This document shows, in pieces, positions 1 through 64,000 of a DNA stretch of 64,000 nt (positions within the stretch are counted from its first letter, which is position 1; the number at the start of each line of letters is the position of its first letter). Origin of the DNA: Trueperaceae bacterium. Its GTDB lineage: Bacteria; Deinococcota; Deinococci; Deinococcales; Trueperaceae. The translations under genes and the position numbers were made by a program. The notes under the pieces are model-generated. The model saw nothing but the letters and a program-made list of their open reading frames with translations, was not told the origin of the DNA and made no database searches. Where the stretch lies: assembly GCA_965213705.1 (NCBI GenBank), contig OZ243913.1, positions 704,001 to 768,000 on the forward strand. Reading direction: 5' to 3'.

Positions 1-2
1 TG

Positions 3-401
3 CGCAGCACCGGCGGTGACGACGACTTTATCTTAGAAGGCGAAACCTCCGGCGTGGCGCTTTTGGAGTGCCGCCGCTGTTTGGAAGACGCGACGGTCCA
101 AGTTCACTCGGACTTTATCTATCTCATGATTTACCGCCCCGGCACCGAAACCCTGACGCTGCTGGAAAACGGTGCGGACGAAGAAGACACCTTGCAGTTC
201 GGCCGCCCGGAAGTGGACTTCGCCGAACTCATCACCCAACTGTTCGCCATCGACCTGCCCCTGACCGCGCTCTGCAAGGACGACTGCCGCGGCTTGTCGC
301 CGGACGGCGTCAACTTAAACGACCACCCCGAGTACGTGAGCGAAGCGCCGGGCGAAGACACGACCTCGCCCTTCGCGGCGCTCAAAGACTTCGAAGTTTG
401 A
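3..401 (+). CDS. yceD: DUF177/YceD family protein, 5'-truncated by window edge
   Basis: Open frame from base 3; motifs ECRRCL and [10 protein letters not shown]...G.NLN...PFAALK; directly upstream of rpmF. Confidence 0.85.
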
Positions 402-493
402 GGGGTTGCGGGTCCGGTTGGCGTTGCGGCGCGGTCGTCTGCTATACTGCTACGGTTTGTGTCTCACAGGGCACGTGTAAAAGGAGTTTTTCA

Positions 494-682
494 ATGGCAA
501 AACATCCGGTTCCCAAAAAGCGCACCTCAAAAGCGCGCCGCGACTCGCGCCGCGCGCACGATAACTTAAGCGCTCCCAGCCTCACCGCTTGCGCGCAGTG
601 CGGCGAGATGAAGCTGTCTCACACGGTTTGCCCGCACTGCGGCAGCTACAAGGGCAGGGACGTTCTCGACATCGAGGCGTAA
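494..682 (+). CDS. rpmF: 50S ribosomal protein L32
   Basis: [22 protein letters not shown]...CAQCG...[18 protein letters not shown] upstream; possible extended -10 TGcTATACT at 440-448. Confidence 0.97.
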
Positions 683-729
683 CCGTGGCGCAAACCGGCC
701 GTCAGGCCGGAAGTCTGAAATAGGCTTAG

Positions 730-762
730 AATAGGACTGCTGAGAAGCGGTCTTATTTTTTT
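730..762 (+). terminator. Intrinsic terminator after rpmF
   Basis: Stem AATAGGACTGC / GCGGTCTTATT (G-U pairs) followed by a T run. Confidence 0.65.
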
Positions 763-805
763 GTCTCGAGGCAGGTTGACGGGTGGTTTTTGTGGACGTG
801 ACAGC

Positions 806-1792
806 ATGAGCATGGCGAGGGCGGGCGTGACCGCGCTGGGCGCTTACGCCCCGGCCAAAACGGTGTCGAACGCGGACTTAGAACAGTTGATGGACACGAG
901 CGACGAGTGGATAACCTCGCGGACCGGCATCAAAAACCGGCACGTGTCGGCCGACGACGAGTTCACCTCGACCTTGGCGTTCAGGGCGGTCGAGAACCTG
1001 CTGGCGCGGCACGGCGCGGACGCGCTGCAAGGGGTGGACTTGGTCGTCGTGGCGACCAACACGCCGGACGCCTTTTTCCCGGCCACGGCGGCGCTCGTGC
1101 AGGAGCGTTTCAAGCTCACGGCGGGCGTGTTCGACGTGCTTACCGCTTGTTCGGGCTGGCTCTACGCGCTCGCGACCGCCAAGGCTTATGTCGAGTCGGG
1201 GATGTGCCGCAAAGTGCTGACCATCGGGGCGGAAACCCTGACGAAGTTTTTGGACTGGAGCGACCGGAGCACCGCTATCTTGTTCGGCGACGGGGCGGGC
1301 GCGGCCGTCGTGGAACGCGTGCCGGAACCCTACGGGTTCAAGTCGTTCGTGTTGGGGGCGGACGGCTCCGGGGCCAAGCACCTGAACGTCGGGGCCGTCG
1401 CGCCGCACCTGCCCGACGGTACCCCCATCACCGGCAAGGTCTACCAAAACGGTCCCGAGGTGTTCAAGTTCGCGGTGCGGGTCATGCAGACCGCCTCCCT
1501 GGAGGCAATTCAAGCGGCCGAGCTGACGCCCAAAGACATCAGCTTGTTCGTGCCGCACCAGGCGAACCTGCGCATTATCAAGGCGGCTCGAGAACGCCTC
1601 GAGCTGAGCGAGGACCGCGTCGTCGTGACCATCCAGGAGTACGGCAACAACTCGACGGCCAGCATTCCCCTGGCGCTGAAACACGCGCTCGACGACGGCC
1701 GTATACAAGACGGCGACAACTTGCTGCTCGTCGCTTTCGGCGGCGGTTTGTCCTGGGGGGCGACGGTGCTCACCTGGGGGGGCGGTTCATGA
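806..1792 (+). CDS. fabH: 3-oxoacyl-ACP synthase III
   Basis: DTSDEWITSRTGI, ACSG, FVPHQANLRII, YGNNSTASIP, FGGGLSWG; start at 806 or 812. Confidence 0.95.
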   Translation: MSMARAGVTALGAYAPAKTVSNADLEQLMDTSDEWITSRTGIKNRHVSADDEFTSTLAFRAVENLLARHGADALQGVDLVVVATNTPDAFFPATAALVQERFKLTAGVFDVLTACSGWLYALATAKAYVESGMCRKVLTIGAETLTKFLDWSDRSTAILFGDGAGAAVVERVPEPYGFKSFVLGADGSGAKHLNVGAVAPHLPDGTPITGKVYQNGPEVFKFAVRVMQTASLEAIQAAELTPKDISLFVPHQANLRIIKAARERLELSEDRVVVTIQEYGNNSTASIPLALKHALDDGRIQDGDNLLLVAFGGGLSWGATVLTWGGGS

Positions 1793-2700
1793 TAGCCGCC
1801 CTGTTTCCCGGCCAGAACTCGCAAACCCTGGGCATGGCTAGAGACTTTTACGAATCTTCCGGGGCAGCGCGGCGCGTGTTGGACCGTTCGGAGGCCGCGC
1901 TGCCGGGCTTGTTAGAAATCATGTGGAACGGTCCCGAAGACGCCCTCAAACTCACCGCCAACCAGCAGCCCGCGCTGGTCGCGGCGGGAATGGCTGCCTA
2001 CGCGGCTTACTGCGAAGCCGGGGGCGACGCGGTCTACGCCGCCGGGCACAGCCTGGGCGAGTTTACAGCGCACGTGGCGGCGGGCTCGCTCGAGCTGGGC
2101 GACGCCCTCAAACTGGTGCGCAAGCGCGGCGAGTACATGCAAGAGGCGGTGCCCGCGGGCGTCGGCGCGATGGCGGCGGTGCTCAAGCTGGACCCGGCAA
2201 CGGTCGAGCGGGTGTGCGCGCAAACCGGTGGCGTCGAAATCGCCAACCTCAACTCGCCCCAACAAACCGTGATTTCGGGCGCGGCGGCGGCGGTCACGGC
2301 GGCGAGCGACGCGCTCAAACGAGAGGGCGCGCGCGTCGTTCCGCTTAAAGTCTCCGCGCCCTTCCACTGCAGCCTCATGCGGCCCGCAGCCGACCGGCTC
2401 GAGCGCGACTTGAACGCGCTTACCTTCCAAGCGCCGAAGTTGAGCATCGTCTGCAACGTCACCGCGGACGTGCTCGCCGACCCGGCACAAGCACCCGACT
2501 TGCTGACACGCCAAGTCACCGCGCCGGTGCGCTGGGTCGAGAGCGTGCAGCGCTTGCACGCTCTCGGCGTCACCAGGTTTTTAGAGTTCGGCTCGGGGTC
2601 GGTGCTGACCGGCCTCGTCGGGCGGATTTTGGACGATGTAGAGGCGCGGGCCGTCACCGACACGGCGTCACTGCGAGCCTCACTGGAGGTGGCGTCATGA
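1789..2700 (+). CDS. fabD: Malonyl-CoA:ACP transacylase
   Basis: MIAALFPGQNSQ, AGHSLGEF, SAPFHC; ATGA overlap with fabH. Confidence 0.95.
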   Translation: MIAALFPGQNSQTLGMARDFYESSGAARRVLDRSEAALPGLLEIMWNGPEDALKLTANQQPALVAAGMAAYAAYCEAGGDAVYAAGHSLGEFTAHVAAGSLELGDALKLVRKRGEYMQEAVPAGVGAMAAVLKLDPATVERVCAQTGGVEIANLNSPQQTVISGAAAAVTAASDALKREGARVVPLKVSAPFHCSLMRPAADRLERDLNALTFQAPKLSIVCNVTADVLADPAQAPDLLTRQVTAPVRWVESVQRLHALGVTRFLEFGSGSVLTGLVGRILDDVEARAVTDTASLRASLEVAS

Positions 2701-3461
2701 CGCAGCAAACGGCGCAAGGTGAAACCCCGCGCGTCGCGCTGGTGACGGGCTCGTCGCGGGGGCTGGGCCGGGCGATGGCGCTGGCCTTGGGCGCGCAGGG
2801 GTGCGCGGTCGCGGTGCACTACGGTCGTTCCGAAGGCCCGGCGCAAGAAGTGGCTGAAGCGCTGCGCGCCGTAGGCGCACGCGCCGCCGTGTTCGGCGCG
2901 GACGTCTCGAGCGCTGCCGCCTGTCAAGACTTAGTCAAAGCTGTGAGCGAGGAACTCGGCGGTTTGGACATTCTGGTCAACAACGCGGGCATCACCAGGG
3001 ACGGGCTGGTCTTGCGCATGAAAGAAGACGACTGGGACATGGTGCTCAAGACCAACCTCTCGAGCGCTTTTCACCTCTCCAAAACTGCGCTGCGCCCCAT
3101 GTTGCGGGCCGGCTGGGGCCGCATCGTCAACATCTCGTCGGTGGTGGGTTTGACGGGCAACGCGGGCCAGGCCAACTACGTCGCGGCCAAGGCGGGCTTG
3201 GTCGGCCTCACCAAGGCGCTCGCCAAGGAGTACGGCGGCAAAGGCGTCACCGTGAACGCCGTCGCGCCGGGATTCATCGCCTCGGACATGACCCAAGTCC
3301 TCGGGGAAGACCTCAAAAAGGCTTACCTGTCGCAGATTCCCGCGGGGCGCTTCGGGCAGCCGGAAGAGGTCGCGGCCCTGGTCGCGTTTCTGGCGAGCGA
3401 CTCGGCCGCCTACATCAACGGTCAGACGGTGGCGGTGGACGGGGGTATGGTGATGCACTAA
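2697..3461 (+). CDS. fabG: 3-oxoacyl-ACP reductase
   Basis: TGSSRGLG, NNAGITRD, GQANYVAAK. Confidence 0.95.
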   Translation: MTQQTAQGETPRVALVTGSSRGLGRAMALALGAQGCAVAVHYGRSEGPAQEVAEALRAVGARAAVFGADVSSAAACQDLVKAVSEELGGLDILVNNAGITRDGLVLRMKEDDWDMVLKTNLSSAFHLSKTALRPMLRAGWGRIVNISSVVGLTGNAGQANYVAAKAGLVGLTKALAKEYGGKGVTVNAVAPGFIASDMTQVLGEDLKKAYLSQIPAGRFGQPEEVAALVAFLASDSAAYINGQTVAVDGGMVMH

Positions 3462-3647
3462 GCGGGGGTCGGCGGCCTTTTTTGGCGCGGTCGTTCGTGC
3501 GGTCGTTCGTGCAGTGGTTCACTGAAGTCGGCCGCGTGAGGTTGGGCGGGCAGAAAGCGGTCGGGTTGCGTCTGCGAGCTTGCATGTTACACTCCCTGAG
3601 AATTTGGGCTAACATTGCCCCAGGAAAACTTTACTAGGAGGAACACC

Positions 3648-3887
3648 GTGGAACACTCAGAAGTTTTTGCCAAGATTAAAGACGTGGTCGCCGACAAACT
3701 CGACACCGACCCCGACGAAATCACCGAGAGCGCCTCGTTTGTCGACGACTTGGGCGCGGACTCGCTCGACGTGGTCGAACTCATCATGGGTTTGGAAGAC
3801 GAGTTCGGAATTGAGATAAGCGACGAAGAAGCCGAGAACATCCGCACCGTCGGCGACGCGGTGACGTTTATCTCGAGCCAGCAGTAA
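3648..3887 (+). CDS. acpP: Acyl carrier protein
   Basis: [29 protein letters not shown] before GTG at 3648. Confidence 0.96.
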
Positions 3888-3925
3888 GTCGCTCGAGCGC
3901 GCCCGTCACAAGGTAGACTAGGGCC

Positions 3926-5155
<1,230 letters not shown>

Positions 5156-5160
5156 GGGAG

Positions 5161-5299
5161 AGTACCGAGTGATGAGTACCGAGTAAAGAACAGAGGCTAA
5201 AAAGGGCTCGAGCCAGCGGCTTGTGGCGGGTGGCTTATAAAAAGCCAAAGCGACGAGACGACTCAGGTCACACTCGGTACTTTCTACTCGGTACTTTTC
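5161..5299. repeat. Inverted pair of 7-bp-period AGTACCG tandem arrays
   Basis: AGTACCG AGTGATG AGTACCG AGTAAAG at 5161-5188 and the reverse-complement array ACTCGGTACTTTCTACTCGGTACTTTT at 5272-5298. Confidence 0.8.
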
Positions 5300-5400
5300 A
5301 CCCGTGCCCGGCAATAGTAGGTTGCCTCCTAAACATTCGGTTTGGGGTCGCGTAGGCTTGCACTTGCCTACAAACGGCTACAAATCTTTAAGGGGGCAGT

Positions 5401-6276
5401 ATGTTTTACCACGACAGCAAGTTACAGTACACGGTCCGGGTGGACACGCCGAACCCGCTGTTCGCCAAGGCGCTTCAACAGGCCATCGGCGGCATCGAGG
5501 GCGAAATCCGGGTGATGATGCAGTACCTGTTCCAGGCCTTCGGGTCGCGCGGCCCGACCAAATACCGGGACATGCTCCTAGAAACCGGCACCGAGGAGAT
5601 GGGCCACGTCGAAATGCTCGCCACGGCCGTCGCCATGAACTTAGAAGGCGCGCCGACGAGTTTCAAAGAGGACGCCGCCAAAGACGGAGCCGTCGAAGCC
5701 GTGTTGGGCGGCATGAACCTCCGCCACATCTTGTCTTCGGGTTTGGGCGCAATGCCGGTCAACTCTAACGGCGTCCCGTTCGACTGCTCACACGTCTACG
5801 CGACCGGCAACATCGCCGCCGACATGTACGCCAACGTCACCGCCGAGTCGGGCGGGCGCGCGCTGGCGGTGCGCCTTTACAACATGACCGACGACCCCGG
5901 TATGAAGGACATGCTCAAGTTCTTGATCGCCCGCGACACTATGCACCAAGAGCAGTGGCTGGCCGTGTTGGAAGAACTCGGCGGCCCTAAAAACCACCCC
6001 ATTCCCAACTCGTTCCCGCAAGAAGAAGAGCTGCAGGACTACAACTACGTGTTCCTGGGCTTCAAAAAAGATGGCTCCGAACCGCCGCAGGGCCGCTGGT
6101 CGAGCGGGCCGTCCATCGACGGGCGCAGTGAATTCAGCAGCCGCGTCATGACGCCGCAGGGCCAAGAGCCCAAGCTCGCGCCGCCCAAGCCGGGCACGGG
6201 CGCGCAAAAAGAGCAGATGACGGGGCCGGGGTTGGTCGACAAGGCCGTCACCGTGGTTCAGGAGATTCTCGAGTAG
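5401..6276 (+). CDS. Manganese catalase family protein
   Basis: GEIRVMMQY, TEEMGHVEM, NVTAESGGR, FLIARDTMHQ motifs. Confidence 0.93.
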   Translation: MFYHDSKLQYTVRVDTPNPLFAKALQQAIGGIEGEIRVMMQYLFQAFGSRGPTKYRDMLLETGTEEMGHVEMLATAVAMNLEGAPTSFKEDAAKDGAVEAVLGGMNLRHILSSGLGAMPVNSNGVPFDCSHVYATGNIAADMYANVTAESGGRALAVRLYNMTDDPGMKDMLKFLIARDTMHQEQWLAVLEELGGPKNHPIPNSFPQEEELQDYNYVFLGFKKDGSEPPQGRWSSGPSIDGRSEFSSRVMTPQGQEPKLAPPKPGTGAQKEQMTGPGLVDKAVTVVQEILE

Positions 6277-6344
6277 AACCTGAGGTCGTCGACACGCTGG
6301 GTTCGTAATCCGGCGTGTCGACGACTTGCAACAAGGGGGGAAGT

Positions 6345-6734
6345 ATGCGTTTTATACCGACGAGTGTTCACGGCGTTTTGGACTACCTGACGGGCGCTTT
6401 GCTGATCGTCATGCCCTGGCTTTTCGGTTTTGCGTTGGGAGGCGCGGAAACCTGGGTCCCGGTCGTGCTGGGGGCGGGTGTCATCCTTTACAGTTTATTA
6501 ACGAACTACGAACTTGGCGCGGTGCGGGCGCTGAGCATGAGCGCGCACCTCGGACTGGACGCCGCGGGCGGTCTTTTACTCGCCGTTTCGCCCTGGCTTT
6601 TCGGCTTCAGCGACGTCGTCTTTTGGCCTCACCTCATCGTCGGGCTGTTTGAAATCGGGGCCGCCCTAACAACCCGTACGACGCCGTACCGAGCCAGTGC
6701 TAGGGACGAACCCTATCGACAACCGCGCACTTAA
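6345..6734 (+). CDS. SPW-repeat membrane protein
   Basis: HGVLDY...MPWLFGF and SPWLFGF repeats; hydrophobic. Confidence 0.8.
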   Translation: MRFIPTSVHGVLDYLTGALLIVMPWLFGFALGGAETWVPVVLGAGVILYSLLTNYELGAVRALSMSAHLGLDAAGGLLLAVSPWLFGFSDVVFWPHLIVGLFEIGAALTTRTTPYRASARDEPYRQPRT

Positions 6735-7203
6735 TCCGGCTCACCTGCAGCGGCGAACGCTTCGGATTGGCTTCGTCCTCGGGGTGGGTTTGATAGGTAC
6801 GCTCGACGGCACGGTCGTTCACGAACTGTTCCAGTGGCACCGCTTTTACGTCCACACGACCGAGTTTTGGCGCGTCTTTATCGACGGGCTGTTTCACTTG
6901 GGCTCGGCGTTGCTGCTGTTCGTCGGCGCCCTTCAGCTGTGGCGGCAACGCGAAAGGTTGGCCGCCCTGCAAGACGGCGGCGCGGCCCTGGGCGCAGGTG
7001 TGCTGTTGGGCATGGGCGCGTTCAACCTTTACGACGGCGTCGTTCAACACAAAATCCTCAGACTCCACCCGGTGCGGCTCGGGATCGAAAACCAACTGCC
7101 CTACGACCTCGCTTGGAACGCGGTCGCCGTTCTCCTGCTACTTGTGGGTTGGGCTTTGTGGCGCGTGGCGAAGCGGCGGGTGGCTGCTTCTCGGCCCGCT
7201 TAG
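6697..7203 (+). CDS. DUF2243-family membrane protein
   Basis: DGTVVHELFQWH, DGLFH, FNLYDGVVQHKILRLH motifs. Confidence 0.8.
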   Translation: MLGTNPIDNRALNPAHLQRRTLRIGFVLGVGLIGTLDGTVVHELFQWHRFYVHTTEFWRVFIDGLFHLGSALLLFVGALQLWRQRERLAALQDGGAALGAGVLLGMGAFNLYDGVVQHKILRLHPVRLGIENQLPYDLAWNAVAVLLLLVGWALWRVAKRRVAASRPA

Positions 7204-7316
7204 AAACCAGACCTTTTCGTCTCGGCGAGACGGCGACGCGAGTCGGCCTCACCGTCGCTCGAGGGCGCTGTTTAAAACTTGAGAGTTCAGGGGCTCGAGG
7301 CCCCGAAAGGAACCGA

Positions 7317-8516
7317 ATGACTACAAACAAGACGCGTGTTTACCCACTTGCGGGTGTGGCCGTGTTCGCCCTTCTCGCCGCCTGCGCTCCGGCAGCCGGG
7401 TCCGGCGCGAACACCGCCGCAACCTTGCCGCAACGGCGCGCCGCCGGGCCGGCCGAGGTGGTCGCAACTTTTCCCGAACTCATGCCGACCGGCGTTACCG
7501 TCGCCGCCGACGGCCGCACCTTTGTCAACTTTCCCCGCTGGGAAGAGGGTGTGCCCTACACCGTCGCGGAACTTGTCGACGGTCAAACCGTACCTTACCC
7601 CGACCTGGAAACCAATCGGCTTATTGAAACTGCGCCGGACACGCACTTCATCTCGGTGCAGAGCGTCGTGGTCGGCCCCGACAACCGGCTGTGGGTGCTC
7701 GACACCGGGCGGCCCCTCTTCAACACGCCGCCGGTCGGCCCCAAACTGGTCGCCATCAATTTGGACACCAACCAAATCGAACAAACCATTTCCTTCGGCA
7801 ACAGCGCCGCCGTTCTGGACACGACCTACCTAAACGACGTGCGCTTCGACCTGCGCAGCGGCGCGGCAGGGACGGCGTTCATCACCGACTCTTCCTCGCT
7901 GGGGCCGAACGCCCTCATCGTGGTCGACCTGGCGACGGGTGAGGCGTTCCGGCAGCTCGAGGGCGACCCGTCGGTGAGTGCCGTGCCGAACTTTTTGCCC
8001 GTCGTCGAGGGCCGGGTGCTCCTGAGCGACCCCGCCGACGCGCCGCCGAGCTACCTGGGCCTCGGGGCCGACGGGATTGCGATTACCGCCGACGCGCTCT
8101 TTTACCGTCCGCTGGCGAGTCGTCACCTCTACAGCGTACCGCTGGACCTGCTCGCCGACCCTGGAACCGACCCGCAAACCTTGGCAAGTGCGGTCACCGA
8201 CTACGGCGACCTGGGCTTCGCCTCGGACGGCCTCGAGTCCGACACCCTGGGCCGTGTCTACCTCACGAACTACGAGGACGGCGCGGTCCTTCGCTTTACG
8301 CCGGACGCGCCGCTCGGCGACCGCTTCGAGACGCTGCTTTACAATGCGGTCGTCATCTGGCCCGACACGCTCTCGCTGGCGGCGGACGGCTCGCTGTACT
8401 TGACGGTCAACCAACTCAACCGCCAGCCGACGTATCACAACGGCGAGGACCTGCGCCGACCGCCTTACAAGCTGATTCGCATCGCCACCGACGCGGAGCC
8501 GGTGCGCTTGCAGTAG
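7317..8516 (+). CDS. Major royal jelly protein / L-dopachrome tautomerase-related lipoprotein (6-bladed propeller)
   Basis: Lipobox LAAC; PTGVTV, FVNFPRW, SVQSVV, LWVLDTG, YLNDVRFD, GADGIA, WPDT. Confidence 0.88.
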   Translation: MTTNKTRVYPLAGVAVFALLAACAPAAGSGANTAATLPQRRAAGPAEVVATFPELMPTGVTVAADGRTFVNFPRWEEGVPYTVAELVDGQTVPYPDLETNRLIETAPDTHFISVQSVVVGPDNRLWVLDTGRPLFNTPPVGPKLVAINLDTNQIEQTISFGNSAAVLDTTYLNDVRFDLRSGAAGTAFITDSSSLGPNALIVVDLATGEAFRQLEGDPSVSAVPNFLPVVEGRVLLSDPADAPPSYLGLGADGIAITADALFYRPLASRHLYSVPLDLLADPGTDPQTLASAVTDYGDLGFASDGLESDTLGRVYLTNYEDGAVLRFTPDAPLGDRFETLLYNAVVIWPDTLSLAADGSLYLTVNQLNRQPTYHNGEDLRRPPYKLIRIATDAEPVRLQ

Positions 8517-8532
8517 GACTTGCAATAGGAGA

Positions 8533-8559
8533 TGTAGAGGCGCAAGACGCGCCTCTACA
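8533..8559. repeat. GTAG-type REP-like hairpin
   Basis: TGTAGAGGCGC-AAGAC-GCGCCTCTACA, perfect 11-bp stem just downstream of a stop codon. Confidence 0.65.
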
Positions 8560-8600
8560 AATTTTTACTCGAGGCCGTGCTTACGCTTCAAACTCTCAAC

Positions 8601-8995
8601 CGAGACGATTACACCGAAGCCAACCGGGCGATGTGAAACGGCGAGCATTTATGCAGGTCTCAAGATGGAAGGTCTGCTCGCCGCCGTCCAAAAACCCGAC
8701 TGCAGCACGCTGGACGCGCTCGAGCAGCGCGTCTTCGCTTTGCTCGGCGTCGTGGGTAAGACGGTCGCCCAACTGAGTTGCAACAACGACCGCGAACCGC
8801 TGTCGCTCGCCAAGCTCGGGGCGGCGCGCTGTGTCGGCTTCGACAGCAGCGACGCGTTTGCAGAGCAAGGTAAGCTGCTGGTGGAAACGGGCAGTTTGGC
8901 CGCCGAGTTCTCGCGCGCGAGCGTCTACAGACATCCCGCACGCGTTTGACGACAGCTTCGACATCGTTTACGTCACCGTCGGCACGCTAGTCCAA
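8601..8995 (+). pseudogene. Degraded class I SAM-dependent methyltransferase
   Basis: Fragments in three frames: YTEANRAM* (TGA 8634-8636 where Trp is expected), GKTVAQLSCNN...LGAARCVGFD (8665-8949), DIPHAFDDSFDIVYVTVGTL (frame of ORF 8831); C-terminal half missing. Confidence 0.75.
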
Positions 8996-9089
8996 GTCCT
9001 CGAGCCTGACCCAATCGTCTTCGACGGGACACGTGGTGATGCCGTCAAGAACGCAACCCCCACGTCTGACGTACCAAAAAATTGCTCAA

Positions 9090-9452
9090 CTACTCCTGAA
9101 ACGCCCGCCGCGCCGCCTCGACGTCCGAAAAGTGTGCCACCGTCCATCCGCCCAGCGCCCGAATCGGCTCGACCAGGGTTAAACCCAAGGGGCTGAGGGC
9201 ATACACCACCTTGGGTGGAATTTCCGGATGGTGCTCTCTCGTCACCAGCCCGTTGCGCTCTAAATCTCTGAGTGTCTTTGTGAGCATTTTTTGTGAGATG
9301 TCGCCAAGCTCCCGCATCAGTTCGCCGTGCCTTTTCTCTTCGTTTGACAAAGACGCCAGGACGAGTAGCGCCCACCGGTTGGCGAGCATCTTGAAAACTT
9401 TCCTGGAGGGGCACTTGGGGTTGAGCACGTTCGGCGTGGGGGTATCAAGCAT
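9090..9452 (-). CDS. HxlR-family winged-helix transcriptional regulator
   Basis: CPSR..LANRWALLVL, ISQKMLTKTLRDLERNGLV.R...PEIPPKVVYALSPLG. Confidence 0.92.
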   Translation of the reverse strand: MLDTPTPNVLNPKCPSRKVFKMLANRWALLVLASLSNEEKRHGELMRELGDISQKMLTKTLRDLERNGLVTREHHPEIPPKVVYALSPLGLTLVEPIRALGGWTVAHFSDVEAARRAFQE

Positions 9453-9474
9453 AACCGTAGCTTAGCAAAAGAAG

Positions 9475-9555
9475 CAAGGCACTTTTTTATCCTATAGAAC
9501 CAGGCAGTGCCAAGGCTACTTGTTTCCCTAGAGCGGGTTTCTTAGGGTAAGTGGC
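9475..9555. promoter_or_regulatory. Putative HxlR operator boxes in the divergent promoter
   Basis: Imperfect direct repeats CAAGGCACTTTTTTATCCTATAG (9475-9497) and CAAGGCTACTTGTTTCCCTAGAG (9511-9533), plus an inverted partial copy TAGGGTAAGTGGC (9543-9555). Confidence 0.4.
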
Positions 9556-9599
9556 AGGTCGTTATGCGGCCTTACATTTCACGTTTAGGAGTCGCTTTT

Positions 9600-10157
9600 A
9601 TGAAAAAGATACTCGGTCTCGTTGCTCTTTTCACCCTCGTTACCCTGAGTTGGGCGCAGTCCCCCGCAGACCTGTCGGGTCGGTGGACAAGCCCTACCTG
9701 CGAAGACATAGGTAACGGTCTTTACCTCACACGTGAGTTTGAGCTTAGCGACACCCTGTGGTCCATCGGCTTCACCCTGTACGCCGATGAAGCCTGCACG
9801 GTCGGTCTGGCCCAGGGGCGTAACGAAGGCATCTATAACTTGGGTGCCGAATCCGCAGGTGGGCGTGAAGGCAACTTCGGTTTCAGCAAAAAGTACCACA
9901 CCCCGCTCGTCGCCGACTTCGTCACGGCTTTCGGCGACGCGGGGTGCGGTTCGGCTCCCTGGGAACTAGGCGTCGAGCAAGGCATCAGCAGCACCGGCTG
10001 TCCCGCGACGGGCACGCCCGCTATCGTTGAATGCCCTGTGGAGTACGACCTCGTCAAGCTCGAGGACGACCTGCTCTACTTCGGTGAGCGCTCAGGCGGG
10101 ATGTGCGACGCCGACAACCGCACGAACACGTTCGGTCTACCCGTCCAGAAACAGTAG
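9600..10157 (+). CDS. Secreted single-domain APCDD1-like protein
   Basis: Signal peptide MKKILGLVALFTLVTLSWA; pattern L.G.W.S..CE, LYLTR.F, Y.D..C, G.Y..G, GG.E..F, TP, CG...W..G..Q, GC...G, EY.L.K, LYFG.R matches the APCDD1 domain as I recall it; six Cys. Confidence 0.75.
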   Translation: MKKILGLVALFTLVTLSWAQSPADLSGRWTSPTCEDIGNGLYLTREFELSDTLWSIGFTLYADEACTVGLAQGRNEGIYNLGAESAGGREGNFGFSKKYHTPLVADFVTAFGDAGCGSAPWELGVEQGISSTGCPATGTPAIVECPVEYDLVKLEDDLLYFGERSGGMCDADNRTNTFGLPVQKQ

Positions 10158-10208
10158 TCGGACACGCAAGAAACGACATCGTCACAAAAATTACCGGAGG
10201 AGACAGTC

Positions 10209-10517
10209 GTGCATATTCGCCTCGTACGCTTGAGCGTCAAGCTCGAGTCCGTCAATGCTTTCCTCAAAGCGAGCGGCGAGAATGTGGGGAAGACGGTGCT
10301 CGAGGCGGGCGTCGTCCGCTTCGACCTGCTTCAGGAGCAAGACGACCCGACGACCTTTGTGGTGGTCGAGGTTTATGCGAGTGACGCGGCGAGGCTCGCT
10401 CACTTTGAAACCGAGGCGTTTCGGGTTTGGAGGGAGAAAACGGCCCCGATGCTGGAAAGTTTTAGCTCAACTCAGTACGTGAGGCCGGTAGAGAGCCTCA
10501 AAAGCCTGAGCGCTTAA
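10209..10517 (+). CDS. Antibiotic biosynthesis monooxygenase (ABM, LsrG/YgiN-like)
   Basis: EAGVVRFDLLQ...PTTFVVVEVY...AHFET; GGAGG RBS. Confidence 0.85.
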   Translation: MHIRLVRLSVKLESVNAFLKASGENVGKTVLEAGVVRFDLLQEQDDPTTFVVVEVYASDAARLAHFETEAFRVWREKTAPMLESFSSTQYVRPVESLKSLSA

Positions 10518-10525
10518 GAGCCCAC

Positions 10526-11431
10526 ATGGACACCATCGTCGTCACCGGAGCTACGGGACAAATCGGCAGCGAACTCGTCCACCTGCTCGCCTCGCACGCG
10601 TCGCAGCCTGAGATACGAGCTGCCACGCGCAATCCTTCATCATCCGCCGCAGGACTTTTGAGAGTGATGAACCCGGGGACGGTTCACCCCACAGCCTTCG
10701 ACATTGAAGATGAAGGGGGGCTCGAGAGGCTGTTCCAAGACGCGACCAAGCTCTGTATCATCGCGCCGGTCATCGACAGCATGGCAGCGTGGCACGCCAA
10801 ACTTATGGAGGTCTTCACGCGTGTCGGTCAACCCGCGTACATCGTCAAGGTCAGCGTCACGGGCGCACGCTCACCCGACAGCGACCCACCGCCCGGACGC
10901 TTTCCCTCGCTCCACTGGCAAGGGGAAGAGGCGATTCGGCGCAGCGACGTCGCTAGCACGGTGGTTCGCCCGACCATCTTTATGCAGCACTTTTTGAGCG
11001 TGCCGGGACTTTACACGAAGGGCGACGACCGCTTTTACCTGCCGAGTAGCGAGGGTGAAATCGCCTTTTTGGACTGCCGCGACATCGCCCACGCTGCGGC
11101 GACACTTTTGACAATGAACGCAGGAGAACGGCGAGTTTTCGAGGGGCAAGCCTTTGAACTCACCGGACCGAGTGCGCTCACCGCGGGCGAGATTGCCAGC
11201 ATCCTCAGTCTCGTAGCGGGCAGGCCCATAATGCACGTCGACGGTGTGGCGGCGTTTGAAGCGCACTGCCGCGAGTTAGGTGTGACCGACGCGCTGAAAA
11301 GCGTCTATGCGGAGGCTGCCGAGGGCTGGTTCAGCAGGCTCGAGCTAACCACCTTTGAACGCATTACCGGCAGACAACCTACCTCATTCGCCAAATTCGC
11401 CTACGACCACGCCGGCTATTTCAAGGAGTAA
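10526..11431 (+). CDS. NmrA-like NAD(P)H-binding oxidoreductase
   Basis: IVVTGATGQIG, H...E.AIR.S....VRP..FMQ, DCRDIA, ELTGP. Confidence 0.88.
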   Translation: MDTIVVTGATGQIGSELVHLLASHASQPEIRAATRNPSSSAAGLLRVMNPGTVHPTAFDIEDEGGLERLFQDATKLCIIAPVIDSMAAWHAKLMEVFTRVGQPAYIVKVSVTGARSPDSDPPPGRFPSLHWQGEEAIRRSDVASTVVRPTIFMQHFLSVPGLYTKGDDRFYLPSSEGEIAFLDCRDIAHAAATLLTMNAGERRVFEGQAFELTGPSALTAGEIASILSLVAGRPIMHVDGVAAFEAHCRELGVTDALKSVYAEAAEGWFSRLELTTFERITGRQPTSFAKFAYDHAGYFKE

Positions 11432-11434
11432 GCC

Positions 11435-11770
11435 ATGTTCACCTTTACGCTCACCGTAGAAGTTCCCGACGACCATGTCGAAACGTTTCTGGCCTTGACG
11501 CAAAAAGTCGCCGAGGCGACGCGTCAGGAAAAAGGCTGCCTCATCTTTGACCTGCTACGTTCGGCCAGTCGGCCAAACGAATTCACGACCTACGAAGCCT
11601 TTACGGATGAAGCGGATTGGAACCGGCACGTCGCTTTTGAACACACCAAAGCGTGGATGCGCGGCGTTCAAGAACTCGTAACGGAGCGCGGGTTCGACTC
11701 GGACCTCGTCAGCGCGTATTACGACCATTGGGCGGCGTTCACGATAGCGAAAGGTCAGTACCAGGGGTGA
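11435..11770 (+). CDS. Second ABM-family monooxygenase
   Basis: TRQEKGCLIFDL...PNEFTTYEAF...HVAFEH. Confidence 0.85.
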   Translation: MFTFTLTVEVPDDHVETFLALTQKVAEATRQEKGCLIFDLLRSASRPNEFTTYEAFTDEADWNRHVAFEHTKAWMRGVQELVTERGFDSDLVSAYYDHWAAFTIAKGQYQG

Positions 11771-11816
11771 CAACAAGCGCGCTGTTTTCGAGCTTCCGTG
11801 CGGTGTGACCGGTTTT

Positions 11817-13007
11817 TCAAATGGGGGCGGTAGCATTCGCTTTATAAAGTGCGTAGAGTTTTTCAGCGGCGTCACCGCGTTTCAGACCCGTAAGGCTGAT
11901 GTTCTCCGGCATACCGGGCAGGGCGCGGCGGGCGTGCTCGAGCCACCCCTCAGCCTCGGCCTCGGTCGAAATATCGTTCGGGCGGGCGTCGTAGCTTGAA
12001 AAATACCCTTTCGTCCCGAGGTACTGGACGGCGGGCACCCAGGACGCTTCCTTAGCCATGTCGAAGTCGTTGAAAAACGAGAGCATGTGTCCGTTCTCCG
12101 CGAGCCTGCGCTGCAGGGCGTCCACGCTGATGTCGGCGACCTGCGCTCGCGTTTCTTTGGCGAGCGCCGCTGCATAGCCCGCCGCCTCCGCCAACTGGAT
12201 AAGCGTCGGCGTCTGCCGCACCGTCCCCCAGGCGACGTGCGTGACCGAGCAGCACACGCTCACCAGCAGGTTGTCGAGCCTCTCGGGAAGCATCACCCGG
12301 TAGGGCACCTGCGCGGGGCGGGTCTGCTCCTGCAAAAAGAACTGCCCGTCACAGGCCGTTCCGGGGCGGCGCTCGGGGGTGCAAGCGAGCGAGTCGAGCG
12401 GAAAGTCGGTGACGGCGACGCTGTCGGCGTGGACGGGCGTGCGCTCCGAACGGGATGCTAAGAGCGCGTCGTGCTCGGTGAAGGTGGTGCGGCCCCAAAT
12501 CCTGCGTGCCTCGCGGACGTAGAGGTGGGTGGGGATGTTGTCGTTGTCGGTGAACTCGTCTTTTGAGAGGCCCCACTCGAGCGCCCGCAACCGCACCGCC
12601 CGCACGCGCCTCCGGTCGAGTTCGACAGCGGCAGGGTGATAGCGGTGCAAAACGGTGATGTCTTCCGCCTCGACCATCTCCCTGGCGACTTTGAGCGCCG
12701 CACTCGGCTCGAAAGTCATCATGGGGTTGCCGGGCTCCAAATAGACGCACTGCCGGTACTGGTCTGAATCCTCGCCGTAGGCCTCCCGGTAGTGGCGGAC
12801 GATGCCCGACTTTAACTCCTCGAGCAAGGGCGCACGCACCCCGGTGTAGTGCGTCTCGATAGCGCCCAAGGAGGCGAGCACGCCCGCGAAGTGTTCGTCC
12901 TGCGTGACCAGCAGCGTGGTAAGTCCCTCCCTGGCCGCGCGAACGGCGGCAGCGACGCCCGGGGCCGACTCACCAAAAACAAGCACATCAGCCTTCATCA
13001 TTTTCAT
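11817..13007 (-). pseudogene. FAD-dependent oxidoreductase (FAD_oxidored / xanthan-lyase-associated family) with apparent in-frame internal deletion
   Basis: N-terminal DVLVFGESAPGVAAAVRAAR and FEP, C-terminal WGL.KDEF.DN..LYVREARR and HVAWGTVR are present; the middle region (F.DATYEGDL, GRE, QAYN.R) is absent; junction at RALE|WGL. Confidence 0.65.
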
Positions 13008-13023
13008 CGTTAACCACTCCTTG

Positions 13024-13053
13024 TTGACAGATATCAGATATCTGTTTTAAAGT
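13024..13053. promoter_or_regulatory. Palindromic operator (likely GntR/FadR) overlapping a TTGACA -35 box
   Basis: ACAGATATC-A-GATATCTGT perfect inverted repeat at 13027-13045; TTGACA at 13024-13029; lies between divergent genes of an operon encoding a FadR-type regulator. Confidence 0.7.
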
Positions 13054-13104
13054 ATAGCTCGAGGCAGTTAACTTGGATAGGAGCAACTCGGATAGGAGCA
13101 GGGT

Positions 13105-14418
13105 GTGGAGAATCTTCCCCCGACGGAACTTCCCGGCTTGACCAAAAACTTTCACGTTCCCGCAGCCGTGTCGGGCAACGACGAGGCTCGGGCCCGCTGG
13201 TTTTCCGGCTTGGGTCTAGGGCTTTTCGTCCACTGGTCGCTCGACGTGCAGCTCGGGTCGGTCATCAGCCACTCGATGGTGGGGGCGTCGCAGGACTATC
13301 TGGAGCGCTTCGTCCACGACTTGCCCAAAACCTTCAACCCGACGCGCTTCGACCCGGACGCCTGGGCGCGGCAGGCGAAGGTCGCCGGGGTGCGCTACGT
13401 GGTGTTTACCACCAAGCACCACAGCGGCTTTTGCATGTTCGACACCGAAACCACCAGCTTCAACGTGATGAACACGCCTTATGGTAAAGACATCATCAGA
13501 GAGGTCGTGGACGCTTTTCGCGCCTGGGACATCGCCGTCGGCTTTTACTTTTCCCCCGACGACTTCTGGCTCTTGCACCGGCAGGGATACGAGGTGACGC
13601 GGTCGCGCCCCGAAGCCAACCCGCGCAACAACCCCGAGCTGATGGCGCACAACAGGACGCAGCTCCGCGAATTATTAACCCACTACGGGCCTGTCGACAT
13701 CGTCTTTTTCGACGGCGAGCCCGAGGGGTTGAAAGAACTCGCCTGGGAGCTTTCGCCGCAGACGGTGGTGACGCGAGGCGACATGGCGACGCCCGAGCAG
13801 ACCCTGCCGGACGCGCCCCTGCCGCCCCCCTGGGAGGCGTGCTTCACGCTCGGCACCCAGTGGGCGTACAAACCTACCCATGAAACGTACAAGTCGGGCA
13901 CGGAGCTTATCGACATGCTCGTCGAGACGCGGGCCAAGGGCGGCAACCTGCTCTTAAACGTAGGTCCCAAACCCGACGGCGGCTTACCCATCCAACAGAC
14001 GGACCGCCTGCAAGAACTCGCGCTGTGGATGTTCGTGAACGGGGAGGCGATTTACGACACGGCGTCCCTCCCGGTCGTCCGGGAAACGCTCACGCTCGAG
14101 CACGAGGTCTGGTACACGCGCAAGGGCGACACCGTCTACGCCCTCGTTACGGGCGGCGCGTGGCCCAAGGGAGAGCGCAAAGTCGTCACCCTGAAGAGCA
14201 TTTGCGCGACCGAAGCCACGGAAGTCGAGGTGTTGGGGCAGTCGGGCAACGCGCTCGAGTACCGCCTCGGTGTCAGTCCTAAAGCGAGCTGGACGCAGGA
14301 TGATAACGGACTGCACCTCTCGGTGATGCGGGCGCAGCGCCTGCACAACGACTCAAAATGGCCCAACCCCGTGGTGATTCGCGTTACTCACGCCCGTTGG
14401 CAAGACGAAAGGGCCTGA
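13105..14418 (+). CDS. Alpha-L-fucosidase (GH29), no signal peptide
   Basis: GLFVHW, FNPTRFDPDAW, VFTTKHHSGF, LLTHYG.VD..FFDG, GGNLLLNVGP. Confidence 0.88.
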   Translation: MENLPPTELPGLTKNFHVPAAVSGNDEARARWFSGLGLGLFVHWSLDVQLGSVISHSMVGASQDYLERFVHDLPKTFNPTRFDPDAWARQAKVAGVRYVVFTTKHHSGFCMFDTETTSFNVMNTPYGKDIIREVVDAFRAWDIAVGFYFSPDDFWLLHRQGYEVTRSRPEANPRNNPELMAHNRTQLRELLTHYGPVDIVFFDGEPEGLKELAWELSPQTVVTRGDMATPEQTLPDAPLPPPWEACFTLGTQWAYKPTHETYKSGTELIDMLVETRAKGGNLLLNVGPKPDGGLPIQQTDRLQELALWMFVNGEAIYDTASLPVVRETLTLEHEVWYTRKGDTVYALVTGGAWPKGERKVVTLKSICATEATEVEVLGQSGNALEYRLGVSPKASWTQDDNGLHLSVMRAQRLHNDSKWPNPVVIRVTHARWQDERA

Positions 14419-14419
14419 C

Positions 14420-15139
14420 GTGGCCCGGCTGAAGACCCTCGAGCGCAGCCCCGCCATCCGCGAACGCGTGCAGGACGCCATCCGAGCCTACGTGTCCGAG
14501 AACGGCCTTAAAGCAGGTGACGCCCTGCCGCCCGAAACGAAGTTGGCTGAGCAGTTGGGCGTAAGCCGCTTGTCCGTGCGCGAGGCGGTCAAGGTGTTGG
14601 AGAGCACGGGCTTCGTGCGCTCGGAACGCGGCAACGGCCTGTTCGTCGGCAGCTTCTCGTTCGACCCGCTTCTGGAGCACCTGCCTTACGGCCTCATGGA
14701 CGACCTTTCCAACCTCTCCGACCTGTTGCAGATGCGGGCCTTTTTGGAACTCGGCATGGCGGACGCGGTGCTCGCTCGCCTCACGGAGGAGCAGCTCGAG
14801 GCGGCACGCGCGGTTCTTGAACAGATGAAGGCGCAGGCGGCAGCGGGCGGCGTCTTGCCCGAGGCCGACCGCGAGTTTCACCGGCTCTACTGCCGGAACC
14901 TCGGCAACCCCCTCATCAGCAAGGTCACCGATATGTTTTGGCAGGCCTTCCGCCGCGCCAGCCAGCACGCCGCCATTGGGGACACCGACCCGGCCCGCAC
15001 CTACCGCGACCACGAGCGGGTCGTCCGCGCCCTCGAGACCGGCGACCTCACGGGGCTCCGAAGCGCGCTCGAGCAGCACTACGCCTACATCCTCGAGCGT
15101 TTAGGACGCGCTCAACAGCGCCAGAAAGGAGGCGCGTGA
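14420..15139 (+). CDS. GntR/FadR-family transcriptional regulator
   Basis: GDALPPETKLAEQLGVSRLSVREA; FCD domain with DREFH. Confidence 0.93.
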   Translation: MARLKTLERSPAIRERVQDAIRAYVSENGLKAGDALPPETKLAEQLGVSRLSVREAVKVLESTGFVRSERGNGLFVGSFSFDPLLEHLPYGLMDDLSNLSDLLQMRAFLELGMADAVLARLTEEQLEAARAVLEQMKAQAAAGGVLPEADREFHRLYCRNLGNPLISKVTDMFWQAFRRASQHAAIGDTDPARTYRDHERVVRALETGDLTGLRSALEQHYAYILERLGRAQQRQKGGA

Positions 15140-16026
15140 CCCTCTCCGGCGTCATTCCGCCCGTCATTACGCCCCTGACGGATGACGGCAGCCTCGACCT
15201 GCCCGCACTCGAGCGGCTGTTGGAACGTCTCATCGCAGCGGGCGTGGGTGGGCTGTTCATGCTGGGTACGAGCGGCGAAGGCCCGTGGCTGAAGCGCGAA
15301 CAGCAAATCAAAGTTCTCGAGGTCGCTGTTCGGGTTGCGGCGGGGCAGGTGCCCGTTATCGCCGGGGTGCTCGAGCCGAGTACGGGCCGCGTTGTCGAAG
15401 CCTTGTCCGCCTTTGAAAACGTGGGAGTGGACGCCTTAGCCCTCACGACGCCCTACTACTTCGGGGTTTCCGACACAGCCCAGCTTCATCATTTTGAAAG
15501 GGTGCTCGAGGCGACGAACCTCCCCGTCGTGCTCTACAACATCCCGTCGGCGACGCACAATTCGCTCTCGGTCGAGACCGTTCGGCAGCTCGCCCGACAT
15601 CCGCACGTCCTCGGCATCAAAGACAGCACGGGCGACCGAGAGCACTTCCGCCGGTTGCTCGAGCTTAAAACCGCACACGACGGCTTCAGCGTTTTGCAAG
15701 GTGCCGAGGTCGCCGCGGGCGAGGCGCTGCTGGCGGGTGCCGACGGCGTGGTCGCGGGCCTCGCCAACCTCGAGCCGGAGCCTTTCGTGCAGATGCTCGA
15801 GGCGGCGCGGCGGGGGGACGAGGCGCGGGTGCGGGTGCTTCAAGCACGCGTCGCCGCCCTGTGGGAACTCCACACTCACGGCCACTGGCTGAGCTGTTTA
15901 AAGTACGCCGCCCACCTGCGCGGGTGCGGGTGCGGGAAAACCCTGGGGCTAGAGGAGCTTGCGCCGGACGCCCAAGCCCAAATAGCCGACGTTCTAAGCC
16001 TGTACCAACAAGGAGGTACACCATGA
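15136..16026 (+). CDS. Dihydrodipicolinate synthase-family aldolase/lyase
   Basis: GVIPPVITP, LGTSGEG, PYYF, LYNIP, GIKDS. Confidence 0.9.
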   Translation: MTLSGVIPPVITPLTDDGSLDLPALERLLERLIAAGVGGLFMLGTSGEGPWLKREQQIKVLEVAVRVAAGQVPVIAGVLEPSTGRVVEALSAFENVGVDALALTTPYYFGVSDTAQLHHFERVLEATNLPVVLYNIPSATHNSLSVETVRQLARHPHVLGIKDSTGDREHFRRLLELKTAHDGFSVLQGAEVAAGEALLAGADGVVAGLANLEPEPFVQMLEAARRGDEARVRVLQARVAALWELHTHGHWLSCLKYAAHLRGCGCGKTLGLEELAPDAQAQIADVLSLYQQGGTP

Positions 16027-17297
16027 AACCGTCCGTTTTTCGTCCCCTCATCGTTCTGCTCGCCGTTTTCGGTCTCTCCACAGCCCTGGCCCAGGACACC
16101 GTGCGCGTGTTCACCCTCGACTCGTTTCAAGAACTTATCGAAGGCGAGGGCGACGCGGGCACCAACGTACTCGCTGATGCCCCCTTCACTGTCGAGTGGG
16201 AACTGAGCCCCTTCCAGGGCTACGAACTCAAGATGCGCCGCGCCATCACCAGCCCGCGCCCGAGCGTGGACGTGGTGTTCGTGCTGGACAGGTGGGGCGG
16301 CTCGAGCATCTACCGCAGCGCCACGCCGCTCGGCCCCCTCATGGACGCGGAGCCGATTGAGGACTTCGACGACGTCATCGCGGGCACCTTAGAGCCGTTC
16401 ACTTTTGGGGGTGAACTCTACGGCATCCCCTTCCGCAGCGCCTTTCACGTGCTCTGGTACAACGCCGACATGTTGGCGGCGCAGACCGGCACCTCCGAGC
16501 CGCCTTCGAGCATGGCGGCTTTCTGGGACAACGTGGCCGCGACGACCTACACTGACGACAACGGCGACCAGGTCTACGGGCTCGCCATCTATGGCGGCGC
16601 GGAGGGCGGCAAGGAGTTTATCAAGCTGGCGATGGCTTACGGGGCTCGCATCCTGGACGATGACCTCAACGTGACCGTCGACAGTCCTGAAATGATTCAG
16701 TTCGTCACCGACATCAGCGACGCCTTCCAGGCGGGCCAGGTCGTGCCGAACTTCGACACCATCGCCTCGGGCGACGTGCGCACCTACCTCAAACAGGGCT
16801 TGGCCGCGCACGCGGTCACGACCTTCAGTTTTTACAACGACTTCAACAATCCCGAATCTTCACAGGTTCCGGGGCAAATCCGGGACGCCGTGCTGCCCGC
16901 CGCCGAGGGGTCGGGTTTGGAGTTTGCGCCTCACCAGGTGGCGACCTGGGGGCTGGTCATCCCTGCCGGACTATCTGACGAGCGTAAAGCTTTAGCATGG
17001 GAATTCATTCGCTACCTCTCGAGCGGTGATGCCTCACTCGCCCTCGCCTTGAACGGCAACGGCCCCATCCGCCAGTCCGCTTTCTCCGACGCTGGCTACA
17101 ACGAGACCGAGCCGACCTCGGCGACGCTGCAAGCCATCGCGCCGACCGCCAAGGCCATCATCCAGGCCATCGACGCCTCGACCGAAATTCTGGAGATTTA
17201 CGGCGAAGAGGTCACCGCCGCCATGCTCGGCGACAAGACGCCCGAAGAGGCGATGGCGGACGCCGCTACCGCCATCCGCGTCGTCGTAGAACAATAG
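16023..17297 (+). CDS. Carbohydrate ABC transporter substrate-binding protein
   Basis: Signal peptide ending ALA-Q; GELYGIPF, LWYNADML, AWEFIRYL, KTPEEA. Confidence 0.88.
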   Translation: MKPSVFRPLIVLLAVFGLSTALAQDTVRVFTLDSFQELIEGEGDAGTNVLADAPFTVEWELSPFQGYELKMRRAITSPRPSVDVVFVLDRWGGSSIYRSATPLGPLMDAEPIEDFDDVIAGTLEPFTFGGELYGIPFRSAFHVLWYNADMLAAQTGTSEPPSSMAAFWDNVAATTYTDDNGDQVYGLAIYGGAEGGKEFIKLAMAYGARILDDDLNVTVDSPEMIQFVTDISDAFQAGQVVPNFDTIASGDVRTYLKQGLAAHAVTTFSFYNDFNNPESSQVPGQIRDAVLPAAEGSGLEFAPHQVATWGLVIPAGLSDERKALAWEFIRYLSSGDASLALALNGNGPIRQSAFSDAGYNETEPTSATLQAIAPTAKAIIQAIDASTEILEIYGEEVTAAMLGDKTPEEAMADAATAIRVVVEQ

Positions 17298-17318
17298 GGG
17301 CCGCTACTCCAGCGACCC

Positions 17319-18245
17319 ATGCTTCAAAGTCGAACCCGCCCACCCAAGGCTGAGCCCGCCCGCCGCGCCCCGCGTTTCTCGGAACGCCTGCGCGGCTACG
17401 GGCTCCTCTTGCCCGCCGCCCTGCTCTTGACGGGCATCATCCTGGTGCCGGAACTCTTAGCGCTCGGCATGGCCTTTACCGATTACGAGATTGGGCTCGA
17501 GCCCACCTTCGTGGGCTTCCGCAACTTTACGCGCGTGCTTACCGACCCGCGCTTTTTGCACGCTTTGCAGGTGAACGTTATCTACGTCGTCGCGGCGGTG
17601 GCGGCGCAGATGATTCTCGGGGTGCTTCTGGCGGTCCACATGGCGAAGCGCTTCCGCTTCCAGGGGCTCTGGATTGCGCTCATCATGCTGCCCTCGGCGC
17701 TCTCGACCACGGTCTTAATCGTCGTCTGGCGCTATATTTTAGACCTCAACATCGGGGTGGCGAACTACTTTATCTCACGGCTCGGCTTCGACCCGGTTTA
17801 TTTTCTCAGCCAGGAGAACGCGCTCTTCACCGTCATTTTGGTCGAGGTGTGGGCGGCGATTCCGCAGGTTTTTTTGTTTATTTATCCCGCCCGCAGCACC
17901 ATCTCGCAAGACATCTACGACAGCGCCGCCATCGACGGGGCGAGCGGCTTTGCGCTCTTTCGCCACATCACGCTGCCGCTCTTGAAACCCGCCATCTACG
18001 TGGCGCTGATTTTTCGCACCATCTTCACCATCCGCTCGTTCGGCGTGGTGTGGCTCATGACCGGGGGCGGGCCGCGTCGCTCTACCGAGTTGCTGGCGAT
18101 TTATCTCTACAAAGAGGGTTTCGTCTACAACCGCTTCTACAGCGCGGCGGCGGTGTCGTTTCTCATTCTCGTGATTACCGTCCTCATTTCGGGCTGGCTG
18201 GTGCGCCGCATGTACTTGAACACCTTCGCCGAGAGTACCGCGTGA
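17319..18245 (+). CDS. Carbohydrate ABC transporter permease
   Basis: FVGFRNF, DSAAIDGASGFALFRHITLPLLKP, TGGGP. Confidence 0.92.
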   Translation: MLQSRTRPPKAEPARRAPRFSERLRGYGLLLPAALLLTGIILVPELLALGMAFTDYEIGLEPTFVGFRNFTRVLTDPRFLHALQVNVIYVVAAVAAQMILGVLLAVHMAKRFRFQGLWIALIMLPSALSTTVLIVVWRYILDLNIGVANYFISRLGFDPVYFLSQENALFTVILVEVWAAIPQVFLFIYPARSTISQDIYDSAAIDGASGFALFRHITLPLLKPAIYVALIFRTIFTIRSFGVVWLMTGGGPRRSTELLAIYLYKEGFVYNRFYSAAAVSFLILVITVLISGWLVRRMYLNTFAESTA

Positions 18246-19084
18246 GCATGTTCACCCGTAAGCGCCTCGGGCGCGGCGTCGACTACGCCATCACCTTGGT
18301 GGCCGCCGCCTTTTTGTCGTTTCCCGTGCTGCTCCTTGTTTTGTCGTCATTCAAGCTCGAGCGCGACATCTTTTCGCGCGCGCCGACATTTTTGTTCAGG
18401 CCGCAGCTCGACAACTACCGCATTATTCTCGAGAACAACAATTTTGTGTCCGGGCTGCAGATGAGTCTGCTCGTCACCGTGGGCGCGGTGCTCCTGACGC
18501 TGCTCGCTTCTCTGCCCGCCGCGTACGCGTACTCGAGGACCGGTCTCGTCGGCGTGAAACGGACCGCGCTGGGCCTCATCGCCGTGCGGATGTTCCCGCC
18601 GATTATCATCGCCATTCCCCTCTATCCTATTCTGCTCAGGCTCAACCTCTTCGACACGCCCTGGGTGCTCATCCTGGTCCACGCGGCCTTTCAAATCAGC
18701 ATCACCACGCTGCTCCTCAAGGTGTTTATCGACGCCGTCCCCAAAGAACTCGACGAGGCCTCCATGATAGACGGCTGCAACCGCGCCCAGTCGTTCTTTC
18801 TGGTCGTGTTTCCGCTCCTCGCCCCCGGTCTTTTCGCCGCCTCCATCTTCGTGGCGCTCGCCGCCTGGAACGACTACCTGTTCGCTTTCCTGTTCACCAA
18901 CTTCGAAGCTAGGACGCTGCCCATCGTCATCTCTGAACTGCTCCACGAGGTCGAACTCGGCCAGGTCGGCTGGGGCGAGGTTTTCGCGGTCTGCACGGTG
19001 CAAATGGTGCCAATTATCGCTTTTATCTGGGCGACGCAAAAACGGCTCTTGAGTTCTTTTACCCTGGGCGCGGTCAAGGGCTAG
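18242..19084 (+). CDS. Carbohydrate ABC transporter permease
   Basis: PKELDEASMIDGC, AWNDYLFA; start GTG 18242 or ATG 18248. Confidence 0.92.
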   Translation: MSMFTRKRLGRGVDYAITLVAAAFLSFPVLLLVLSSFKLERDIFSRAPTFLFRPQLDNYRIILENNNFVSGLQMSLLVTVGAVLLTLLASLPAAYAYSRTGLVGVKRTALGLIAVRMFPPIIIAIPLYPILLRLNLFDTPWVLILVHAAFQISITTLLLKVFIDAVPKELDEASMIDGCNRAQSFFLVVFPLLAPGLFAASIFVALAAWNDYLFAFLFTNFEARTLPIVISELLHEVELGQVGWGEVFAVCTVQMVPIIAFIWATQKRLLSSFTLGAVKG

Positions 19085-20460
19085 TGTCGCGTCTCAACCT
19101 CCTTTTCGTCGTCGCCGACCAGCTCCGGGCGGACGTCGCCTATCACGAGGCGTACCCGTTCGTCCAAACACCCAACCTCGACCGGCTGCGCCGCCGGGGG
19201 ACGACGTTTACGAATACGTTTTGTCAGTATCCCGTCTGCGGTCCGTCGCGCGCCTCGTTTATAACCGGGCGCTATCCGCAGCAGGTCGGCGTTTTGGACA
19301 ACCGCTCGCTGCTGCCGCCCGAGGAGCGCACCTGGGGGCATCACCTCGAGGCTAACGGCTTTGAAACCGTCGCCTTCGGCAAAACGCACGGCATGAACCC
19401 CGGTTTTACCCGCTACCCCGAACCGGATTTTCTGATGAGCTTAGGCACGACCGAGTGGGGCTGGTTCAGCGGGCAGTCGATGACGACGGCGAGCCGAGAG
19501 GAGCCGAGACGTCCCCTGGTCGGTGTGCTCGAGGGTGGTGAAGCGGCTCACTACGACGTGCAGGTCACGTCTCGGGCGGTTCGCTTTCTCTCCCAACGAG
19601 ACGCGAACCGCCCTTTTGCCATGTTCGTCGGCCTCCACACGCCACATCCGCCCCTCTTTCTCCCCGCCGCGTACCACCACCTCTACTCGCCTGATGAGAC
19701 CGAACTTTTTGAGGTGTCCGAAGACCCCGCGACCAAACCTTCCATCCAGCAGGCGGTGCGCGAACCTTGGTTGGGAAGCTCAGAGGATGTGAGGCGGGAA
19801 CTCGTGGCGGCTTATCTGGCGCAGGTCACGCTAATGGACGCGTGCCTGGGGCGCTTGTTGGACGGGCTCGAGCATCACGGTCTGCTAGGCGACACGCTCA
19901 TCATTTTTACCGCCGACCACGGCGAGCAACTTGGCGAACACAATATGCTCGGCAAATTCAACAGTTTTTATGAAGGCAGCTTGCGCGTGCCGCTGGTGCT
20001 CAGCCTCTCCTCTAAAATCCAGCCGGAGCGAAACTCTTCCGCGCTCGTCGAGTTACTGGACATCGTTCCGACCCTTTTCGACCTCTTGGGAGTGCCGCAG
20101 CCGGACAGTCTCGGGGGAAAAACCCTGCTGCCGCTCCTCGAGCACTCAGAGCGCAGCCACCGCTCGTACGTCCACGCGGTACTGCTGGACAAGTCTGCGA
20201 GCAAGGTGGGACACTCGAGCCACTTTACAAATGCGGTTCGCGGTCAGATGGTTCGTTCAGAACGCCTTAAACTTGCCGTTTACACAGATGGGGCCGGGGA
20301 GCTTTACGACCTCGTGGACGACCCCGCCGAACGTGTGAACCGTTACGCCGACAGGGCGTTATTCGATGAGAAAACGGAGCTGCTCGAGGCCCTCCTGCGT
20401 CACGCCGGTTCGACTTTCAGGACGCCGCCGCTGTGGGGGCACAACAACTTTCCCGGTTAG
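19084..20460 (+). CDS. Cys-type sulfatase (choline-sulfatase-like)
   Basis: ADQLR, CGPSRAS (CxPxR), GKTH, PHPP, ADHGE, FYEGSLRVPL. Confidence 0.92.
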   Translation: MSRLNLLFVVADQLRADVAYHEAYPFVQTPNLDRLRRRGTTFTNTFCQYPVCGPSRASFITGRYPQQVGVLDNRSLLPPEERTWGHHLEANGFETVAFGKTHGMNPGFTRYPEPDFLMSLGTTEWGWFSGQSMTTASREEPRRPLVGVLEGGEAAHYDVQVTSRAVRFLSQRDANRPFAMFVGLHTPHPPLFLPAAYHHLYSPDETELFEVSEDPATKPSIQQAVREPWLGSSEDVRRELVAAYLAQVTLMDACLGRLLDGLEHHGLLGDTLIIFTADHGEQLGEHNMLGKFNSFYEGSLRVPLVLSLSSKIQPERNSSALVELLDIVPTLFDLLGVPQPDSLGGKTLLPLLEHSERSHRSYVHAVLLDKSASKVGHSSHFTNAVRGQMVRSERLKLAVYTDGAGELYDLVDDPAERVNRYADRALFDEKTELLEALLRHAGSTFRTPPLWGHNNFPG

Positions 20461-20510
20461 CTGCCGAGCCCCTGTTCCGACTCCGGCAAGATGCACGCCG
20501 CCTCGAGCCC

Positions 20511-21950
20511 TCACCCGACCCTGTCCACAAACCCCGCCGCCGCTTCTAAAACATCTCTCACCTCCGGCTCACTCTGCGCTTCGCAGTACACGCGCAGCAC
20601 CGGCTCGGTGCCGCTCGGGCGGAACATCAGCCAGGCCTTGCCGCTCAGGTTGAGCTTGATACCGTCCAAACGCTCGACCGACTCGACCCTGCGCCCCGCA
20701 AACGCTTCCGGCGGATGTTGCAGCGCCGCCATCACCGCGTCCTTGAGGGCGTTGCCGCTTAGGTGGAGGTCCAGGCGGTCGTAGGCGTGCTGCCAAGCGA
20801 CTTCTTTCTCGATGTCGGCAAACAACTCGGCCAAAGACTTCCCCGTGCTCGCCGTTGCTGCCAGCAGCAACAGCCCGTTGGCAATGCCGTCGCGTTCGGG
20901 TAGGTGCCCACTCACGCCGATGCCACCCGATTCCTCGCCGCCGACGAGGACGTCCCCGTCTAGCATCGCGTCGACGATGTACTTGAAGCCGACCGGCGTT
21001 TCGACGACCTCCAAACCCCGCGCTCGCGCTAAACGTTCGACGATTCTCGAGACCGTAAACGTTTTGACCACTTTACCTGTTTTTCCTTGGCGGCTTAAAC
21101 TCTCAATCAACACCGCAAAAATCTGGTGCGAGTTGAAAAACGTTCCCCCCGGCAACACCACGCCGATGCGGTCGGCGTCGCCGTCGGTGGCGATGAGCAG
21201 CCCGTCGCTTCGCGTTTTCATGTAGGCCGTCGCCGCGCCTAAGTTGTCCGGAATCGGCTCGGGGTTGACGCCGTAAAATAGGGGGTCGGATTTGGGGTGC
21301 AGGTCGACAGCACGCCCTCCGAGGCCGATGTGCTCGAAAAAGCCACTCAGCCAACCCGTGCCCGAGCCGCCCATCGCCTCGTGGACGATTTCACCTTGCA
21401 CGGTTTGCAAAGCCTCGACGGCGACCAGGTTTGCAAGGGCATCGAGATAAGCCTCACGGATGTCGAAAGTGTCGACCTTGTGGCGCTCAGGGTCGAAGAC
21501 GGCAACGTCGTCCGGAGCTGTTTTCTCGACCCGCTCGCTCACCGCTTTGTAAATGTCGCTGGTGGCGGTGCCGCCGTAAACGCCTTTGAGTTTGAAGCCG
21601 TGGTACGGCGGCGGGTTGTGCGACGCGGTCAGCATCACGCCGCCGCCCGTTTTAAGGTGTTTGACCGCGAACGACAGCGCGGGCGTGGGCAAGTAGTCCG
21701 CTGAAACGGAGACCTCGAGCCCGTTCGCCGCCAACACTTCGGCCGCCCGGCGCGCGAACAGCGGGCCGTTGAAACGGGTGTCGTAGCCGACGAGCACCTT
21801 GGTTTGCCCTTTTTCCAGGAGATAGTCCGCGTAGGCTTGGGCGGCCCTCGAGAGGTTGGAAAAAGTAAACTTGTCGGCAATCACGTCGCGCCAACCGTCG
21901 GTGCCGAACACGAGTTTGTCCACAGCTTGACCTTCGCCCTGACTTGCCAT
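20511..21950 (-). CDS. Phosphoglucomutase/phosphomannomutase
   Basis: FGTDGWR, TASHNP, DGDADR, GGEESGG, RPSGTEP; ATG overlaps the upstream stop (TGATG). Confidence 0.93.
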   Translation of the reverse strand: MASQGEGQAVDKLVFGTDGWRDVIADKFTFSNLSRAAQAYADYLLEKGQTKVLVGYDTRFNGPLFARRAAEVLAANGLEVSVSADYLPTPALSFAVKHLKTGGGVMLTASHNPPPYHGFKLKGVYGGTATSDIYKAVSERVEKTAPDDVAVFDPERHKVDTFDIREAYLDALANLVAVEALQTVQGEIVHEAMGGSGTGWLSGFFEHIGLGGRAVDLHPKSDPLFYGVNPEPIPDNLGAATAYMKTRSDGLLIATDGDADRIGVVLPGGTFFNSHQIFAVLIESLSRQGKTGKVVKTFTVSRIVERLARARGLEVVETPVGFKYIVDAMLDGDVLVGGEESGGIGVSGHLPERDGIANGLLLLAATASTGKSLAELFADIEKEVAWQHAYDRLDLHLSGNALKDAVMAALQHPPEAFAGRRVESVERLDGIKLNLSGKAWLMFRPSGTEPVLRVYCEAQSEPEVRDVLEAAAGFVDRVG

Positions 21951-23005
21951 CAACTCACCGCGAACGTGGTCAGGCGTTCGTCGTCCAACACTTTTTTGAG
22001 GTCTTGCACGCGGTCTTTGTGAACTAAAAGCACCGCGTTCCCCCGCTTGACGATGACTAAGTTTTCGACGCCCAGGGTCACGATGACGTCGTCCGCGGCG
22101 TCGGTGTAGATGATGTTGCCCGACGTTTCCAAACCCACGTGCGTGCCGACGACTGTGTTGGCCGCGCCATCCTCCTGCTCGAGCAGCCGCTCCAGCGCGA
22201 CCCAGTCGCCGATGTCGTCCCACGCGAAGTCGCCGGGTACGACGAAAGCTCTGTCGGTGCGCTCCATCACCGCGTAGTCGATGCTGATTTTGGGCAGGTC
22301 GGGGAAGGTCTCGAGCAGCCGGTTTTCCCGCCGCGCCGCGCGCATGGGTTTCATGAGGTCGGGGGCGTAGCGGTCCAGCTCCGTGAGAATAACCTCGACC
22401 GGCCACACAAAAATGCCCGCATTCCAACTGTAACCGCCCGCGGCCAGGTAGCGCTCGGCCTTGGCGGCGTTGGGTTTCTCGACGAACTGCCGCACGCGGT
22501 AACCGTCCCCGACGGGCTCGCCCGCTTGCACGTAGCCGTACCCCGTCGCCGCCCAGGTGGGCCGGATGCCGATGGTGACGAGGCCGGTGGTTTCTTCTGC
22601 TAAAGCTGCAGCCCGCCGCACCGTCTCCCGAAACGCCTCGGGCTTGCCTATGCGGTGGTCGGCCGAGAAAAACCCGGCGACCGCGTCCGGGTGGCGTTCG
22701 TAAAGCGTCAGCGAGGCCAGCGCCACCGCCGGGGCCGAGTCGCGCCCGACGGGCTCCAAGATGAGGTTGCCGCTCGGCACCTCGGGCAAGTGCTCTTTCA
22801 CCAGGTCGCTGTAGCGTTCGCCCGTGGCGACAAAAATGTCTTCGGGCGAGTCGACGAGTGGCAATACCCGGTCGAAGGTCGCCTGGATGAGGCTGCGCCC
22901 GCTGCGCTCTAAGTCTAAAAACTGCTTCGGTTTGTCCGGCGTCGACAGCGGCCAAAACCGCTGGCCTTTACCGCCCGCCATGATGACGGCTAAAAACTTG
23001 CTCAC
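21950..23005 (-). CDS. manC: Mannose-1-phosphate guanylyltransferase
   Basis: IMAGGKGQRFWPLS..KPKQFL, FVEKP, WNAGIF, SIDYAVME, WDDIG.W. Confidence 0.93.
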   Translation of the reverse strand: MSKFLAVIMAGGKGQRFWPLSTPDKPKQFLDLERSGRSLIQATFDRVLPLVDSPEDIFVATGERYSDLVKEHLPEVPSGNLILEPVGRDSAPAVALASLTLYERHPDAVAGFFSADHRIGKPEAFRETVRRAAALAEETTGLVTIGIRPTWAATGYGYVQAGEPVGDGYRVRQFVEKPNAAKAERYLAAGGYSWNAGIFVWPVEVILTELDRYAPDLMKPMRAARRENRLLETFPDLPKISIDYAVMERTDRAFVVPGDFAWDDIGDWVALERLLEQEDGAANTVVGTHVGLETSGNIIYTDAADDVIVTLGVENLVIVKRGNAVLLVHKDRVQDLKKVLDDERLTTFAVS

Positions 23006-23293
23006 GCTTTACCCCCTTTGGTTTTGAGGCCCCTTTGTAGGTCAATCATAGCCCGGTCGTCCCGAAAAGGCGAAAAACCGTGGAGTGAAGCTCGAGCCCT
23101 CAAACCTCCGCCTGCCCCGAGCCGACCGGCTACAAGCCGAGAAAGCGGAGGATTTTACTGCTGAACGTCTCTAAACAAAGTGTACTGGCAGAGTCTCGAA
23201 AGAATTCGTTGCGCCCTGCCACCTACCCTAGCAACGCCTCGAGCCGGTCTGCGCCATTTATCAAGAAAGCTCATCACCACCGAGGAGACACCT

Positions 23294-24130
23294 GTGAGCC
23301 TGAGAGTCTTTGCCACCTTCGTCTTTTTGTTATCCAGCCTTGCCGGTGCCCAGGTCACGCGTGAAGCGCTGGTGCAACTCGCCAACGAACTGGAACGACT
23401 TCCCGAAACGTCCTCACTGGAAGACGCCGCGCCTTACTTTGCCGACCTGCCCGTGTACAGCACGAAAACGAGCAGCGCCAAACTGGTGCCCACCGCCTTT
23501 TTGACGACCGGTTTGAGCGTCGAGCGCGGCGTGCCCGTCGTCCTGCTGGTGAACACGTTGGAGCTGATGATGCGCTCGAGCCGCCTGGTCGAAACAGGGT
23601 TCGGCGAGAGTTCGGACGCGAGCGTGACGTTTCCCGCCGAAAAAGAGTGCAGGGTTTACGAGGCGCTCGTCTGGGGAAAAACCTACGGCGTTTCCGCGGC
23701 CTCGCTGAAAACCTTGTCCGAGCTTTTGGAGAAAAACCTCGTGTCTAAGGACTTCACCGTTGCGCGCGTCGAGGCCTACGAAAAGTTCGTCGCCGGAGCC
23801 GCCATCTTTGCCACCGAGTTGAGAAAGCAGTTCGTGACGACGCTCCTGGAGCAAAGTGACGTGAGCCTGGACGACCTCAAGGCGGATTTGAACGAGGTTC
23901 TGTCGGAAAACCCCAACTCGGTCTTTATTCCGCGCGTCGCCGCAGCGCGAACAAAGGAAGAACTGAACGACGTGCTGCAGCAACTGCTCGAGGCCGACGC
24001 GGAAGAGGCGACCCTGAAAGCTTTTACCGCGCAAAAGGGCGACACCCAAATCGCGGGGCTGTGGACGGGCGAGGCACCCAACGAGCCCGGTGACCTCGCG
24101 CTCGTGTGGTGCGTTTTGGGCGCTAGGTGA
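23294..24130 (+). CDS. Secreted hypothetical protein
   Basis: GAGGAG RBS, GTG start, signal peptide ending AGA-Q; host-like codon usage; no recognised domain. Confidence 0.65.
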   Translation: MSLRVFATFVFLLSSLAGAQVTREALVQLANELERLPETSSLEDAAPYFADLPVYSTKTSSAKLVPTAFLTTGLSVERGVPVVLLVNTLELMMRSSRLVETGFGESSDASVTFPAEKECRVYEALVWGKTYGVSAASLKTLSELLEKNLVSKDFTVARVEAYEKFVAGAAIFATELRKQFVTTLLEQSDVSLDDLKADLNEVLSENPNSVFIPRVAAARTKEELNDVLQQLLEADAEEATLKAFTAQKGDTQIAGLWTGEAPNEPGDLALVWCVLGAR

Positions 24131-24195
24131 GGCCGGAGTGTTTGATTGACCTTTTTGGCAAAGCGTCTTGAGGTGTAGGGCGGTCTCGAGCGCGG

Positions 24196-25761
24196 TCACG
24201 CCTTAAAACGGCGCGCGAACGCGTTCAACTCCGGCAGTTTGAGGACCACGCTCAGCCCGGCGTAAACGACGCCGAACAAAAACGTGCCGACGAGCGCGTA
24301 AAGCAGGTAAGCTATCCAGTTCACTGCCGGGGGCAGCGCGGACAGCAGCAGCGACGTGGCTAAAGCGGCCAGCCCGGCCGCCAGCCACACCCGCAAACTG
24401 TGCTGCACAAAACGTTCCGCCCCGAAGTGCTCGGCCCTAGCCACCAACACCAGCAAGCCCGTCAACTGCAGCCAACTCGCAATCACCGTCGCCCAGGACA
24501 ACCCCTCTATGCCCAGCGGCCGGTACAGCAGGTAGTAGAGCGCGCCCTGCACTGTCAAGGTGACCAAGGTCAGTACAATCGGCACCCGTACCCGCTTGCG
24601 CACGTAAAACGTCCTGACGAGAAGGTTGTTCACCCCGATGGGAAAAATCGCCAGCCCGAGCGGGACGACGGCCAACGCGGTCGAGGCGAGCGTGAAGGGC
24701 TCGGCACCCGCCCGCCCCAGCAGGGGAAACCAGTTGAAGACGACTTCCACGACGGGCCGGGCCAACACCGTGAGGAGCAGCCCGGCCGGAACGGTCAAAA
24801 AGCTGATGAACCGCAACCCCTCGAGCAGCGTCCCGGCAAACACCTCCGGCGCGTCCACCGCCTGCGCGCTGAGGCGCGAGTAGTAAGCGAGCGCGGGCGA
24901 CACGCTGAACAGGCCCAACGCAAGACTCACGAACAGGTCGGCGTTGGTGAACGCCGTGACGCTGCCTGGGGGCAACAGGTCGAGCACGTTCGCCGAGACG
25001 AGATTGAGAACCTGCCGCCCGCTCGTCGTAAACACCGACGGCACCGTCAACAGCAGCACCGCCGACAAACCGGGGTGCCAGAGTTTGAGGCCGTGCAGGT
25101 GACCGCCGCGCAGCAGCGCCGGCAACTGCACCGCGAACTGCGCCACGCCGCCCAACACGAAGCCCCAAGCCAGGGCTTCCGCGCGGTGCGGGTACAGTAG
25201 CATCACCACGATGGACACCACGTTGAGCGCCACCGGTGCCCAGGCGGGCCAAAAAAAGCGCTCCTCGGCGTTGAGAATGCCCATCGCCCAGGCCGAGAGC
25301 GATATGGCAAACAAAAACGGAAACACGATGCGCGTCAGCTGCAGCGCCAGGTCGCGGTCGACGCTGCCGCCGCTCAGCAGCAGGTCGACGATGTAGGGCG
25401 CTAAAGCGTAGGCCAGCAGCAACAGCACTCCGTTGACGATAATGAGGAGCCCCAGCAAAGCGGCCGACAAACGTCTGGCCTCGGCACCCTTGAAACTTCG
25501 GTAAACCGGGATGAACGAGTTGCTGAGCGCACCCTCGGCGAGGAGTTCGCGGAACAGGTTCGGCACGCGCAGCGCTATAAAAAAAGCGTCGGTAACGGTC
25601 TTGTCGAACAGTTGGGTGATGAGCGACTGCCGCAAAAACCCGGTTATGCGGCTGCCCAAGGTGCCGCCCATGAGGGTGAGGGCGTTGTGTGCGCTGGTTT
25701 GCTGTTTGGGCGGAGGGCTCGAGGCGGCGTCCAGGTCGGGTTGGGGTTTCAACTTTCCCAC
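24196..25761 (-). CDS. murJ: Lipid II flippase MurJ
   Basis: SRITGFLRQ, DAFFIALRVPNLFRELLAEGAL; many TM segments. Confidence 0.93.
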   Translation of the reverse strand: MGKLKPQPDLDAASSPPPKQQTSAHNALTLMGGTLGSRITGFLRQSLITQLFDKTVTDAFFIALRVPNLFRELLAEGALSNSFIPVYRSFKGAEARRLSAALLGLLIIVNGVLLLLAYALAPYIVDLLLSGGSVDRDLALQLTRIVFPFLFAISLSAWAMGILNAEERFFWPAWAPVALNVVSIVVMLLYPHRAEALAWGFVLGGVAQFAVQLPALLRGGHLHGLKLWHPGLSAVLLLTVPSVFTTSGRQVLNLVSANVLDLLPPGSVTAFTNADLFVSLALGLFSVSPALAYYSRLSAQAVDAPEVFAGTLLEGLRFISFLTVPAGLLLTVLARPVVEVVFNWFPLLGRAGAEPFTLASTALAVVPLGLAIFPIGVNNLLVRTFYVRKRVRVPIVLTLVTLTVQGALYYLLYRPLGIEGLSWATVIASWLQLTGLLVLVARAEHFGAERFVQHSLRVWLAAGLAALATSLLLSALPPAVNWIAYLLYALVGTFLFGVVYAGLSVVLKLPELNAFARRFKA

Positions 25762-25782
25762 CGCAAGGTTCGGCGGGCTGTT

Positions 25783-25803
25783 AAGAAGTAAGAAGTAAGA
25801 AGC
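25783..25803. repeat. 7-bp tandem repeat (AAGAAGT-type, three copies)
   Basis: AAGAAGTAAGAAGTAAGAAG upstream of murJ. Confidence 0.6.
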
Positions 25804-25931
25804 GAGGCGTAGGGAGGTTGCGAAGCGCCGACGTTCACCATGTCTGCCGGGTACACAACCAGGGGTTGAAACCCCTTGTTATAGGCGGCAAAGGTCGTCA
25901 TAGTCCAGCTTATCCACAGCCTGTGGACGAC

Positions 25932-27116
25932 TCAAGCACCGACGGCGAGTTTGGCGAAGCGTTCTTCGACCCTAGCAAGCGTCTCGTCTTTTTTGGGAAA
26001 CGCAAACCGCACCCGCCCGCGGCCCAAACTCGGGTCGCTGCGGTAGAACGAGGAGCCCGGAATCGCGCCGATGCCGAGTTCGTCGATGAGCCAATACACG
26101 AACTTGTCATCGTCGTCCGACAAACCCAACCGTTCAGCCACCGGCCGAAAGTCGGCGAGGGTGTAGTAAGCGCCTTCGGGCGTGGGCGCGTCGAAACCGG
26201 CGGCCTTCAAAATTGCCATCATCTTCGTGCGGCGCTCCACGTAATACTTTTTCAGCCAGTCGTAATACTCCGGCCCGAAGTTGACGGCCGTCACCGACGC
26301 CTTTTGCAAGGGCGAGGGCGCGCAAATTGTCGTGAAGTCGTGGATTTTGCGCAACGCGTTCGTGAGATGTGCGGGGGCGATGGCGTAGCCGACCCGCCAG
26401 CCCGTCACCGAGTAGCTTTTGGACAAGCCGCTGATGGTGATGGTCCGCTCACCCATGCCGTCCAAGGTGGCGATGGGGATGTGCTCGAGCCCGTCGAAAA
26501 CCATGTGCTCGTAAATCTCGTCGCTGATGGCGACCACGTCGAACTCCAGGCACAGGTCGGCGATTTGTTGCAACTCCTCACGCCGAAACACGCGCCCCGA
26601 CGGGTTGTGCGGCGTGTTGAAGATGCAGGCCTTGACGCCCGGCGTCTCGAAGGCTTTACGCAGTTCGTCGGGGTCAAAACGAAAGTCCGGCGGGCGAATC
26701 GGCACCCACAGGGCTTCGGCCCCGGCGAAAACGACGCCCGCGTGGTAGTTCTCATGGGCGGGCTCGAGGATAACCACCTTCTCGCCCTTGTCTACCACCC
26801 CTAACAGCGCGCTGATAACCGCCTCGGTCACGCCGCAGGTGATGGTGACTTCGCTAACCGGGTCGGGCCGAAAGCCGTAAAAACGTTCGGTCTTGTCGGC
26901 CACCGCCGCGCGCAGGTCTAGCAAGCCCCAAGTCGGCACGTACTGGTTGAAACCGTTTTGCAGCGCTTCGCTGGCGGCGTCGAGCAGTTCTTGAGGCGGT
27001 GAAAAGTCCGGCGAGCCCTGGCCCAAGTTGATGGCCCCCTTGCTGAGGGCGTACACGGTGAGGCCGCGGATGGTGGATTCGAACAGGTTGTCGACGCGCG
27101 TGGCGGCTTGGGGCAT
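25932..27116 (-). CDS. PLP-dependent aminotransferase class I/II
   Basis: INLGQG.PDF, NTPHNPSG, SDEIYE, SKSYSVTGWRVG. Confidence 0.93.
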   Translation of the reverse strand: MPQAATRVDNLFESTIRGLTVYALSKGAINLGQGSPDFSPPQELLDAASEALQNGFNQYVPTWGLLDLRAAVADKTERFYGFRPDPVSEVTITCGVTEAVISALLGVVDKGEKVVILEPAHENYHAGVVFAGAEALWVPIRPPDFRFDPDELRKAFETPGVKACIFNTPHNPSGRVFRREELQQIADLCLEFDVVAISDEIYEHMVFDGLEHIPIATLDGMGERTITISGLSKSYSVTGWRVGYAIAPAHLTNALRKIHDFTTICAPSPLQKASVTAVNFGPEYYDWLKKYYVERRTKMMAILKAAGFDAPTPEGAYYTLADFRPVAERLGLSDDDDKFVYWLIDELGIGAIPGSSFYRSDPSLGRGRVRFAFPKKDETLARVEERFAKLAVGA

Positions 27117-27243
27117 GGGGGCTCCTAAAAAGGGTGGGGACTCGAGACCTGCCTGCTAGCATACCCGTTTGCCAGCTTAGCCCTCCGAATACTGCCACAG
27201 CAAGGTTCTGGGGATTTACATTCTCTTTCGTAAACACAGTTTC

Positions 27244-27789
27244 TCAAACAGGCACAAGGGCCAAACCTGCCAGCGCGGCGGTGCGTTTTGTATCGTCGCC
27301 GAGCGCGCCGAAGACGATGAAACCCTCTACAATTGCCAAAGCGAGCGACGCTAAGGGTTCACGTTCCTCCTCCTTGTCTACCTTTAAGGCTGCGGCAATC
27401 CAGTCCAGAAAGGTCGTGCCTATTTCTTGGGCAACCGCACGATAAGGTGCCTGTTCCCTGGCGGCAAGGGTGACCAGCTCGAGCCAAAGACGCAGGTAGG
27501 GTCGAATCCGCGTATCTTCCAGCATTTCGGAGAGCTGGGGGAGGAGGCTCTGAAACGGCGTCGGTTCAGCTCGAGCAGCGTCCAAAATCCCGACAAGACG
27601 TTCCGTAACCAAGGTCAGCGTCGCGGTGAGCAGTTCTTCCTTGTCCACAAAATAGTGGAGCAGCATCCGGTCACTCGTTCCTGCCGCCGCCGCCAAGGGA
27701 CGCAGGCTGGCACTTTGCAGGCCGTGGGCGAGTACATAGTCTGCCGAGCGCTCGAGGATTTCTTGTCTTCGCGCCTCACCTTTGGTCAT
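27244..27789 (-). CDS. TetR/AcrR-family regulator
   Basis: GLQSASLRPLAAAAGTSDRMLLHYF.DKEEL. Confidence 0.92.
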   Translation of the reverse strand: MTKGEARRQEILERSADYVLAHGLQSASLRPLAAAAGTSDRMLLHYFVDKEELLTATLTLVTERLVGILDAARAEPTPFQSLLPQLSEMLEDTRIRPYLRLWLELVTLAAREQAPYRAVAQEIGTTFLDWIAAALKVDKEEEREPLASLALAIVEGFIVFGALGDDTKRTAALAGLALVPV

Positions 27790-27816
27790 AGTTCAGACTA
27801 CCCCTTGACTTGCCGG

Positions 27817-27859
27817 TGTAGCGAGTGCTACATTTACACTACTTGTAGCACTCGCTACA
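27817..27859. promoter_or_regulatory. Twin TetR operator
   Basis: TGTAGCGAGTGCTACA (27817-27832) and its exact reverse complement TGTAGCACTCGCTACA (27844-27859), each itself TGTAGC-N4-GCTACA; TTGACT at 27805. Confidence 0.8.
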
Positions 27860-27882
27860 AGATTCACGCACCGGAGGTTAAC

Positions 27883-28326
27883 ATGCGAACACGGGCCGTC
27901 GATACTCACTCAAACCGCCAACGTCACAGCACTCTAGCCACAGGCCAGTTGGGGCTGGTCGTCGTGCTCGGGGTGGCCTTCTGGTTTGCGGCGGCTATGG
28001 GCGTACGCTTTGGGTCTGCGGCGGGTTTCTTCGGCGCAACCGCAAGCTTGCTCACCTTCGCGCTCACAGTCCCCGTCTGCTGGCTTGCGGTACTGTTTGT
28101 CAAGAAGATGGCTAAGCTCGAGGCCGGTCAAGTTGTGCCGGGTATCGTTGTGGGCGTTGTAGTCGCTACCTTTTGCGACGGAATCGCGCTGACTTGGGCG
28201 CGCGGCCTCTACGGGCTCGACGCGGCTCAGGTCACGCTCGGAGCCGCCTGGATACTGTGGGGTGTCGGGCTGTTCCTGCTGTTCGCTTACCTTGACGACC
28301 ATCGCCGAGTGGAAGAGACGCGCTAA
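27883..28326 (+). CDS. Small 4-TM membrane protein (possibly DUF5367-like), divergent from TetR
   Basis: GGAGG RBS; hydrophobic; CDGIALTW...Y...GAAWILWG. Confidence 0.7.
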   Translation: MRTRAVDTHSNRQRHSTLATGQLGLVVVLGVAFWFAAAMGVRFGSAAGFFGATASLLTFALTVPVCWLAVLFVKKMAKLEAGQVVPGIVVGVVVATFCDGIALTWARGLYGLDAAQVTLGAAWILWGVGLFLLFAYLDDHRRVEETR

Positions 28327-28473
28327 GTGAGACGCCCTCGAGAAAAAACCTCTGTGACGACCGATACCAGCCTGCACGTGGTATGAAAAGAGCAGAAGGA
28401 ACCTCAGTTCAAACTACACCCACTTTCCCCTTTGCGGAATTTGTGTATCTATTTCTCGAGTCACAGGAGGCTT

Positions 28474-29211
28474 GTGCACTTCACAGAATTTTTCGCCATT
28501 ACTGAGCGCTACCAAGACATCCTCAACCCCTCGTCCCACGACAAACTGATGCTGCTGGCCGAATACTGCAACGTCGCAGACGGCAGCCGCGTCCTGGACA
28601 TCGGTTGCGGTAAAGGCTACCTGTTGCGGAGTTGGGCCAAACAGTGGCGAATAGAGGGCGTGGGCGTAGACATCAACCCGGTCTCGGTTGCCGAAGCGAA
28701 AGAAAAGGCGGCGCAGGAGGGCGTGGCCGCGCGGCTGACCTTTATTGAGGGTTCGGCCGCCGAGTACAAAGGCGAGGCGGCTTTCGACATCGTCACCTGC
28801 ATCGGCGCTCCGTTCGCCATCGGCAGTTTTCGGGAAGCTGTGGCGTGGATGGTTGCCAGAACCAAACCTGACGGGAACATCGCTATCGGCGACGAGTATT
28901 TGCCCGCACCCTTGCCCGAACATATTGACGAAGATGTAAAGGACTATCCAACCCTGAGCCGGCTCAGCAGCATCTTGGCAGAGGAAGGGTTGTTCACGAC
29001 GGGTGTCATTGCCGCTGCCCCCGACGACTGGGACAGGTACGCGAGCGGCGGCTGGCGGGCGGGTTACGACTGGCTGCGAGATAATCCGGGGCATCCCGAC
29101 TATGACGAGGTAGCCGAGCGTCTAAAGCAAGGCCGTGAAGCGCACCTTAAATTCATCCGGCAGTATTTGGGTTGGGCGATGTTGGTGGGGCGCAAGGTCG
29201 GGTTAAGCTGA
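28474..29211 (+). CDS. Class I SAM-dependent methyltransferase (YjhP-like)
   Basis: ILNP, VLDIGCGKG, FDIVTCIGA, RQYLGW; AGGAGG RBS. Confidence 0.88.
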   Translation: MHFTEFFAITERYQDILNPSSHDKLMLLAEYCNVADGSRVLDIGCGKGYLLRSWAKQWRIEGVGVDINPVSVAEAKEKAAQEGVAARLTFIEGSAAEYKGEAAFDIVTCIGAPFAIGSFREAVAWMVARTKPDGNIAIGDEYLPAPLPEHIDEDVKDYPTLSRLSSILAEEGLFTTGVIAAAPDDWDRYASGGWRAGYDWLRDNPGHPDYDEVAERLKQGREAHLKFIRQYLGWAMLVGRKVGLS

Positions 29212-29215
29212 CACC

Positions 29216-30061
29216 ATGACTTCCGATACAGCTAAGTTTCAGGCCCTCGTCGTCGACATGGACGGCGTGCTGTGGCGCGGCGACACAGCGCTGCCGGGTT
29301 TATCCAAATTTTTTGACGCGCTGGCCGACCTGCAACTGCCCTTCGTTCTCGCCACCAACAATGCCATGAAAGTCGCCGCGCAGTACACCGAAAAATTGGC
29401 CGGGTTCGGCGTCGAGGTGAGTGCTGAGCACATCCTCACCTCGTCCGAGGCGACGGCGACGTTTATCAAGCACCATCATCCCGAGGTCGACACGGTTTAC
29501 GTCGTTGGGGAAGAGGGTTTGCGGCGGGCGCTTCGTGAGCAAAACCTCCAGGTTATCAGCCCGGAAGAGGTGAGGAAAGGGGCGACCGCGCCGCTCGTCG
29601 TTTTGGGGCTGGCTCGAGACGCCCTCACTTACGAGATGCTGGCGATGGGCAGCTTGCTCGTTCACAAGGGCGCGAGCCTCATCGCCACCAACGACGACGC
29701 GACTTACCCGACCGAACTCGGGCCGCTGCCGGGTGCGGGCGCGGTGCTGTCGGTGTTGACTACAGCCACGGGTGCGAAACCCACCGTCGTCGGCAAGCCC
29801 AACGCGGCGATGTTCGAAGAAGCGCTGCAGCGGCTAGGCACGGCTGCGGAAGACACCCTTATGGTCGGCGACCGGCTCGCCACCGACATCGCAGGCGGCG
29901 CGGCGGCGGGGATGAAGACGGTGCTGGTGCTGACGGGGGTCTCGACGCGTGACGACTTAGAGACCTCCGACGTTCAGCCGGACTTCGTGATGGAGGACGT
30001 TCGGGAGTTGACAAAGTTTTTGCTCGAGGCGGGTTCGAACAACAGTTCTGCAGATGATTGA
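29216..30061 (+). CDS. HAD-IIA family hydrolase (NagD-like)
   Basis: DMDGVLW, ATNN, VGKP, MVGDRLATDI, VLTGV. Confidence 0.92.
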   Translation: MTSDTAKFQALVVDMDGVLWRGDTALPGLSKFFDALADLQLPFVLATNNAMKVAAQYTEKLAGFGVEVSAEHILTSSEATATFIKHHHPEVDTVYVVGEEGLRRALREQNLQVISPEEVRKGATAPLVVLGLARDALTYEMLAMGSLLVHKGASLIATNDDATYPTELGPLPGAGAVLSVLTTATGAKPTVVGKPNAAMFEEALQRLGTAAEDTLMVGDRLATDIAGGAAAGMKTVLVLTGVSTRDDLETSDVQPDFVMEDVRELTKFLLEAGSNNSSADD

Positions 30062-30088
30062 GACGGTTTTGTTCGTGACCGCGGTGTA

Positions 30089-30128
30089 GACCCCCCGGCC
30101 CGAAGGGCCACCCCCCTAGAAAGGGGGT
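30089..30128. repeat. REP-like double hairpin (GACCCC...CCCCTAG.AAGGGG family)
   Basis: GACCCCCCGGCCCGAAGGGCCACCCCCCTAGAAAGGGGG; related copy on the minus strand at 63938-63979. Confidence 0.6.
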
Positions 30129-30176
30129 AAGGTCAACAGCGGTTTTGCTTAGATTCATCAAAGCCGAAAGGCGGAG

Positions 30177-31868
30177 TTACTTCAAAGTAACCGCCTGCCG
30201 CACCACGCCCGCGCGTTCGTGCTTCACGGTGATGTGGAGCGTGCCGCCGCCGGGCGCGTGGACGACCCACTCGAGCTTGAGCCGCTCCGTCGTCGGGTCG
30301 GCTGTGGTGGGGCTGGGCGCGACGTTTTTGTAGGCGCGACCGGAAAGCTGTCCGTGAACCTCTCGTACTTTACCGACTTTCAGACTTGCGCCCTCGGGTA
30401 ATTCGACTTCCGCGACCACGCCGCGGACGAGCTTTTTCTCCTGCGCGTGCTTGGTGACGTAACTCGGTAGCCAGCCGGTGTTGTGGACGACGATTTGAAC
30501 CCGATAAGTGTCGTCGCCCAAAGGTTCGACTTCCGATGAGTGGGGCTCGAGCTTGGGCGAAATCAGCAGGTGCCACAAGCACCACTCCGGAAACTTGGCG
30601 ACCTCACGTTCTAAAAACTGCGGCGGCGGGTTGCGCCAGGCGTAAAGCGCGTCCCAGCCGCCGAGTTCGACCTCGCCCAGTTGCGGATGCTGAAACGCGT
30701 ACCAGTCCACGTAGCCCCGGCCCTCCAAGGTTTCGTCGCTCCACTTCAACAGTTTGAGGTCGTCCCCAAAATCGTGCTCGCGGTACCAGTCGATGAACTT
30801 GTAGTCCGTGATGCCCGCCTGCCGTTGCGGGCTCCAGATTTCGACCGTCCAGGCGAACACGCCCAAACCCTCGACCAGCCAGTCGTCGAACGCCCCGGTG
30901 ATAGTTTCTTTGGGGTGATACTTGAAGTCGTGGAACACGCTCGCGTGCGGGTAGCCGGTCAGTTCCGTGCCTTTAGCGCCGATTTTCTGGTAGGTCCACA
31001 GGTCCTCGGCGGCAAATTCCTCGTCGCTCTGCCCGCTGAACGGGCGCAGCAGCACGCCGCCGTAGGTGTGAAAGGTGATGCCGCCGGTGATGTTGGGGTG
31101 CTTGGCGACGAAGTCGACCAGGTTTTTCACCTCCGGCTCGGACACAGGGTACGGCCCCGCGCCCGCCTGCTCGGCCTGGTTGCGCCAGTTGGCGGGAAAG
31201 TTGCGGTTCAGGTCGAGACCCTCTTTTTTCGCTTGCACGGTGAGGGTGACGCCGTCGTAGTCGTCGAGCAAACCCTCGGGCAACACGCGGTAGTAAGTTC
31301 CGCCCGTCTCGGTCGGGTCGCGGCGCACGAGCAGGCGCGGTTCTTTTTCCGACACCTTCCAAGGCCCGTTGGCGTCCCGGACGCGCATACACAGCAGCCG
31401 CCCGTCACCGTCGATGTCCTCTTGACGCAGCCCGTCGATAGGCGTTTCATTGTAAGGATACGGGCGCGTCGAGGAGCGGATGATTTTCGGCGCGTCGGCC
31501 AGCGCGAGTTCGGCCCCGTCGGGGTTGACGCGGGGGACGACGTAAAAGGCCCTCGTGTCGAGCGCCCGCGTCACGTCTTCACGCTCGCCGTAGGTTTTGA
31601 CGAGCATGTCGATAAGGTACAAGCAAGCCGTCGACGGCGACACCTCCGTGGCGTGGATGTTGCCGTCTATCCACAGCGCGGGTTTGTCCGCGGCGGGGCC
31701 GGTGTGAAAGTTCGTCACCGTGACGAGGTGAACGTCGCGGCCCTCGTAACTTCGGCCGAGGGTCTCGAGCTTCACTAAGTCGGGGTGTTCGTCGGCAAAG
31801 GCTTTCAGAACGGCGGTCAGCTCGTTGTAGCGGTAGTAGCGGTCGAAGTCCAGTTCGGGCATGGGCAT
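30177..31868 (-). CDS. M14 family zinc carboxypeptidase
   Basis: GNIHATE, PRVNPDG, DLNRNFP, FHTYGG. Confidence 0.92.
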   Translation of the reverse strand: MPMPELDFDRYYRYNELTAVLKAFADEHPDLVKLETLGRSYEGRDVHLVTVTNFHTGPAADKPALWIDGNIHATEVSPSTACLYLIDMLVKTYGEREDVTRALDTRAFYVVPRVNPDGAELALADAPKIIRSSTRPYPYNETPIDGLRQEDIDGDGRLLCMRVRDANGPWKVSEKEPRLLVRRDPTETGGTYYRVLPEGLLDDYDGVTLTVQAKKEGLDLNRNFPANWRNQAEQAGAGPYPVSEPEVKNLVDFVAKHPNITGGITFHTYGGVLLRPFSGQSDEEFAAEDLWTYQKIGAKGTELTGYPHASVFHDFKYHPKETITGAFDDWLVEGLGVFAWTVEIWSPQRQAGITDYKFIDWYREHDFGDDLKLLKWSDETLEGRGYVDWYAFQHPQLGEVELGGWDALYAWRNPPPQFLEREVAKFPEWCLWHLLISPKLEPHSSEVEPLGDDTYRVQIVVHNTGWLPSYVTKHAQEKKLVRGVVAEVELPEGASLKVGKVREVHGQLSGRAYKNVAPSPTTADPTTERLKLEWVVHAPGGGTLHITVKHERAGVVRQAVTLK

Positions 31869-31930
31869 CAGCTTACGTCAAAAAAGAAACGCACTCATAA
31901 GGTGCGCCTCTCGGGTCTCGGTGTTCAAAA

Positions 31931-32314
31931 TCAGGCCGAGGCTTGGGTTTCCAGCTCGCTTTTCGGGAACCACCGGGCTTCCGGCTTGACTTCGGGCGCG
32001 GGTGCGGGGCCGGTGTCGGTCCAGGCCTCGACGCTGTCCAGGGTCATCAGCGCCGTTACTTCCATGTCTTGCGAGCAGGTGAGCTGGCAGGACAGCCGGG
32101 CCTGGCCGAGCAGGTCTTTTTCCTTGAGTTTGTCGTACTCGGCCCGCGTCATCTCCTCGGGTTCGCCGGACACGAACGTCACCCGGCAGGTCGTACACCG
32201 GCCAATCCCGCCGCAGCGGTGCCCGACCTGAACGCCCAGTTCTTCGATGGCGAGGACGAGGCGTTTGTCGGAATCGTATTCGGCGGAGTTTCCGTCAATG
32301 GTTAACTTCGGCAT
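31931..32314 (-). CDS. 2Fe-2S ferredoxin
   Basis: HRCGGIGRCTTC ... RLSCQ. Confidence 0.92.
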   Translation of the reverse strand: MPKLTIDGNSAEYDSDKRLVLAIEELGVQVGHRCGGIGRCTTCRVTFVSGEPEEMTRAEYDKLKEKDLLGQARLSCQLTCSQDMEVTALMTLDSVEAWTDTGPAPAPEVKPEARWFPKSELETQASA

Positions 32315-32401
32315 GTTGCCTCCTTGGTGTAGCCTAACCTAACCGTCCAGGCGGGGCGTCCATGTGGCTCTATCTCGCACTCAACTTTGAACGCTCGCCT
32401 A

Positions 32402-33448
32402 TTACCAACCTCGTTGCTGCGTTTCTTGTTGAAGTTTTTCGAACGCTTGCTTGTCCTCGCCCTTAAACGTTCGCAAACCCAAAGTTGCTAAGTAAGCCCT
32501 GAACTTTTCGTCGTGCAAGCCGTAGTAGTCAACCAGTTCGTCGACAATACCGGGTGGCAGGTCGTGCAGCCACAGGAGGCTTACCACCTTGACCTGCTCG
32601 GCGTGCTCGTCCCAGGCGCTGAACAGCTCGTGTACAAAGGCCGCCTGCGCGGCCTCCGAGCTGCCCAGCAGGGAACTTGAGGGATAGCCCGCCTCGAGAA
32701 TATAAAGCGGCTTGTCGGGAAACAACGCGGCCAACCTGTCGAAGTCTTCATGAACGACCGCCGGGTCTTTGGCCGTGAAATCGTCGCGCAGAGGGTAATA
32801 GGTCAGCATGACCGCGTCGCTGGCTCGAAGAAGAGGGCTGCTGAGGGCTCGAGCCTCGCCTGTAAGCCCTCCAAAACCCAGCTTGCTGCCCACCACCAGA
32901 CCGGGGCGTTTGTTGCGAGCATAGGTGGAGACTTTTTCGAAAAAGTGGTCGTACTGTCGCCAGCGCTGCCGGTTCATGCCGAGGTAGCCGTCGATTTCGT
33001 TGCCGATGGCGAGGCTTGAAAGCTCTAAGTCGGGTATTTGCGCGAACACGTAGTCGAGCAGCCGTTCGAACCGCGCGATGACTTCCGGGTCGTCGAACGC
33101 TTTGTTTTTCAAGTCGGCGGGAAGCCGTAAGGTGTTGGTGTCGATGGGGCCAATCATGAGCGAAACCGTTGTGCCTTGCGCCGGAAAGAAGTCGTTGGCA
33201 ATCCCCAACCAGTCGGGGTCGGTGCCGTACCGACCCGGCGAAGGCTCCAGGTCGTCCCATTGTAGGGAGAGGCTGGTCACCTGCATCCCAACTGACCTCG
33301 CCAGGACAAACGCAGCGTCGTAGTCGTCGTCGGCCGCGGTCGTAACCTCGAGGGACAAAAGGCGGTCCTGTTCGGGCAGGGCGGTCTGCGCCGTGCAGCC
33401 TGGGCAGGCCAGCAGCAGCGTGAGCACGACCGTCCTAAGTGGGTTCAT
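32402..33448 (-). CDS. Exported glycoside hydrolase-like TIM barrel (clan GH-A like)
   Basis: Signal peptide; WDDLEPSPG.Y, AIGNEID, TYYP, LEAGYPS, QAAFV. Confidence 0.7.
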   Translation of the reverse strand: MNPLRTVVLTLLLACPGCTAQTALPEQDRLLSLEVTTAADDDYDAAFVLARSVGMQVTSLSLQWDDLEPSPGRYGTDPDWLGIANDFFPAQGTTVSLMIGPIDTNTLRLPADLKNKAFDDPEVIARFERLLDYVFAQIPDLELSSLAIGNEIDGYLGMNRQRWRQYDHFFEKVSTYARNKRPGLVVGSKLGFGGLTGEARALSSPLLRASDAVMLTYYPLRDDFTAKDPAVVHEDFDRLAALFPDKPLYILEAGYPSSSLLGSSEAAQAAFVHELFSAWDEHAEQVKVVSLLWLHDLPPGIVDELVDYYGLHDEKFRAYLATLGLRTFKGEDKQAFEKLQQETQQRGW

Positions 33449-33500
33449 GAGCCACACTGTGGGTCTGAAAGCGTCGGCTGGTTTTTCAAGGAGTCACGGT

Positions 33501-35327
33501 TTAGGGACGGACGGCGCTCAATGGGTAGAGCGCCTTGTAGACCTCAAAATTTTCGCTCACCCGTTGCAGGTACTCGCGGGTCTCGAGGGCGTCAATTTCG
33601 CGGTACAGTTCGTCCTTGTTCGCGGCGACGAGAGAACTCTCGTACAAACGTTTGATGTAACCCTGGCCGCGGTTGTACGACGCGATGACGAGTTCGGGGT
33701 CGCCGTCTAGATAGTTCAGCAGCCACCTGAGGTAAAAACTGCCGTAGCGCACGTTCGTCGCCACGTCGAAGGGTTCGCCCGGTGTTTCGCGCTGCAGCTC
33801 GGCGAGCCAGTCCCAGGTCGAGGGGATGACCTGCATCAGTCCTTGGGCGTTCGAACTCGACAGGGCCTTGGGGAAAAAGGCCGACTCTTGCCGCATAATC
33901 GCCCAGACGAGGGCGGGCTCCAAGCCGTTGCGAAGCGCCTCGTCGCTCACGGCTTCAGGATAGGCCCGCGGGTAAGCGAGTTCCCAGACGCGGCGGTCGT
34001 CGACCCCGGCTTTGAGCAGGTCGACCCCCGCGCGCTGGCTCTGCCGAAACTCGCCCAGCAGTTGCAAACTCTCCGCCAGCGCCACACGTGTGGGCACGTC
34101 GACCGCGTCCCGCAACGCGAACAGCAGTTCGCCCTGCGCCCCGTCCAAGTCGTTGATGCGGGCGAGGGCGTTGGCAACGTCTGCGGCGGGCGGGGTCACG
34201 CGTTCCAGCACGGAGACCCCCGGTACCTGAAGTGTTTTGCCGAGCTTGAGCCCAAAGAAGCTGCCCACCGGCACGAGAGTTCCAGCTTCTTCAGCCAGGT
34301 CGGCCTTGCTCAGCCTGTCGGCCAGCACGTAGGCGCGGTAAGCGGCGTCGTCGGCGTAGACGGAGTCGCTTTTTGCCAGGTTCAGGTACACGTCCAGCGC
34401 GTCCCGGTAGCGGTCCACGGCCTCTAAGTAGCCGGTCGCCAGCCACAGGTTAGCGGGTTCACCGGTTCGTGCGAGCAGCGCCACCGCAAGGTCGGTGTCG
34501 CCCCGCTGCCGCGCGACGAGTGCCCGTCCCTTGAGCGCCGAGGTGCCGGGCAGGTCCGCAAACAGCGCCTCGGCCGCGCTCAGGTTGCCGAGGTAGTAGT
34601 TCATCCACGCCTCGCCGTAGCGGGCGTCTTCGTCGCCGGGTTGCTCAACCAGCCAGCGGCGGTAGGCGTCTAGGGCCTGCTCGTAGTCCCCCAGCGCCCG
34701 GTAAGCGGGCGCTTCGACGGACGGCGCGGTGAGGTTGCCCAGCGCCGCGAGCGCGTCCCGCCAACGCCGCGCCTTCAAAAAGGTGTTGGCGAGGCTGTAG
34801 GGGTCGGTTTGCAGGCGTTTGACACCGGCCGTCGCCACGGGGTCGGGCAGCGCGGCGGCGTAGGTTTCAAGCGCTTCGGCGTCCAAACCGGCGGCCTCGG
34901 CCGTGCCGGCGTACTCGAGCAGCAGCGCGCGTTTATCAAGCTTGTCGAGCGGGTCGTCGACGCGCAACGCGAACACGCGGCGGTAGTAGTGGGTTCGGGT
35001 AGCGGGCTCGAGCGTGACGTCTCGCGCCAGGCTGAGCGCCGCGCGGTAGGACGCGTAGCTGCCTTGTTGCGCGAGCGCTTCCAAACTCTCGGTGTCACCT
35101 TGCAGCAGCGCGTCGCGGTAGCTTTTGTAGTCGACCAGCAGCGGGTCGTCGTAGGGGTCGAGGGCCGCCAGGCGCAGCTCGAGGGGCGTCTGCGGGCGCG
35201 TCACCATAACCGTCAGCGCGGCGAGCAGGGCGAGGACGGCCGACGCTGCCAACACCCGCTGTTTGACCGACCCGGACTTAAAGACTGCGAACTTAAAGCC
35301 TGCGAACCTCCAACGCAAAAACCTCAT
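33501..35327 (-). CDS. Soluble lytic transglycosylase (TPR + SLT domain)
   Basis: YPRAY, AIMRQESAF, AQGLMQVIPST, ASYNRG, ETREY; start codon uncertain. Confidence 0.9.
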   Translation of the reverse strand: MRFLRWRFAGFKFAVFKSGSVKQRVLAASAVLALLAALTVMVTRPQTPLELRLAALDPYDDPLLVDYKSYRDALLQGDTESLEALAQQGSYASYRAALSLARDVTLEPATRTHYYRRVFALRVDDPLDKLDKRALLLEYAGTAEAAGLDAEALETYAAALPDPVATAGVKRLQTDPYSLANTFLKARRWRDALAALGNLTAPSVEAPAYRALGDYEQALDAYRRWLVEQPGDEDARYGEAWMNYYLGNLSAAEALFADLPGTSALKGRALVARQRGDTDLAVALLARTGEPANLWLATGYLEAVDRYRDALDVYLNLAKSDSVYADDAAYRAYVLADRLSKADLAEEAGTLVPVGSFFGLKLGKTLQVPGVSVLERVTPPAADVANALARINDLDGAQGELLFALRDAVDVPTRVALAESLQLLGEFRQSQRAGVDLLKAGVDDRRVWELAYPRAYPEAVSDEALRNGLEPALVWAIMRQESAFFPKALSSSNAQGLMQVIPSTWDWLAELQRETPGEPFDVATNVRYGSFYLRWLLNYLDGDPELVIASYNRGQGYIKRLYESSLVAANKDELYREIDALETREYLQRVSENFEVYKALYPLSAVRP

Positions 35328-35484
35328 AAACTAGAGTGTAAAACGTGCGCGCGCGTCTTTGCTGAGAGAAACCAAGCATGAAGGTCGGAACGAACGGGCG
35401 CTTCGGTTGCCGAGACGGAACTTTTCCACCTTACGACGCACCCGGCCGATATGGGCTACACTGACGCTCAAATCTAGGTTCTGA

Positions 35485-35513
35485 CTTGCCTCCCGACGGG
35501 AGGCAAGATGTTT
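35485..35513 (+). promoter_or_regulatory. Strong hairpin in the greA leader
   Basis: CTTGCCTCCC-GAC-GGGAGGCAAG perfect 10-bp stem followed by ATGTTT, about 35 nt before the greA start. Confidence 0.45.
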
Positions 35514-35544
35514 AAGTGCAAAATTCAGCCGAGGAGGTCTGGCG

Positions 35545-36015
35545 ATGGCGAGACAGGTACGTTTGACGCAAGAAGGGTATGACAGGCTCAAAACGACGTT
35601 GGAAAACGAGCAGGAGCGTTTGGAAGAAGCGACCCGCATTCTGCGCGAGCTGACGGGTTCAAGCGACGACTACGACGACTCGGGCTTGGAAGAAGCCAAG
35701 CGTGAAAAAGCGCGTATCGAGGCGCGCATCGACAACATGGACGACCAACTCGCTCGAGCCGAAATCATCCAAGCGCACGAGCGCGACAAGGTCGACCTGG
35801 GCTCGGTCGTGACGCTGCAAGACGCGAGTTCGAAAGAGGCGTTTGACGTGCAGGTCGTCTCGCCCATCGAGGCGAGCGTGCTCGACAGCGACATCCCCAA
35901 AGTCTCCGACGAGTCCCCGCTCGGCAAAGGGTTGATGGGCAAAAAACCGGGCCAGACCTTCACGGTCGTCATCAACGACAAAAAGACCGAGTACACGCTG
36001 GTGTCGATAAGCTGA
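35545..36015 (+). CDS. greA: Transcription elongation factor GreA/GreB family
   Basis: LTQEGYDRL, DDYDDSGLEEAKREK (Deinococcus-Thermus type), VSDESPLGKGL. Confidence 0.9.
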   Translation: MARQVRLTQEGYDRLKTTLENEQERLEEATRILRELTGSSDDYDDSGLEEAKREKARIEARIDNMDDQLARAEIIQAHERDKVDLGSVVTLQDASSKEAFDVQVVSPIEASVLDSDIPKVSDESPLGKGLMGKKPGQTFTVVINDKKTEYTLVSIS

Positions 36016-36021
36016 AGCAAA

Positions 36022-36056
36022 AGTACCGAGGACCGAGTAGAAAGTGAAAAGTAAAA
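36022..36056 (+). repeat. AGTACCG-family heptamer array
   Basis: AGTACCG AGGACCG AGTAGAA AGTGAAA AGTAAAA. Confidence 0.75.
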
Positions 36057-36105
36057 GTCCAAAGCGCTGCTCGTGTCCAACGCAAGCAGTGCTAGATTGT
36101 TCTTT

Positions 36106-37590
36106 ATGTCTTTAGAAGAGCAGCGTCAACAACGCCTTAGGAATTTGGAAAGCTTGGTCGAGCGCGGTTTCGAGCCGTATCCGTACAGCTACGAGGCGAC
36201 GCATAGAGCAGCCGATTTGCAAGAGCGCTACGGCGGCGGCGAACCCGGCAGCGAGTTTGACGAGGTGGTCAAACTCGCCGGCCGCGTCGTGTTGTTGCGG
36301 ATGATGGGCAAGGCGAGTTTTGCGACGCTACAGGACGGTAGCGGGCAACTCCAAGCCTACTTTCAAAAGGACGCGCTCGAGAGTTACAACGCGCTGAAAA
36401 AAATCGACCTGGGCGACTGGTTGGAGGTGTCGGGGCCGCTCTTCGCCACCAAAACCGGCGAACTCACCGTGCGGGTCGAGGGATTTCGCCCGCTGGTCAA
36501 GTCCTTGCGCCCGCTGCCCGACAAGTACCACGGCTTGGCCGACAAAGAGCAGCGCTACCGCCAGCGCTATCTCGACCTCATGGTCAACCCGGAGGTGCGG
36601 CGGGCTTTCACGCTGCGTTCAAAAGCCGTTTCGTACATCCGCCGCTACCTGGACGACCTGGGCTTTCTGGAGGTCGAGACGCCCGTCCTGCAGAGCGTCC
36701 CCGGCGGCGCGGAGGCGCGGCCGTTCGTGACGCACCACAACGCGCTCGAGCACGACTTTCACTTGCGCATCTCGCTGGAACTCTACTTAAAACGTTTAAT
36801 CGTCGGCGGTTTCGACGCGGTGTATGAAATCGGTCGGAACTTTCGCAACGAGGGGATTTCGTACAAGCACAACCCTGAATACACGATGCTCGAGCTGTAC
36901 TGGGCGGGCAAGGACTACTTGGACATTTTAGAGCTGGTCGAGACGATGTACTGCTCTCTGGTCGAAAAACTGACCGGCTCCACGACCCTGTCTTACCAGG
37001 GAAAACAGCTCGACTTCAGCACGCCGTGGGCGCGTGTGGACTACACGGGCGAGTTGCAACGCCGCGCCGGGTTGAGTTTCGACATCACGGACGAGGCCAA
37101 GCTGCGCGCCTGGGTCGCCGAGCACCACGCGCCCAAAAACGGCGATTCAGCGGACACGCCGCTCGCCGAGGCACCCGTCGGGCAGGTTTTCAACAAGCTC
37201 TACGACATCTACCTCGAGCCCCACCTCGTCCAGCCGACCTTCGTGATGGACCACCCGCAAGCGATAAGCCCGCTCGCCAAAAAGCATCGCAGCCGCGCGG
37301 GACTGGTCGAGCGCTTCGAGCCGGTCTGCGTGGGGATGGAACTCGGCAACGCGTTTTCCGAACTCAATGACCCGCTCGACCAACGGGCGCGTTTCGAGCT
37401 GCAACAGAGTTTGCGCGAAATGGGCGACGAGGAACAACCCGACATCGACGAGGACTTTCTGACCGCCCTGGAATACGGGATGCCCCCCACCGGCGGACTG
37501 GGACTGGGCATCGACCGCTTGGCGATGCTGCTGGCTGACGTGCCGAGTATTCGGGACGTGATTTTGTTTCCCTTGCTCAAGCCGGAGTAG
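36106..37590 (+). CDS. lysS: Lysine--tRNA ligase (class II)
   Basis: YRQRYLDL, EVETP, YEIGRNFRNEG...HNPEYT, GMPPTGGLGLGIDRL. Confidence 0.97.
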   Translation: MSLEEQRQQRLRNLESLVERGFEPYPYSYEATHRAADLQERYGGGEPGSEFDEVVKLAGRVVLLRMMGKASFATLQDGSGQLQAYFQKDALESYNALKKIDLGDWLEVSGPLFATKTGELTVRVEGFRPLVKSLRPLPDKYHGLADKEQRYRQRYLDLMVNPEVRRAFTLRSKAVSYIRRYLDDLGFLEVETPVLQSVPGGAEARPFVTHHNALEHDFHLRISLELYLKRLIVGGFDAVYEIGRNFRNEGISYKHNPEYTMLELYWAGKDYLDILELVETMYCSLVEKLTGSTTLSYQGKQLDFSTPWARVDYTGELQRRAGLSFDITDEAKLRAWVAEHHAPKNGDSADTPLAEAPVGQVFNKLYDIYLEPHLVQPTFVMDHPQAISPLAKKHRSRAGLVERFEPVCVGMELGNAFSELNDPLDQRARFELQQSLREMGDEEQPDIDEDFLTALEYGMPPTGGLGLGIDRLAMLLADVPSIRDVILFPLLKPE

Positions 37591-37635
37591 GGCGTCAGGG
37601 TTGGAGCGGACAGGGCGGAACAACCGGCTTTTCTC

Positions 37636-38766
37636 TTACGGCCCTACGGTGAGCAGCGAGGTGAGCAGGGCGAGCCGGTCTAAGGTTTCGTCAATGCGGA
37701 CGTGTTCGAAGCGCGCGTGCGGGCCTGCGCCTGCCGAGCCCAGCCCGTCCAGCGTGGCTACACCCAGGGCCGAGGTAAAGTTGCCGTCCGAGCCGCCGCC
37801 GACGACGGCTCCGTCCAGCGCCAAACCCAGCCTTGCCATCACACCTTGAGCTTCTTTGAACAGGGTTTGGTTCGCCTCGGTAAACTCCAAAGGTGGACGG
37901 TTGAGGCCGCCGGCAAGGGTGACGGTTACCTTCTCGTCTTGCGGAACGTAACCCCGCAGCGCCGCCTCGACCCGCTCGGCCTCACCCGGTTTGAGCACGC
38001 GCATGTCGAGGGTGCAGCTCGCGGACTCGGCGATGACGTTGCTCACGCTGCCGCCTTGGGCCACCGTGACGTTGACGGTTGTACCCTGCTCATAGTCGGT
38101 GAGGTTTTCGGCGAACGGCAAAAAGTGCGCCAGTTCGCGCAGCGCCGAAGCGCCGTCTTTGGGGTTGTTGCCCGCGTGGGCGCTGACGCCCGAAAAATGC
38201 ACCGTAAAGTCGCCCGTGCCCTTGCGCCCCGTCTTCAGCGCGCCGTCCTCGCGGCCCGGCTCGAGCACGAACACGCGTGTGTGCTCACGCGCCAAGCGTT
38301 CGATAATGTCGCGCGAGAACAAACTGCCCTTTTCCTCGTCCGAGGTGAGCAGCAGCGTGACCGGGCCGCGCAGGGTCAGGCCCTCTTGTTTGATAATCTT
38401 CAGGGCGTGTAACGCCGTCGCGACGCCCGCCTTCATGTCGAGGGTGCCGGGGCCGTAGAGCTTGCCGTCCTCTTCTTTCAGGGGCATTTGCACAAGCGTG
38501 CCGACCGGCCAGACCGTGTCGAAATGGCACAAGAGCAGGCTCGAGGTTTCTCCCGGCGCACCCAAGCGCGCGACGAGCTGGTCGCCCACCTGGTTTTGCG
38601 CGACGCGCTTGACCGACCAACCGTCGGCGTTCAAACGTGTTTCCAAATAGTCCGCCACGCGGTCGTTGGCGGCTTTGTCGAGGGTGGGGGACTCCAACTT
38701 GACGAGGTCCGTCAAGGTCTCCAAGTAGGCGTCCCGCGCGGCGTGGGCTGAGTCTTTTAAGGTCAT
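37636..38766 (-). CDS. M20 family metallopeptidase (glutamate carboxypeptidase-like)
   Basis: HFDTVW, GPGTLDMKAG, SDEEKGS, SAHAG, GGGSDGN. Confidence 0.92.
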   Translation of the reverse strand: MTLKDSAHAARDAYLETLTDLVKLESPTLDKAANDRVADYLETRLNADGWSVKRVAQNQVGDQLVARLGAPGETSSLLLCHFDTVWPVGTLVQMPLKEEDGKLYGPGTLDMKAGVATALHALKIIKQEGLTLRGPVTLLLTSDEEKGSLFSRDIIERLAREHTRVFVLEPGREDGALKTGRKGTGDFTVHFSGVSAHAGNNPKDGASALRELAHFLPFAENLTDYEQGTTVNVTVAQGGSVSNVIAESASCTLDMRVLKPGEAERVEAALRGYVPQDEKVTVTLAGGLNRPPLEFTEANQTLFKEAQGVMARLGLALDGAVVGGGSDGNFTSALGVATLDGLGSAGAGPHARFEHVRIDETLDRLALLTSLLTVGP

Positions 38767-38913
38767 GCCTCAATCGTAACGCGAAAAAGCCGCGGGACCT
38801 CCCGGTCGACACCCGAACCCACGCCCTCGCTTTCGAGTTTGCACGACTAGATTCCTGCTTTCAATGTGAGACAACTACCGGAATACCCAAAACTTTTTGT
38901 TTTAAAGTCGGGT

Positions 38914-39387
38914 ATGAAAAAATATCTGTTGGTTTGGGTCGTCGCCGGTCTCGGGTCGGCTTTCGCGCAGTCGCCCTCGCCCTTTGTCGACGTGTCACCT
39001 TGCCACTGGGCGACCGACGCCGTCCGCTCCATCGCCGGAGAGCCGCAAGTTTCGGAGCGACAGGCGTTGGGCAGCAACTACCTGGCCGAGAACTCGTTGC
39101 GGCAAGTTTTCGAGGGTTTGAAGTGCGGCGACCTCGCCTGGAGCGCGTACTTTATGGACGGTGTTCCGGCGGGCACCGCGCCGCAGGGAACCCTGCAAAA
39201 CTTCGCCCTGAGCGGCGTAAGTTCGAGCCTGTCCGGCAGCAGCGGAACGGTCGCGTTCACCGTCACCGCCACCGTCGACGGCCAGACTTACACCCGAGCG
39301 GGCACCGCCGCGCTGACTTACGCGGGCGACCACTGGCAGGTAAGCTACCCCGACTTGGCCGCCCTGGACTTACCGGTTTTGCCCTAA
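38914..39387 (+). CDS. Secreted hypothetical protein with an SLH-like N-terminal motif
   Basis: Signal peptide; PFVDVSPCHWATDAV resembles the start of an S-layer homology repeat. Confidence 0.6.
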   Translation: MKKYLLVWVVAGLGSAFAQSPSPFVDVSPCHWATDAVRSIAGEPQVSERQALGSNYLAENSLRQVFEGLKCGDLAWSAYFMDGVPAGTAPQGTLQNFALSGVSSSLSGSSGTVAFTVTATVDGQTYTRAGTAALTYAGDHWQVSYPDLAALDLPVLP

Positions 39388-39870
39388 ACGCTTCTCGAGC
39401 GTGACGAACGTGGGCTCTTTGTAGCCCGCATGAGCGCCGTAAGCGTAAAAAACGTAACCGAGCGACCCGTACAGCGCTCGGTTACGTTTTTGGACGAGGC
39501 GCACCTGCAACCGTATTTTTTCGGCACCCAAGTCCAGGGTTTCGTCCTCTACCGCCGACAGCAGGGCTCTGGCTATCCCCCTACCCTGGTACTCGGGCAA
39601 CACGGCGAGGCGGCTCAAATAGACGTGGTCTTCTTTCGGTGCGTAAAAAACGCAACCGACGAGGGTTTCAGCTTCTGCGGCGACTAATTTTGCGGCGACT
39701 AAGGCGGTAGCGGTCTCAAGCTCGCGGTGCACCGCCGCGGGCGTTTTGTCGAGAGAGCTTGACGGGGGCTCGAGGATGTGCCTGTAAACCTCGAACGCCG
39801 CGGCGATAAGGCCCGCTACCGCAGGCACGTCGGCGTCGGTCGCTGCGCGCAGGCCGAACGGCGGCTTCAC
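39370..39870 (-). CDS. GNAT N-acetyltransferase
   Basis: RLAVLPEYQGRGIARALL, NRALYGSLGY. Confidence 0.9.
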   Translation of the reverse strand: MKPPFGLRAATDADVPAVAGLIAAAFEVYRHILEPPSSSLDKTPAAVHRELETATALVAAKLVAAEAETLVGCVFYAPKEDHVYLSRLAVLPEYQGRGIARALLSAVEDETLDLGAEKIRLQVRLVQKRNRALYGSLGYVFYAYGAHAGYKEPTFVTLEKRLGQNR

Positions 39871-39877
39871 GCAAGCG

Positions 39878-40378
39878 TTACAGGCGGGCGAGAATACCGG
39901 CCGCCTCGGTTTCTAAGTCGGCGTCGACCATCACGTTGTAACGTTCGGCCTGCATCCCGCTCACCGAGGTGAAGTCGCGCCGCCCGCCCGTGAAAGCGTA
40001 GCTGACCAACCCGAAAACCGCCCCGATGACGGCTCCGACGACAAGCCCGTTTAAAGCGAGCGTGAGCGCGGCGACGCCCGGCTGAAAAAAGCTGAACAAA
40101 CCGAACACGAAACCGATGAACGCGCCCAGCAGCCCGCCGCTCAACGCCCCATTCAAAAGCGCGCGCCACCAGTTCAAGCGCCCCGTCACCTGCTCGACGA
40201 ACCTGATGCCTTCCGCGACGATGGCGCTGCGCTCGACCGGGAACTTTTCGTCGGAGAGTTTGTCGACGGCCCGTTGCGCCTCCGGATAGGTTGCGTAACT
40301 CGCAACGGTGACCCGCGGCTGCTGTGAACCCTCACCCAGCGTCGTCCGCGGAGTTGCCATTTGCCTGTTCATGTCCAT
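39878..40378 (-). CDS. General stress protein (YflT/17M-like, membrane)
   Basis: VASYATYPEAQRAVDKLSD..FPV, VEQVTGRL, RRDFTS, Gly-rich TM hairpin. Confidence 0.8.
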   Translation of the reverse strand: MDMNRQMATPRTTLGEGSQQPRVTVASYATYPEAQRAVDKLSDEKFPVERSAIVAEGIRFVEQVTGRLNWWRALLNGALSGGLLGAFIGFVFGLFSFFQPGVAALTLALNGLVVGAVIGAVFGLVSYAFTGGRRDFTSVSGMQAERYNVMVDADLETEAAGILARL

Positions 40379-40579
40379 GTCGTTCTCCTTTTCTTTAGTC
40401 TTTCCTTATCTTTCCCCGTTTTTTCTTGGTCTTTCCTTGTCCGGGTTCAGGGTAGGGAAGGAACAAGCGCTTGTCTGTAGGGCAAAGTGGATTCCCCCGG
40501 GTCGTTGCCTTTTAAAGCGGCGGACACCGCTATTTGCTTTTGGTGACACGGGCTTATACTTGTTGCTCGGGGGACCTTC

Positions 40580-42067
40580 ATGACCTACTGGCAACGATTT
40601 TTTTTGACCCTGTACGCGCTTTTGTTTGCGCTCAGCGTGGTGCTCATCGACCCCTGGGGCGGCAACCGCGGTGAAATCTGGACCCAACCCAAGGTGACGG
40701 TTCTGTGGTACGTCACCCTGCTTCACCTCGGATTTTTGCTGCTGACGTTCGTGCGGCCGCCCGCCCCGGCGAACCCGCGCGACAGTTTGTCGCCGCAGTG
40801 GCGACGCGCGGCGTGGCTGTGGGGGCTTTTTCTAGCGGCCGGACTCGTCTCGGCGTTGTTCAGCCCGGCCGGGTTCGCCGGCGGTGTCCGGGCGCACTTA
40901 GAGATGGGCGACGGTTGGGCTTACTACGCGCTGCTGGCCGTGTTTTCACTCAGCAACGTGCTGGTGCTGCGCGTCCGGCCGGAGCTGTTCCGCGTCCAAC
41001 TTTACGGCGTGCTCGCGGCGGGTTTCGTGCTGGCGCTGGCGATGGTGCCGCAAGTTTTCGACTGGACGGTGGACTACACGGCCACCTCAGGGCAGGTGAG
41101 CACTCGCTATTCTGAAATGCTCGTCAGCACCATGTGGAAAGGCCAGATGCCCCTGGGCTTTTACACGAGCCGCGGTCACGCGGGCTTCGTCCTCGCCGCG
41201 ACCGCCGCGCTCGCCCTGGTGAGTTTGCTGCGCGGCTGGCTCAAGCCGGCTTATGCCTGGCCGCTTTTGTTCCTCGTTTCGTTCGCGCTGTGGTCGACCG
41301 CGACGCGGGGCGTGTACATCGCTTACGCCGCCGGGCTGCTTTATGTGGGCTGGCGCTTCGCGGGGCGCGGTTTGTCCTGGCGGCGGGCCACCCTGACGCT
41401 CGGCCTCAGTTTGCTCGGTTTTGCCGCCCTGGCGGGCCTGCGCGGCGCGGGCGTGCAACCGCACCGCAGCGTGCCGTCCCTGAGCAGTTTCGAGGTCGCC
41501 GAGTTGTCGCGCGCGGACGCCCAAACGCTCACCTCGGCGCGCTCGGAGCTGTGGCGTTCGGCCCTGGTGGGCATCGCCGAACGCCCGCTGTTCGGGTGGG
41601 GTTTCAACGGCTTCGGCATCGCTTGGCCCTACGTGGGCAACTGGCGAGAGGCGCGCAACCAGATGTACCTCTCACAAGAAGTACCGATTGCCGAAGTCGA
41701 GTCGGTCGGGCACTACTCGTTTAGCTACCTCGGCACCGACGAGCAGCTGCGCCAGGGGCGGGTGCGTACCAACAAGGCGCACAACATGGTTTTAGACATG
41801 GGGATTTCCTTAGGACTCGTGGGGCTGCTGCTCTACGTCGCCCTGTTCGGTTACGTGGCGTTTGTCGGCTTCAAGGGCCGGGGCTGGGGCTTAGAAGCCG
41901 TGGCCGTCGTCTACTTGGCTTACGGCCTCACCTGGTTCGAGTCGGCGCAGTACAGCCACTTGGCCTGGTGGGCGCTCAGCGCGGGTTTCGCGCTGGCGCT
42001 GCGCCCCCTTCGGCCGCCACCGACCGACACGGTCGTCGAGGAGCGGGTTGCAAGTTCGGTTTCGTAA
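40580..42067 (+). CDS. O-antigen ligase / Wzy_C family membrane protein
   Basis: Multi-TM; TATRG, R.ELW.....IAERPLFGWG..F, KAHNMVLD...G.VG. Confidence 0.85.
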   Translation: MTYWQRFFLTLYALLFALSVVLIDPWGGNRGEIWTQPKVTVLWYVTLLHLGFLLLTFVRPPAPANPRDSLSPQWRRAAWLWGLFLAAGLVSALFSPAGFAGGVRAHLEMGDGWAYYALLAVFSLSNVLVLRVRPELFRVQLYGVLAAGFVLALAMVPQVFDWTVDYTATSGQVSTRYSEMLVSTMWKGQMPLGFYTSRGHAGFVLAATAALALVSLLRGWLKPAYAWPLLFLVSFALWSTATRGVYIAYAAGLLYVGWRFAGRGLSWRRATLTLGLSLLGFAALAGLRGAGVQPHRSVPSLSSFEVAELSRADAQTLTSARSELWRSALVGIAERPLFGWGFNGFGIAWPYVGNWREARNQMYLSQEVPIAEVESVGHYSFSYLGTDEQLRQGRVRTNKAHNMVLDMGISLGLVGLLLYVALFGYVAFVGFKGRGWGLEAVAVVYLAYGLTWFESAQYSHLAWWALSAGFALALRPLRPPPTDTVVEERVASSVS

Positions 42068-42229
42068 GGTGGCGGGTTCACCTCGAGCCGCTCGAGTCTC
42101 ACCGTCCTCGTTTTTTGAGATTCTTGTTTTTGAAATTTCTGAGGTTCCCGGAACGGGTTCGCTTTCTTCAAGTGCAAAGCTGCTTTCCCAAACCGGGTAG
42201 CTACGATAAACCGTGACTCTCAGCCACAA

Positions 42230-42257
42230 AAAAGCCGAGGCGCGTGCCTCGGCTTTT
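42230..42257 (-). terminator. Intrinsic (probably bidirectional) terminator
   Basis: AAAAGCCGAGGC-GCGT-GCCTCGGCTTTT between convergent genes. Confidence 0.8.
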
Positions 42258-42279
42258 GTTAAAGAAAAAACCGGGTCGC

Positions 42280-42861
42280 TTAGCCGCCACCCGTTTCGCT
42301 ACCGCCGGTCTCGCCGTCCATGTCAGTGCCCATATCGCTACCGCCGGTCTCGCCCGTACCGCCGGTTTCACCCATGTCGCTACCGCCGGTTTCGCCACCC
42401 ATCATCGCGCCGCCGGTTTCACCCATGCCGCCCGTTTCGCCCATCATGGCGCCGCCGGTCTCGCCGGACATACCCATCATGCCCATCGCGGCGTCGAACT
42501 CCATCTCGTCGATGCTGCCGTCGCCGTCGGTGTCGAAGTCGGCGAAGGTCATGCCCATCATGGCGCCGCCGGTTTCAGCCATGCCACCCGTCTCGCTGCC
42601 CATCATGCCGCCCATCATCGGGGTCATAGCGTCGAACTCCATCTCGTCGATGCTGCCGTCGCCGTCGGTGTCGAAGTCGGCGAAGGTCATGCCCATCATG
42701 CCACCCATCATGTCGCCACCGGTTTCACCCATACCGCCGGTTTCGCCCATCATGGCACCGCCCGTTTCCGCCCCACCCGTTTCCGACCCGCCCGTGTCCT
42801 GAGCAAAGGCCAGACCCAGCGTGAGAACCAGGCTGAAGACTAACGCAAACATTTTTTTCAC
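42280..42861 (-). CDS. Secreted acidic Met/Gly-rich low-complexity protein with two EF-hand loops
   Basis: Signal peptide ending AFA-Q; about 14 ETGG units; two identical DFDTDGDGSIDEMEF loops encoded by identical 72-bp segments (42491-42562, 42629-42700). Confidence 0.8.
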   Translation of the reverse strand: MKKMFALVFSLVLTLGLAFAQDTGGSETGGAETGGAMMGETGGMGETGGDMMGGMMGMTFADFDTDGDGSIDEMEFDAMTPMMGGMMGSETGGMAETGGAMMGMTFADFDTDGDGSIDEMEFDAAMGMMGMSGETGGAMMGETGGMGETGGAMMGGETGGSDMGETGGTGETGGSDMGTDMDGETGGSETGGG

Positions 42862-43189
42862 GGTTTTCCCCCTTCATGAAATGTTCGGCTCCAGCGAGCC
42901 TTAGCGCCCACTGGAGAACGTCTTTAACCGAACTAACCGAAGTATAAAACTTCACTATGAAAAGAAAATGTAACTAAGGGTAGCTAAAGTCGGCCGCGAG
43001 GACGCGTCGTGGCTTCAGAACCGGCTCGAGCCCGCTTGAAACGCGCTTTAGGACATCTTTCTCTCACAAATTCCTCTTACAGACCGGGGCAACCTTCGGA
43101 ACCAAGCGCGGCGCGTAGTGACAAGCGCCTGTAAACTCTTTCGAGTAGCGACCATGCGGCAATACACAGCCCGCATCACGCTTTTGGGC

Positions 43190-43504
43190 TCAACCCGTCG
43201 CGGGTAGGGCGTCCAGGCGCTCGAGCAGCGCTTCCAAGTCGTCCGGGTTGTCTAAAAAGCGCGGGTCCAACGTGTCGCCCGCGTCCAGCCCTTCGACCGG
43301 GTGCTCGGTCGACAGCACGCGGTAGTCCGACACGCCCTCGCCTTGAAAATGCACCGGCGTGACCGCCATGCGGCCCGCGTTTTCCATGCCGGGCGGCTCC
43401 TCGCCGACGAGCGCGCCGTAGCCGTTGTCGCAGCGGTAAATCCGCTCGATTTCGCCGACCATACCCGTACCGACCATGCGTTCTTCTACCAGGGTGTAAG
43501 CCAT
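43190..43504 (-). CDS. Hypothetical protein
   Basis: MAYTLVEERMVG...; host-like codon usage, no recognised domain. Confidence 0.55.
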   Translation of the reverse strand: MAYTLVEERMVGTGMVGEIERIYRCDNGYGALVGEEPPGMENAGRMAVTPVHFQGEGVSDYRVLSTEHPVEGLDAGDTLDPRFLDNPDDLEALLERLDALPATG

Positions 43505-43720
43505 GTTCGGAAGTATACCGGATTTGCGCCGTGCGGGCCGCTTTGGTTTCAGCTTCCAATCCACCGACCTACCGCAAACTTATCGTAAGGTAACTCATTT
43601 GTAGAGCGCTTCCGCCGTGTGATACTGCGGAGAGACAACATTATTATCAGAGCTACGCTTTGTTACGGCGACACGTTACGGCGATACCCGGCGGCACGGG
43701 TTAGCGAACCTCGGAGGTAG

Positions 43721-46615
43721 TTGATGTGTAAACCCTTACGGACAGTGCTCTTTACGTTTTTGGCGGCGCTGCTGGCGTTGAGTGCGGCGCAGACCGATAC
43801 GGCTCGAGACGCGGCCCTGCTCGAGCTGAGCCCCGTCACCTTGGACGGTCGGGCGCTCACCCCGAGCGACCCGCTGCCGGTAGACCCGGCGCTGCGGGTC
43901 GGCCAACTCGACAACGGCCTGACCTACTACATCCGCCAGAACACCGAGCCGCGCAACCGCGCCGAACTCGCGCTCGTCGTCAACGCGGGCTCGGTGTTGG
44001 AGGACGAGAACCAGCGCGGACTGGCGCACTTGCTCGAGCACATGCTCTTTAACGGCACCGAGAACTTCGCAGGGCCGGAGATTGTGAACTATCTCGAGAG
44101 CATCGGCATGACCTTCGGGGCCGACGTGAACGCCTACACCAGTTTCGACGAAACGGTCTACACCCTCACCGTGCCGCTCGATGATGAGGACACGGTGCGG
44201 ACCGCCTTTGCAATTTTAAGCGACTGGGCCGCGCGCGCTACCCTCGACCCGGCGGAAATCGACGCCGAGCGCCCGGTCATCATCGAAGAGGAGCGCTTGC
44301 GCGACCAGAACGTGAACGGGCGGCTGCTCGAGCAAATCCTGCCCGTCCAGTTCGGCGACTCGCGCTACGCCGAACGGCTGCCCATCGGCAGCATGGACGT
44401 GATTCGCAACGCGCCGCCGGAAACTATAAAGCGCTTTTACGAAACCTGGTACCGACCCGACCTGATGGCGCTCATAGCGGTCGGCGACTTCGACCCGGCA
44501 ACCTTCGAGGGCTATATTAAAGACGCCTTTGCGGGGCTTGAGAACCCCGCCGACCCCGCGCCGCGCGTTACCTACGACGTGCCGCCGCACGAGGACACCC
44601 GCTACCTCATCACGAGCGACCCCGAATTTCCCTACACTTTCGTCGAACTCGACCTGGCGCGGGCGAGCGAGAGCACGCAGACTGTTCAAGACTACGGCCA
44701 AGACCTCGCCTCGAGCCTGTTCACCACCCTCCTCAACCAGCGCTTGGACGAGCGCAGCCGCGCCGCGGACGCGCCCTTCTTGGGCGCGAGCGTGGGCACC
44801 AGCGGCCTGACCCGCGACACCGAAAACGTTACTTTAGGCGTCCAGACCGACGACGGCGCGGCTTTGACCGGCTTGGCGGCGCTGGTCGAAGAGGTTGAGC
44901 GCGCGCGGCGCTTCGGCTTTACCGAGACCGAACTGGCACGCGCCAAGGACGACCTGCTGAGCTTTTTGGAGCAACGTTTCCAGCAGCAAGACGACATCGA
45001 CAGCTCGGCCCTCGTCAGCTTTTTGACCTCGACGTTTTTGGAGAACAGCGTCTACACGACGAACGAAACCGACTACAAACTCGCCGAAGAACTGCTGCCG
45101 CAAATCACCCTGGACGACGTCAACGCGCTCGCGGAAACGCTGCTGCGCGAGGACAACCGGGTGGTCCTCGTCATCGCACCCGAAAAAGCGGGGCTCGAGC
45201 TGCCCACCCAGGCCGAGGTTGCGGGCGTCATCGCCGAGGCGCAGGCCAGGGAGTTGAGCGCCTACGAAGACACCGTCACCGACGCCGACCTTGTCGAAAC
45301 GCCGCCCGCGCCCGCCGCGGTGACGGACGAGACGTACTTGGACAACGTGGACGCGACGGTTCTCACGCTCGAGAACGGCGTGCGCGTCGTCGTCAAGACC
45401 ACCGACTTTACCCGCGGCGAAGTCTTGATGTCCGGCGTGAGCTACGGTGGTTCCTCGCTCGTGGGCGACGCGGACGTGCCCGAAGCCTCCATTATCACGA
45501 GCGTCGTGGGCGACAGCGGCGTGGGGAGTTTCAGCAAAAACGAACTCAACCGCTTGTTGACCGGCAAAAACGTGAGCTTGAGCGTGTCTATCGGCGAACT
45601 GACCGAAGGCTTCAGCGGCAGCGCCGAAAAGAGTGACTTGACAACGCTGTTCGAACTCGTCTACCTCTACGCTACCCAACCTCGAGAAGACACGGTCGCC
45701 TTCGCGCGCACCCAGGACCAGCTCCGCGCCGCGCTCCGCAACCGCGACACCCAGCCGCAAGCGGTGTTCCGTGACGCTATCACCGAAGCGCTCTACGGCG
45801 ACGCCCCGCGCCGCCAACCGCTGACCCTGGACGAGGTCGATACTCTGGACTACCAGAGAGCCTTTGATATTTACCAGGAGCGCTTCGCCGACATGGGCGA
45901 CTTCGTATTCACCTTCGTCGGCGACGTGACGGTGGACGAGGTGCGCGACCTCGCGCAGCGCTACCTGGGTAACTTGCCCTCCGCGCAGGGTGAGGAAACT
46001 TACGCGGACGTCGCGCCCGACTTACCGGACGGTGTCGTGGCGAAGGCCGTCTACAAAGGCAAAGAACAACAAAGCATCGTCCACGTGCGCTTTTTCGGCC
46101 CGATGAACCCGTCGCGGCAGGAGCGGCTTAAGCTGCTCTTGCTCGAGAACGCCCTCTCCATCGTGGTGCGCGAAGAGTTGCGCGAAACGCTGGGCGGCAC
46201 CTATTCGCCGAACGTATTTTCAAGCATCAGCAAGCGCCCCAAAGCGACCTACGCCGTCGGCGTCGAGTTTAGCGCCGACCCGGCGCGCGTGGACGAACTC
46301 GTCCAGGCCACCTTCAAAACCCTCACCGCGTTCCGCGTCGACGGCCCCGACGCTGACACGTTCGCCAAGGCGCAAGAACAGGCCAAACGCAACTACGAAA
46401 CCAACTTCGAACAGAACGGCTTTTGGCGCTACGTGCTCGAGTACTACGTGGCCCTCAACCCGGACGAGGACGTGTCGAGTTTGCTCGACTACGAACGTGA
46501 AATCGACGCGCTGACGCCCCAAGACCTGCGCGACGCGGCGCAGACCTACCTCCACACCGACCGCTACGCGGGCGTGGTGCTGTACCCGGAGAGTTACGCG
46601 TTGGTGCAGCCGTAA
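43721..46615 (+). CDS. M16 family zinc protease (PqqL-like), exported
   Basis: LDNGLTYYI, GLAHLLEHMLFNGT (HxxEH), NAYTSFDET, WYRPD, LENGVRV. Confidence 0.93.
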   Translation: MMCKPLRTVLFTFLAALLALSAAQTDTARDAALLELSPVTLDGRALTPSDPLPVDPALRVGQLDNGLTYYIRQNTEPRNRAELALVVNAGSVLEDENQRGLAHLLEHMLFNGTENFAGPEIVNYLESIGMTFGADVNAYTSFDETVYTLTVPLDDEDTVRTAFAILSDWAARATLDPAEIDAERPVIIEEERLRDQNVNGRLLEQILPVQFGDSRYAERLPIGSMDVIRNAPPETIKRFYETWYRPDLMALIAVGDFDPATFEGYIKDAFAGLENPADPAPRVTYDVPPHEDTRYLITSDPEFPYTFVELDLARASESTQTVQDYGQDLASSLFTTLLNQRLDERSRAADAPFLGASVGTSGLTRDTENVTLGVQTDDGAALTGLAALVEEVERARRFGFTETELARAKDDLLSFLEQRFQQQDDIDSSALVSFLTSTFLENSVYTTNETDYKLAEELLPQITLDDVNALAETLLREDNRVVLVIAPEKAGLELPTQAEVAGVIAEAQARELSAYEDTVTDADLVETPPAPAAVTDETYLDNVDATVLTLENGVRVVVKTTDFTRGEVLMSGVSYGGSSLVGDADVPEASIITSVVGDSGVGSFSKNELNRLLTGKNVSLSVSIGELTEGFSGSAEKSDLTTLFELVYLYATQPREDTVAFARTQDQLRAALRNRDTQPQAVFRDAITEALYGDAPRRQPLTLDEVDTLDYQRAFDIYQERFADMGDFVFTFVGDVTVDEVRDLAQRYLGNLPSAQGEETYADVAPDLPDGVVAKAVYKGKEQQSIVHVRFFGPMNPSRQERLKLLLLENALSIVVREELRETLGGTYSPNVFSSISKRPKATYAVGVEFSADPARVDELVQATFKTLTAFRVDGPDADTFAKAQEQAKRNYETNFEQNGFWRYVLEYYVALNPDEDVSSLLDYEREIDALTPQDLRDAAQTYLHTDRYAGVVLYPESYALVQP

Positions 46616-46712
46616 CTTAAACGTTACAGAAGTTCGACGAGGGAGGGCCAAAAGGTTTTCCCTCGTTAAAAATCTCGAGCAAAGCCAACCTCAGTTCGAA
46701 ACTTTGCCCTGC

Positions 46713-47164
46713 TTACCTCAAAAGCCGCTCGTCCACCCCATAAGAGTTTGTCGAGGCTTTTATCCGCCCGAAAGACGGGTGGAGCGGGTTGAGCAAGTAG
46801 TTCCATTCCTGCGGGATGACCCGGCTCGGCACCCGGAGCACACAACTTCGTGCCTCGGTTAACCATGCGTCACCGTAACTGCGACTGTCGAGCGCGTCGG
46901 GCGCTGCTAAACGTTCAGCACAGGTTCCTCTAAAATCTCAATCAAAACTTCGGAAATGTCTATGCGGCTTTTGACGTAGTGGGCGAGTTGCTGCTTGAGG
47001 GTCAAGTTGACGAACAACTCCAGGGTGGCGAGCGCTAAGCTGCCTGAGCTGTAAACGATGCGCTTGCCTTGGCTGTGCCAGCGTCCGGGCGCGAACAACC
47101 CGCCGGTGCCACTCATCGCTTGGTCCTGGTAACGCTCGTGGGTAAGCCGCCAGGCGGTTATCAA
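46713..47164 (-). pseudogene. RES-domain toxin, frameshifted
   Basis: TTG start overlaps the antitoxin stop; N-half AWRL...GRWHS.G..VYSS.SLALA.LE ends at TAG 46907-46909; C-half GDAWL...SCVLRVPSRVIPQEWNYLLNPLHP continues in the -1 frame to TAA at 46713. Confidence 0.8.
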
Positions 47165-47553
47165 GAATAAATGCCCCAGGCGAGTTGTTTGAGAAGCGTG
47201 CTCACCGCGTCCGCGCCGGGGTCGGTGTCGAGCAGACTCAAAGGCGTACCGGCAAGGGCCGGGAGCGGCGTTTTCAGCCATTGCAGGGTGTCCGGATAGT
47301 CGCCGAAGAAGCTAAGTGCTTCTTTGTACACGCGGGCGACGCGGCTGATGGCGTTACTTTCACTCACCTTGAAGACGCCCTCGCTCTGCCGCTTGGTCAG
47401 CGTGCGCCGCGGAATGCCTAAGAGCTGTGCAAGTTCGTCCGTGCTCAGCTCCAGCGCGCCGCGCAAGGCGACAAAACTCTCAAAAGCCAGTCCTTCACGA
47501 ACGGCTGCGATAAGTTCTACGCTGTCATCCTGGACGAGCTGTTGCAGGGTCAC
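47161..47553 (-). CDS. Xre/MbcA/ParS-type antitoxin
   Basis: VREGL, LGIPRRTL.KR, ES..ISRVARV, WLKTPLPALAG.PL.LLDT..G...V. Confidence 0.88.
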   Translation of the reverse strand: MTLQQLVQDDSVELIAAVREGLAFESFVALRGALELSTDELAQLLGIPRRTLTKRQSEGVFKVSESNAISRVARVYKEALSFFGDYPDTLQWLKTPLPALAGTPLSLLDTDPGADAVSTLLKQLAWGIYS

Positions 47554-47684
47554 CTGGCACCTCTTGGCAATTGTACTACAGCCCGTGGCAAAAGTGCTTC
47601 GCAGCTACTCTTTTGCGCTACAACCCAGCCTGTCCCACTGTGCTCTTACCTTCGCCCAGACATGATGGGGGTTCAGGAGGACGT

Positions 47685-48011
47685 GTGCCAAACACCCCAG
47701 TCACCCCCGACACCTCAGGCGCTTCAGGGACCTCGGTTGCCCCGGAGACCTCAGCCACCCCGAATACTTCCGGTACAGCCGCGAACTGTGACTACGAATT
47801 TACCGACGACAACCTGCTGGCGCTGTGGCTCGAGTTTCAAAAAGAACAAGCCGCTACCTGCCCGGTCACCGACGCCAAGATTGACCTGAGTTTGGAGAAC
47901 GACCCCGCAGAGGGCGGCGGCGAGCCGGTCGTTCAGGTCAAATGCACCCAGTGCGGCCGCGAGGCCCAGTTCAAGCCGGGACCGCACGAGGGTTTCGGTT
48001 GGGCGGAGTAA
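47685..48011 (+). CDS. Hypothetical protein with a T/S/P-rich N-terminus and possible Zn site
   Basis: AGGAGG RBS; CPVTD...CTQCG. Confidence 0.6.
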   Translation: MPNTPVTPDTSGASGTSVAPETSATPNTSGTAANCDYEFTDDNLLALWLEFQKEQAATCPVTDAKIDLSLENDPAEGGGEPVVQVKCTQCGREAQFKPGPHEGFGWAE

Positions 48012-48045
48012 AAGTTCTAAGCCGACGACCTGCTAAACTTCTCCT

Positions 48046-48420
48046 ATGAAACGCCAGACGAGCCAGCGGCGCGCGATTTTAAATACCTTGGAAAGCGCGC
48101 CGGGGCCGCTCACGCCGCAGGAAGTATTGGAACTCGCCTCGCAAGAAGCGAGTTTGGGGCTGGCGACGGTGTACCGAAATCTCAATACTTTGGAACAAAC
48201 GGGGGAGGTTGTCGCGGTTCACTTGCCCGGCGACACCACACGCTTCGAGCCTGCGGGCCGCGGCCATCACCACCACTTCCGCTGCGAAACGTGCGAACAA
48301 GTGTTCGAACTCAGCGCCAAGTGCCCGGTGGCGGTTTTAGAAGGCGCGACGCTGCCCGGCGGTTTCCGGGTCGAGCACCACGAGTTGACGCTGTACGGGG
48401 TGTGTCCGGGGTGTCAGTGA
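48046..48420 (+). CDS. Fur-family transcriptional regulator
   Basis: TSQRRAIL, LGLATVYRNL, HHHHFRCETC, GVCPGC. Confidence 0.93.
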   Translation: MKRQTSQRRAILNTLESAPGPLTPQEVLELASQEASLGLATVYRNLNTLEQTGEVVAVHLPGDTTRFEPAGRGHHHHFRCETCEQVFELSAKCPVAVLEGATLPGGFRVEHHELTLYGVCPGCQ

Positions 48421-48423
48421 AAA

Positions 48424-48519
48424 AGTACCGAGGACCGAGTGAAAAGTAAAAAGAGCTGTTTGTCACTCTTTGCTGGTTGTTCGTAAAGACGAAAAACGGA
48501 AAGCGGACGACCAAAAACG
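48424..48519. repeat. AGTACCG heptamer array plus ACGA-period-7 array
   Basis: AGTACCG AGGACCG AGTGAAA AGTAAAA (48424-48451); GTTGTTCGTAAAGACGAAAAACGG...GACGACCAAAAAC (48476-48519), similar to 50209-50251. Confidence 0.75.
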
Positions 48520-48582
48520 TTTAGCTCCTCCGCCCCCCGACCGAAAAGTTACACCCGCCTCGCTGACACTGCGTGCTACCGT

Positions 48583-49212
48583 TTGGCTGTGTCGAGCGTC
48601 GAGCTTATTTACCAAGTTCTCATCCTGAGCCGCGTGCCTTACCGCTTCGTCCAGTCGAGCGAGGAGGGTTTGCGCTTGGCTTTGATTGTGGTGTTCGTGG
48701 CGGGGTTGTCGCAGGCGCTGTCGCAGAGTGTGGCGCTGTTCGCCTACCGGGTGAGGCCGCGGCGGTTTGTGCTGAGTTTGCTGGTGGGCGCGGGCGTGTA
48801 CCTGTTCGGGTTTTTGTTTCTGGTCTCGAGCGTCTGGTTCGTCGCCCGCTACTTTTTTGGGGAAACGGTGCCGCTCCTTGTGGTGGTACGCACCGTCGGG
48901 CTCGCCTACGCGCCCTACTTGTTCAGCTTCGTCATCCTGACGCCTTACTTCGGGTCTTTTCTGTCGGTGACGTTGGCCTTGTGGAGTTTGAGCGCGACGC
49001 TGCTGGCGCTGTCGGTCATCTTCGGCCTGACGCTGTTCCAGGCGCTGCTCTGCAGCGCCCTAGGCTGGCTGTTGCTGCAGGTCGCGCAGCGCACCGTCGG
49101 GCGGCCGGTGCAGGCGCTGGCGCGGGCGGCGCGGCGCTTGGCGGCGGGGCGAAAGCTCGAGTTCACCCCTGAAAGCCTGCGCGACCTCATCCGCAGGGGT
49201 CGCGACCCGTGA
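48583..49212 (+). CDS. Yip1-like multi-pass membrane protein
   Basis: AGLSQALSQSVALF..RVRPRRF, VGLAYAPYLF, PYFG; start uncertain. Confidence 0.7.
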   Translation: MAVSSVELIYQVLILSRVPYRFVQSSEEGLRLALIVVFVAGLSQALSQSVALFAYRVRPRRFVLSLLVGAGVYLFGFLFLVSSVWFVARYFFGETVPLLVVVRTVGLAYAPYLFSFVILTPYFGSFLSVTLALWSLSATLLALSVIFGLTLFQALLCSALGWLLLQVAQRTVGRPVQALARAARRLAAGRKLEFTPESLRDLIRRGRDP

Positions 49213-50174
49213 GAGACGCCCTGGTGTTCGTCCTCGTCGCGCTGGCCGGGTTTTTGTTCGCGGGGGCGCTGTCGCCGTTCGAGGCGCTGGGCTGGTGGGC
49301 GGGCTGGTTCGGCCGCAATCCTGAGGACGTTGAACAAACCGCCGCGCCCAACCCGGTGGTGTCGCGCGCTAAGCACTTCGTCGTCTTTCTCACCGGCATC
49401 CACAGCGTCTCGGAGGAAACGTTCGCGCGGCGCGAAATCGCGCTGTTGGAAGCGCTACGCGAGCGCCTGCCGGAGGCTGAGGTGCTCGAGGTCTTCCCCT
49501 ACTCGGTGCAAAACCGCGCGCTCACCGGGCAGCGCTTTTTCGCCTGGTTCTGGCGTTTCGCCCTGAAACTCAAGTTGAGCCGGGTCGCTTTTGCCGGCTT
49601 CATCATCAACCTGCGCAACGCTTTTCAGGTCGCGGTGTCGGCTGACCGGCGCTACGGCCCCATCTACAACCAGGGCATGGCCGAAACGCTCCACAGCGCC
49701 CTGCGGCAGCACGGCTACCAACCTGACAGCGGGGTACGGGTGACGATTATCGGCTACAGCGGCGGCGGTCAGGTCGCGGTCGGCGCGGCGGCGTACCTCA
49801 AAGAAATCATTCACGCGCCGGTCACCGTCGTCAGCCTAGGCGGGATTATGGCCTCCGACGAAGGCTTGCTGGCGTTAGAAAACCTCTACCACTTGGCCGG
49901 TCGCCGCGACCGGGTGCAGCGTTTGGGGCCGGTGTTTTTCCCGGGCCGCTGGCCGATTCTGCCTTACTCCGCCTGGAACCAGGCGAAGGCCAAGGGAACT
50001 ATCCAAATTGTCGACATGGGGCCGGTCGACCACACCGGCAAGGGCGGTTACTTGGACGCCGAGGCGACGCTGCCGGACGGGCGCAGTCACCTGGCGGCGA
50101 CGGTTGAGACGATTGGGGAGATTGTCGAGTCAGGCAAAAAAAGTACCGAGTACCGAGTACCGAGTACCGAGTAA
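49209..50174 (+). CDS. Membrane-anchored alpha/beta-fold hydrolase-like protein
   Basis: LSPFEALGWWAGW, VFLTGI, VSADRRYGPIYN, IGYSGGGQ (GxSxG), H...GY.D. Confidence 0.75.
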   Translation: MRDALVFVLVALAGFLFAGALSPFEALGWWAGWFGRNPEDVEQTAAPNPVVSRAKHFVVFLTGIHSVSEETFARREIALLEALRERLPEAEVLEVFPYSVQNRALTGQRFFAWFWRFALKLKLSRVAFAGFIINLRNAFQVAVSADRRYGPIYNQGMAETLHSALRQHGYQPDSGVRVTIIGYSGGGQVAVGAAAYLKEIIHAPVTVVSLGGIMASDEGLLALENLYHLAGRRDRVQRLGPVFFPGRWPILPYSAWNQAKAKGTIQIVDMGPVDHTGKGGYLDAEATLPDGRSHLAATVETIGEIVESGKKSTEYRVPSTE

Positions 50175-50251
50175 AAAAGGGGAGAGCGTTGTTCGCCGTT
50201 CGTTTTTAGTTGTTCGTTAAGACGAAAAACGAACGGCGAACGACCAAGAAC
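50142..50251. repeat. (AGTACCG)x4 plus a 17-bp inverted repeat between convergent genes
   Basis: Four perfect AGTACCG units at 50142-50169; GTTCGCCGTTCGTTTTT / AAAAACGAACGGCGAAC stem within 50191-50241. Confidence 0.85.
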
Positions 50252-50269
50252 TATTGCCCCTCGAGCCCC

Positions 50270-51799
50270 TCAGCCCGCGTACTCGCCCCACTCCTGGCGC
50301 AATATGCCGCAGATTTCGCCGAGGGTGGCGTGGGCGCGGAAAGCGTCCAGCACGAACGGGAAAAGGTTGTCCTGGCCCCCGGCAGCGTGGCGCAAACTTG
50401 CCAAGGCCGCGTCCATTTTCGCGCCGTCGCGGTTCTGACGAAAAGCCTGCACTTCCTGTTCGCGTTCTCGCTGCACCTCGGGGTCGATTTCCTGGATGGG
50501 GACGGGCGTCTCGCGCTCGAGCCCAAAGCGGTTCACGCCCACGATGACGCGCTCGCCCTGTTCGACTGCCTGCTGAAAACGGTAAGCGGCTTCTTCGATT
50601 TCTTCTTGGATGAAGCCCGCTTCGATGGCCTTGACGCTGCCGCCTAAGTCCTCGACTTGTTGCATCAATTCGTGAGCTTCGGTCTCGAGTGCGTCTGTCA
50701 AGGTTTCGACGTAGTAACTCCCCGCGAGCGGGTCGACGGCCTCGGGTACGCCGGTCTCGTGGGCGAGTATTTGCTGGGTGCGCAGGGCGGTACGCGCCGA
50801 GCTTTCGGTGGGCAGGCCGAGCGCTTCGTCGAGCGCGTTGGTGTGGAGCGACTGGGTGCCGCCCAAGACCGCGGCGAGCGCTTGATACGCCGTGCGCACC
50901 ACGTTGTTGTCGGGCTGCTGCGCGGTTAAAGTGCTCCCGCCGGTCTGGGTGTGAAAACGGAGCATCAGGCTTTTGTCGTCTTTCGCGCCGAAGTCTTTCA
51001 TAATGTGCGCCCACATGCGCCGCGTGGCGCGGAACTTGGCGACCTCTTCGAGTAAGTTGCTGTGGCAGGCGAAAAAGAAGCTCAGGCGCGGGGCGAACAC
51101 GTCTATGTCCAGACCCTTGGACAGCGCCGCGCGCACGTAAGCTTTCGCGTTGGCGAGCGTAAAGGCGATTTCTTGCGCGGCGGTCGAGCCCGCCTCGCGG
51201 ATGTGGTAGCCCGAAATCGAAATCGTGTTCCAACCCGGCACATGGTTTGCACAATACTCGAACACGTCGGTCACGAGCCGCATCGAGGCCTCGGGCGGGT
51301 AGATGTAGGTGCCTCGAGCGATGTACTCCTTCAAAATGTCGTTCTGCACGGTGCCGCCGAGCTTGTCCGGCGCGACGCCCTGTTCCTCGGCCACCAAGAT
51401 ATAGAGCGCCAACAGCATCATAGCGGGCGCGTTGATGGTCATGGAGGTCGTGACTTTGTTCAAAGGCAGGTCTTTCAGCAACGTGCGCATGTCGTCAAGC
51501 GTGGCAATCGACACGCCGACCTTGCCGACCTCACCCCGCGCCAAAGGGTCGTCGGGGTCGAGGCCGAGTTGGGTGGGCAAGTCGAAGGCGACGCTGAGGC
51601 CGGTTTGGCCCTGTGCCAACAAGTAAAGGTAGCGTTCATTCGAGGCCGCCGCCGAGCCGAAGCCTGCGTACTGGCGCATCGTCCACAAACGGCCGGTGCT
51701 GTACATCTGCGGATAGACGCCCCGCGTAAAGGGAAATTCGCCGGGGGTGCCGAGACGCTCGCTCAAACCTTCGGGCGGCGCGGTATAAATCGGTTTCAT
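50270..51799 (-). CDS. Methylmalonyl-CoA mutase family, substrate-binding (large) subunit without a B12-binding domain
   Basis: [53 protein letters not shown]. Confidence 0.93.
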
Positions 51800-51890
51800 A
51801 AAAGTGATTATACGGGCGGAACTGTTTCGACAAAGAAGTGTACTGCCGGAGGTGTTTGGGAGAAGCCCAAAGCCGGTTTTCACCTACGGT

Positions 51891-51990
51891 CGTCGTTGCG
51901 GGGAGCGTAAGCTGTGAGGCAACCTCAACGCAGAAGCACTACCAGACGAACCTCCTCACTCGAGATTGCTGCGCTTCGCTCGCAAGGACG
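51891..51990. repeat. REP/RPE-like inverted element (GTC.TTGCG...GCAA.CTC / GAGATTGC...CGCAA.GAC)
   Basis: CGTCGTTGCGGGGAGCGTAAGC...GGCAACCTC paired with GAGATTGCTGCGCTTCGCTCGCAAGGACG. Confidence 0.65.
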
Positions 51991-52085
51991 AACTGTTGTG
52001 CGCGGCTTGACAACTTTGCGGCAGCCCTGCTGATAGAGGCATTTTGACCAAAGTCCTAAGCATTCGTGAAGTAGGATTGGTGGTT

Positions 52086-53273
52086 ATGAAAGCCGCTGTC
52101 GCACCCTCTCCCGCCGCCGCGCCCACAACCAAGGGGCACGTGACCCTGTTCAGCCAAGCCAAAGACCCGACGCTGGAGTTGGAGGACGAAGCCGAACGCG
52201 CCGTCGTCGTGCCCTTTGCCGACGCCGGGCCGGGCCGCCTGGCGGGCGAGCGCCGCTGGGTTGCCGAGCCGACTCTGCCGAACACCGGCGCGTGGCGCTT
52301 CCGCGTCGCGCTGGGCGAGGGCGTGTTCGACGCGCCCCTGGACGCACACCACTACGAAACTGATTTGCGTACCTTGTGGCTGCAGGACAAGCAACTGTTC
52401 GGCTACGAGCCCGCGCACTATGTGTCGCCCTCGAGGGTCGTCAAGGTCGAGGCTTTCAAGGGCAGTCTGCCGACGCGCTCGCTCTACATTTATTTACCTC
52501 GCGGCTACGACGAGCACAGCGACAAACGCTACCCGGTCCTCTACATGCACGACGGGCAGAACGTGTTTCAGACCTTCGTCGAAGACAGCTACGCGGGTTC
52601 GTGGCGGGCCGACGCGACGGCGGACACGCTTGTCTCGAGCGGGCTCATGAAAGAATGCCTCATCGTCGGGGTGAGCAACGGCGCCTTGGCGCGCATGGCC
52701 GAATATTTACCGCCCTACTCGTCGTTCAAACCGAGGCGTCCTCAGCCACAGGACAAACCTTCGCTCACAGTCGCCGAGCCCCCCAAAATCTTCAAGGGCG
52801 GTGCCGACAAAACTTTAGCTTACTACCGCGACGAGGTCGGCGCGTACTTGAGCGAGCACTACCGCGTTTTGGACGGCCGCGAGAACACCGCCACCTGCGG
52901 CGCGTCGATGGGCGGGTTGTTCTCGGCCTACCTCGCCTGGGAACAGCCGGACTTCGCCCGGCACCACGCGCTGATGTCGTCCTCGTTCTGGATTACCCGC
53001 AACGAGAAGGGAAAAACCGAGGCGATTGAGCGCTTCCGCACCGGCGAACCCAAAGACGTACGCATCTGGCTCGACAGCGGCACCGGCGACCCCGACAGCG
53101 ACAGCAACGACAACATGTACGCCACCGAAAAAGCTCGAGACGCCCTGCTCGCCAACGGCTTCGAGTACGGGCCGAACTTTCAATACTATCTCGACCAAGG
53201 GGCCATCCACCACGAATCAGCGTGGGCGGCGCGGCTGGACAAGGTGTTCCGGTTTTTGCTGCCGGTGGGGTAG
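52086..53273 (+). CDS. Putative esterase (alpha/beta hydrolase) with an N-terminal extension
   Basis: IYLPRGY, YPVLYMHDGQN, GASMGG, WLDSG, HHESAWAAR. Confidence 0.88.
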   Translation: MKAAVAPSPAAAPTTKGHVTLFSQAKDPTLELEDEAERAVVVPFADAGPGRLAGERRWVAEPTLPNTGAWRFRVALGEGVFDAPLDAHHYETDLRTLWLQDKQLFGYEPAHYVSPSRVVKVEAFKGSLPTRSLYIYLPRGYDEHSDKRYPVLYMHDGQNVFQTFVEDSYAGSWRADATADTLVSSGLMKECLIVGVSNGALARMAEYLPPYSSFKPRRPQPQDKPSLTVAEPPKIFKGGADKTLAYYRDEVGAYLSEHYRVLDGRENTATCGASMGGLFSAYLAWEQPDFARHHALMSSSFWITRNEKGKTEAIERFRTGEPKDVRIWLDSGTGDPDSDSNDNMYATEKARDALLANGFEYGPNFQYYLDQGAIHHESAWAARLDKVFRFLLPVG

Positions 53274-53299
53274 AGAGCAGTCGAGTTGTTGGGAATCTC

Positions 53300-53776
53300 A
53301 TGACGCCGACCTACGCCTTGTTCGCCTGCGCTGAAAAGGTCGATTTGCAAGCCGTTCTAGGTTATGAGGTTGCGTTGCAAAGCACGTTGCGGTTTGCCGG
53401 TTTCAGACCCGAAGAACTGCACTACGAGGACTCGCCGATTGCAGAGGTGAACGCCGTAGAGGTCATGATTCCCTTAGATGCCCCGCTAATCCTTTACCTC
53501 TCGCCCGTTCCGGCGCAACTGGGAACGCCCGCGCCTGAGCGGTTCGAGCGTGTCCTTGTGACGCCCGGACAAGGCGTGATTATCCAGCCGCGGGTGTGTC
53601 ACTATCTTCAGGCTTCGGGGCGGGTTCTGGTCCTGAAAACAGTGGGCGGGTGGAAGTTCACACGCAAGGGGGACGCGCGCGACCCCGGCCAGTGCCGTTT
53701 TTATACGCTGTGCGGTGTCCCTAAACATCAGTGCCCCGACGCGCGTCGGGTCTTTGTCAATGCCGAGACTGGCTGA
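53300..53776 (+). CDS. Hypothetical cupin-like (ureidoglycolate-lyase-like) protein with a Cys-rich tail
   Basis: VTPGQGVIIQPRVCH; C-terminal CRFYTLC...HQC. Confidence 0.5.
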   Translation: MTPTYALFACAEKVDLQAVLGYEVALQSTLRFAGFRPEELHYEDSPIAEVNAVEVMIPLDAPLILYLSPVPAQLGTPAPERFERVLVTPGQGVIIQPRVCHYLQASGRVLVLKTVGGWKFTRKGDARDPGQCRFYTLCGVPKHQCPDARRVFVNAETG

Positions 53777-53878
53777 ATATGTCGATGATGCCGCGCTGAG
53801 CGTGGGTTTCAAGTTCGCTCGAGCCGAAACATCCCACACCCTACTATCCAGCGGGCAAATGTCCTGAATACTGCAAGC

Positions 53879-54382
53879 ATGATTCTCTTCAAGTTCGACT
53901 CAGAAAAAAGCGTGCAGAGCTGGCACACCGAAAACGACGTTGTGATGGGCGGCGTCTCGAGCAGCCAAGTGACCTATGCGCCGGACGCGTCGGGTGAGGG
54001 AAAAGGCGGAGCGAAGTTCAGCGGGGAAGTGTCGCTCGAGAACGGCGACGGTTTCGCGCAGATTTTGTACGATGAAAAAGTTCTCGAGCTGACCGGTTTT
54101 CAGGGCGTGGAGTTACACGTCAAGGGGGACGGACAAACCTACGAACTGCGCTTCGAGACGGACGCCGAGCGGGTTTCTTACGCGCAGTCTTTCGTTGCTG
54201 AAGACGAGTGGCAGCGCGTTCGTCTGCCCTTTGCCGACTTCAAATCTACCTTTCACGGCGAAGACGTACCCGATGCGCCCGCGCTGAACCTGGGGCACAT
54301 ACAAACCGTCGGCTTTTTGATTGGCGAGCAGGAAGGCAGCTTCGAGTTGCTAATTGACGAAGTGAGCGCCTACAAAGAATAG
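53879..54382 (+). CDS. CIA30 family protein
   Basis: NDVVMGGVS, FSGEVSLENG.GFA, VKGDG..Y, W..VRLPF..F. Confidence 0.9.
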   Translation: MILFKFDSEKSVQSWHTENDVVMGGVSSSQVTYAPDASGEGKGGAKFSGEVSLENGDGFAQILYDEKVLELTGFQGVELHVKGDGQTYELRFETDAERVSYAQSFVAEDEWQRVRLPFADFKSTFHGEDVPDAPALNLGHIQTVGFLIGEQEGSFELLIDEVSAYKE

Positions 54383-54412
54383 TTGTTCGAGCTTCAAGGT
54401 ACACTGCACCCT

Positions 54413-55153
54413 ATGCAACGACGTTACGAGACGTTTTACAGCCCCGCGGTGGGCCGCGACATGCAAGTGTTGGCTTACGGGCACTACGGCACCCCGGTCA
54501 TCGCCTTCCCGTCGGGCGGCGGGCAGTACCACGACTTCGAGGACAACGGCATGGTCGCGGCGGTCGGGCACTTGCTCGAGGCAGGCAAGCTCAAACTCTA
54601 CTGTCCCGAAAGCCTGGACAAAGAATCGTGGTTGCGCGTTGATACCGACCCGCACTGGCGCGCGGTGCGGCACTACGCTTATCAGGACTACCTCGTCAAA
54701 GATTTAGTCCCGGCGATTTACGCGGACTGCAATACCTCTTACGTCGGCATCGGCCTCACCGGGTGCAGCCTGGGCGCGTACCACGCGGCGAACTTCGCGT
54801 TGAAGTTTCCGCAGCTTTTCCCCTACGCGCTCTGCTTGAGCGGGCGCTACAACTTGGAAGCGATTACCGGCGGCAGCGGTTCGGAAGACGTTTACTTCAA
54901 CAACCCCATCGCCTACGTCGCCAACCTGCACGGGGGCGAGTTAGAGCACCTGCGCCACCACGCTCACCTCACACTTGTGTGCGGCCAAGGCCCGTGGGAA
55001 GACAAGTGTCTCGCCGACACGAAGCGTTTAGCCGGTTTGCTAGCCCAAAAAGGGATAGGTCACGAACTCGAGCTGTGGGGTTATGACGTGGCGCACGACT
55101 GGGACTGGTGGCGGCGGCAGTTGCCGCACTATTTGGGCGAGGCGCTGGGCTGA
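54413..55153 (+). CDS. Esterase family protein of the ATP-grasp/YbdK-associated type
   Basis: SP..GRDM...YGHYG.PV..FPS.GG...DFED.GM, GCSLGAYHA, YFNNP, WG.DVAHDWDWW. Confidence 0.88.
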   Translation: MQRRYETFYSPAVGRDMQVLAYGHYGTPVIAFPSGGGQYHDFEDNGMVAAVGHLLEAGKLKLYCPESLDKESWLRVDTDPHWRAVRHYAYQDYLVKDLVPAIYADCNTSYVGIGLTGCSLGAYHAANFALKFPQLFPYALCLSGRYNLEAITGGSGSEDVYFNNPIAYVANLHGGELEHLRHHAHLTLVCGQGPWEDKCLADTKRLAGLLAQKGIGHELELWGYDVAHDWDWWRRQLPHYLGEALG

Positions 55154-55158
55154 GGCGC

Positions 55159-55560
55159 TCATTCGGGCAAGACGGTTATCCTACCCTCACTAGCGACGAC
55201 GCCAAAATGACGTTTGTCCAAGCTCAAGGTCAGGCCGCCACTCCGCTCCGCACAGGCGATGACACTCGCGTCGGCAAACCCCAGCGGAAGGTCCGCATAC
55301 CGCTTGACGAGCTGACGGATGCGCGGCAGGTCGTTATCGACGGCTTCAAGCATAAAAGTTCCCGTCTCGAGGTCTGCTAAAAAGAGTTCGAGGGCTCGAA
55401 CTCCAAAACGCTGTTCTAAAAAGTAAGCCACTTCGGCGAGAATCCCGACCGGCACGAGATAAGGCCCGGCATCTGCAAGCAGCGCCGACTTGACTTGCTC
55501 GTGCTCTTCGGCCTTTCGGTCTATCAGGACGATCAAAGCCGATGTGTCGAGAGTTAGCAC
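55159..55560 (-). CDS. vapC: VapC PIN-domain toxin
   Basis: LDTSAL, LAEV, YADLPLGFADASV..AER, LD.RHF. Confidence 0.9.
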   Translation of the reverse strand: MLTLDTSALIVLIDRKAEEHEQVKSALLADAGPYLVPVGILAEVAYFLEQRFGVRALELFLADLETGTFMLEAVDNDLPRIRQLVKRYADLPLGFADASVIACAERSGGLTLSLDKRHFGVVASEGRITVLPE

Positions 55561-55779
55561 CTATTTCCAATTCTTACGCAACCAGTCTTCGCTCTCTTCT
55601 CCGGAGATGCGTCCGTCTGACACTGCTCCTACGGAGCGAGGCAGAGGCTTAGACTGGTTTTTCAGGTAAGTTTGAAGCGCGTCTCTCATTACCTCGGCTT
55701 GTGAGCGCTGCTCTCGCCGTGCTGCTTCTTTGATAGCTCTATGCAATTCAGCAGGCAAATATAAAGTTGTTTTGTCCAT
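55561..55779 (-). CDS. vapB: VapB ribbon-helix-helix antitoxin
   Basis: MDKTTLYLPAEL..AIK..ARR..RSQAEVMRDAL; abuts vapC. Confidence 0.85.
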   Translation of the reverse strand: MDKTTLYLPAELHRAIKEAARREQRSQAEVMRDALQTYLKNQSKPLPRSVGAVSDGRISGEESEDWLRKNWK

Positions 55780-55787
55780 GCGACAGT

Positions 55788-55810
55788 TTACCATATAGGG
55801 TATGTGGTAA
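55788..55810. promoter_or_regulatory. Putative VapBC autoregulatory operator
   Basis: TTACCATATA-GGG-TATGTGGTAA near-perfect inverted repeat just upstream of vapB. Confidence 0.55.
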
Positions 55811-55853
55811 CAGTTTAAACTTCTGTCTCTCGACGATGCCTTAGCAAGCTGCT

Positions 55854-56073
55854 TTAGACACGTTTGCTTGAGCAACAATCCGCGCTGGCTTCCCCAGAGA
55901 CGCGACCGTCCGACGCTGCACCGACAGAACGGGGGAGAGGTGTGGCTCGAGCCTGCACATACCTCGAAAGTGCCACTCTCATTATCTCGGCCTGTGAGCG
56001 CCGCTCCCGTTTGGCCGTTTCCTTGATAGCCTGGCGCAACTCAGCAGGCAAGTTATAGAGTTATTTTCTTCAT
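55854..56073 (-). pseudogene. Second, frameshifted RHH antitoxin paralog lacking its toxin
   Basis: ATG AAG AAA ATA ACT CTA TAA then LPAELRQAIKETAKRERRSQAEIMR...LPRSVGAASDGRVSGE, clearly similar to vapB. Confidence 0.75.
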
Positions 56074-56399
56074 AGGGCAATTTAACCTCACATCGTATAC
56101 GGTAACCGTCGGCGTTCTTCACCTCGAGAGATGCCGGGTCAAGTTGCTTTAGACACACCAGCTTCGGACGGGTGAAGGTTGCCAGAAATGTAAAGGCTTG
56201 TTTCGCGCAAATCGGCGGGTTATATTATCACCAACAACTCATCTGAGAGAGGATTTGTCACTGTTTCTCCAAGGCTGTTTGGAAGTGTGAGGCCGTTCCG
56301 GTCCGCTCCAAGCAAAAAACAGTCTTACTTAAACCCGCCACCCGAGAAATTTTTGGGTGAAACGTCGCTACCTGTTAGAAAAAATCGAGAGGTTTAGAA

Positions 56400-59300
56400 G
56401 TGACTCGAGCCTGCCTATCCGCCTTGTTCGTCCTGATGATGGTCTTAGCCGCCTGCTCGCAGCCAAGCACCCCCGACCCTATCGCCCCCACCGTCACCAA
56501 CTTCCGGGCCGCGAAAAGCACCATCACCGCGGGCGAAGGCACAACCCTCTCCTGGACGGACGCCAGCGCAGACGCGACCCTGACCCTGACACCCGACATC
56601 GGTAACGTGACCGGCCAGACAAGCGTGACGGTGTCGCCGACCGAGACGACCGAGTACACCCTCACGGTCTCGAACAGTGCGGGCAGCAACCAGTACAAGC
56701 TAACCGTCACCGTGAAACCCAAGGACACGCCCGCGCCCACTAACCGAGCGCCGGTCTCGGAGAGCGTCACCAAGAGCACCCAAGAGGGCACGGCGGTCAC
56801 CGTGCAACTCTCGAGCAGCGACCCCGACGGCGACCGTTTGCGCTACAGCGTCGTCGCCGAGCCCCAAAACGGCAGCTTGAGCGGTCTCAACCCCGACACG
56901 GGCGAGATTACCTACACCCCCAACGCTAATTTCAACGGCGCGGACACCTTTACCTTCTCGGTGTCGGACGGCAAGCTGAGTTCGGCCGTGGCGACCGTCA
57001 CCATCAACGTGACCGCGGTCAACGACGCGCCCATAGCCAACGCGCAAACGCGCAGCACGCCAGAGGAGGCGCCCGTGGTCGTCACCCTCTCCGGCAGCGA
57101 CCCGGAAGGGGCTGGCCTCGAGTACGTCGTGACCCGCGAGCCAAATCACGGCACGCTGGGCGCGCTCGAGCCCACGACGCACAAAGTTACCTACACCCCG
57201 GCCCAGGACTACAACGGCACCGACAGCTTTACCTTCGTTGTTTCGGACGGCGAACTGACTTCGGCAGAGGCGACCGTCATCGTTAAAGTGGGCGTGGTGA
57301 ACGACCAGCCCGTCGCTAAAGCGCAGAGCGTTTCACTTGACGAAGACAACGCCAAGGCCATCACGCTCACGGCCCAAGACGCCGACAACGACGCGCTGAC
57401 CTATGCGGTTGTGAAGCAGCCCGAGCACGGCAAACTGAGCGGGCTGAACGTCGGCACCGGCAAGCTGACCTATACCCCGAACAAGGACTACAACGGCGCG
57501 GACAGCTTTACCTTCAAGGCAAACGACGGCACGGAAGACTCGGAAGTCCAGACGGTCAGTTTGACGATAAACCCTGTCAACGACGCGCCTGTGATTGCTG
57601 GGAGTGACAGCGTTTCGGTCACCATGAGCGAGGACGGTGTACCGACAGCTTTCGCGTTGACCCTGAACGCCAGCGATGTTGACAGCAGCACGCTTACCTG
57701 GAGCATCGGCAGCGGAGCGGCGCACGGCACGGCGAGCGTGAGCGGAACCGGCGCTTCTAAAGACGTTACTTACAGCCCGGACGCCGATTACAACGGCTCG
57801 GACAAGTTTGTTGTCAAGGTTGTAGACGGTAACGGCGGCGAAGACACCATTACCGTGAACGTGACGATAGAGGCCGTGAACGACAAACCCACAGCAAAGA
57901 CTATTCCTGACCAGAACTACACCTTTAGCCTTGACCTCAAAGACTACTTCAGTGACATTGACAAAGAAAATCTCACTTACTCCTACGTCGCAACACCGGG
58001 TGCCGATTGGATAGAAATAGAAGGAAGTGTTTTGAGCGCCAAGGTGCCACCGGCCGAACTCAACAACACGTTCAACATCACGGTAACCGGCAGGGACAAC
58101 GCTTCCGAGAGTGCCAGCACGAGCTTCAATTTAGCTATCACGTGTCCCAGTGGGACTCTCTACATTGACGAAAGTGCGAACGGCATAGAGAGCGGCCTTA
58201 CCTGGGCTGACGCCTTTACAGACTTGCAGACCGCGCTCGGCTGGGCGAGAGCGTGTGAGGGGGCAAAAACGCTTAACGTTGCCAAAGGCGTCTACTATCC
58301 GGATGAAGGCTACGCGACAACCCTCGAGTCGCCGAGTGCTCCCGACGACCGCAAGGCTACTTTCTACATCACTGAGGGTATCAAGCTGTACGGCGGATAC
58401 GGAGCCGGTGGTGCGGGTGCGCGGAATCCTGGAACAAACGTTACCGTTTTGAGTGGGGACATTCAGCAGGACGACGTAACTACCGGCGACGGTGTGGTGC
58501 AAGAAGCGGCTGATATTAAAGGGGACAACAGCCTCCACGTCGTTTTTGTAGACGGTGGAAACGAACGAGCCAACGTGACCGGGGAAACCGTGATTGATGG
58601 CTTTACGATTACCGGGGGTTACGGAGTTAGTGGTAGTGGCCTTTACTGTCGTGGAGGGGATAAAGGCAACGAGTGCAGCCCTAAGCTGGCGGAAGTGCAT
58701 TTCGCTGGCAACTATGCTGTAAGTGGCGGGGGTATGTACAACGACGGTACGCTGGACGGAAAGAGCAACCCTTACCTGAGCCACGTAACCTTCTCGGGAA
58801 ATGTAGCCCAAGATGGCGCGGCCATGTTCAACAACGCTAGAGGTTATGATCCTTATGCTAATAATGATTTCGGTGACATTAGAAAGGGAGAAAGCATCCC
58901 CACAGTAATAAATGCAGTATTTATAAACAACACAGTGGACGATTCGGAATATAGTTATTTCGAACCCGGAATCGTATCCAACATAGGGTGGCAATACGGT
59001 ACGAGTGAATCAATCCTGACAAATGTGGTGTTTAGCAACAACAATGGTGCGGCAATTTCTAATCAAGGTTCTTACGAGGGTAAAGGTTTTTCAACCGTTA
59101 TCAATGGCACTTTTTACAAAAATTCTAAGGTCGTAAGCAGCATCGAGGATGCTGACGGCGGAAGTGCAGGAGCTACCTTCGTCAACACAATACTTTGGGA
59201 AAACGAACAGATTGGGTCTGAAGAAACGTTCAGCTATAGCATCATTCCGGGAGGTTGTAACAGGGGGTCTTGCGATAACGTCTACGACACCACCGAGTTT

Positions 59301-59462
59301 CCCTTTATTAGTCCAACCGACCTGCGCCTAAAAGCGGGGTCGCCTGCTATCAACAGGGGCAGCAACAGCGCTATTCAGGCAACGGGTGTAGACACCGACC
59401 TTGACGGGAAGGCTCGTATTGTAGGGAACATAGTCGATCTGGGGGCCTACGAAAAGCAGTAG
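56400..59462 (+). CDS. Large surface lipoprotein: Ig-like domain, four tandem-95/Big_9 repeats, cadherin-like domain, beta-helix, choice-of-anchor-Q-like C-terminus
   Basis: Lipobox LAAC; repeated VND.P...YTP...NG.D.FTF; G.TWADAFTDLQ.AL; GGGMYN repeats; LRLKAGSPAIN.G...DLDGKAR...VDLGAYE. Confidence 0.88.
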   Translation: MTRACLSALFVLMMVLAACSQPSTPDPIAPTVTNFRAAKSTITAGEGTTLSWTDASADATLTLTPDIGNVTGQTSVTVSPTETTEYTLTVSNSAGSNQYKLTVTVKPKDTPAPTNRAPVSESVTKSTQEGTAVTVQLSSSDPDGDRLRYSVVAEPQNGSLSGLNPDTGEITYTPNANFNGADTFTFSVSDGKLSSAVATVTINVTAVNDAPIANAQTRSTPEEAPVVVTLSGSDPEGAGLEYVVTREPNHGTLGALEPTTHKVTYTPAQDYNGTDSFTFVVSDGELTSAEATVIVKVGVVNDQPVAKAQSVSLDEDNAKAITLTAQDADNDALTYAVVKQPEHGKLSGLNVGTGKLTYTPNKDYNGADSFTFKANDGTEDSEVQTVSLTINPVNDAPVIAGSDSVSVTMSEDGVPTAFALTLNASDVDSSTLTWSIGSGAAHGTASVSGTGASKDVTYSPDADYNGSDKFVVKVVDGNGGEDTITVNVTIEAVNDKPTAKTIPDQNYTFSLDLKDYFSDIDKENLTYSYVATPGADWIEIEGSVLSAKVPPAELNNTFNITVTGRDNASESASTSFNLAITCPSGTLYIDESANGIESGLTWADAFTDLQTALGWARACEGAKTLNVAKGVYYPDEGYATTLESPSAPDDRKATFYITEGIKLYGGYGAGGAGARNPGTNVTVLSGDIQQDDVTTGDGVVQEAADIKGDNSLHVVFVDGGNERANVTGETVIDGFTITGGYGVSGSGLYCRGGDKGNECSPKLAEVHFAGNYAVSGGGMYNDGTLDGKSNPYLSHVTFSGNVAQDGAAMFNNARGYDPYANNDFGDIRKGESIPTVINAVFINNTVDDSEYSYFEPGIVSNIGWQYGTSESILTNVVFSNNNGAAISNQGSYEGKGFSTVINGTFYKNSKVVSSIEDADGGSAGATFVNTILWENEQIGSEETFSYSIIPGGCNRGSCDNVYDTTEFPFISPTDLRLKAGSPAINRGSNSAIQATGVDTDLDGKARIVGNIVDLGAYEKQ

Positions 59463-59501
59463 GCCCGCCGGAAAAGTTCCAAACTAAGGTTTCACAAGTT
59501 G

Positions 59502-59527
59502 CAGGTCTTCCATCAACGGGAGACCTG
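59502..59527 (+). terminator. Hairpin after the surface protein gene
   Basis: CAGGTCTTCC / GGGAGACCTG stem; weak T tail. Confidence 0.5.
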
Positions 59528-59620
59528 TCACCTTTCCTCTCACTCACCGGCGGCGTGGTTAAATAGAGTCCAGAGATACAGACTTGGGTTCGTCACGTAA
59601 ACTGGGAGGCTTGAAAGGCA

Positions 59621-60868
59621 ATGGAAACGCAGCGCAAACTCATCGGCTTACTTTTAAGCCTCGAGGAAGACTGGCCGCACACCTTCGAGGCACTGTCAAA
59701 ACGGATGGGTAAGGTGAGCTACCGGGGCCGAACCTTCGAGATTCAAACCGAGCGCATCCACATTCACCCGTTCAGCCTGCGCGACCCGGTGCGGCACGAC
59801 GTGGTCATCGACCGCCTCGCCTGGTGGCACCCAAACCCGCGCGAGTGGTTGAAAAAAGCGGCTTTGATGAACGACGTTTACCTCCTCAACAACCCCTTTT
59901 CGTTTCAGTCGATGGAGAAGCACTCGGCCTACTGCGCGATGATTCGGCTGGGGCTGAACGTGCCCGAGACGGTACTTGTCCCACAAAAGGTCGGCCCCGA
60001 CAACGAACGCTACCAGCGCACCGCGCAAAAGTACCACGACCTGTTCGACTTGCCCGCCATCGCGGCACAGGTCGGCTACCCGCTATTCATGAAACCCTTC
60101 GACGGCGGCGGCTGGCGCGGGGTGAGCAAAGTCGACGACGAGGCCGCGCTGATGCAGGCTTACGACGCCTCGGGCCAGACGATGATGCACCTGCAACGCG
60201 GTTTAGTCGACTACGAGGTGTTCGTGCGGAGTCTGGGCATCGGGCCGCAAGTCATCAGCTTGCGCTACGACCCCGGCCAGCCGATGCACGCGCGCTACTC
60301 GGTCGCGCACGACTTTTTGACACCCGAGCAGGGCCGCGAGGCGGTCACGGTCACCAAAATCATCAACGCCTTTTTCCGTTGGGACTTCAACTCGTGCGAG
60401 TCGATTTTGAAAAACGGCACCCTGTGGCCGATGGACTTCGCCAACGCTTGCCCGGACATCGCGCTTACGAGTTTGCACTACTACTTCCCGTGGACCCTAA
60501 AGTCGCTTTACGCCTGGAGCGTGTTCTGCGCGGTGACCGAGCGGCCCATGTACGTGACCATGAACATCAAGCCGTACTTCGACATCGCCGACTCGGACCG
60601 CTCTTACGAGGAGAAACTTGCCGCTTACGAACAACTCGCCGACGAGCACTTCGAAACCGAGCGCTTTGCCGAATTTCGGGCGACGGTCTTGAAAGACCTG
60701 GACGAGGCGATGTGGGACCTCGTCGGTAGCGGCGAGTTCAAGGACATCATCCGCGGCGCGGTCGGGGCGACGTTTCCCGAGCACGAGCGCGAACAGTTTA
60801 ACGCTCACTTTCAGGGGCTGCTCGAGCACTGGCACAGCGCCGAAGCCGCGGCGGGGCGCGTTTCATGA
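59621..60868 (+). CDS. ATP-grasp (RimK/GshB-like) ligase of uncharacterised family
   Basis: VIDRL, NNPF....KH, GYPLFMKPFDGGGWRGV, FNSCE, MDFANACPD. Confidence 0.85.
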   Translation: METQRKLIGLLLSLEEDWPHTFEALSKRMGKVSYRGRTFEIQTERIHIHPFSLRDPVRHDVVIDRLAWWHPNPREWLKKAALMNDVYLLNNPFSFQSMEKHSAYCAMIRLGLNVPETVLVPQKVGPDNERYQRTAQKYHDLFDLPAIAAQVGYPLFMKPFDGGGWRGVSKVDDEAALMQAYDASGQTMMHLQRGLVDYEVFVRSLGIGPQVISLRYDPGQPMHARYSVAHDFLTPEQGREAVTVTKIINAFFRWDFNSCESILKNGTLWPMDFANACPDIALTSLHYYFPWTLKSLYAWSVFCAVTERPMYVTMNIKPYFDIADSDRSYEEKLAAYEQLADEHFETERFAEFRATVLKDLDEAMWDLVGSGEFKDIIRGAVGATFPEHEREQFNAHFQGLLEHWHSAEAAAGRVS

Positions 60869-61989
60869 CCGCCGTCAAGCGCCCGTCGCTCACCGTGGGC
60901 ATCGAAGAGGAATACCAAATCATCGACCCCGAAACCCGCGAACTGAGGAGTTACATCACGCAGTTTTTGGAGGGCGACCACAGCGTCCTGCGCCAAAAAT
61001 CCATCAAGCCCGAACTGCACCAGTCGAGCGTCGAAATCGGCACGAAAGTGTGCGAGTCGGTGCAGGACGCGCGGGCCGACCTGGTCGACTTGCGCTGCCA
61101 AGTCGACGACATGGCGAGGAGCGAGGGCATGTGCATCGCCGCGGCGGGCTCACATCCGTTTTCGGTGTGGCAAACGCAAGAAATTACGCCGTTCGAGCGC
61201 TACCAGGGCTTGTTGGAAGACTTGCAAGAACTCGCGCGGCAGACGCTGATTTTCGGGATGCACGTCCACGTCGGCATCGAGGACGAAGAGTTTATGGTCG
61301 ACGCCATGAACACGCTGAAATACTTTATGCCGCACCTGCTGGCGCTCTCAACCTCGTCGCCGTTTTGGGAAGGGCGGCAGACCGGGCTGAAGAGTTACCG
61401 CAGCGCCATGTTCAAGCGTTTCCCGCGCACGGGTTTACCGGGCGACTTCAGCAGCTACGCGGACTACAAAAGTTACGTCGACATCATGGTCGCCGCGGGG
61501 TCGATTCCCAACGCCTCGAAAATCTGGTGGGACCTGCGGCCGCACCACCAGTACCCGACCTTGGAGTTCCGCATTTGCGACCTCTGCACCAGCGTCGACG
61601 ACGCGATTTGCTGCGCGGCACTGTTTCAAGCCCTTGTCTTGAAGCACTACAAGATGCGCAAGGACAACGTCACCTTCCGGCGCTACCCGATGGGCATGGT
61701 CGAGGAAAACAAGTGGCGCGCGCTGCGCTACGGCGTCGAAGGGAAGCTCGTCGACTTCGGGCGGCAAGAGGAGTTGCCGACGAAGATGCTGCTGACCGAA
61801 CTCGTCGAATTCGTCGACGACGTGCTGGACGACCTGGGCTCCCGCAAAGAGGTCGAACACGTTTTTACGATTTTGGAGCGCGGCACTTCGGCGGCGCGGC
61901 AAATCAAAATCTTCGAGGAAACGGACGACGTGCGCAAGGTGGTCGACTGGCTCGTCGAGGAGACGATTCGGGAGTGCCGGGTGGGTTGA
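60865..61989 (+). CDS. ybdK: Carboxylate-amine ligase (glutamate--cysteine ligase GCS2/YbdK family)
   Basis: TVGIEEEYQ, AAGSHPF, IFGMHVHVG, SSPFW.G, WWDLRP, TLEFRICD, ENKWRA.RYG; ATGA overlap with the ATP-grasp gene. Confidence 0.92.
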   Translation: MTAVKRPSLTVGIEEEYQIIDPETRELRSYITQFLEGDHSVLRQKSIKPELHQSSVEIGTKVCESVQDARADLVDLRCQVDDMARSEGMCIAAAGSHPFSVWQTQEITPFERYQGLLEDLQELARQTLIFGMHVHVGIEDEEFMVDAMNTLKYFMPHLLALSTSSPFWEGRQTGLKSYRSAMFKRFPRTGLPGDFSSYADYKSYVDIMVAAGSIPNASKIWWDLRPHHQYPTLEFRICDLCTSVDDAICCAALFQALVLKHYKMRKDNVTFRRYPMGMVEENKWRALRYGVEGKLVDFGRQEELPTKMLLTELVEFVDDVLDDLGSRKEVEHVFTILERGTSAARQIKIFEETDDVRKVVDWLVEETIRECRVG

Positions 61990-62106
61990 GGGTTCATTTT
62001 GAAGCTGTTGGTCAAAGTAGGACAAAATACTGTAGGTTGACAGAGTGACTGTGCTATCCTACGGTTTACGTAAATGAGTTCACATTTACGTGAAGGTGTT
62101 CATATT

Positions 62107-62319
62107 ATGGACGATAAATACACAACCGATTTCTTGTTCGTGCAACCGTCGTTTTTATCTGGCGCAGCTCGAACGATGGACATGTTTGGCACTTTCGACG
62201 CTTATAATACAAGCTCATCCCCCGCCGAGGCTGACGCCAGAGCCATCCAAAGTGATTGGGGAATGGTAGGTCAGGATCTCAAAAAGGCACTCGGTAAGAT
62301 CGTAGAAAACGCGAAATAG
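62107..62319 (+). CDS. Small hypothetical protein (low GC)
   Basis: FLFVQPSFLSGAAR..D.FG...YN.S.....AD..AI.SDW..VG.DL..A. Confidence 0.7.
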   Translation: MDDKYTTDFLFVQPSFLSGAARTMDMFGTFDAYNTSSSPAEADARAIQSDWGMVGQDLKKALGKIVENAK

Positions 62320-62325
62320 CTTGCG

Positions 62326-62799
62326 GTGGGTAGAAAATCACGTAGCAAGCGGCAATCTGTAGCAAAACAAAAGCGTTCCGCTGAGATAGAAAGACCATCT
62401 CAGGGAACGCTTCCTTTTGAGGATAGGCAAAGCGGTACTATAATGACAGCTGAGTATTTTGCGGGGCCTTTTCCTCACCCTGACTTGATGGAACGATACG
62501 AAGAGGTAGTGCCTGGTTTGCCTCAAGTCATGGTTCAAACATACAAAAATCAGAATGCGCACCGACTAAAAATGGAAAACAAGGTTTTAAATCACAATGT
62601 TATCCAATCATATATAGGCCAGTTTTCAGCTTTTGTTGTGACTATGTTTGCGCTGTACTTGTCCTACCTCCTTGTGTCGAATGAGTTTGATGTTGGCGGT
62701 TTTGTGCTCGCCATCGGTGCGTTAGCAACTTTGGCAGGGGTATTTTTTATAGGACGAAAACGGCAGGAAAAGGAACGGCAAACCAAGGATGAAAGATAG
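62326..62799 (+). CDS. DUF2335-family membrane protein (low GC)
   Basis: F.GPFPHP..MERYE.VVPG, HR..ME, GQ, then two TM helices. Confidence 0.8.
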   Translation: MGRKSRSKRQSVAKQKRSAEIERPSQGTLPFEDRQSGTIMTAEYFAGPFPHPDLMERYEEVVPGLPQVMVQTYKNQNAHRLKMENKVLNHNVIQSYIGQFSAFVVTMFALYLSYLLVSNEFDVGGFVLAIGALATLAGVFFIGRKRQEKERQTKDER

Positions 62800-62825
62800 C
62801 CGAGTTTTAGAATTCTAAAACTCGG
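62800..62825. repeat. Perfect 26-bp palindrome
   Basis: CCGAGTTTTAGAA|TTCTAAAACTCGG immediately after the DUF2335 stop codon. Confidence 0.8.
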
Positions 62826-62945
62826 TTCCGGTGACATGTTTGGTTGGATGGTTGTACCCAAACCTCACCAAACGTGCCTAACCTGTACCGCGAACGACGG
62901 TCATTCTTCAGCCCCACCGTTAAGGTTTGAGGCTGGAGGCTTTGA

Positions 62946-63914
62946 ATGAACTACCGCAGACTCGGCAACACCGGCATGAAAATAAGCGAGGTCAGTTTGG
63001 GCGCTTGGACGACCTACGGGGGCAGCGTTCAGGACAAGAAACTCATCACGCAAATCGTTGAAAAAGCGCTCGAGACCGGCGTCAACTTTTTCGACAACGC
63101 CGACGCTTACGCGAGGGGCAAGGGCGAAAGCTACATGGGCGAGGTGTTTAAAGACATCGGGGCGGAGCGGCGTCACTTGGTCTTATCGACCAAAGTCTAC
63201 TGGCCCTTCTCCGACGACGACCCGAACGACCGGGGCTTGAGCCGCAAGCACGTTTTAGAAAGCATCGACGGCTCCCTGGAGCGCATGGGCACCGACTACG
63301 TCGACATTTACTTCGCCCACCGCTACGACGAAGAGACGACGATGGAGGAAATCGTCGAGGTGTTCAGCGACGTGGTCAAGTCGGGCCGTGCGCACTACTG
63401 GGGAACGTCCGAGTGGAGCGCGGCACAGATTGCCGAGGCGTACACCTACGCCAAGGCGAACGGCCTCGTCGCGCCGGTCACCGAGCAGCCGCAGTACTCG
63501 ATGCTCTACCGCGAGCGCGTCGAGGAGCAAATCTTGCCCGTCACCGAGCCCAAGGGCATCGGACTCGTCGTGTGGAGCCCGCTGGCGATGGGGATGCTCA
63601 CCGGCAAGTACGACGACGGCGTGCCAGACGACAGCCGCTTTGGGCAAAACGACCAGTTCGGGAAACGCTTTTTGACCGACGAGAACGGCCAAAAGGTCAA
63701 AGAGTTGAAAAAGATTGCCGATGACTTGGGCGTAACACGGGCGCAACTCGCGCTGGCCTGGGTGCTGCGGCAGGGGGGCGTCTCGAGCGTCATCACCGGC
63801 GCGACCAAGGTGAGCCAGTTGGAAGACAACGTCAAGGCTGCCGAGGTCGAGTTGAGTCAGGAACACCTGGACCAAATCGACGGCATCTTGGGCAACAAAC
63901 CTGAAGAGGAGTGA
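62946..63914 (+). CDS. Aldo/keto reductase (Kv-beta-like)
   Basis: YRRLG.TG.K.SE..LGAW, FDNADAY, GLSRKH, YWGTSEW, QPQYSML, WSPLA.G.LTGKY. Confidence 0.93.
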   Translation: MNYRRLGNTGMKISEVSLGAWTTYGGSVQDKKLITQIVEKALETGVNFFDNADAYARGKGESYMGEVFKDIGAERRHLVLSTKVYWPFSDDDPNDRGLSRKHVLESIDGSLERMGTDYVDIYFAHRYDEETTMEEIVEVFSDVVKSGRAHYWGTSEWSAAQIAEAYTYAKANGLVAPVTEQPQYSMLYRERVEEQILPVTEPKGIGLVVWSPLAMGMLTGKYDDGVPDDSRFGQNDQFGKRFLTDENGQKVKELKKIADDLGVTRAQLALAWVLRQGGVSSVITGATKVSQLEDNVKAAEVELSQEHLDQIDGILGNKPEEE

Positions 63915-63937
63915 CCCGGGCTTAACCTCGCCCTCAC

Positions 63938-63979
63938 GCTCCCCTTCTAGGGGAGCTGTCTCGCAGAGACTGAGGGGTC
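63938..63979 (-). repeat. REP-like double hairpin, same family as 30089-30128
   Basis: Minus strand GACCCCTCAGTCTCTGCGAGACAGCTCCCCTAGAAGGGGAGC. Confidence 0.55.
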
Positions 63980-64000
63980 TGGGGTCCGCGCAAGCCGACG

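Follow-up and report, generated by a model that had tools for sequence, protein, structure and literature searches.

Mouse APCDD1 carries two tandem β-barrels, an interdomain disulfide, and a single-pass membrane anchor. In ABD2 a fatty acid occupies a pocket of ~350 Å3, the corresponding value for ABD1 is ~35 Å3, and single APCDD1 domains could not be produced alone (PMC10193966; PDB 8e0p, 8e0r, and 8e0w; Pfam PF14921). The accessible part of a preprint by Vonica et al. (bioRxiv 10.1101/843714) mentions an APCDD1-like protein of 205 aa from a small number of bacteria, represented by six sequences that were removed from the analysis, and proposes that APCDD1 is taxon-restricted and possibly of de novo origin; fold, context, and function of the bacterial sequences are not given in that part. 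A works-like model for a bacterial barrel is offered by BcnA, LcoA, and PsrA of Burkholderia cenocepacia, where, according to the available extracts of PMC9113575 and PMC5350466, a stress-induced secreted barrel binds hydrophobic compounds and works with redox enzymes that include a cytoplasmic reductase. Redox regulators of the DUF24/HxlR family occur with oxidoreductases in QorR-QorA, HypR-HypO, and YodB/CatR; the sections of PMC3351151 at hand describe DUF24 regulators as sensing electrophiles through a conserved N-terminal cysteine and QorR as controlling a quinone oxidoreductase. Here we analyze a locus in a 64,000-nucleotide stretch of a Trueperaceae genome (contig OZ243913.1; the window) that combines a single APCDD1-type barrel with an HxlR regulator.

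Organization of the locus

All five ORFs named in a preliminary description of the sequence were present on the strands and at the positions given in Table 1, and the N-terminal cysteine that it had noted in the HxlR protein was found as Cys14, the only cysteine of that protein. The barrel, ABM, NmrA-like, and second ABM genes are separated by 51, 8, and 3 nt, and from this spacing they are likely to be co-transcribed as an operon, in which no transporter gene linking periplasm and cytoplasm was found. The start of the barrel gene was placed at ATG 9600 rather than ATG 9564 because of the AGGAG sequence at 9587–9591 and the starts of its relatives. Neither a sigma-70 consensus promoter nor a terminator above shuffle level was detected in 8950–11950. 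The intergenic region at 9453–9599 is identical at 147 of 147 nt in G276, a genome of another genus, compared with 90–97% identity for the five genes, and it contains an imperfect palindrome, GGCACT..AGTGCC, at 9478–9511 (an inverted repeat with 70% complementarity) that is a candidate operator.

Table 1. Features of the locus, with positions counted from the first nucleotide of the window.
Feature	Coordinates	Strand	Remarks
HxlR/DUF24 (MarR-type) regulator, single N-terminal Cys14 in NPKCPSR	9090..9452	-	120 aa; Pfam PF01638
Divergent promoter region between HxlR gene and barrel gene	9453..9599	.	147 nt
Predicted Sec signal peptide, 19 aa, without lipobox	9600..9656	+	sequence read by eye
APCDD1-type β-barrel, single, ABD2-like	9657..10157	+	whole ORF 9600-10157, 185 aa
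ABM-family dimeric α/β barrel, LsrG/DUF176-like	10209..10517	+	Pfam PF03992
NmrA-like NAD(P)-binding oxidoreductase, GxxGxxG motif intact	10526..11431	+	Pfam PF05368
Second ABM-family protein	11435..11770	+	Pfam PF03992
Horizontally shared island	9084..20458	.	HxlR stop codon forms the left boundary; comparison with G276 and G001
5' remnant of island-cut gene, methyltransferase-like by eye	8665..8990	+	intact ORF in G001

The barrel protein and its relation to APCDD1

The APCDD1 domain that had been assigned to ORF 9600–10157 from its motifs was confirmed by sequence and by predicted structure. The protein matched mouse APCDD1 at E = 1.1e-9 (phmmer against the PDB), and a profile built from 65 family members matched APCDD1 at E = 4.7e-43 with no other match at E ≤ 5. 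With this profile ABD2 scored 105.6 bits and ABD1 42.4 bits; in sequence the barrel is ABD2-like and thus matches the lipid-binding half of APCDD1. The Pfam comparison gave a divided result, in that the protein alone scored 18.9 bits against APCDDC (PF14921), below the 27-bit gathering cut-off, whereas many of its relatives passed that cut-off and 60 of the 65 aligned family members matched at E ≤ 0.05. An AlphaFold2 model (pLDDT 97.2) predicted a β-barrel with an α-helix/loop subdomain that can be superposed on an APCDD1 domain. In agreement with the structural part of the assignment, Foldseek placed the model on the APCDD1 structures with TM 0.80–0.83, and its superposition on ABD2 (VIA) gave Z 19.9 and an rmsd of 1.8 Å over 157 of 166 residues at 26% identity. 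A chance motif match is ruled out by these profile and fold scores. Matches to flavodoxin in the single-sequence search (E ≥ 0.004) were treated as noise because they were absent with the family profile, and the weak matches of a second barrel paralogue (E ≥ 0.69) were treated likewise. The next-nearest folds were VtrC (Z 10.1), ToxS (Z 8.0), and lipocalin-like proteins. VtrC and ToxS are bile-salt-binding periplasmic barrels of Vibrio and obligate partners of membrane regulators, and the VtrC structures are bile-salt bound; they differ from the barrel in being smaller and only 5–6% identical to it.

The modeled fold and the order of motifs are those of ABD2. Unlike APCDD1, the bacterial protein has one domain instead of two tandem barrels, lacks the interdomain disulfide and the membrane anchor, possesses a third cysteine pair, belongs to a host without Wnt, and is encoded beside a small-molecule regulator. 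It was not classed as an APCDD1 orthologue because it comprises one domain in 185 aa, ending at the stop codon at 10157. ABD1 shows that a barrel of this fold can be nearly filled, and the pocket of the bacterial protein is a candidate one.

The N terminus (MKK, a hydrophobic core, and SWA/Q, with no lipobox cysteine) was read by eye as a signal peptide, and the protein is predicted to be exported. By a crude hydrophobicity rule, 186 of 221 family proteins have a signal peptide or are lipoproteins; approximately 83 of the 221 carry a lipobox by a crude rule, although the present barrel does not and was rejected as a lipoprotein. Its six cysteines form three predicted disulfides (C34–C66, C116–C134, and C145–C169), and C34 and C66 either occur as a pair or are both missing in 218 of 219 domains, as do C145 and C169 in 209 of 209. 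The idea that signal-less forms lose cysteines was weak, the eight proteins with short N termini, some of which may be fragments, having on average 3.1 cysteines compared with 4.9. The gene is under purifying selection (pN/pS 0.16). Charged residues Arg45, Asp63, Asp150, Arg164, and Arg174 are conserved at 86–94% across the family, and these positions are retained in mouse APCDD1. Asn75 and His100 are polar where most relatives are hydrophobic; Asn75 was found in 11 of 229 domains and is therefore not a family-wide catalytic residue.

The HxlR, ABM, and NmrA-like proteins

The family calls of the preliminary description for the four neighbors held, each protein passing its Pfam gathering score. 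The HxlR protein scored 82.7 bits against PF01638 (cut-off 20.8), its best PDB match was 1yyv (E = 1e-21), it had ungapped-range matches to HxlR and YybR/HypR, its Cys14 aligned with 1yyv and 2fsw, and its gene showed a pN/pS of 0.09 against G276. The ABM proteins encoded at 10209–10517 and 11435–11770 scored 55.4 and 61 bits against PF03992 (cut-off 23.1), and the latter gene had a pN/pS of 0.02. The preliminary description had pointed out that ABM proteins include quinol monooxygenases. Membership in the ABM family stands, but both appear nearer to proteins of the LsrG type than to any named quinol monooxygenase: the first matched PDB 2omo (E = 1e-12) and LsrG (2gff, E = 6e-10), the second matched 3kkf, 2omo, and LsrG at E 4e-6 to 3e-5, and the PDB matches at E ≤ 0.001 comprised DUF176, LsrG, and putative ABMs. 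Both fell below the NCBIfam equivalog cut-off for LsrG (43.8 and 40.1 bits versus 135), and no lsr genes adjoin the ABM genes.

The NmrA-like protein scored 49.8 bits against PF05368 (cut-off 27), and its best PDB matches were YtfG (E = 1.8e-12) and triphenylmethane reductase (E = 4e-9); its relation to the YtfG/QorA type is distant, and no NCBIfam cut-off was reached. With an N-terminal-Cys regulator that is transcribed away from an NmrA-like enzyme, and with YtfG as the best PDB match of that enzyme, the locus resembles the DUF24 pairs and the YtfH-YtfG pairing, but it departs from the DUF24 pairs in the distance of the reductase from YtfG and in carrying two ABM genes and the gene of a predicted exported barrel in the likely operon. 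All six genomes with this NmrA subfamily, among 730 searched, have a barrel gene. Among 301 Myxococcota genomes, four were found to have the subfamily, and all four belong to the 39 barrel carriers of that phylum, of which the other 35 lack it; in the stretches of DNA inspected from these four genomes, NmrA does not lie beside the barrel. Searches of 301 Chloroflexota genomes and of five other barrel carriers did not yield the subfamily.

Genomic context of barrel genes in other bacteria

The HxlR, ABM, and NmrA neighbor set was found at 2 of 56 barrel loci, both on one horizontally transferred island. The recurrent module foreseen in the preliminary description is thus largely missing from the bacterial homologs, and a conserved five-gene unit was rejected. 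A looser form of the idea fared better with respect to regulators, though not to a fixed set of enzymes: among the 51 loci with at least 300 nt of upstream flank, 34 have an upstream one-component regulator of varying family. It is divergent at 28 (LysR at 23, HxlR at 2, TetR at 2, and AraC at 1) and takes the form of AraC-glyoxalase upstream of the barrel at six more; at 15 of the 51 loci, no member of the four regulator families lies immediately upstream. LysR genes number 3–74 per 5–14 Mb genome (partly lower bounds), ~1% of genes or less. The barrel-linked LysR proteins fall into two subfamilies, and the groups within one of these parallel four clades of barrels, which implies that a regulator was recruited at least five times.

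In separate clades, the co-oriented genes that follow the barrel encode a zinc-type quinone-oxidoreductase-like protein (L055), DJ-1/SnoaL (L089), Cyclase (L059), an α/β hydrolase with MFS (L027), and NmrA/epimerase-like proteins (L021/L022); an MFS gene is present at eight loci of one clade. Such small-molecule enzyme neighbors are a candidate pattern, and several downstream genes (HD domain, M23 peptidase, and glycerate kinase) look unrelated. Barrels are also fused to Cyclase, DUF1330, and propeller domains. A metagenome scan for barrel loci yielded only two, both short. What is constant across bacteria is the regulator with the barrel, and the enzyme partners are exchanged.

The island and a second cassette

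The island is 88–94% identical to its counterpart in G276, compared with 71–73% for fab genes, and is missing at the syntenic position in G001, a genome of the same genus as the window; it moved recently by horizontal transfer. In its place G001 contains an uninterrupted ORF of 233 aa, the beginning of which corresponds to the remnant at 8665–8990; the remnant itself had no Pfam match. The rest of the island encodes an FAD oxidoreductase, an α-L-fucosidase, a GntR/FadR regulator, a DHDPS-like aldolase, sugar ABC proteins, and a sulfatase. The genome of the window has a second barrel cassette with a TetR regulator and an NmrA-like enzyme, and this cassette, from TetR through cupredoxin, is common to G276 as a sharply bounded 4.2-kb unit with 91% identity.

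Discussion

We propose, with about even confidence, that the barrel is inducible and exported and binds a hydrophobic small molecule, that Cys14 of the HxlR protein likely senses an electrophile, and that the NmrA-like and ABM proteins process it. A reactive or lipophilic compound, such as a quinone, an aldehyde, or a similar electrophile, would induce the operon by reacting with Cys14 of the divergent regulator; the barrel would then trap or carry the compound in the periplasm, outside the cytoplasm, and the cytoplasmic NmrA-like reductase and two ABMs would convert whatever gets in. Since most of the relatives examined adjoin a regulator of a small-molecule-sensing family, the barrel likely captures a hydrophobic chemical in an inducible stress response. 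The proposal is supported by the closer match to ABD2, by the bile-salt-binding and lipocalin-like barrels among the next folds, by the upstream regulators, by the small-molecule enzymes encoded downstream or fused to barrels, by the second cassette, by the electrophile sensing of DUF24 regulators, and by the restriction of the NmrA subfamily in Myxococcota to barrel carriers. The rarity of the exact gene set, the loci without a regulator, the downstream genes that look unrelated, the many barrel carriers without the NmrA subfamily, the nearly filled ABD1, the lack of a transporter gene in the operon, and the polar Asn75 and His100 speak against it. In operation the proposed system would resemble that of BcnA, from which it differs in its barrel family (BcnB reached only Z 5.7) and in its adjacent one-component regulator; the barrel has no YceI Pfam match, and no cytochrome b561 was found among 150 neighbor ORFs.

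Instead of serving protection, the barrel might collect a nutrient or signal of hydrophobic nature that is then taken up and catabolized, the regulators acting as substrate sensors. The LysR, AraC, and TetR partners fit such a role, as do the Cyclase-family proteins and α/β hydrolases fused to or near barrels, the fucosidase, sulfatase, and sugar ABC cluster on the same island, and the resemblance of the ABMs to LsrG, a signal-catabolizing isomerase. We consider it rather unlikely, because no outer-membrane receptor or lipid uptake family was found among the 150 neighbor ORFs scanned, the regulator here is of the Cys-bearing DUF24 type, and the sugar cluster, which includes a GntR regulator of its own, is set apart from the barrel operon by a convergent gene. 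It is distinctly unlikely that the barrel is a passenger beside an ordinary QorR/QorA-type pair of HxlR and NmrA-like reductase with which it has no substrate in common. The single transfer event, the NmrA orthologues elsewhere that do not adjoin a barrel, and the pairing of HxlR with a quinone oxidoreductase already described in the available sections of PMC3351151 would agree with a passenger, but the barrel gene is the first behind the shared promoter region and is under purifying selection, the second cassette has the same layout and moved between the same two genomes, and all six genomes found with the NmrA subfamily have a barrel gene.

Catalysis by the barrel itself, as a periplasmic cyclase, lyase, or isomerase of the lipocalin-like kind, would account for the five highly conserved charged residues, for Asn75 and His100 at normally hydrophobic positions, and for the co-located enzyme genes. 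It is nevertheless quite improbable, given that the charged positions are kept in mouse APCDD1, for which binding only is reported (PMC10193966), that Asn75 is so infrequent, and that no enzyme exceeded Z 8 in the fold search. The proximity of VtrC and ToxS in that search might point to a periplasmic co-receptor relaying a ligand signal to a membrane partner; the low identity to both proteins, the cytoplasmic one-component types of the adjoining regulators, and the lack of a recurring ToxR-like membrane regulator among barrel neighbors make this highly improbable.

The bacterial sequences of the preprint (bioRxiv 10.1101/843714) very likely belong to the same family, judging from the accessible description, because length and myxobacterial host agree. 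The term "undescribed" in the preliminary description must therefore be qualified; the regulator link, like the family size and the closeness to ABD2, was not found in the literature searched; beyond that preprint, the search returned nothing on bacterial APCDD1 homologues, myxobacterial members, or horizontal transfer. The family comprises 470 clusters, and a single-domain Hyalangium protein is ~40% identical to mouse ABD2, compared with ~25% between ABD1 and ABD2. These three features make it less likely that the domain arose de novo in animals: the number of clusters, the similarity to ABD2, and the association with regulators. We give roughly equal weight to belief and doubt in the view that the animal APCDD1 barrel has its ancestry in bacteria, among a large family of inducible, exported small-molecule traps that move as regulator-plus-barrel cassettes, an ABD2-like member having entered the animal stem, duplicated, and become membrane-anchored, with its pocket turned to Wnt palmitoleate. 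Duplication and membrane anchoring would likewise have taken place several times independently in bacteria. Direct descent of the animal tandem from bacterial two-barrel proteins is not supported, because in eight of nine the halves are closer to each other than the first half is to any other domain in the set.

These proteins provide a non-Wnt context for the APCDD1 fold and, being naturally single-domain and ABD2-like, make its origin and ligand chemistry testable in small proteins. The adjoining regulators offer a direct route to the ligands, as reporter screens can be run for the compounds that induce them. Should capture by the barrel be confirmed, a new barrel family would join the small number of known bacterial systems for dealing with hydrophobic compounds outside the cytoplasm.

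The barrel gene lies in a five-gene layout

The preliminary description placed five genes at 9090..11770, an HxlR regulator divergent from a barrel gene that is followed by ABM, NmrA-like, and second ABM genes. All of these open reading frames were present, and only the barrel protein scored below its Pfam cut-off. Successive plus-strand genes from the barrel through the second ABM are separated by 51, 8, and 3 nt, the pN/pS values of all five genes are 0.02 to 0.35, and the intergenic region of 147 nt matches its counterpart in G276, a genome of another genus, at every position. The best solved relatives of the NmrA protein were triphenylmethane reductase and YtfG, a quinone reductase, and both ABM proteins resembled LsrG/DUF176 proteins. 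The sole cysteine of the HxlR protein, Cys14, aligned with the conserved cysteine of DUF24 regulators, which are described as sensors of diamide, quinones, or aldehydes, with a quinone oxidoreductase under the control of QorR (PMC3351151).

Genes of the barrel locus in the window
Gene	Position	Strand	Pfam
HxlR regulator	9090-9452	-	cut-off passed
Barrel ORF, 185 aa	9600-10157	+	below APCDDC cut-off alone
ABM, first	10209-10517	+	cut-off passed
NmrA-like gene	10526-11431	+	cut-off passed
ABM, second	11435-11770	+	cut-off passed

The barrel protein matches the lipid-binding domain of APCDD1

The assignment of the barrel protein to the APCDD1 domain stood on sequence match and predicted fold, but not on the Pfam APCDDC profile, which scored the protein alone at 18.9 bits against a cut-off of 27. 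Mouse APCDD1 in the PDB was matched with E=1.1e-9, and a 65-member family profile had APCDD1 as its sole match (E=4.7e-43), scoring 105.6 bits on ABD2, the lipid-binding barrel domain, versus 42.4 on ABD1. For the AlphaFold2 model (pLDDT 97.2), all eight Foldseek matches at E≤0.001 were APCDD1 chains (TM 0.80-0.83); ABD2 aligned over 157/166 residues at 1.8 Å with Z 19.9, and the next folds were VtrC (Z 10.1) and then ToxS (Z 8.0). By eye, the N-terminus resembles a signal peptide and has no lipobox. Across the family domains, Cys34 and Cys66 were both present in 173, both absent from 45, and found singly in 1, Cys145 and Cys169 were both present in 175, both absent from 34, and never found singly, and Cys116 and Cys134 were almost invariant; in these alignments the cysteine pairs co-vary as expected of disulfides. 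The ABD2 pocket is reported to be ∼350 Å3 with a fatty acid inside, that of ABD1 ∼35 Å3, and production of single APCDD1 domains was unsuccessful (PMC10193966).

Size and architectures of the bacterial family

A search of 1.84 billion representatives yielded 470 clusters at E≤0.001; the listing covered the best 150, and animal proteins may be among the rest. The barrel gene was carried by 14/364 Deinococcota genomes and, among the sampled genomes, by 39/301 Myxococcota and 2/301 Chloroflexota. In a set of 221 family proteins with a median pairwise identity of 30%, 194 were ≤260 aa, and a crude rule found a signal peptide in 103 and a lipobox in 83. Five short members with few or no cysteines and no evident signal peptide (P0112, P0117, P0178, P0220, and the protein of locus L020) are possibly cytoplasmic or, alternatively, fragments. 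Two-barrel proteins numbered nine; in eight of them the closest domain to the first half, across the whole set, was the second half of the same protein, a pattern that points to an origin by repeated duplication. One of the two-barrel proteins, P0089 (152.6 bits to mouse APCDD1), has a VPDTG motif, a hydrophobic stretch, and a basic tail after its barrels, an anchored tandem that parallels the architecture of animal APCDD1. Barrels were also fused to a Cyclase domain in three proteins (P0054, P0064, and P0166), to DUF1330, which belongs to the same structural clan as ABM, in two, and to propeller-like regions in five (P0082, P0088, P0157, P0173, and P0190; Pfam support weak, partly by eye). 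The fused Cyclase is kynurenine formamidase-like, and at locus L059 a Cyclase gene lies directly downstream of the barrel; the propeller-like regions resemble gluconolactonase/strictosidine synthase folds, and one such protein contains LysM together with two barrels.

For a named single-domain protein of Hyalangium, the scores were 100.5 bits with ABD2 and 21 bits with ABD1, and identity to ABD2 was ∼40% as counted by eye; the two halves of mouse APCDD1 are ∼25% identical to each other (PMC10193966). In Hyalangium versicolor, two tandem barrel genes are flanked by a divergent LysR on one side and an MFS transporter on the other (L026:4923-6151), and a third, more animal-like copy is located elsewhere in the genome (L041). 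The Enterobacterales label of another record (L028/L029; 74% GC, two near-identical contigs), whose barrel groups with Myxococcota-type sequences, may be wrong.

The redox module is local and recently transferred

The preliminary description had also proposed an HxlR-controlled redox operon. We compared 56 distinct barrel loci, mostly with 1.5-kb flanks; the Myxococcota loci were mainly the top-scoring copy per genome, with ∼20 of 52 Myxococcota matches outside the locus set. Six-frame searches, with profiles built from few paralogues of the window genome and of limited sensitivity, found HxlR, ABM, and window-type NmrA near the barrel in the window and G276 only. A Pfam scan of 150 of the 168 neighbor ORFs (omitting window genes, their G276 copies, near-duplicates, and one shadow ORF, and following a gene caller that missed some real genes) gave no additional match to ABM or HxlR; NmrA turned up next to the second barrel paralogue and nowhere else. 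The island at 9084-20458 is bounded on its left by the HxlR stop codon and shows 88-94% identity to G276, whereas the fab genes are only 71-73% identical; G001, a genome of the same genus, is continuous across 8988 to 20520, lacks the island, and keeps an intact version of a gene truncated in the window. On these grounds the two occurrences represent one event, conservation of the redox operon was rejected, and the specific arrangement is local and recently transferred.

Within the island, an FAD-dependent oxidoreductase gene (11817-13007, minus strand) lacks ∼675 nt of its G276 copy, an in-frame internal loss near 12576-12588, and its product is possibly inactive. The genes at 13105-20460 (alpha-L-fucosidase, GntR/FadR regulator, DHDPS-like aldolase, sugar ABC genes, and sulfatase) likely form a cluster for utilization of sulfated or fucosylated glycans. 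Beside the island, and missing from the syntenic site of G001, a propeller lipoprotein (7317-8516, plus strand) belongs to the major royal jelly/Yellow family, another protein family common to bacteria and animals.

The window genome carries a second, divergent barrel (G000:C1:3203866-3204423) without the Cys34/Cys66 pair. Its cassette (G000:C1:3202900-3207060; L074:6835-11060) comprises a TetR divergent from the barrel, a 348-aa membrane protein with no match in Pfam or NCBIfam, an NmrA/epimerase-like gene, and a cupredoxin; as a sharp-edged 4.2-kb unit of 91% identity it is also present in G276. The window NmrA subfamily (E≤1e-35) occurred in 2/128 genomes of the host family, probably Trueperaceae of the Deinococcota, 4/301 Myxococcota, and 0/301 Chloroflexota, and all six of these genomes also carry a barrel; it was not found in 35/39 Myxococcota carriers or in five of five further carriers. 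By a hand calculation that ignores kinship, with seven candidates scored per genome, the chance of a barrel in all four Myxococcota genomes is ∼2.5e-4. In these four the NmrA gene does not adjoin the barrel, with two of the four at contig ends, and the co-occurrence is a hint only.

Regulators recur beside the barrel

Among 51 loci with ≥300 nt of upstream DNA, which include related and thus non-independent loci, the divergent regulator was LysR at 23, HxlR at 2, TetR at 2, and AraC at 1; a same-strand AraC and glyoxalase pair lay upstream at 6, remnants of this pair at 2, and none of these at 15. Five carrier genomes, 5-14 Mb in size, contained 3, 15, 38, 50, and 74 LysR genes (three of these counts being lower bounds), about 1% of genes or less. 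The barrel-adjacent LysRs, none of which reached an NCBIfam cut-off, fell into two subfamilies, GcvA/YafC-like in one barrel clade and BsrA/LeuO-like, with subgroups of the latter matching four barrel clades in quick trees. Two LysR subfamilies together with HxlR, TetR, and AraC imply at least five separate recruitments of a regulator. At L004/L011 (G032), a TAA stop interrupts the barrel gene and the upstream AraC is reduced to a remnant, which makes this a decaying cassette.

Downstream partners varied: a zinc-type quinone-oxidoreductase-like gene (L055), DJ-1/SnoaL (L089), a hydrolase and MFS (L027), and, at other loci, HD-domain, M23 peptidase, and glycerate kinase genes; MFS was downstream at eight loci, all in one clade. 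An aminoglycoside 3-N-acetyltransferase family gene directly follows the barrel on the same strand in G274 (L019:166-1035). In a Myxococcota locus, a convergent neighbor with a weak ETX/MTX2 family match (L069:2229-3506, E=1.6e-5) appears unrelated to the barrel.

Proposed function

In the most likely reading, to which we give an even chance, these genes form a response that is induced by a small molecule, either hydrophobic or reactive. Such a molecule would induce the genes through their presumed regulation and operon structure, a putatively exported barrel would bind it, and cytoplasmic enzymes would convert it. The BcnA/LcoA/PsrA system would be a functional analogue, although it uses a different barrel (PMC9113575; PMC5350466). 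It is unlikely that the barrel instead serves uptake for catabolism, and somewhat less likely still that it is a passenger gene; a barrel that is itself an enzyme is hardly more improbable than a passenger, and a VtrC-like co-receptor is very improbable.

The APCDD1 domain is already in Pfam, and UniRef already names a Hyalangium protein as APCDD1-domain-containing. The available text of Vonica et al. (bioRxiv 10.1101/843714) describes six bacterial sequences found and then removed, and leaves a de novo origin open; that of the APCDD1 structure paper (PMC10193966) yielded no discussion of bacterial homologues. In literature that mostly excluded subscription journals, we found nothing on the fold, context, or function of the bacterial family. 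The window protein is a genuine single-domain form of the APCDD1 barrel in a bacterium, and its link to a regulator recurs.
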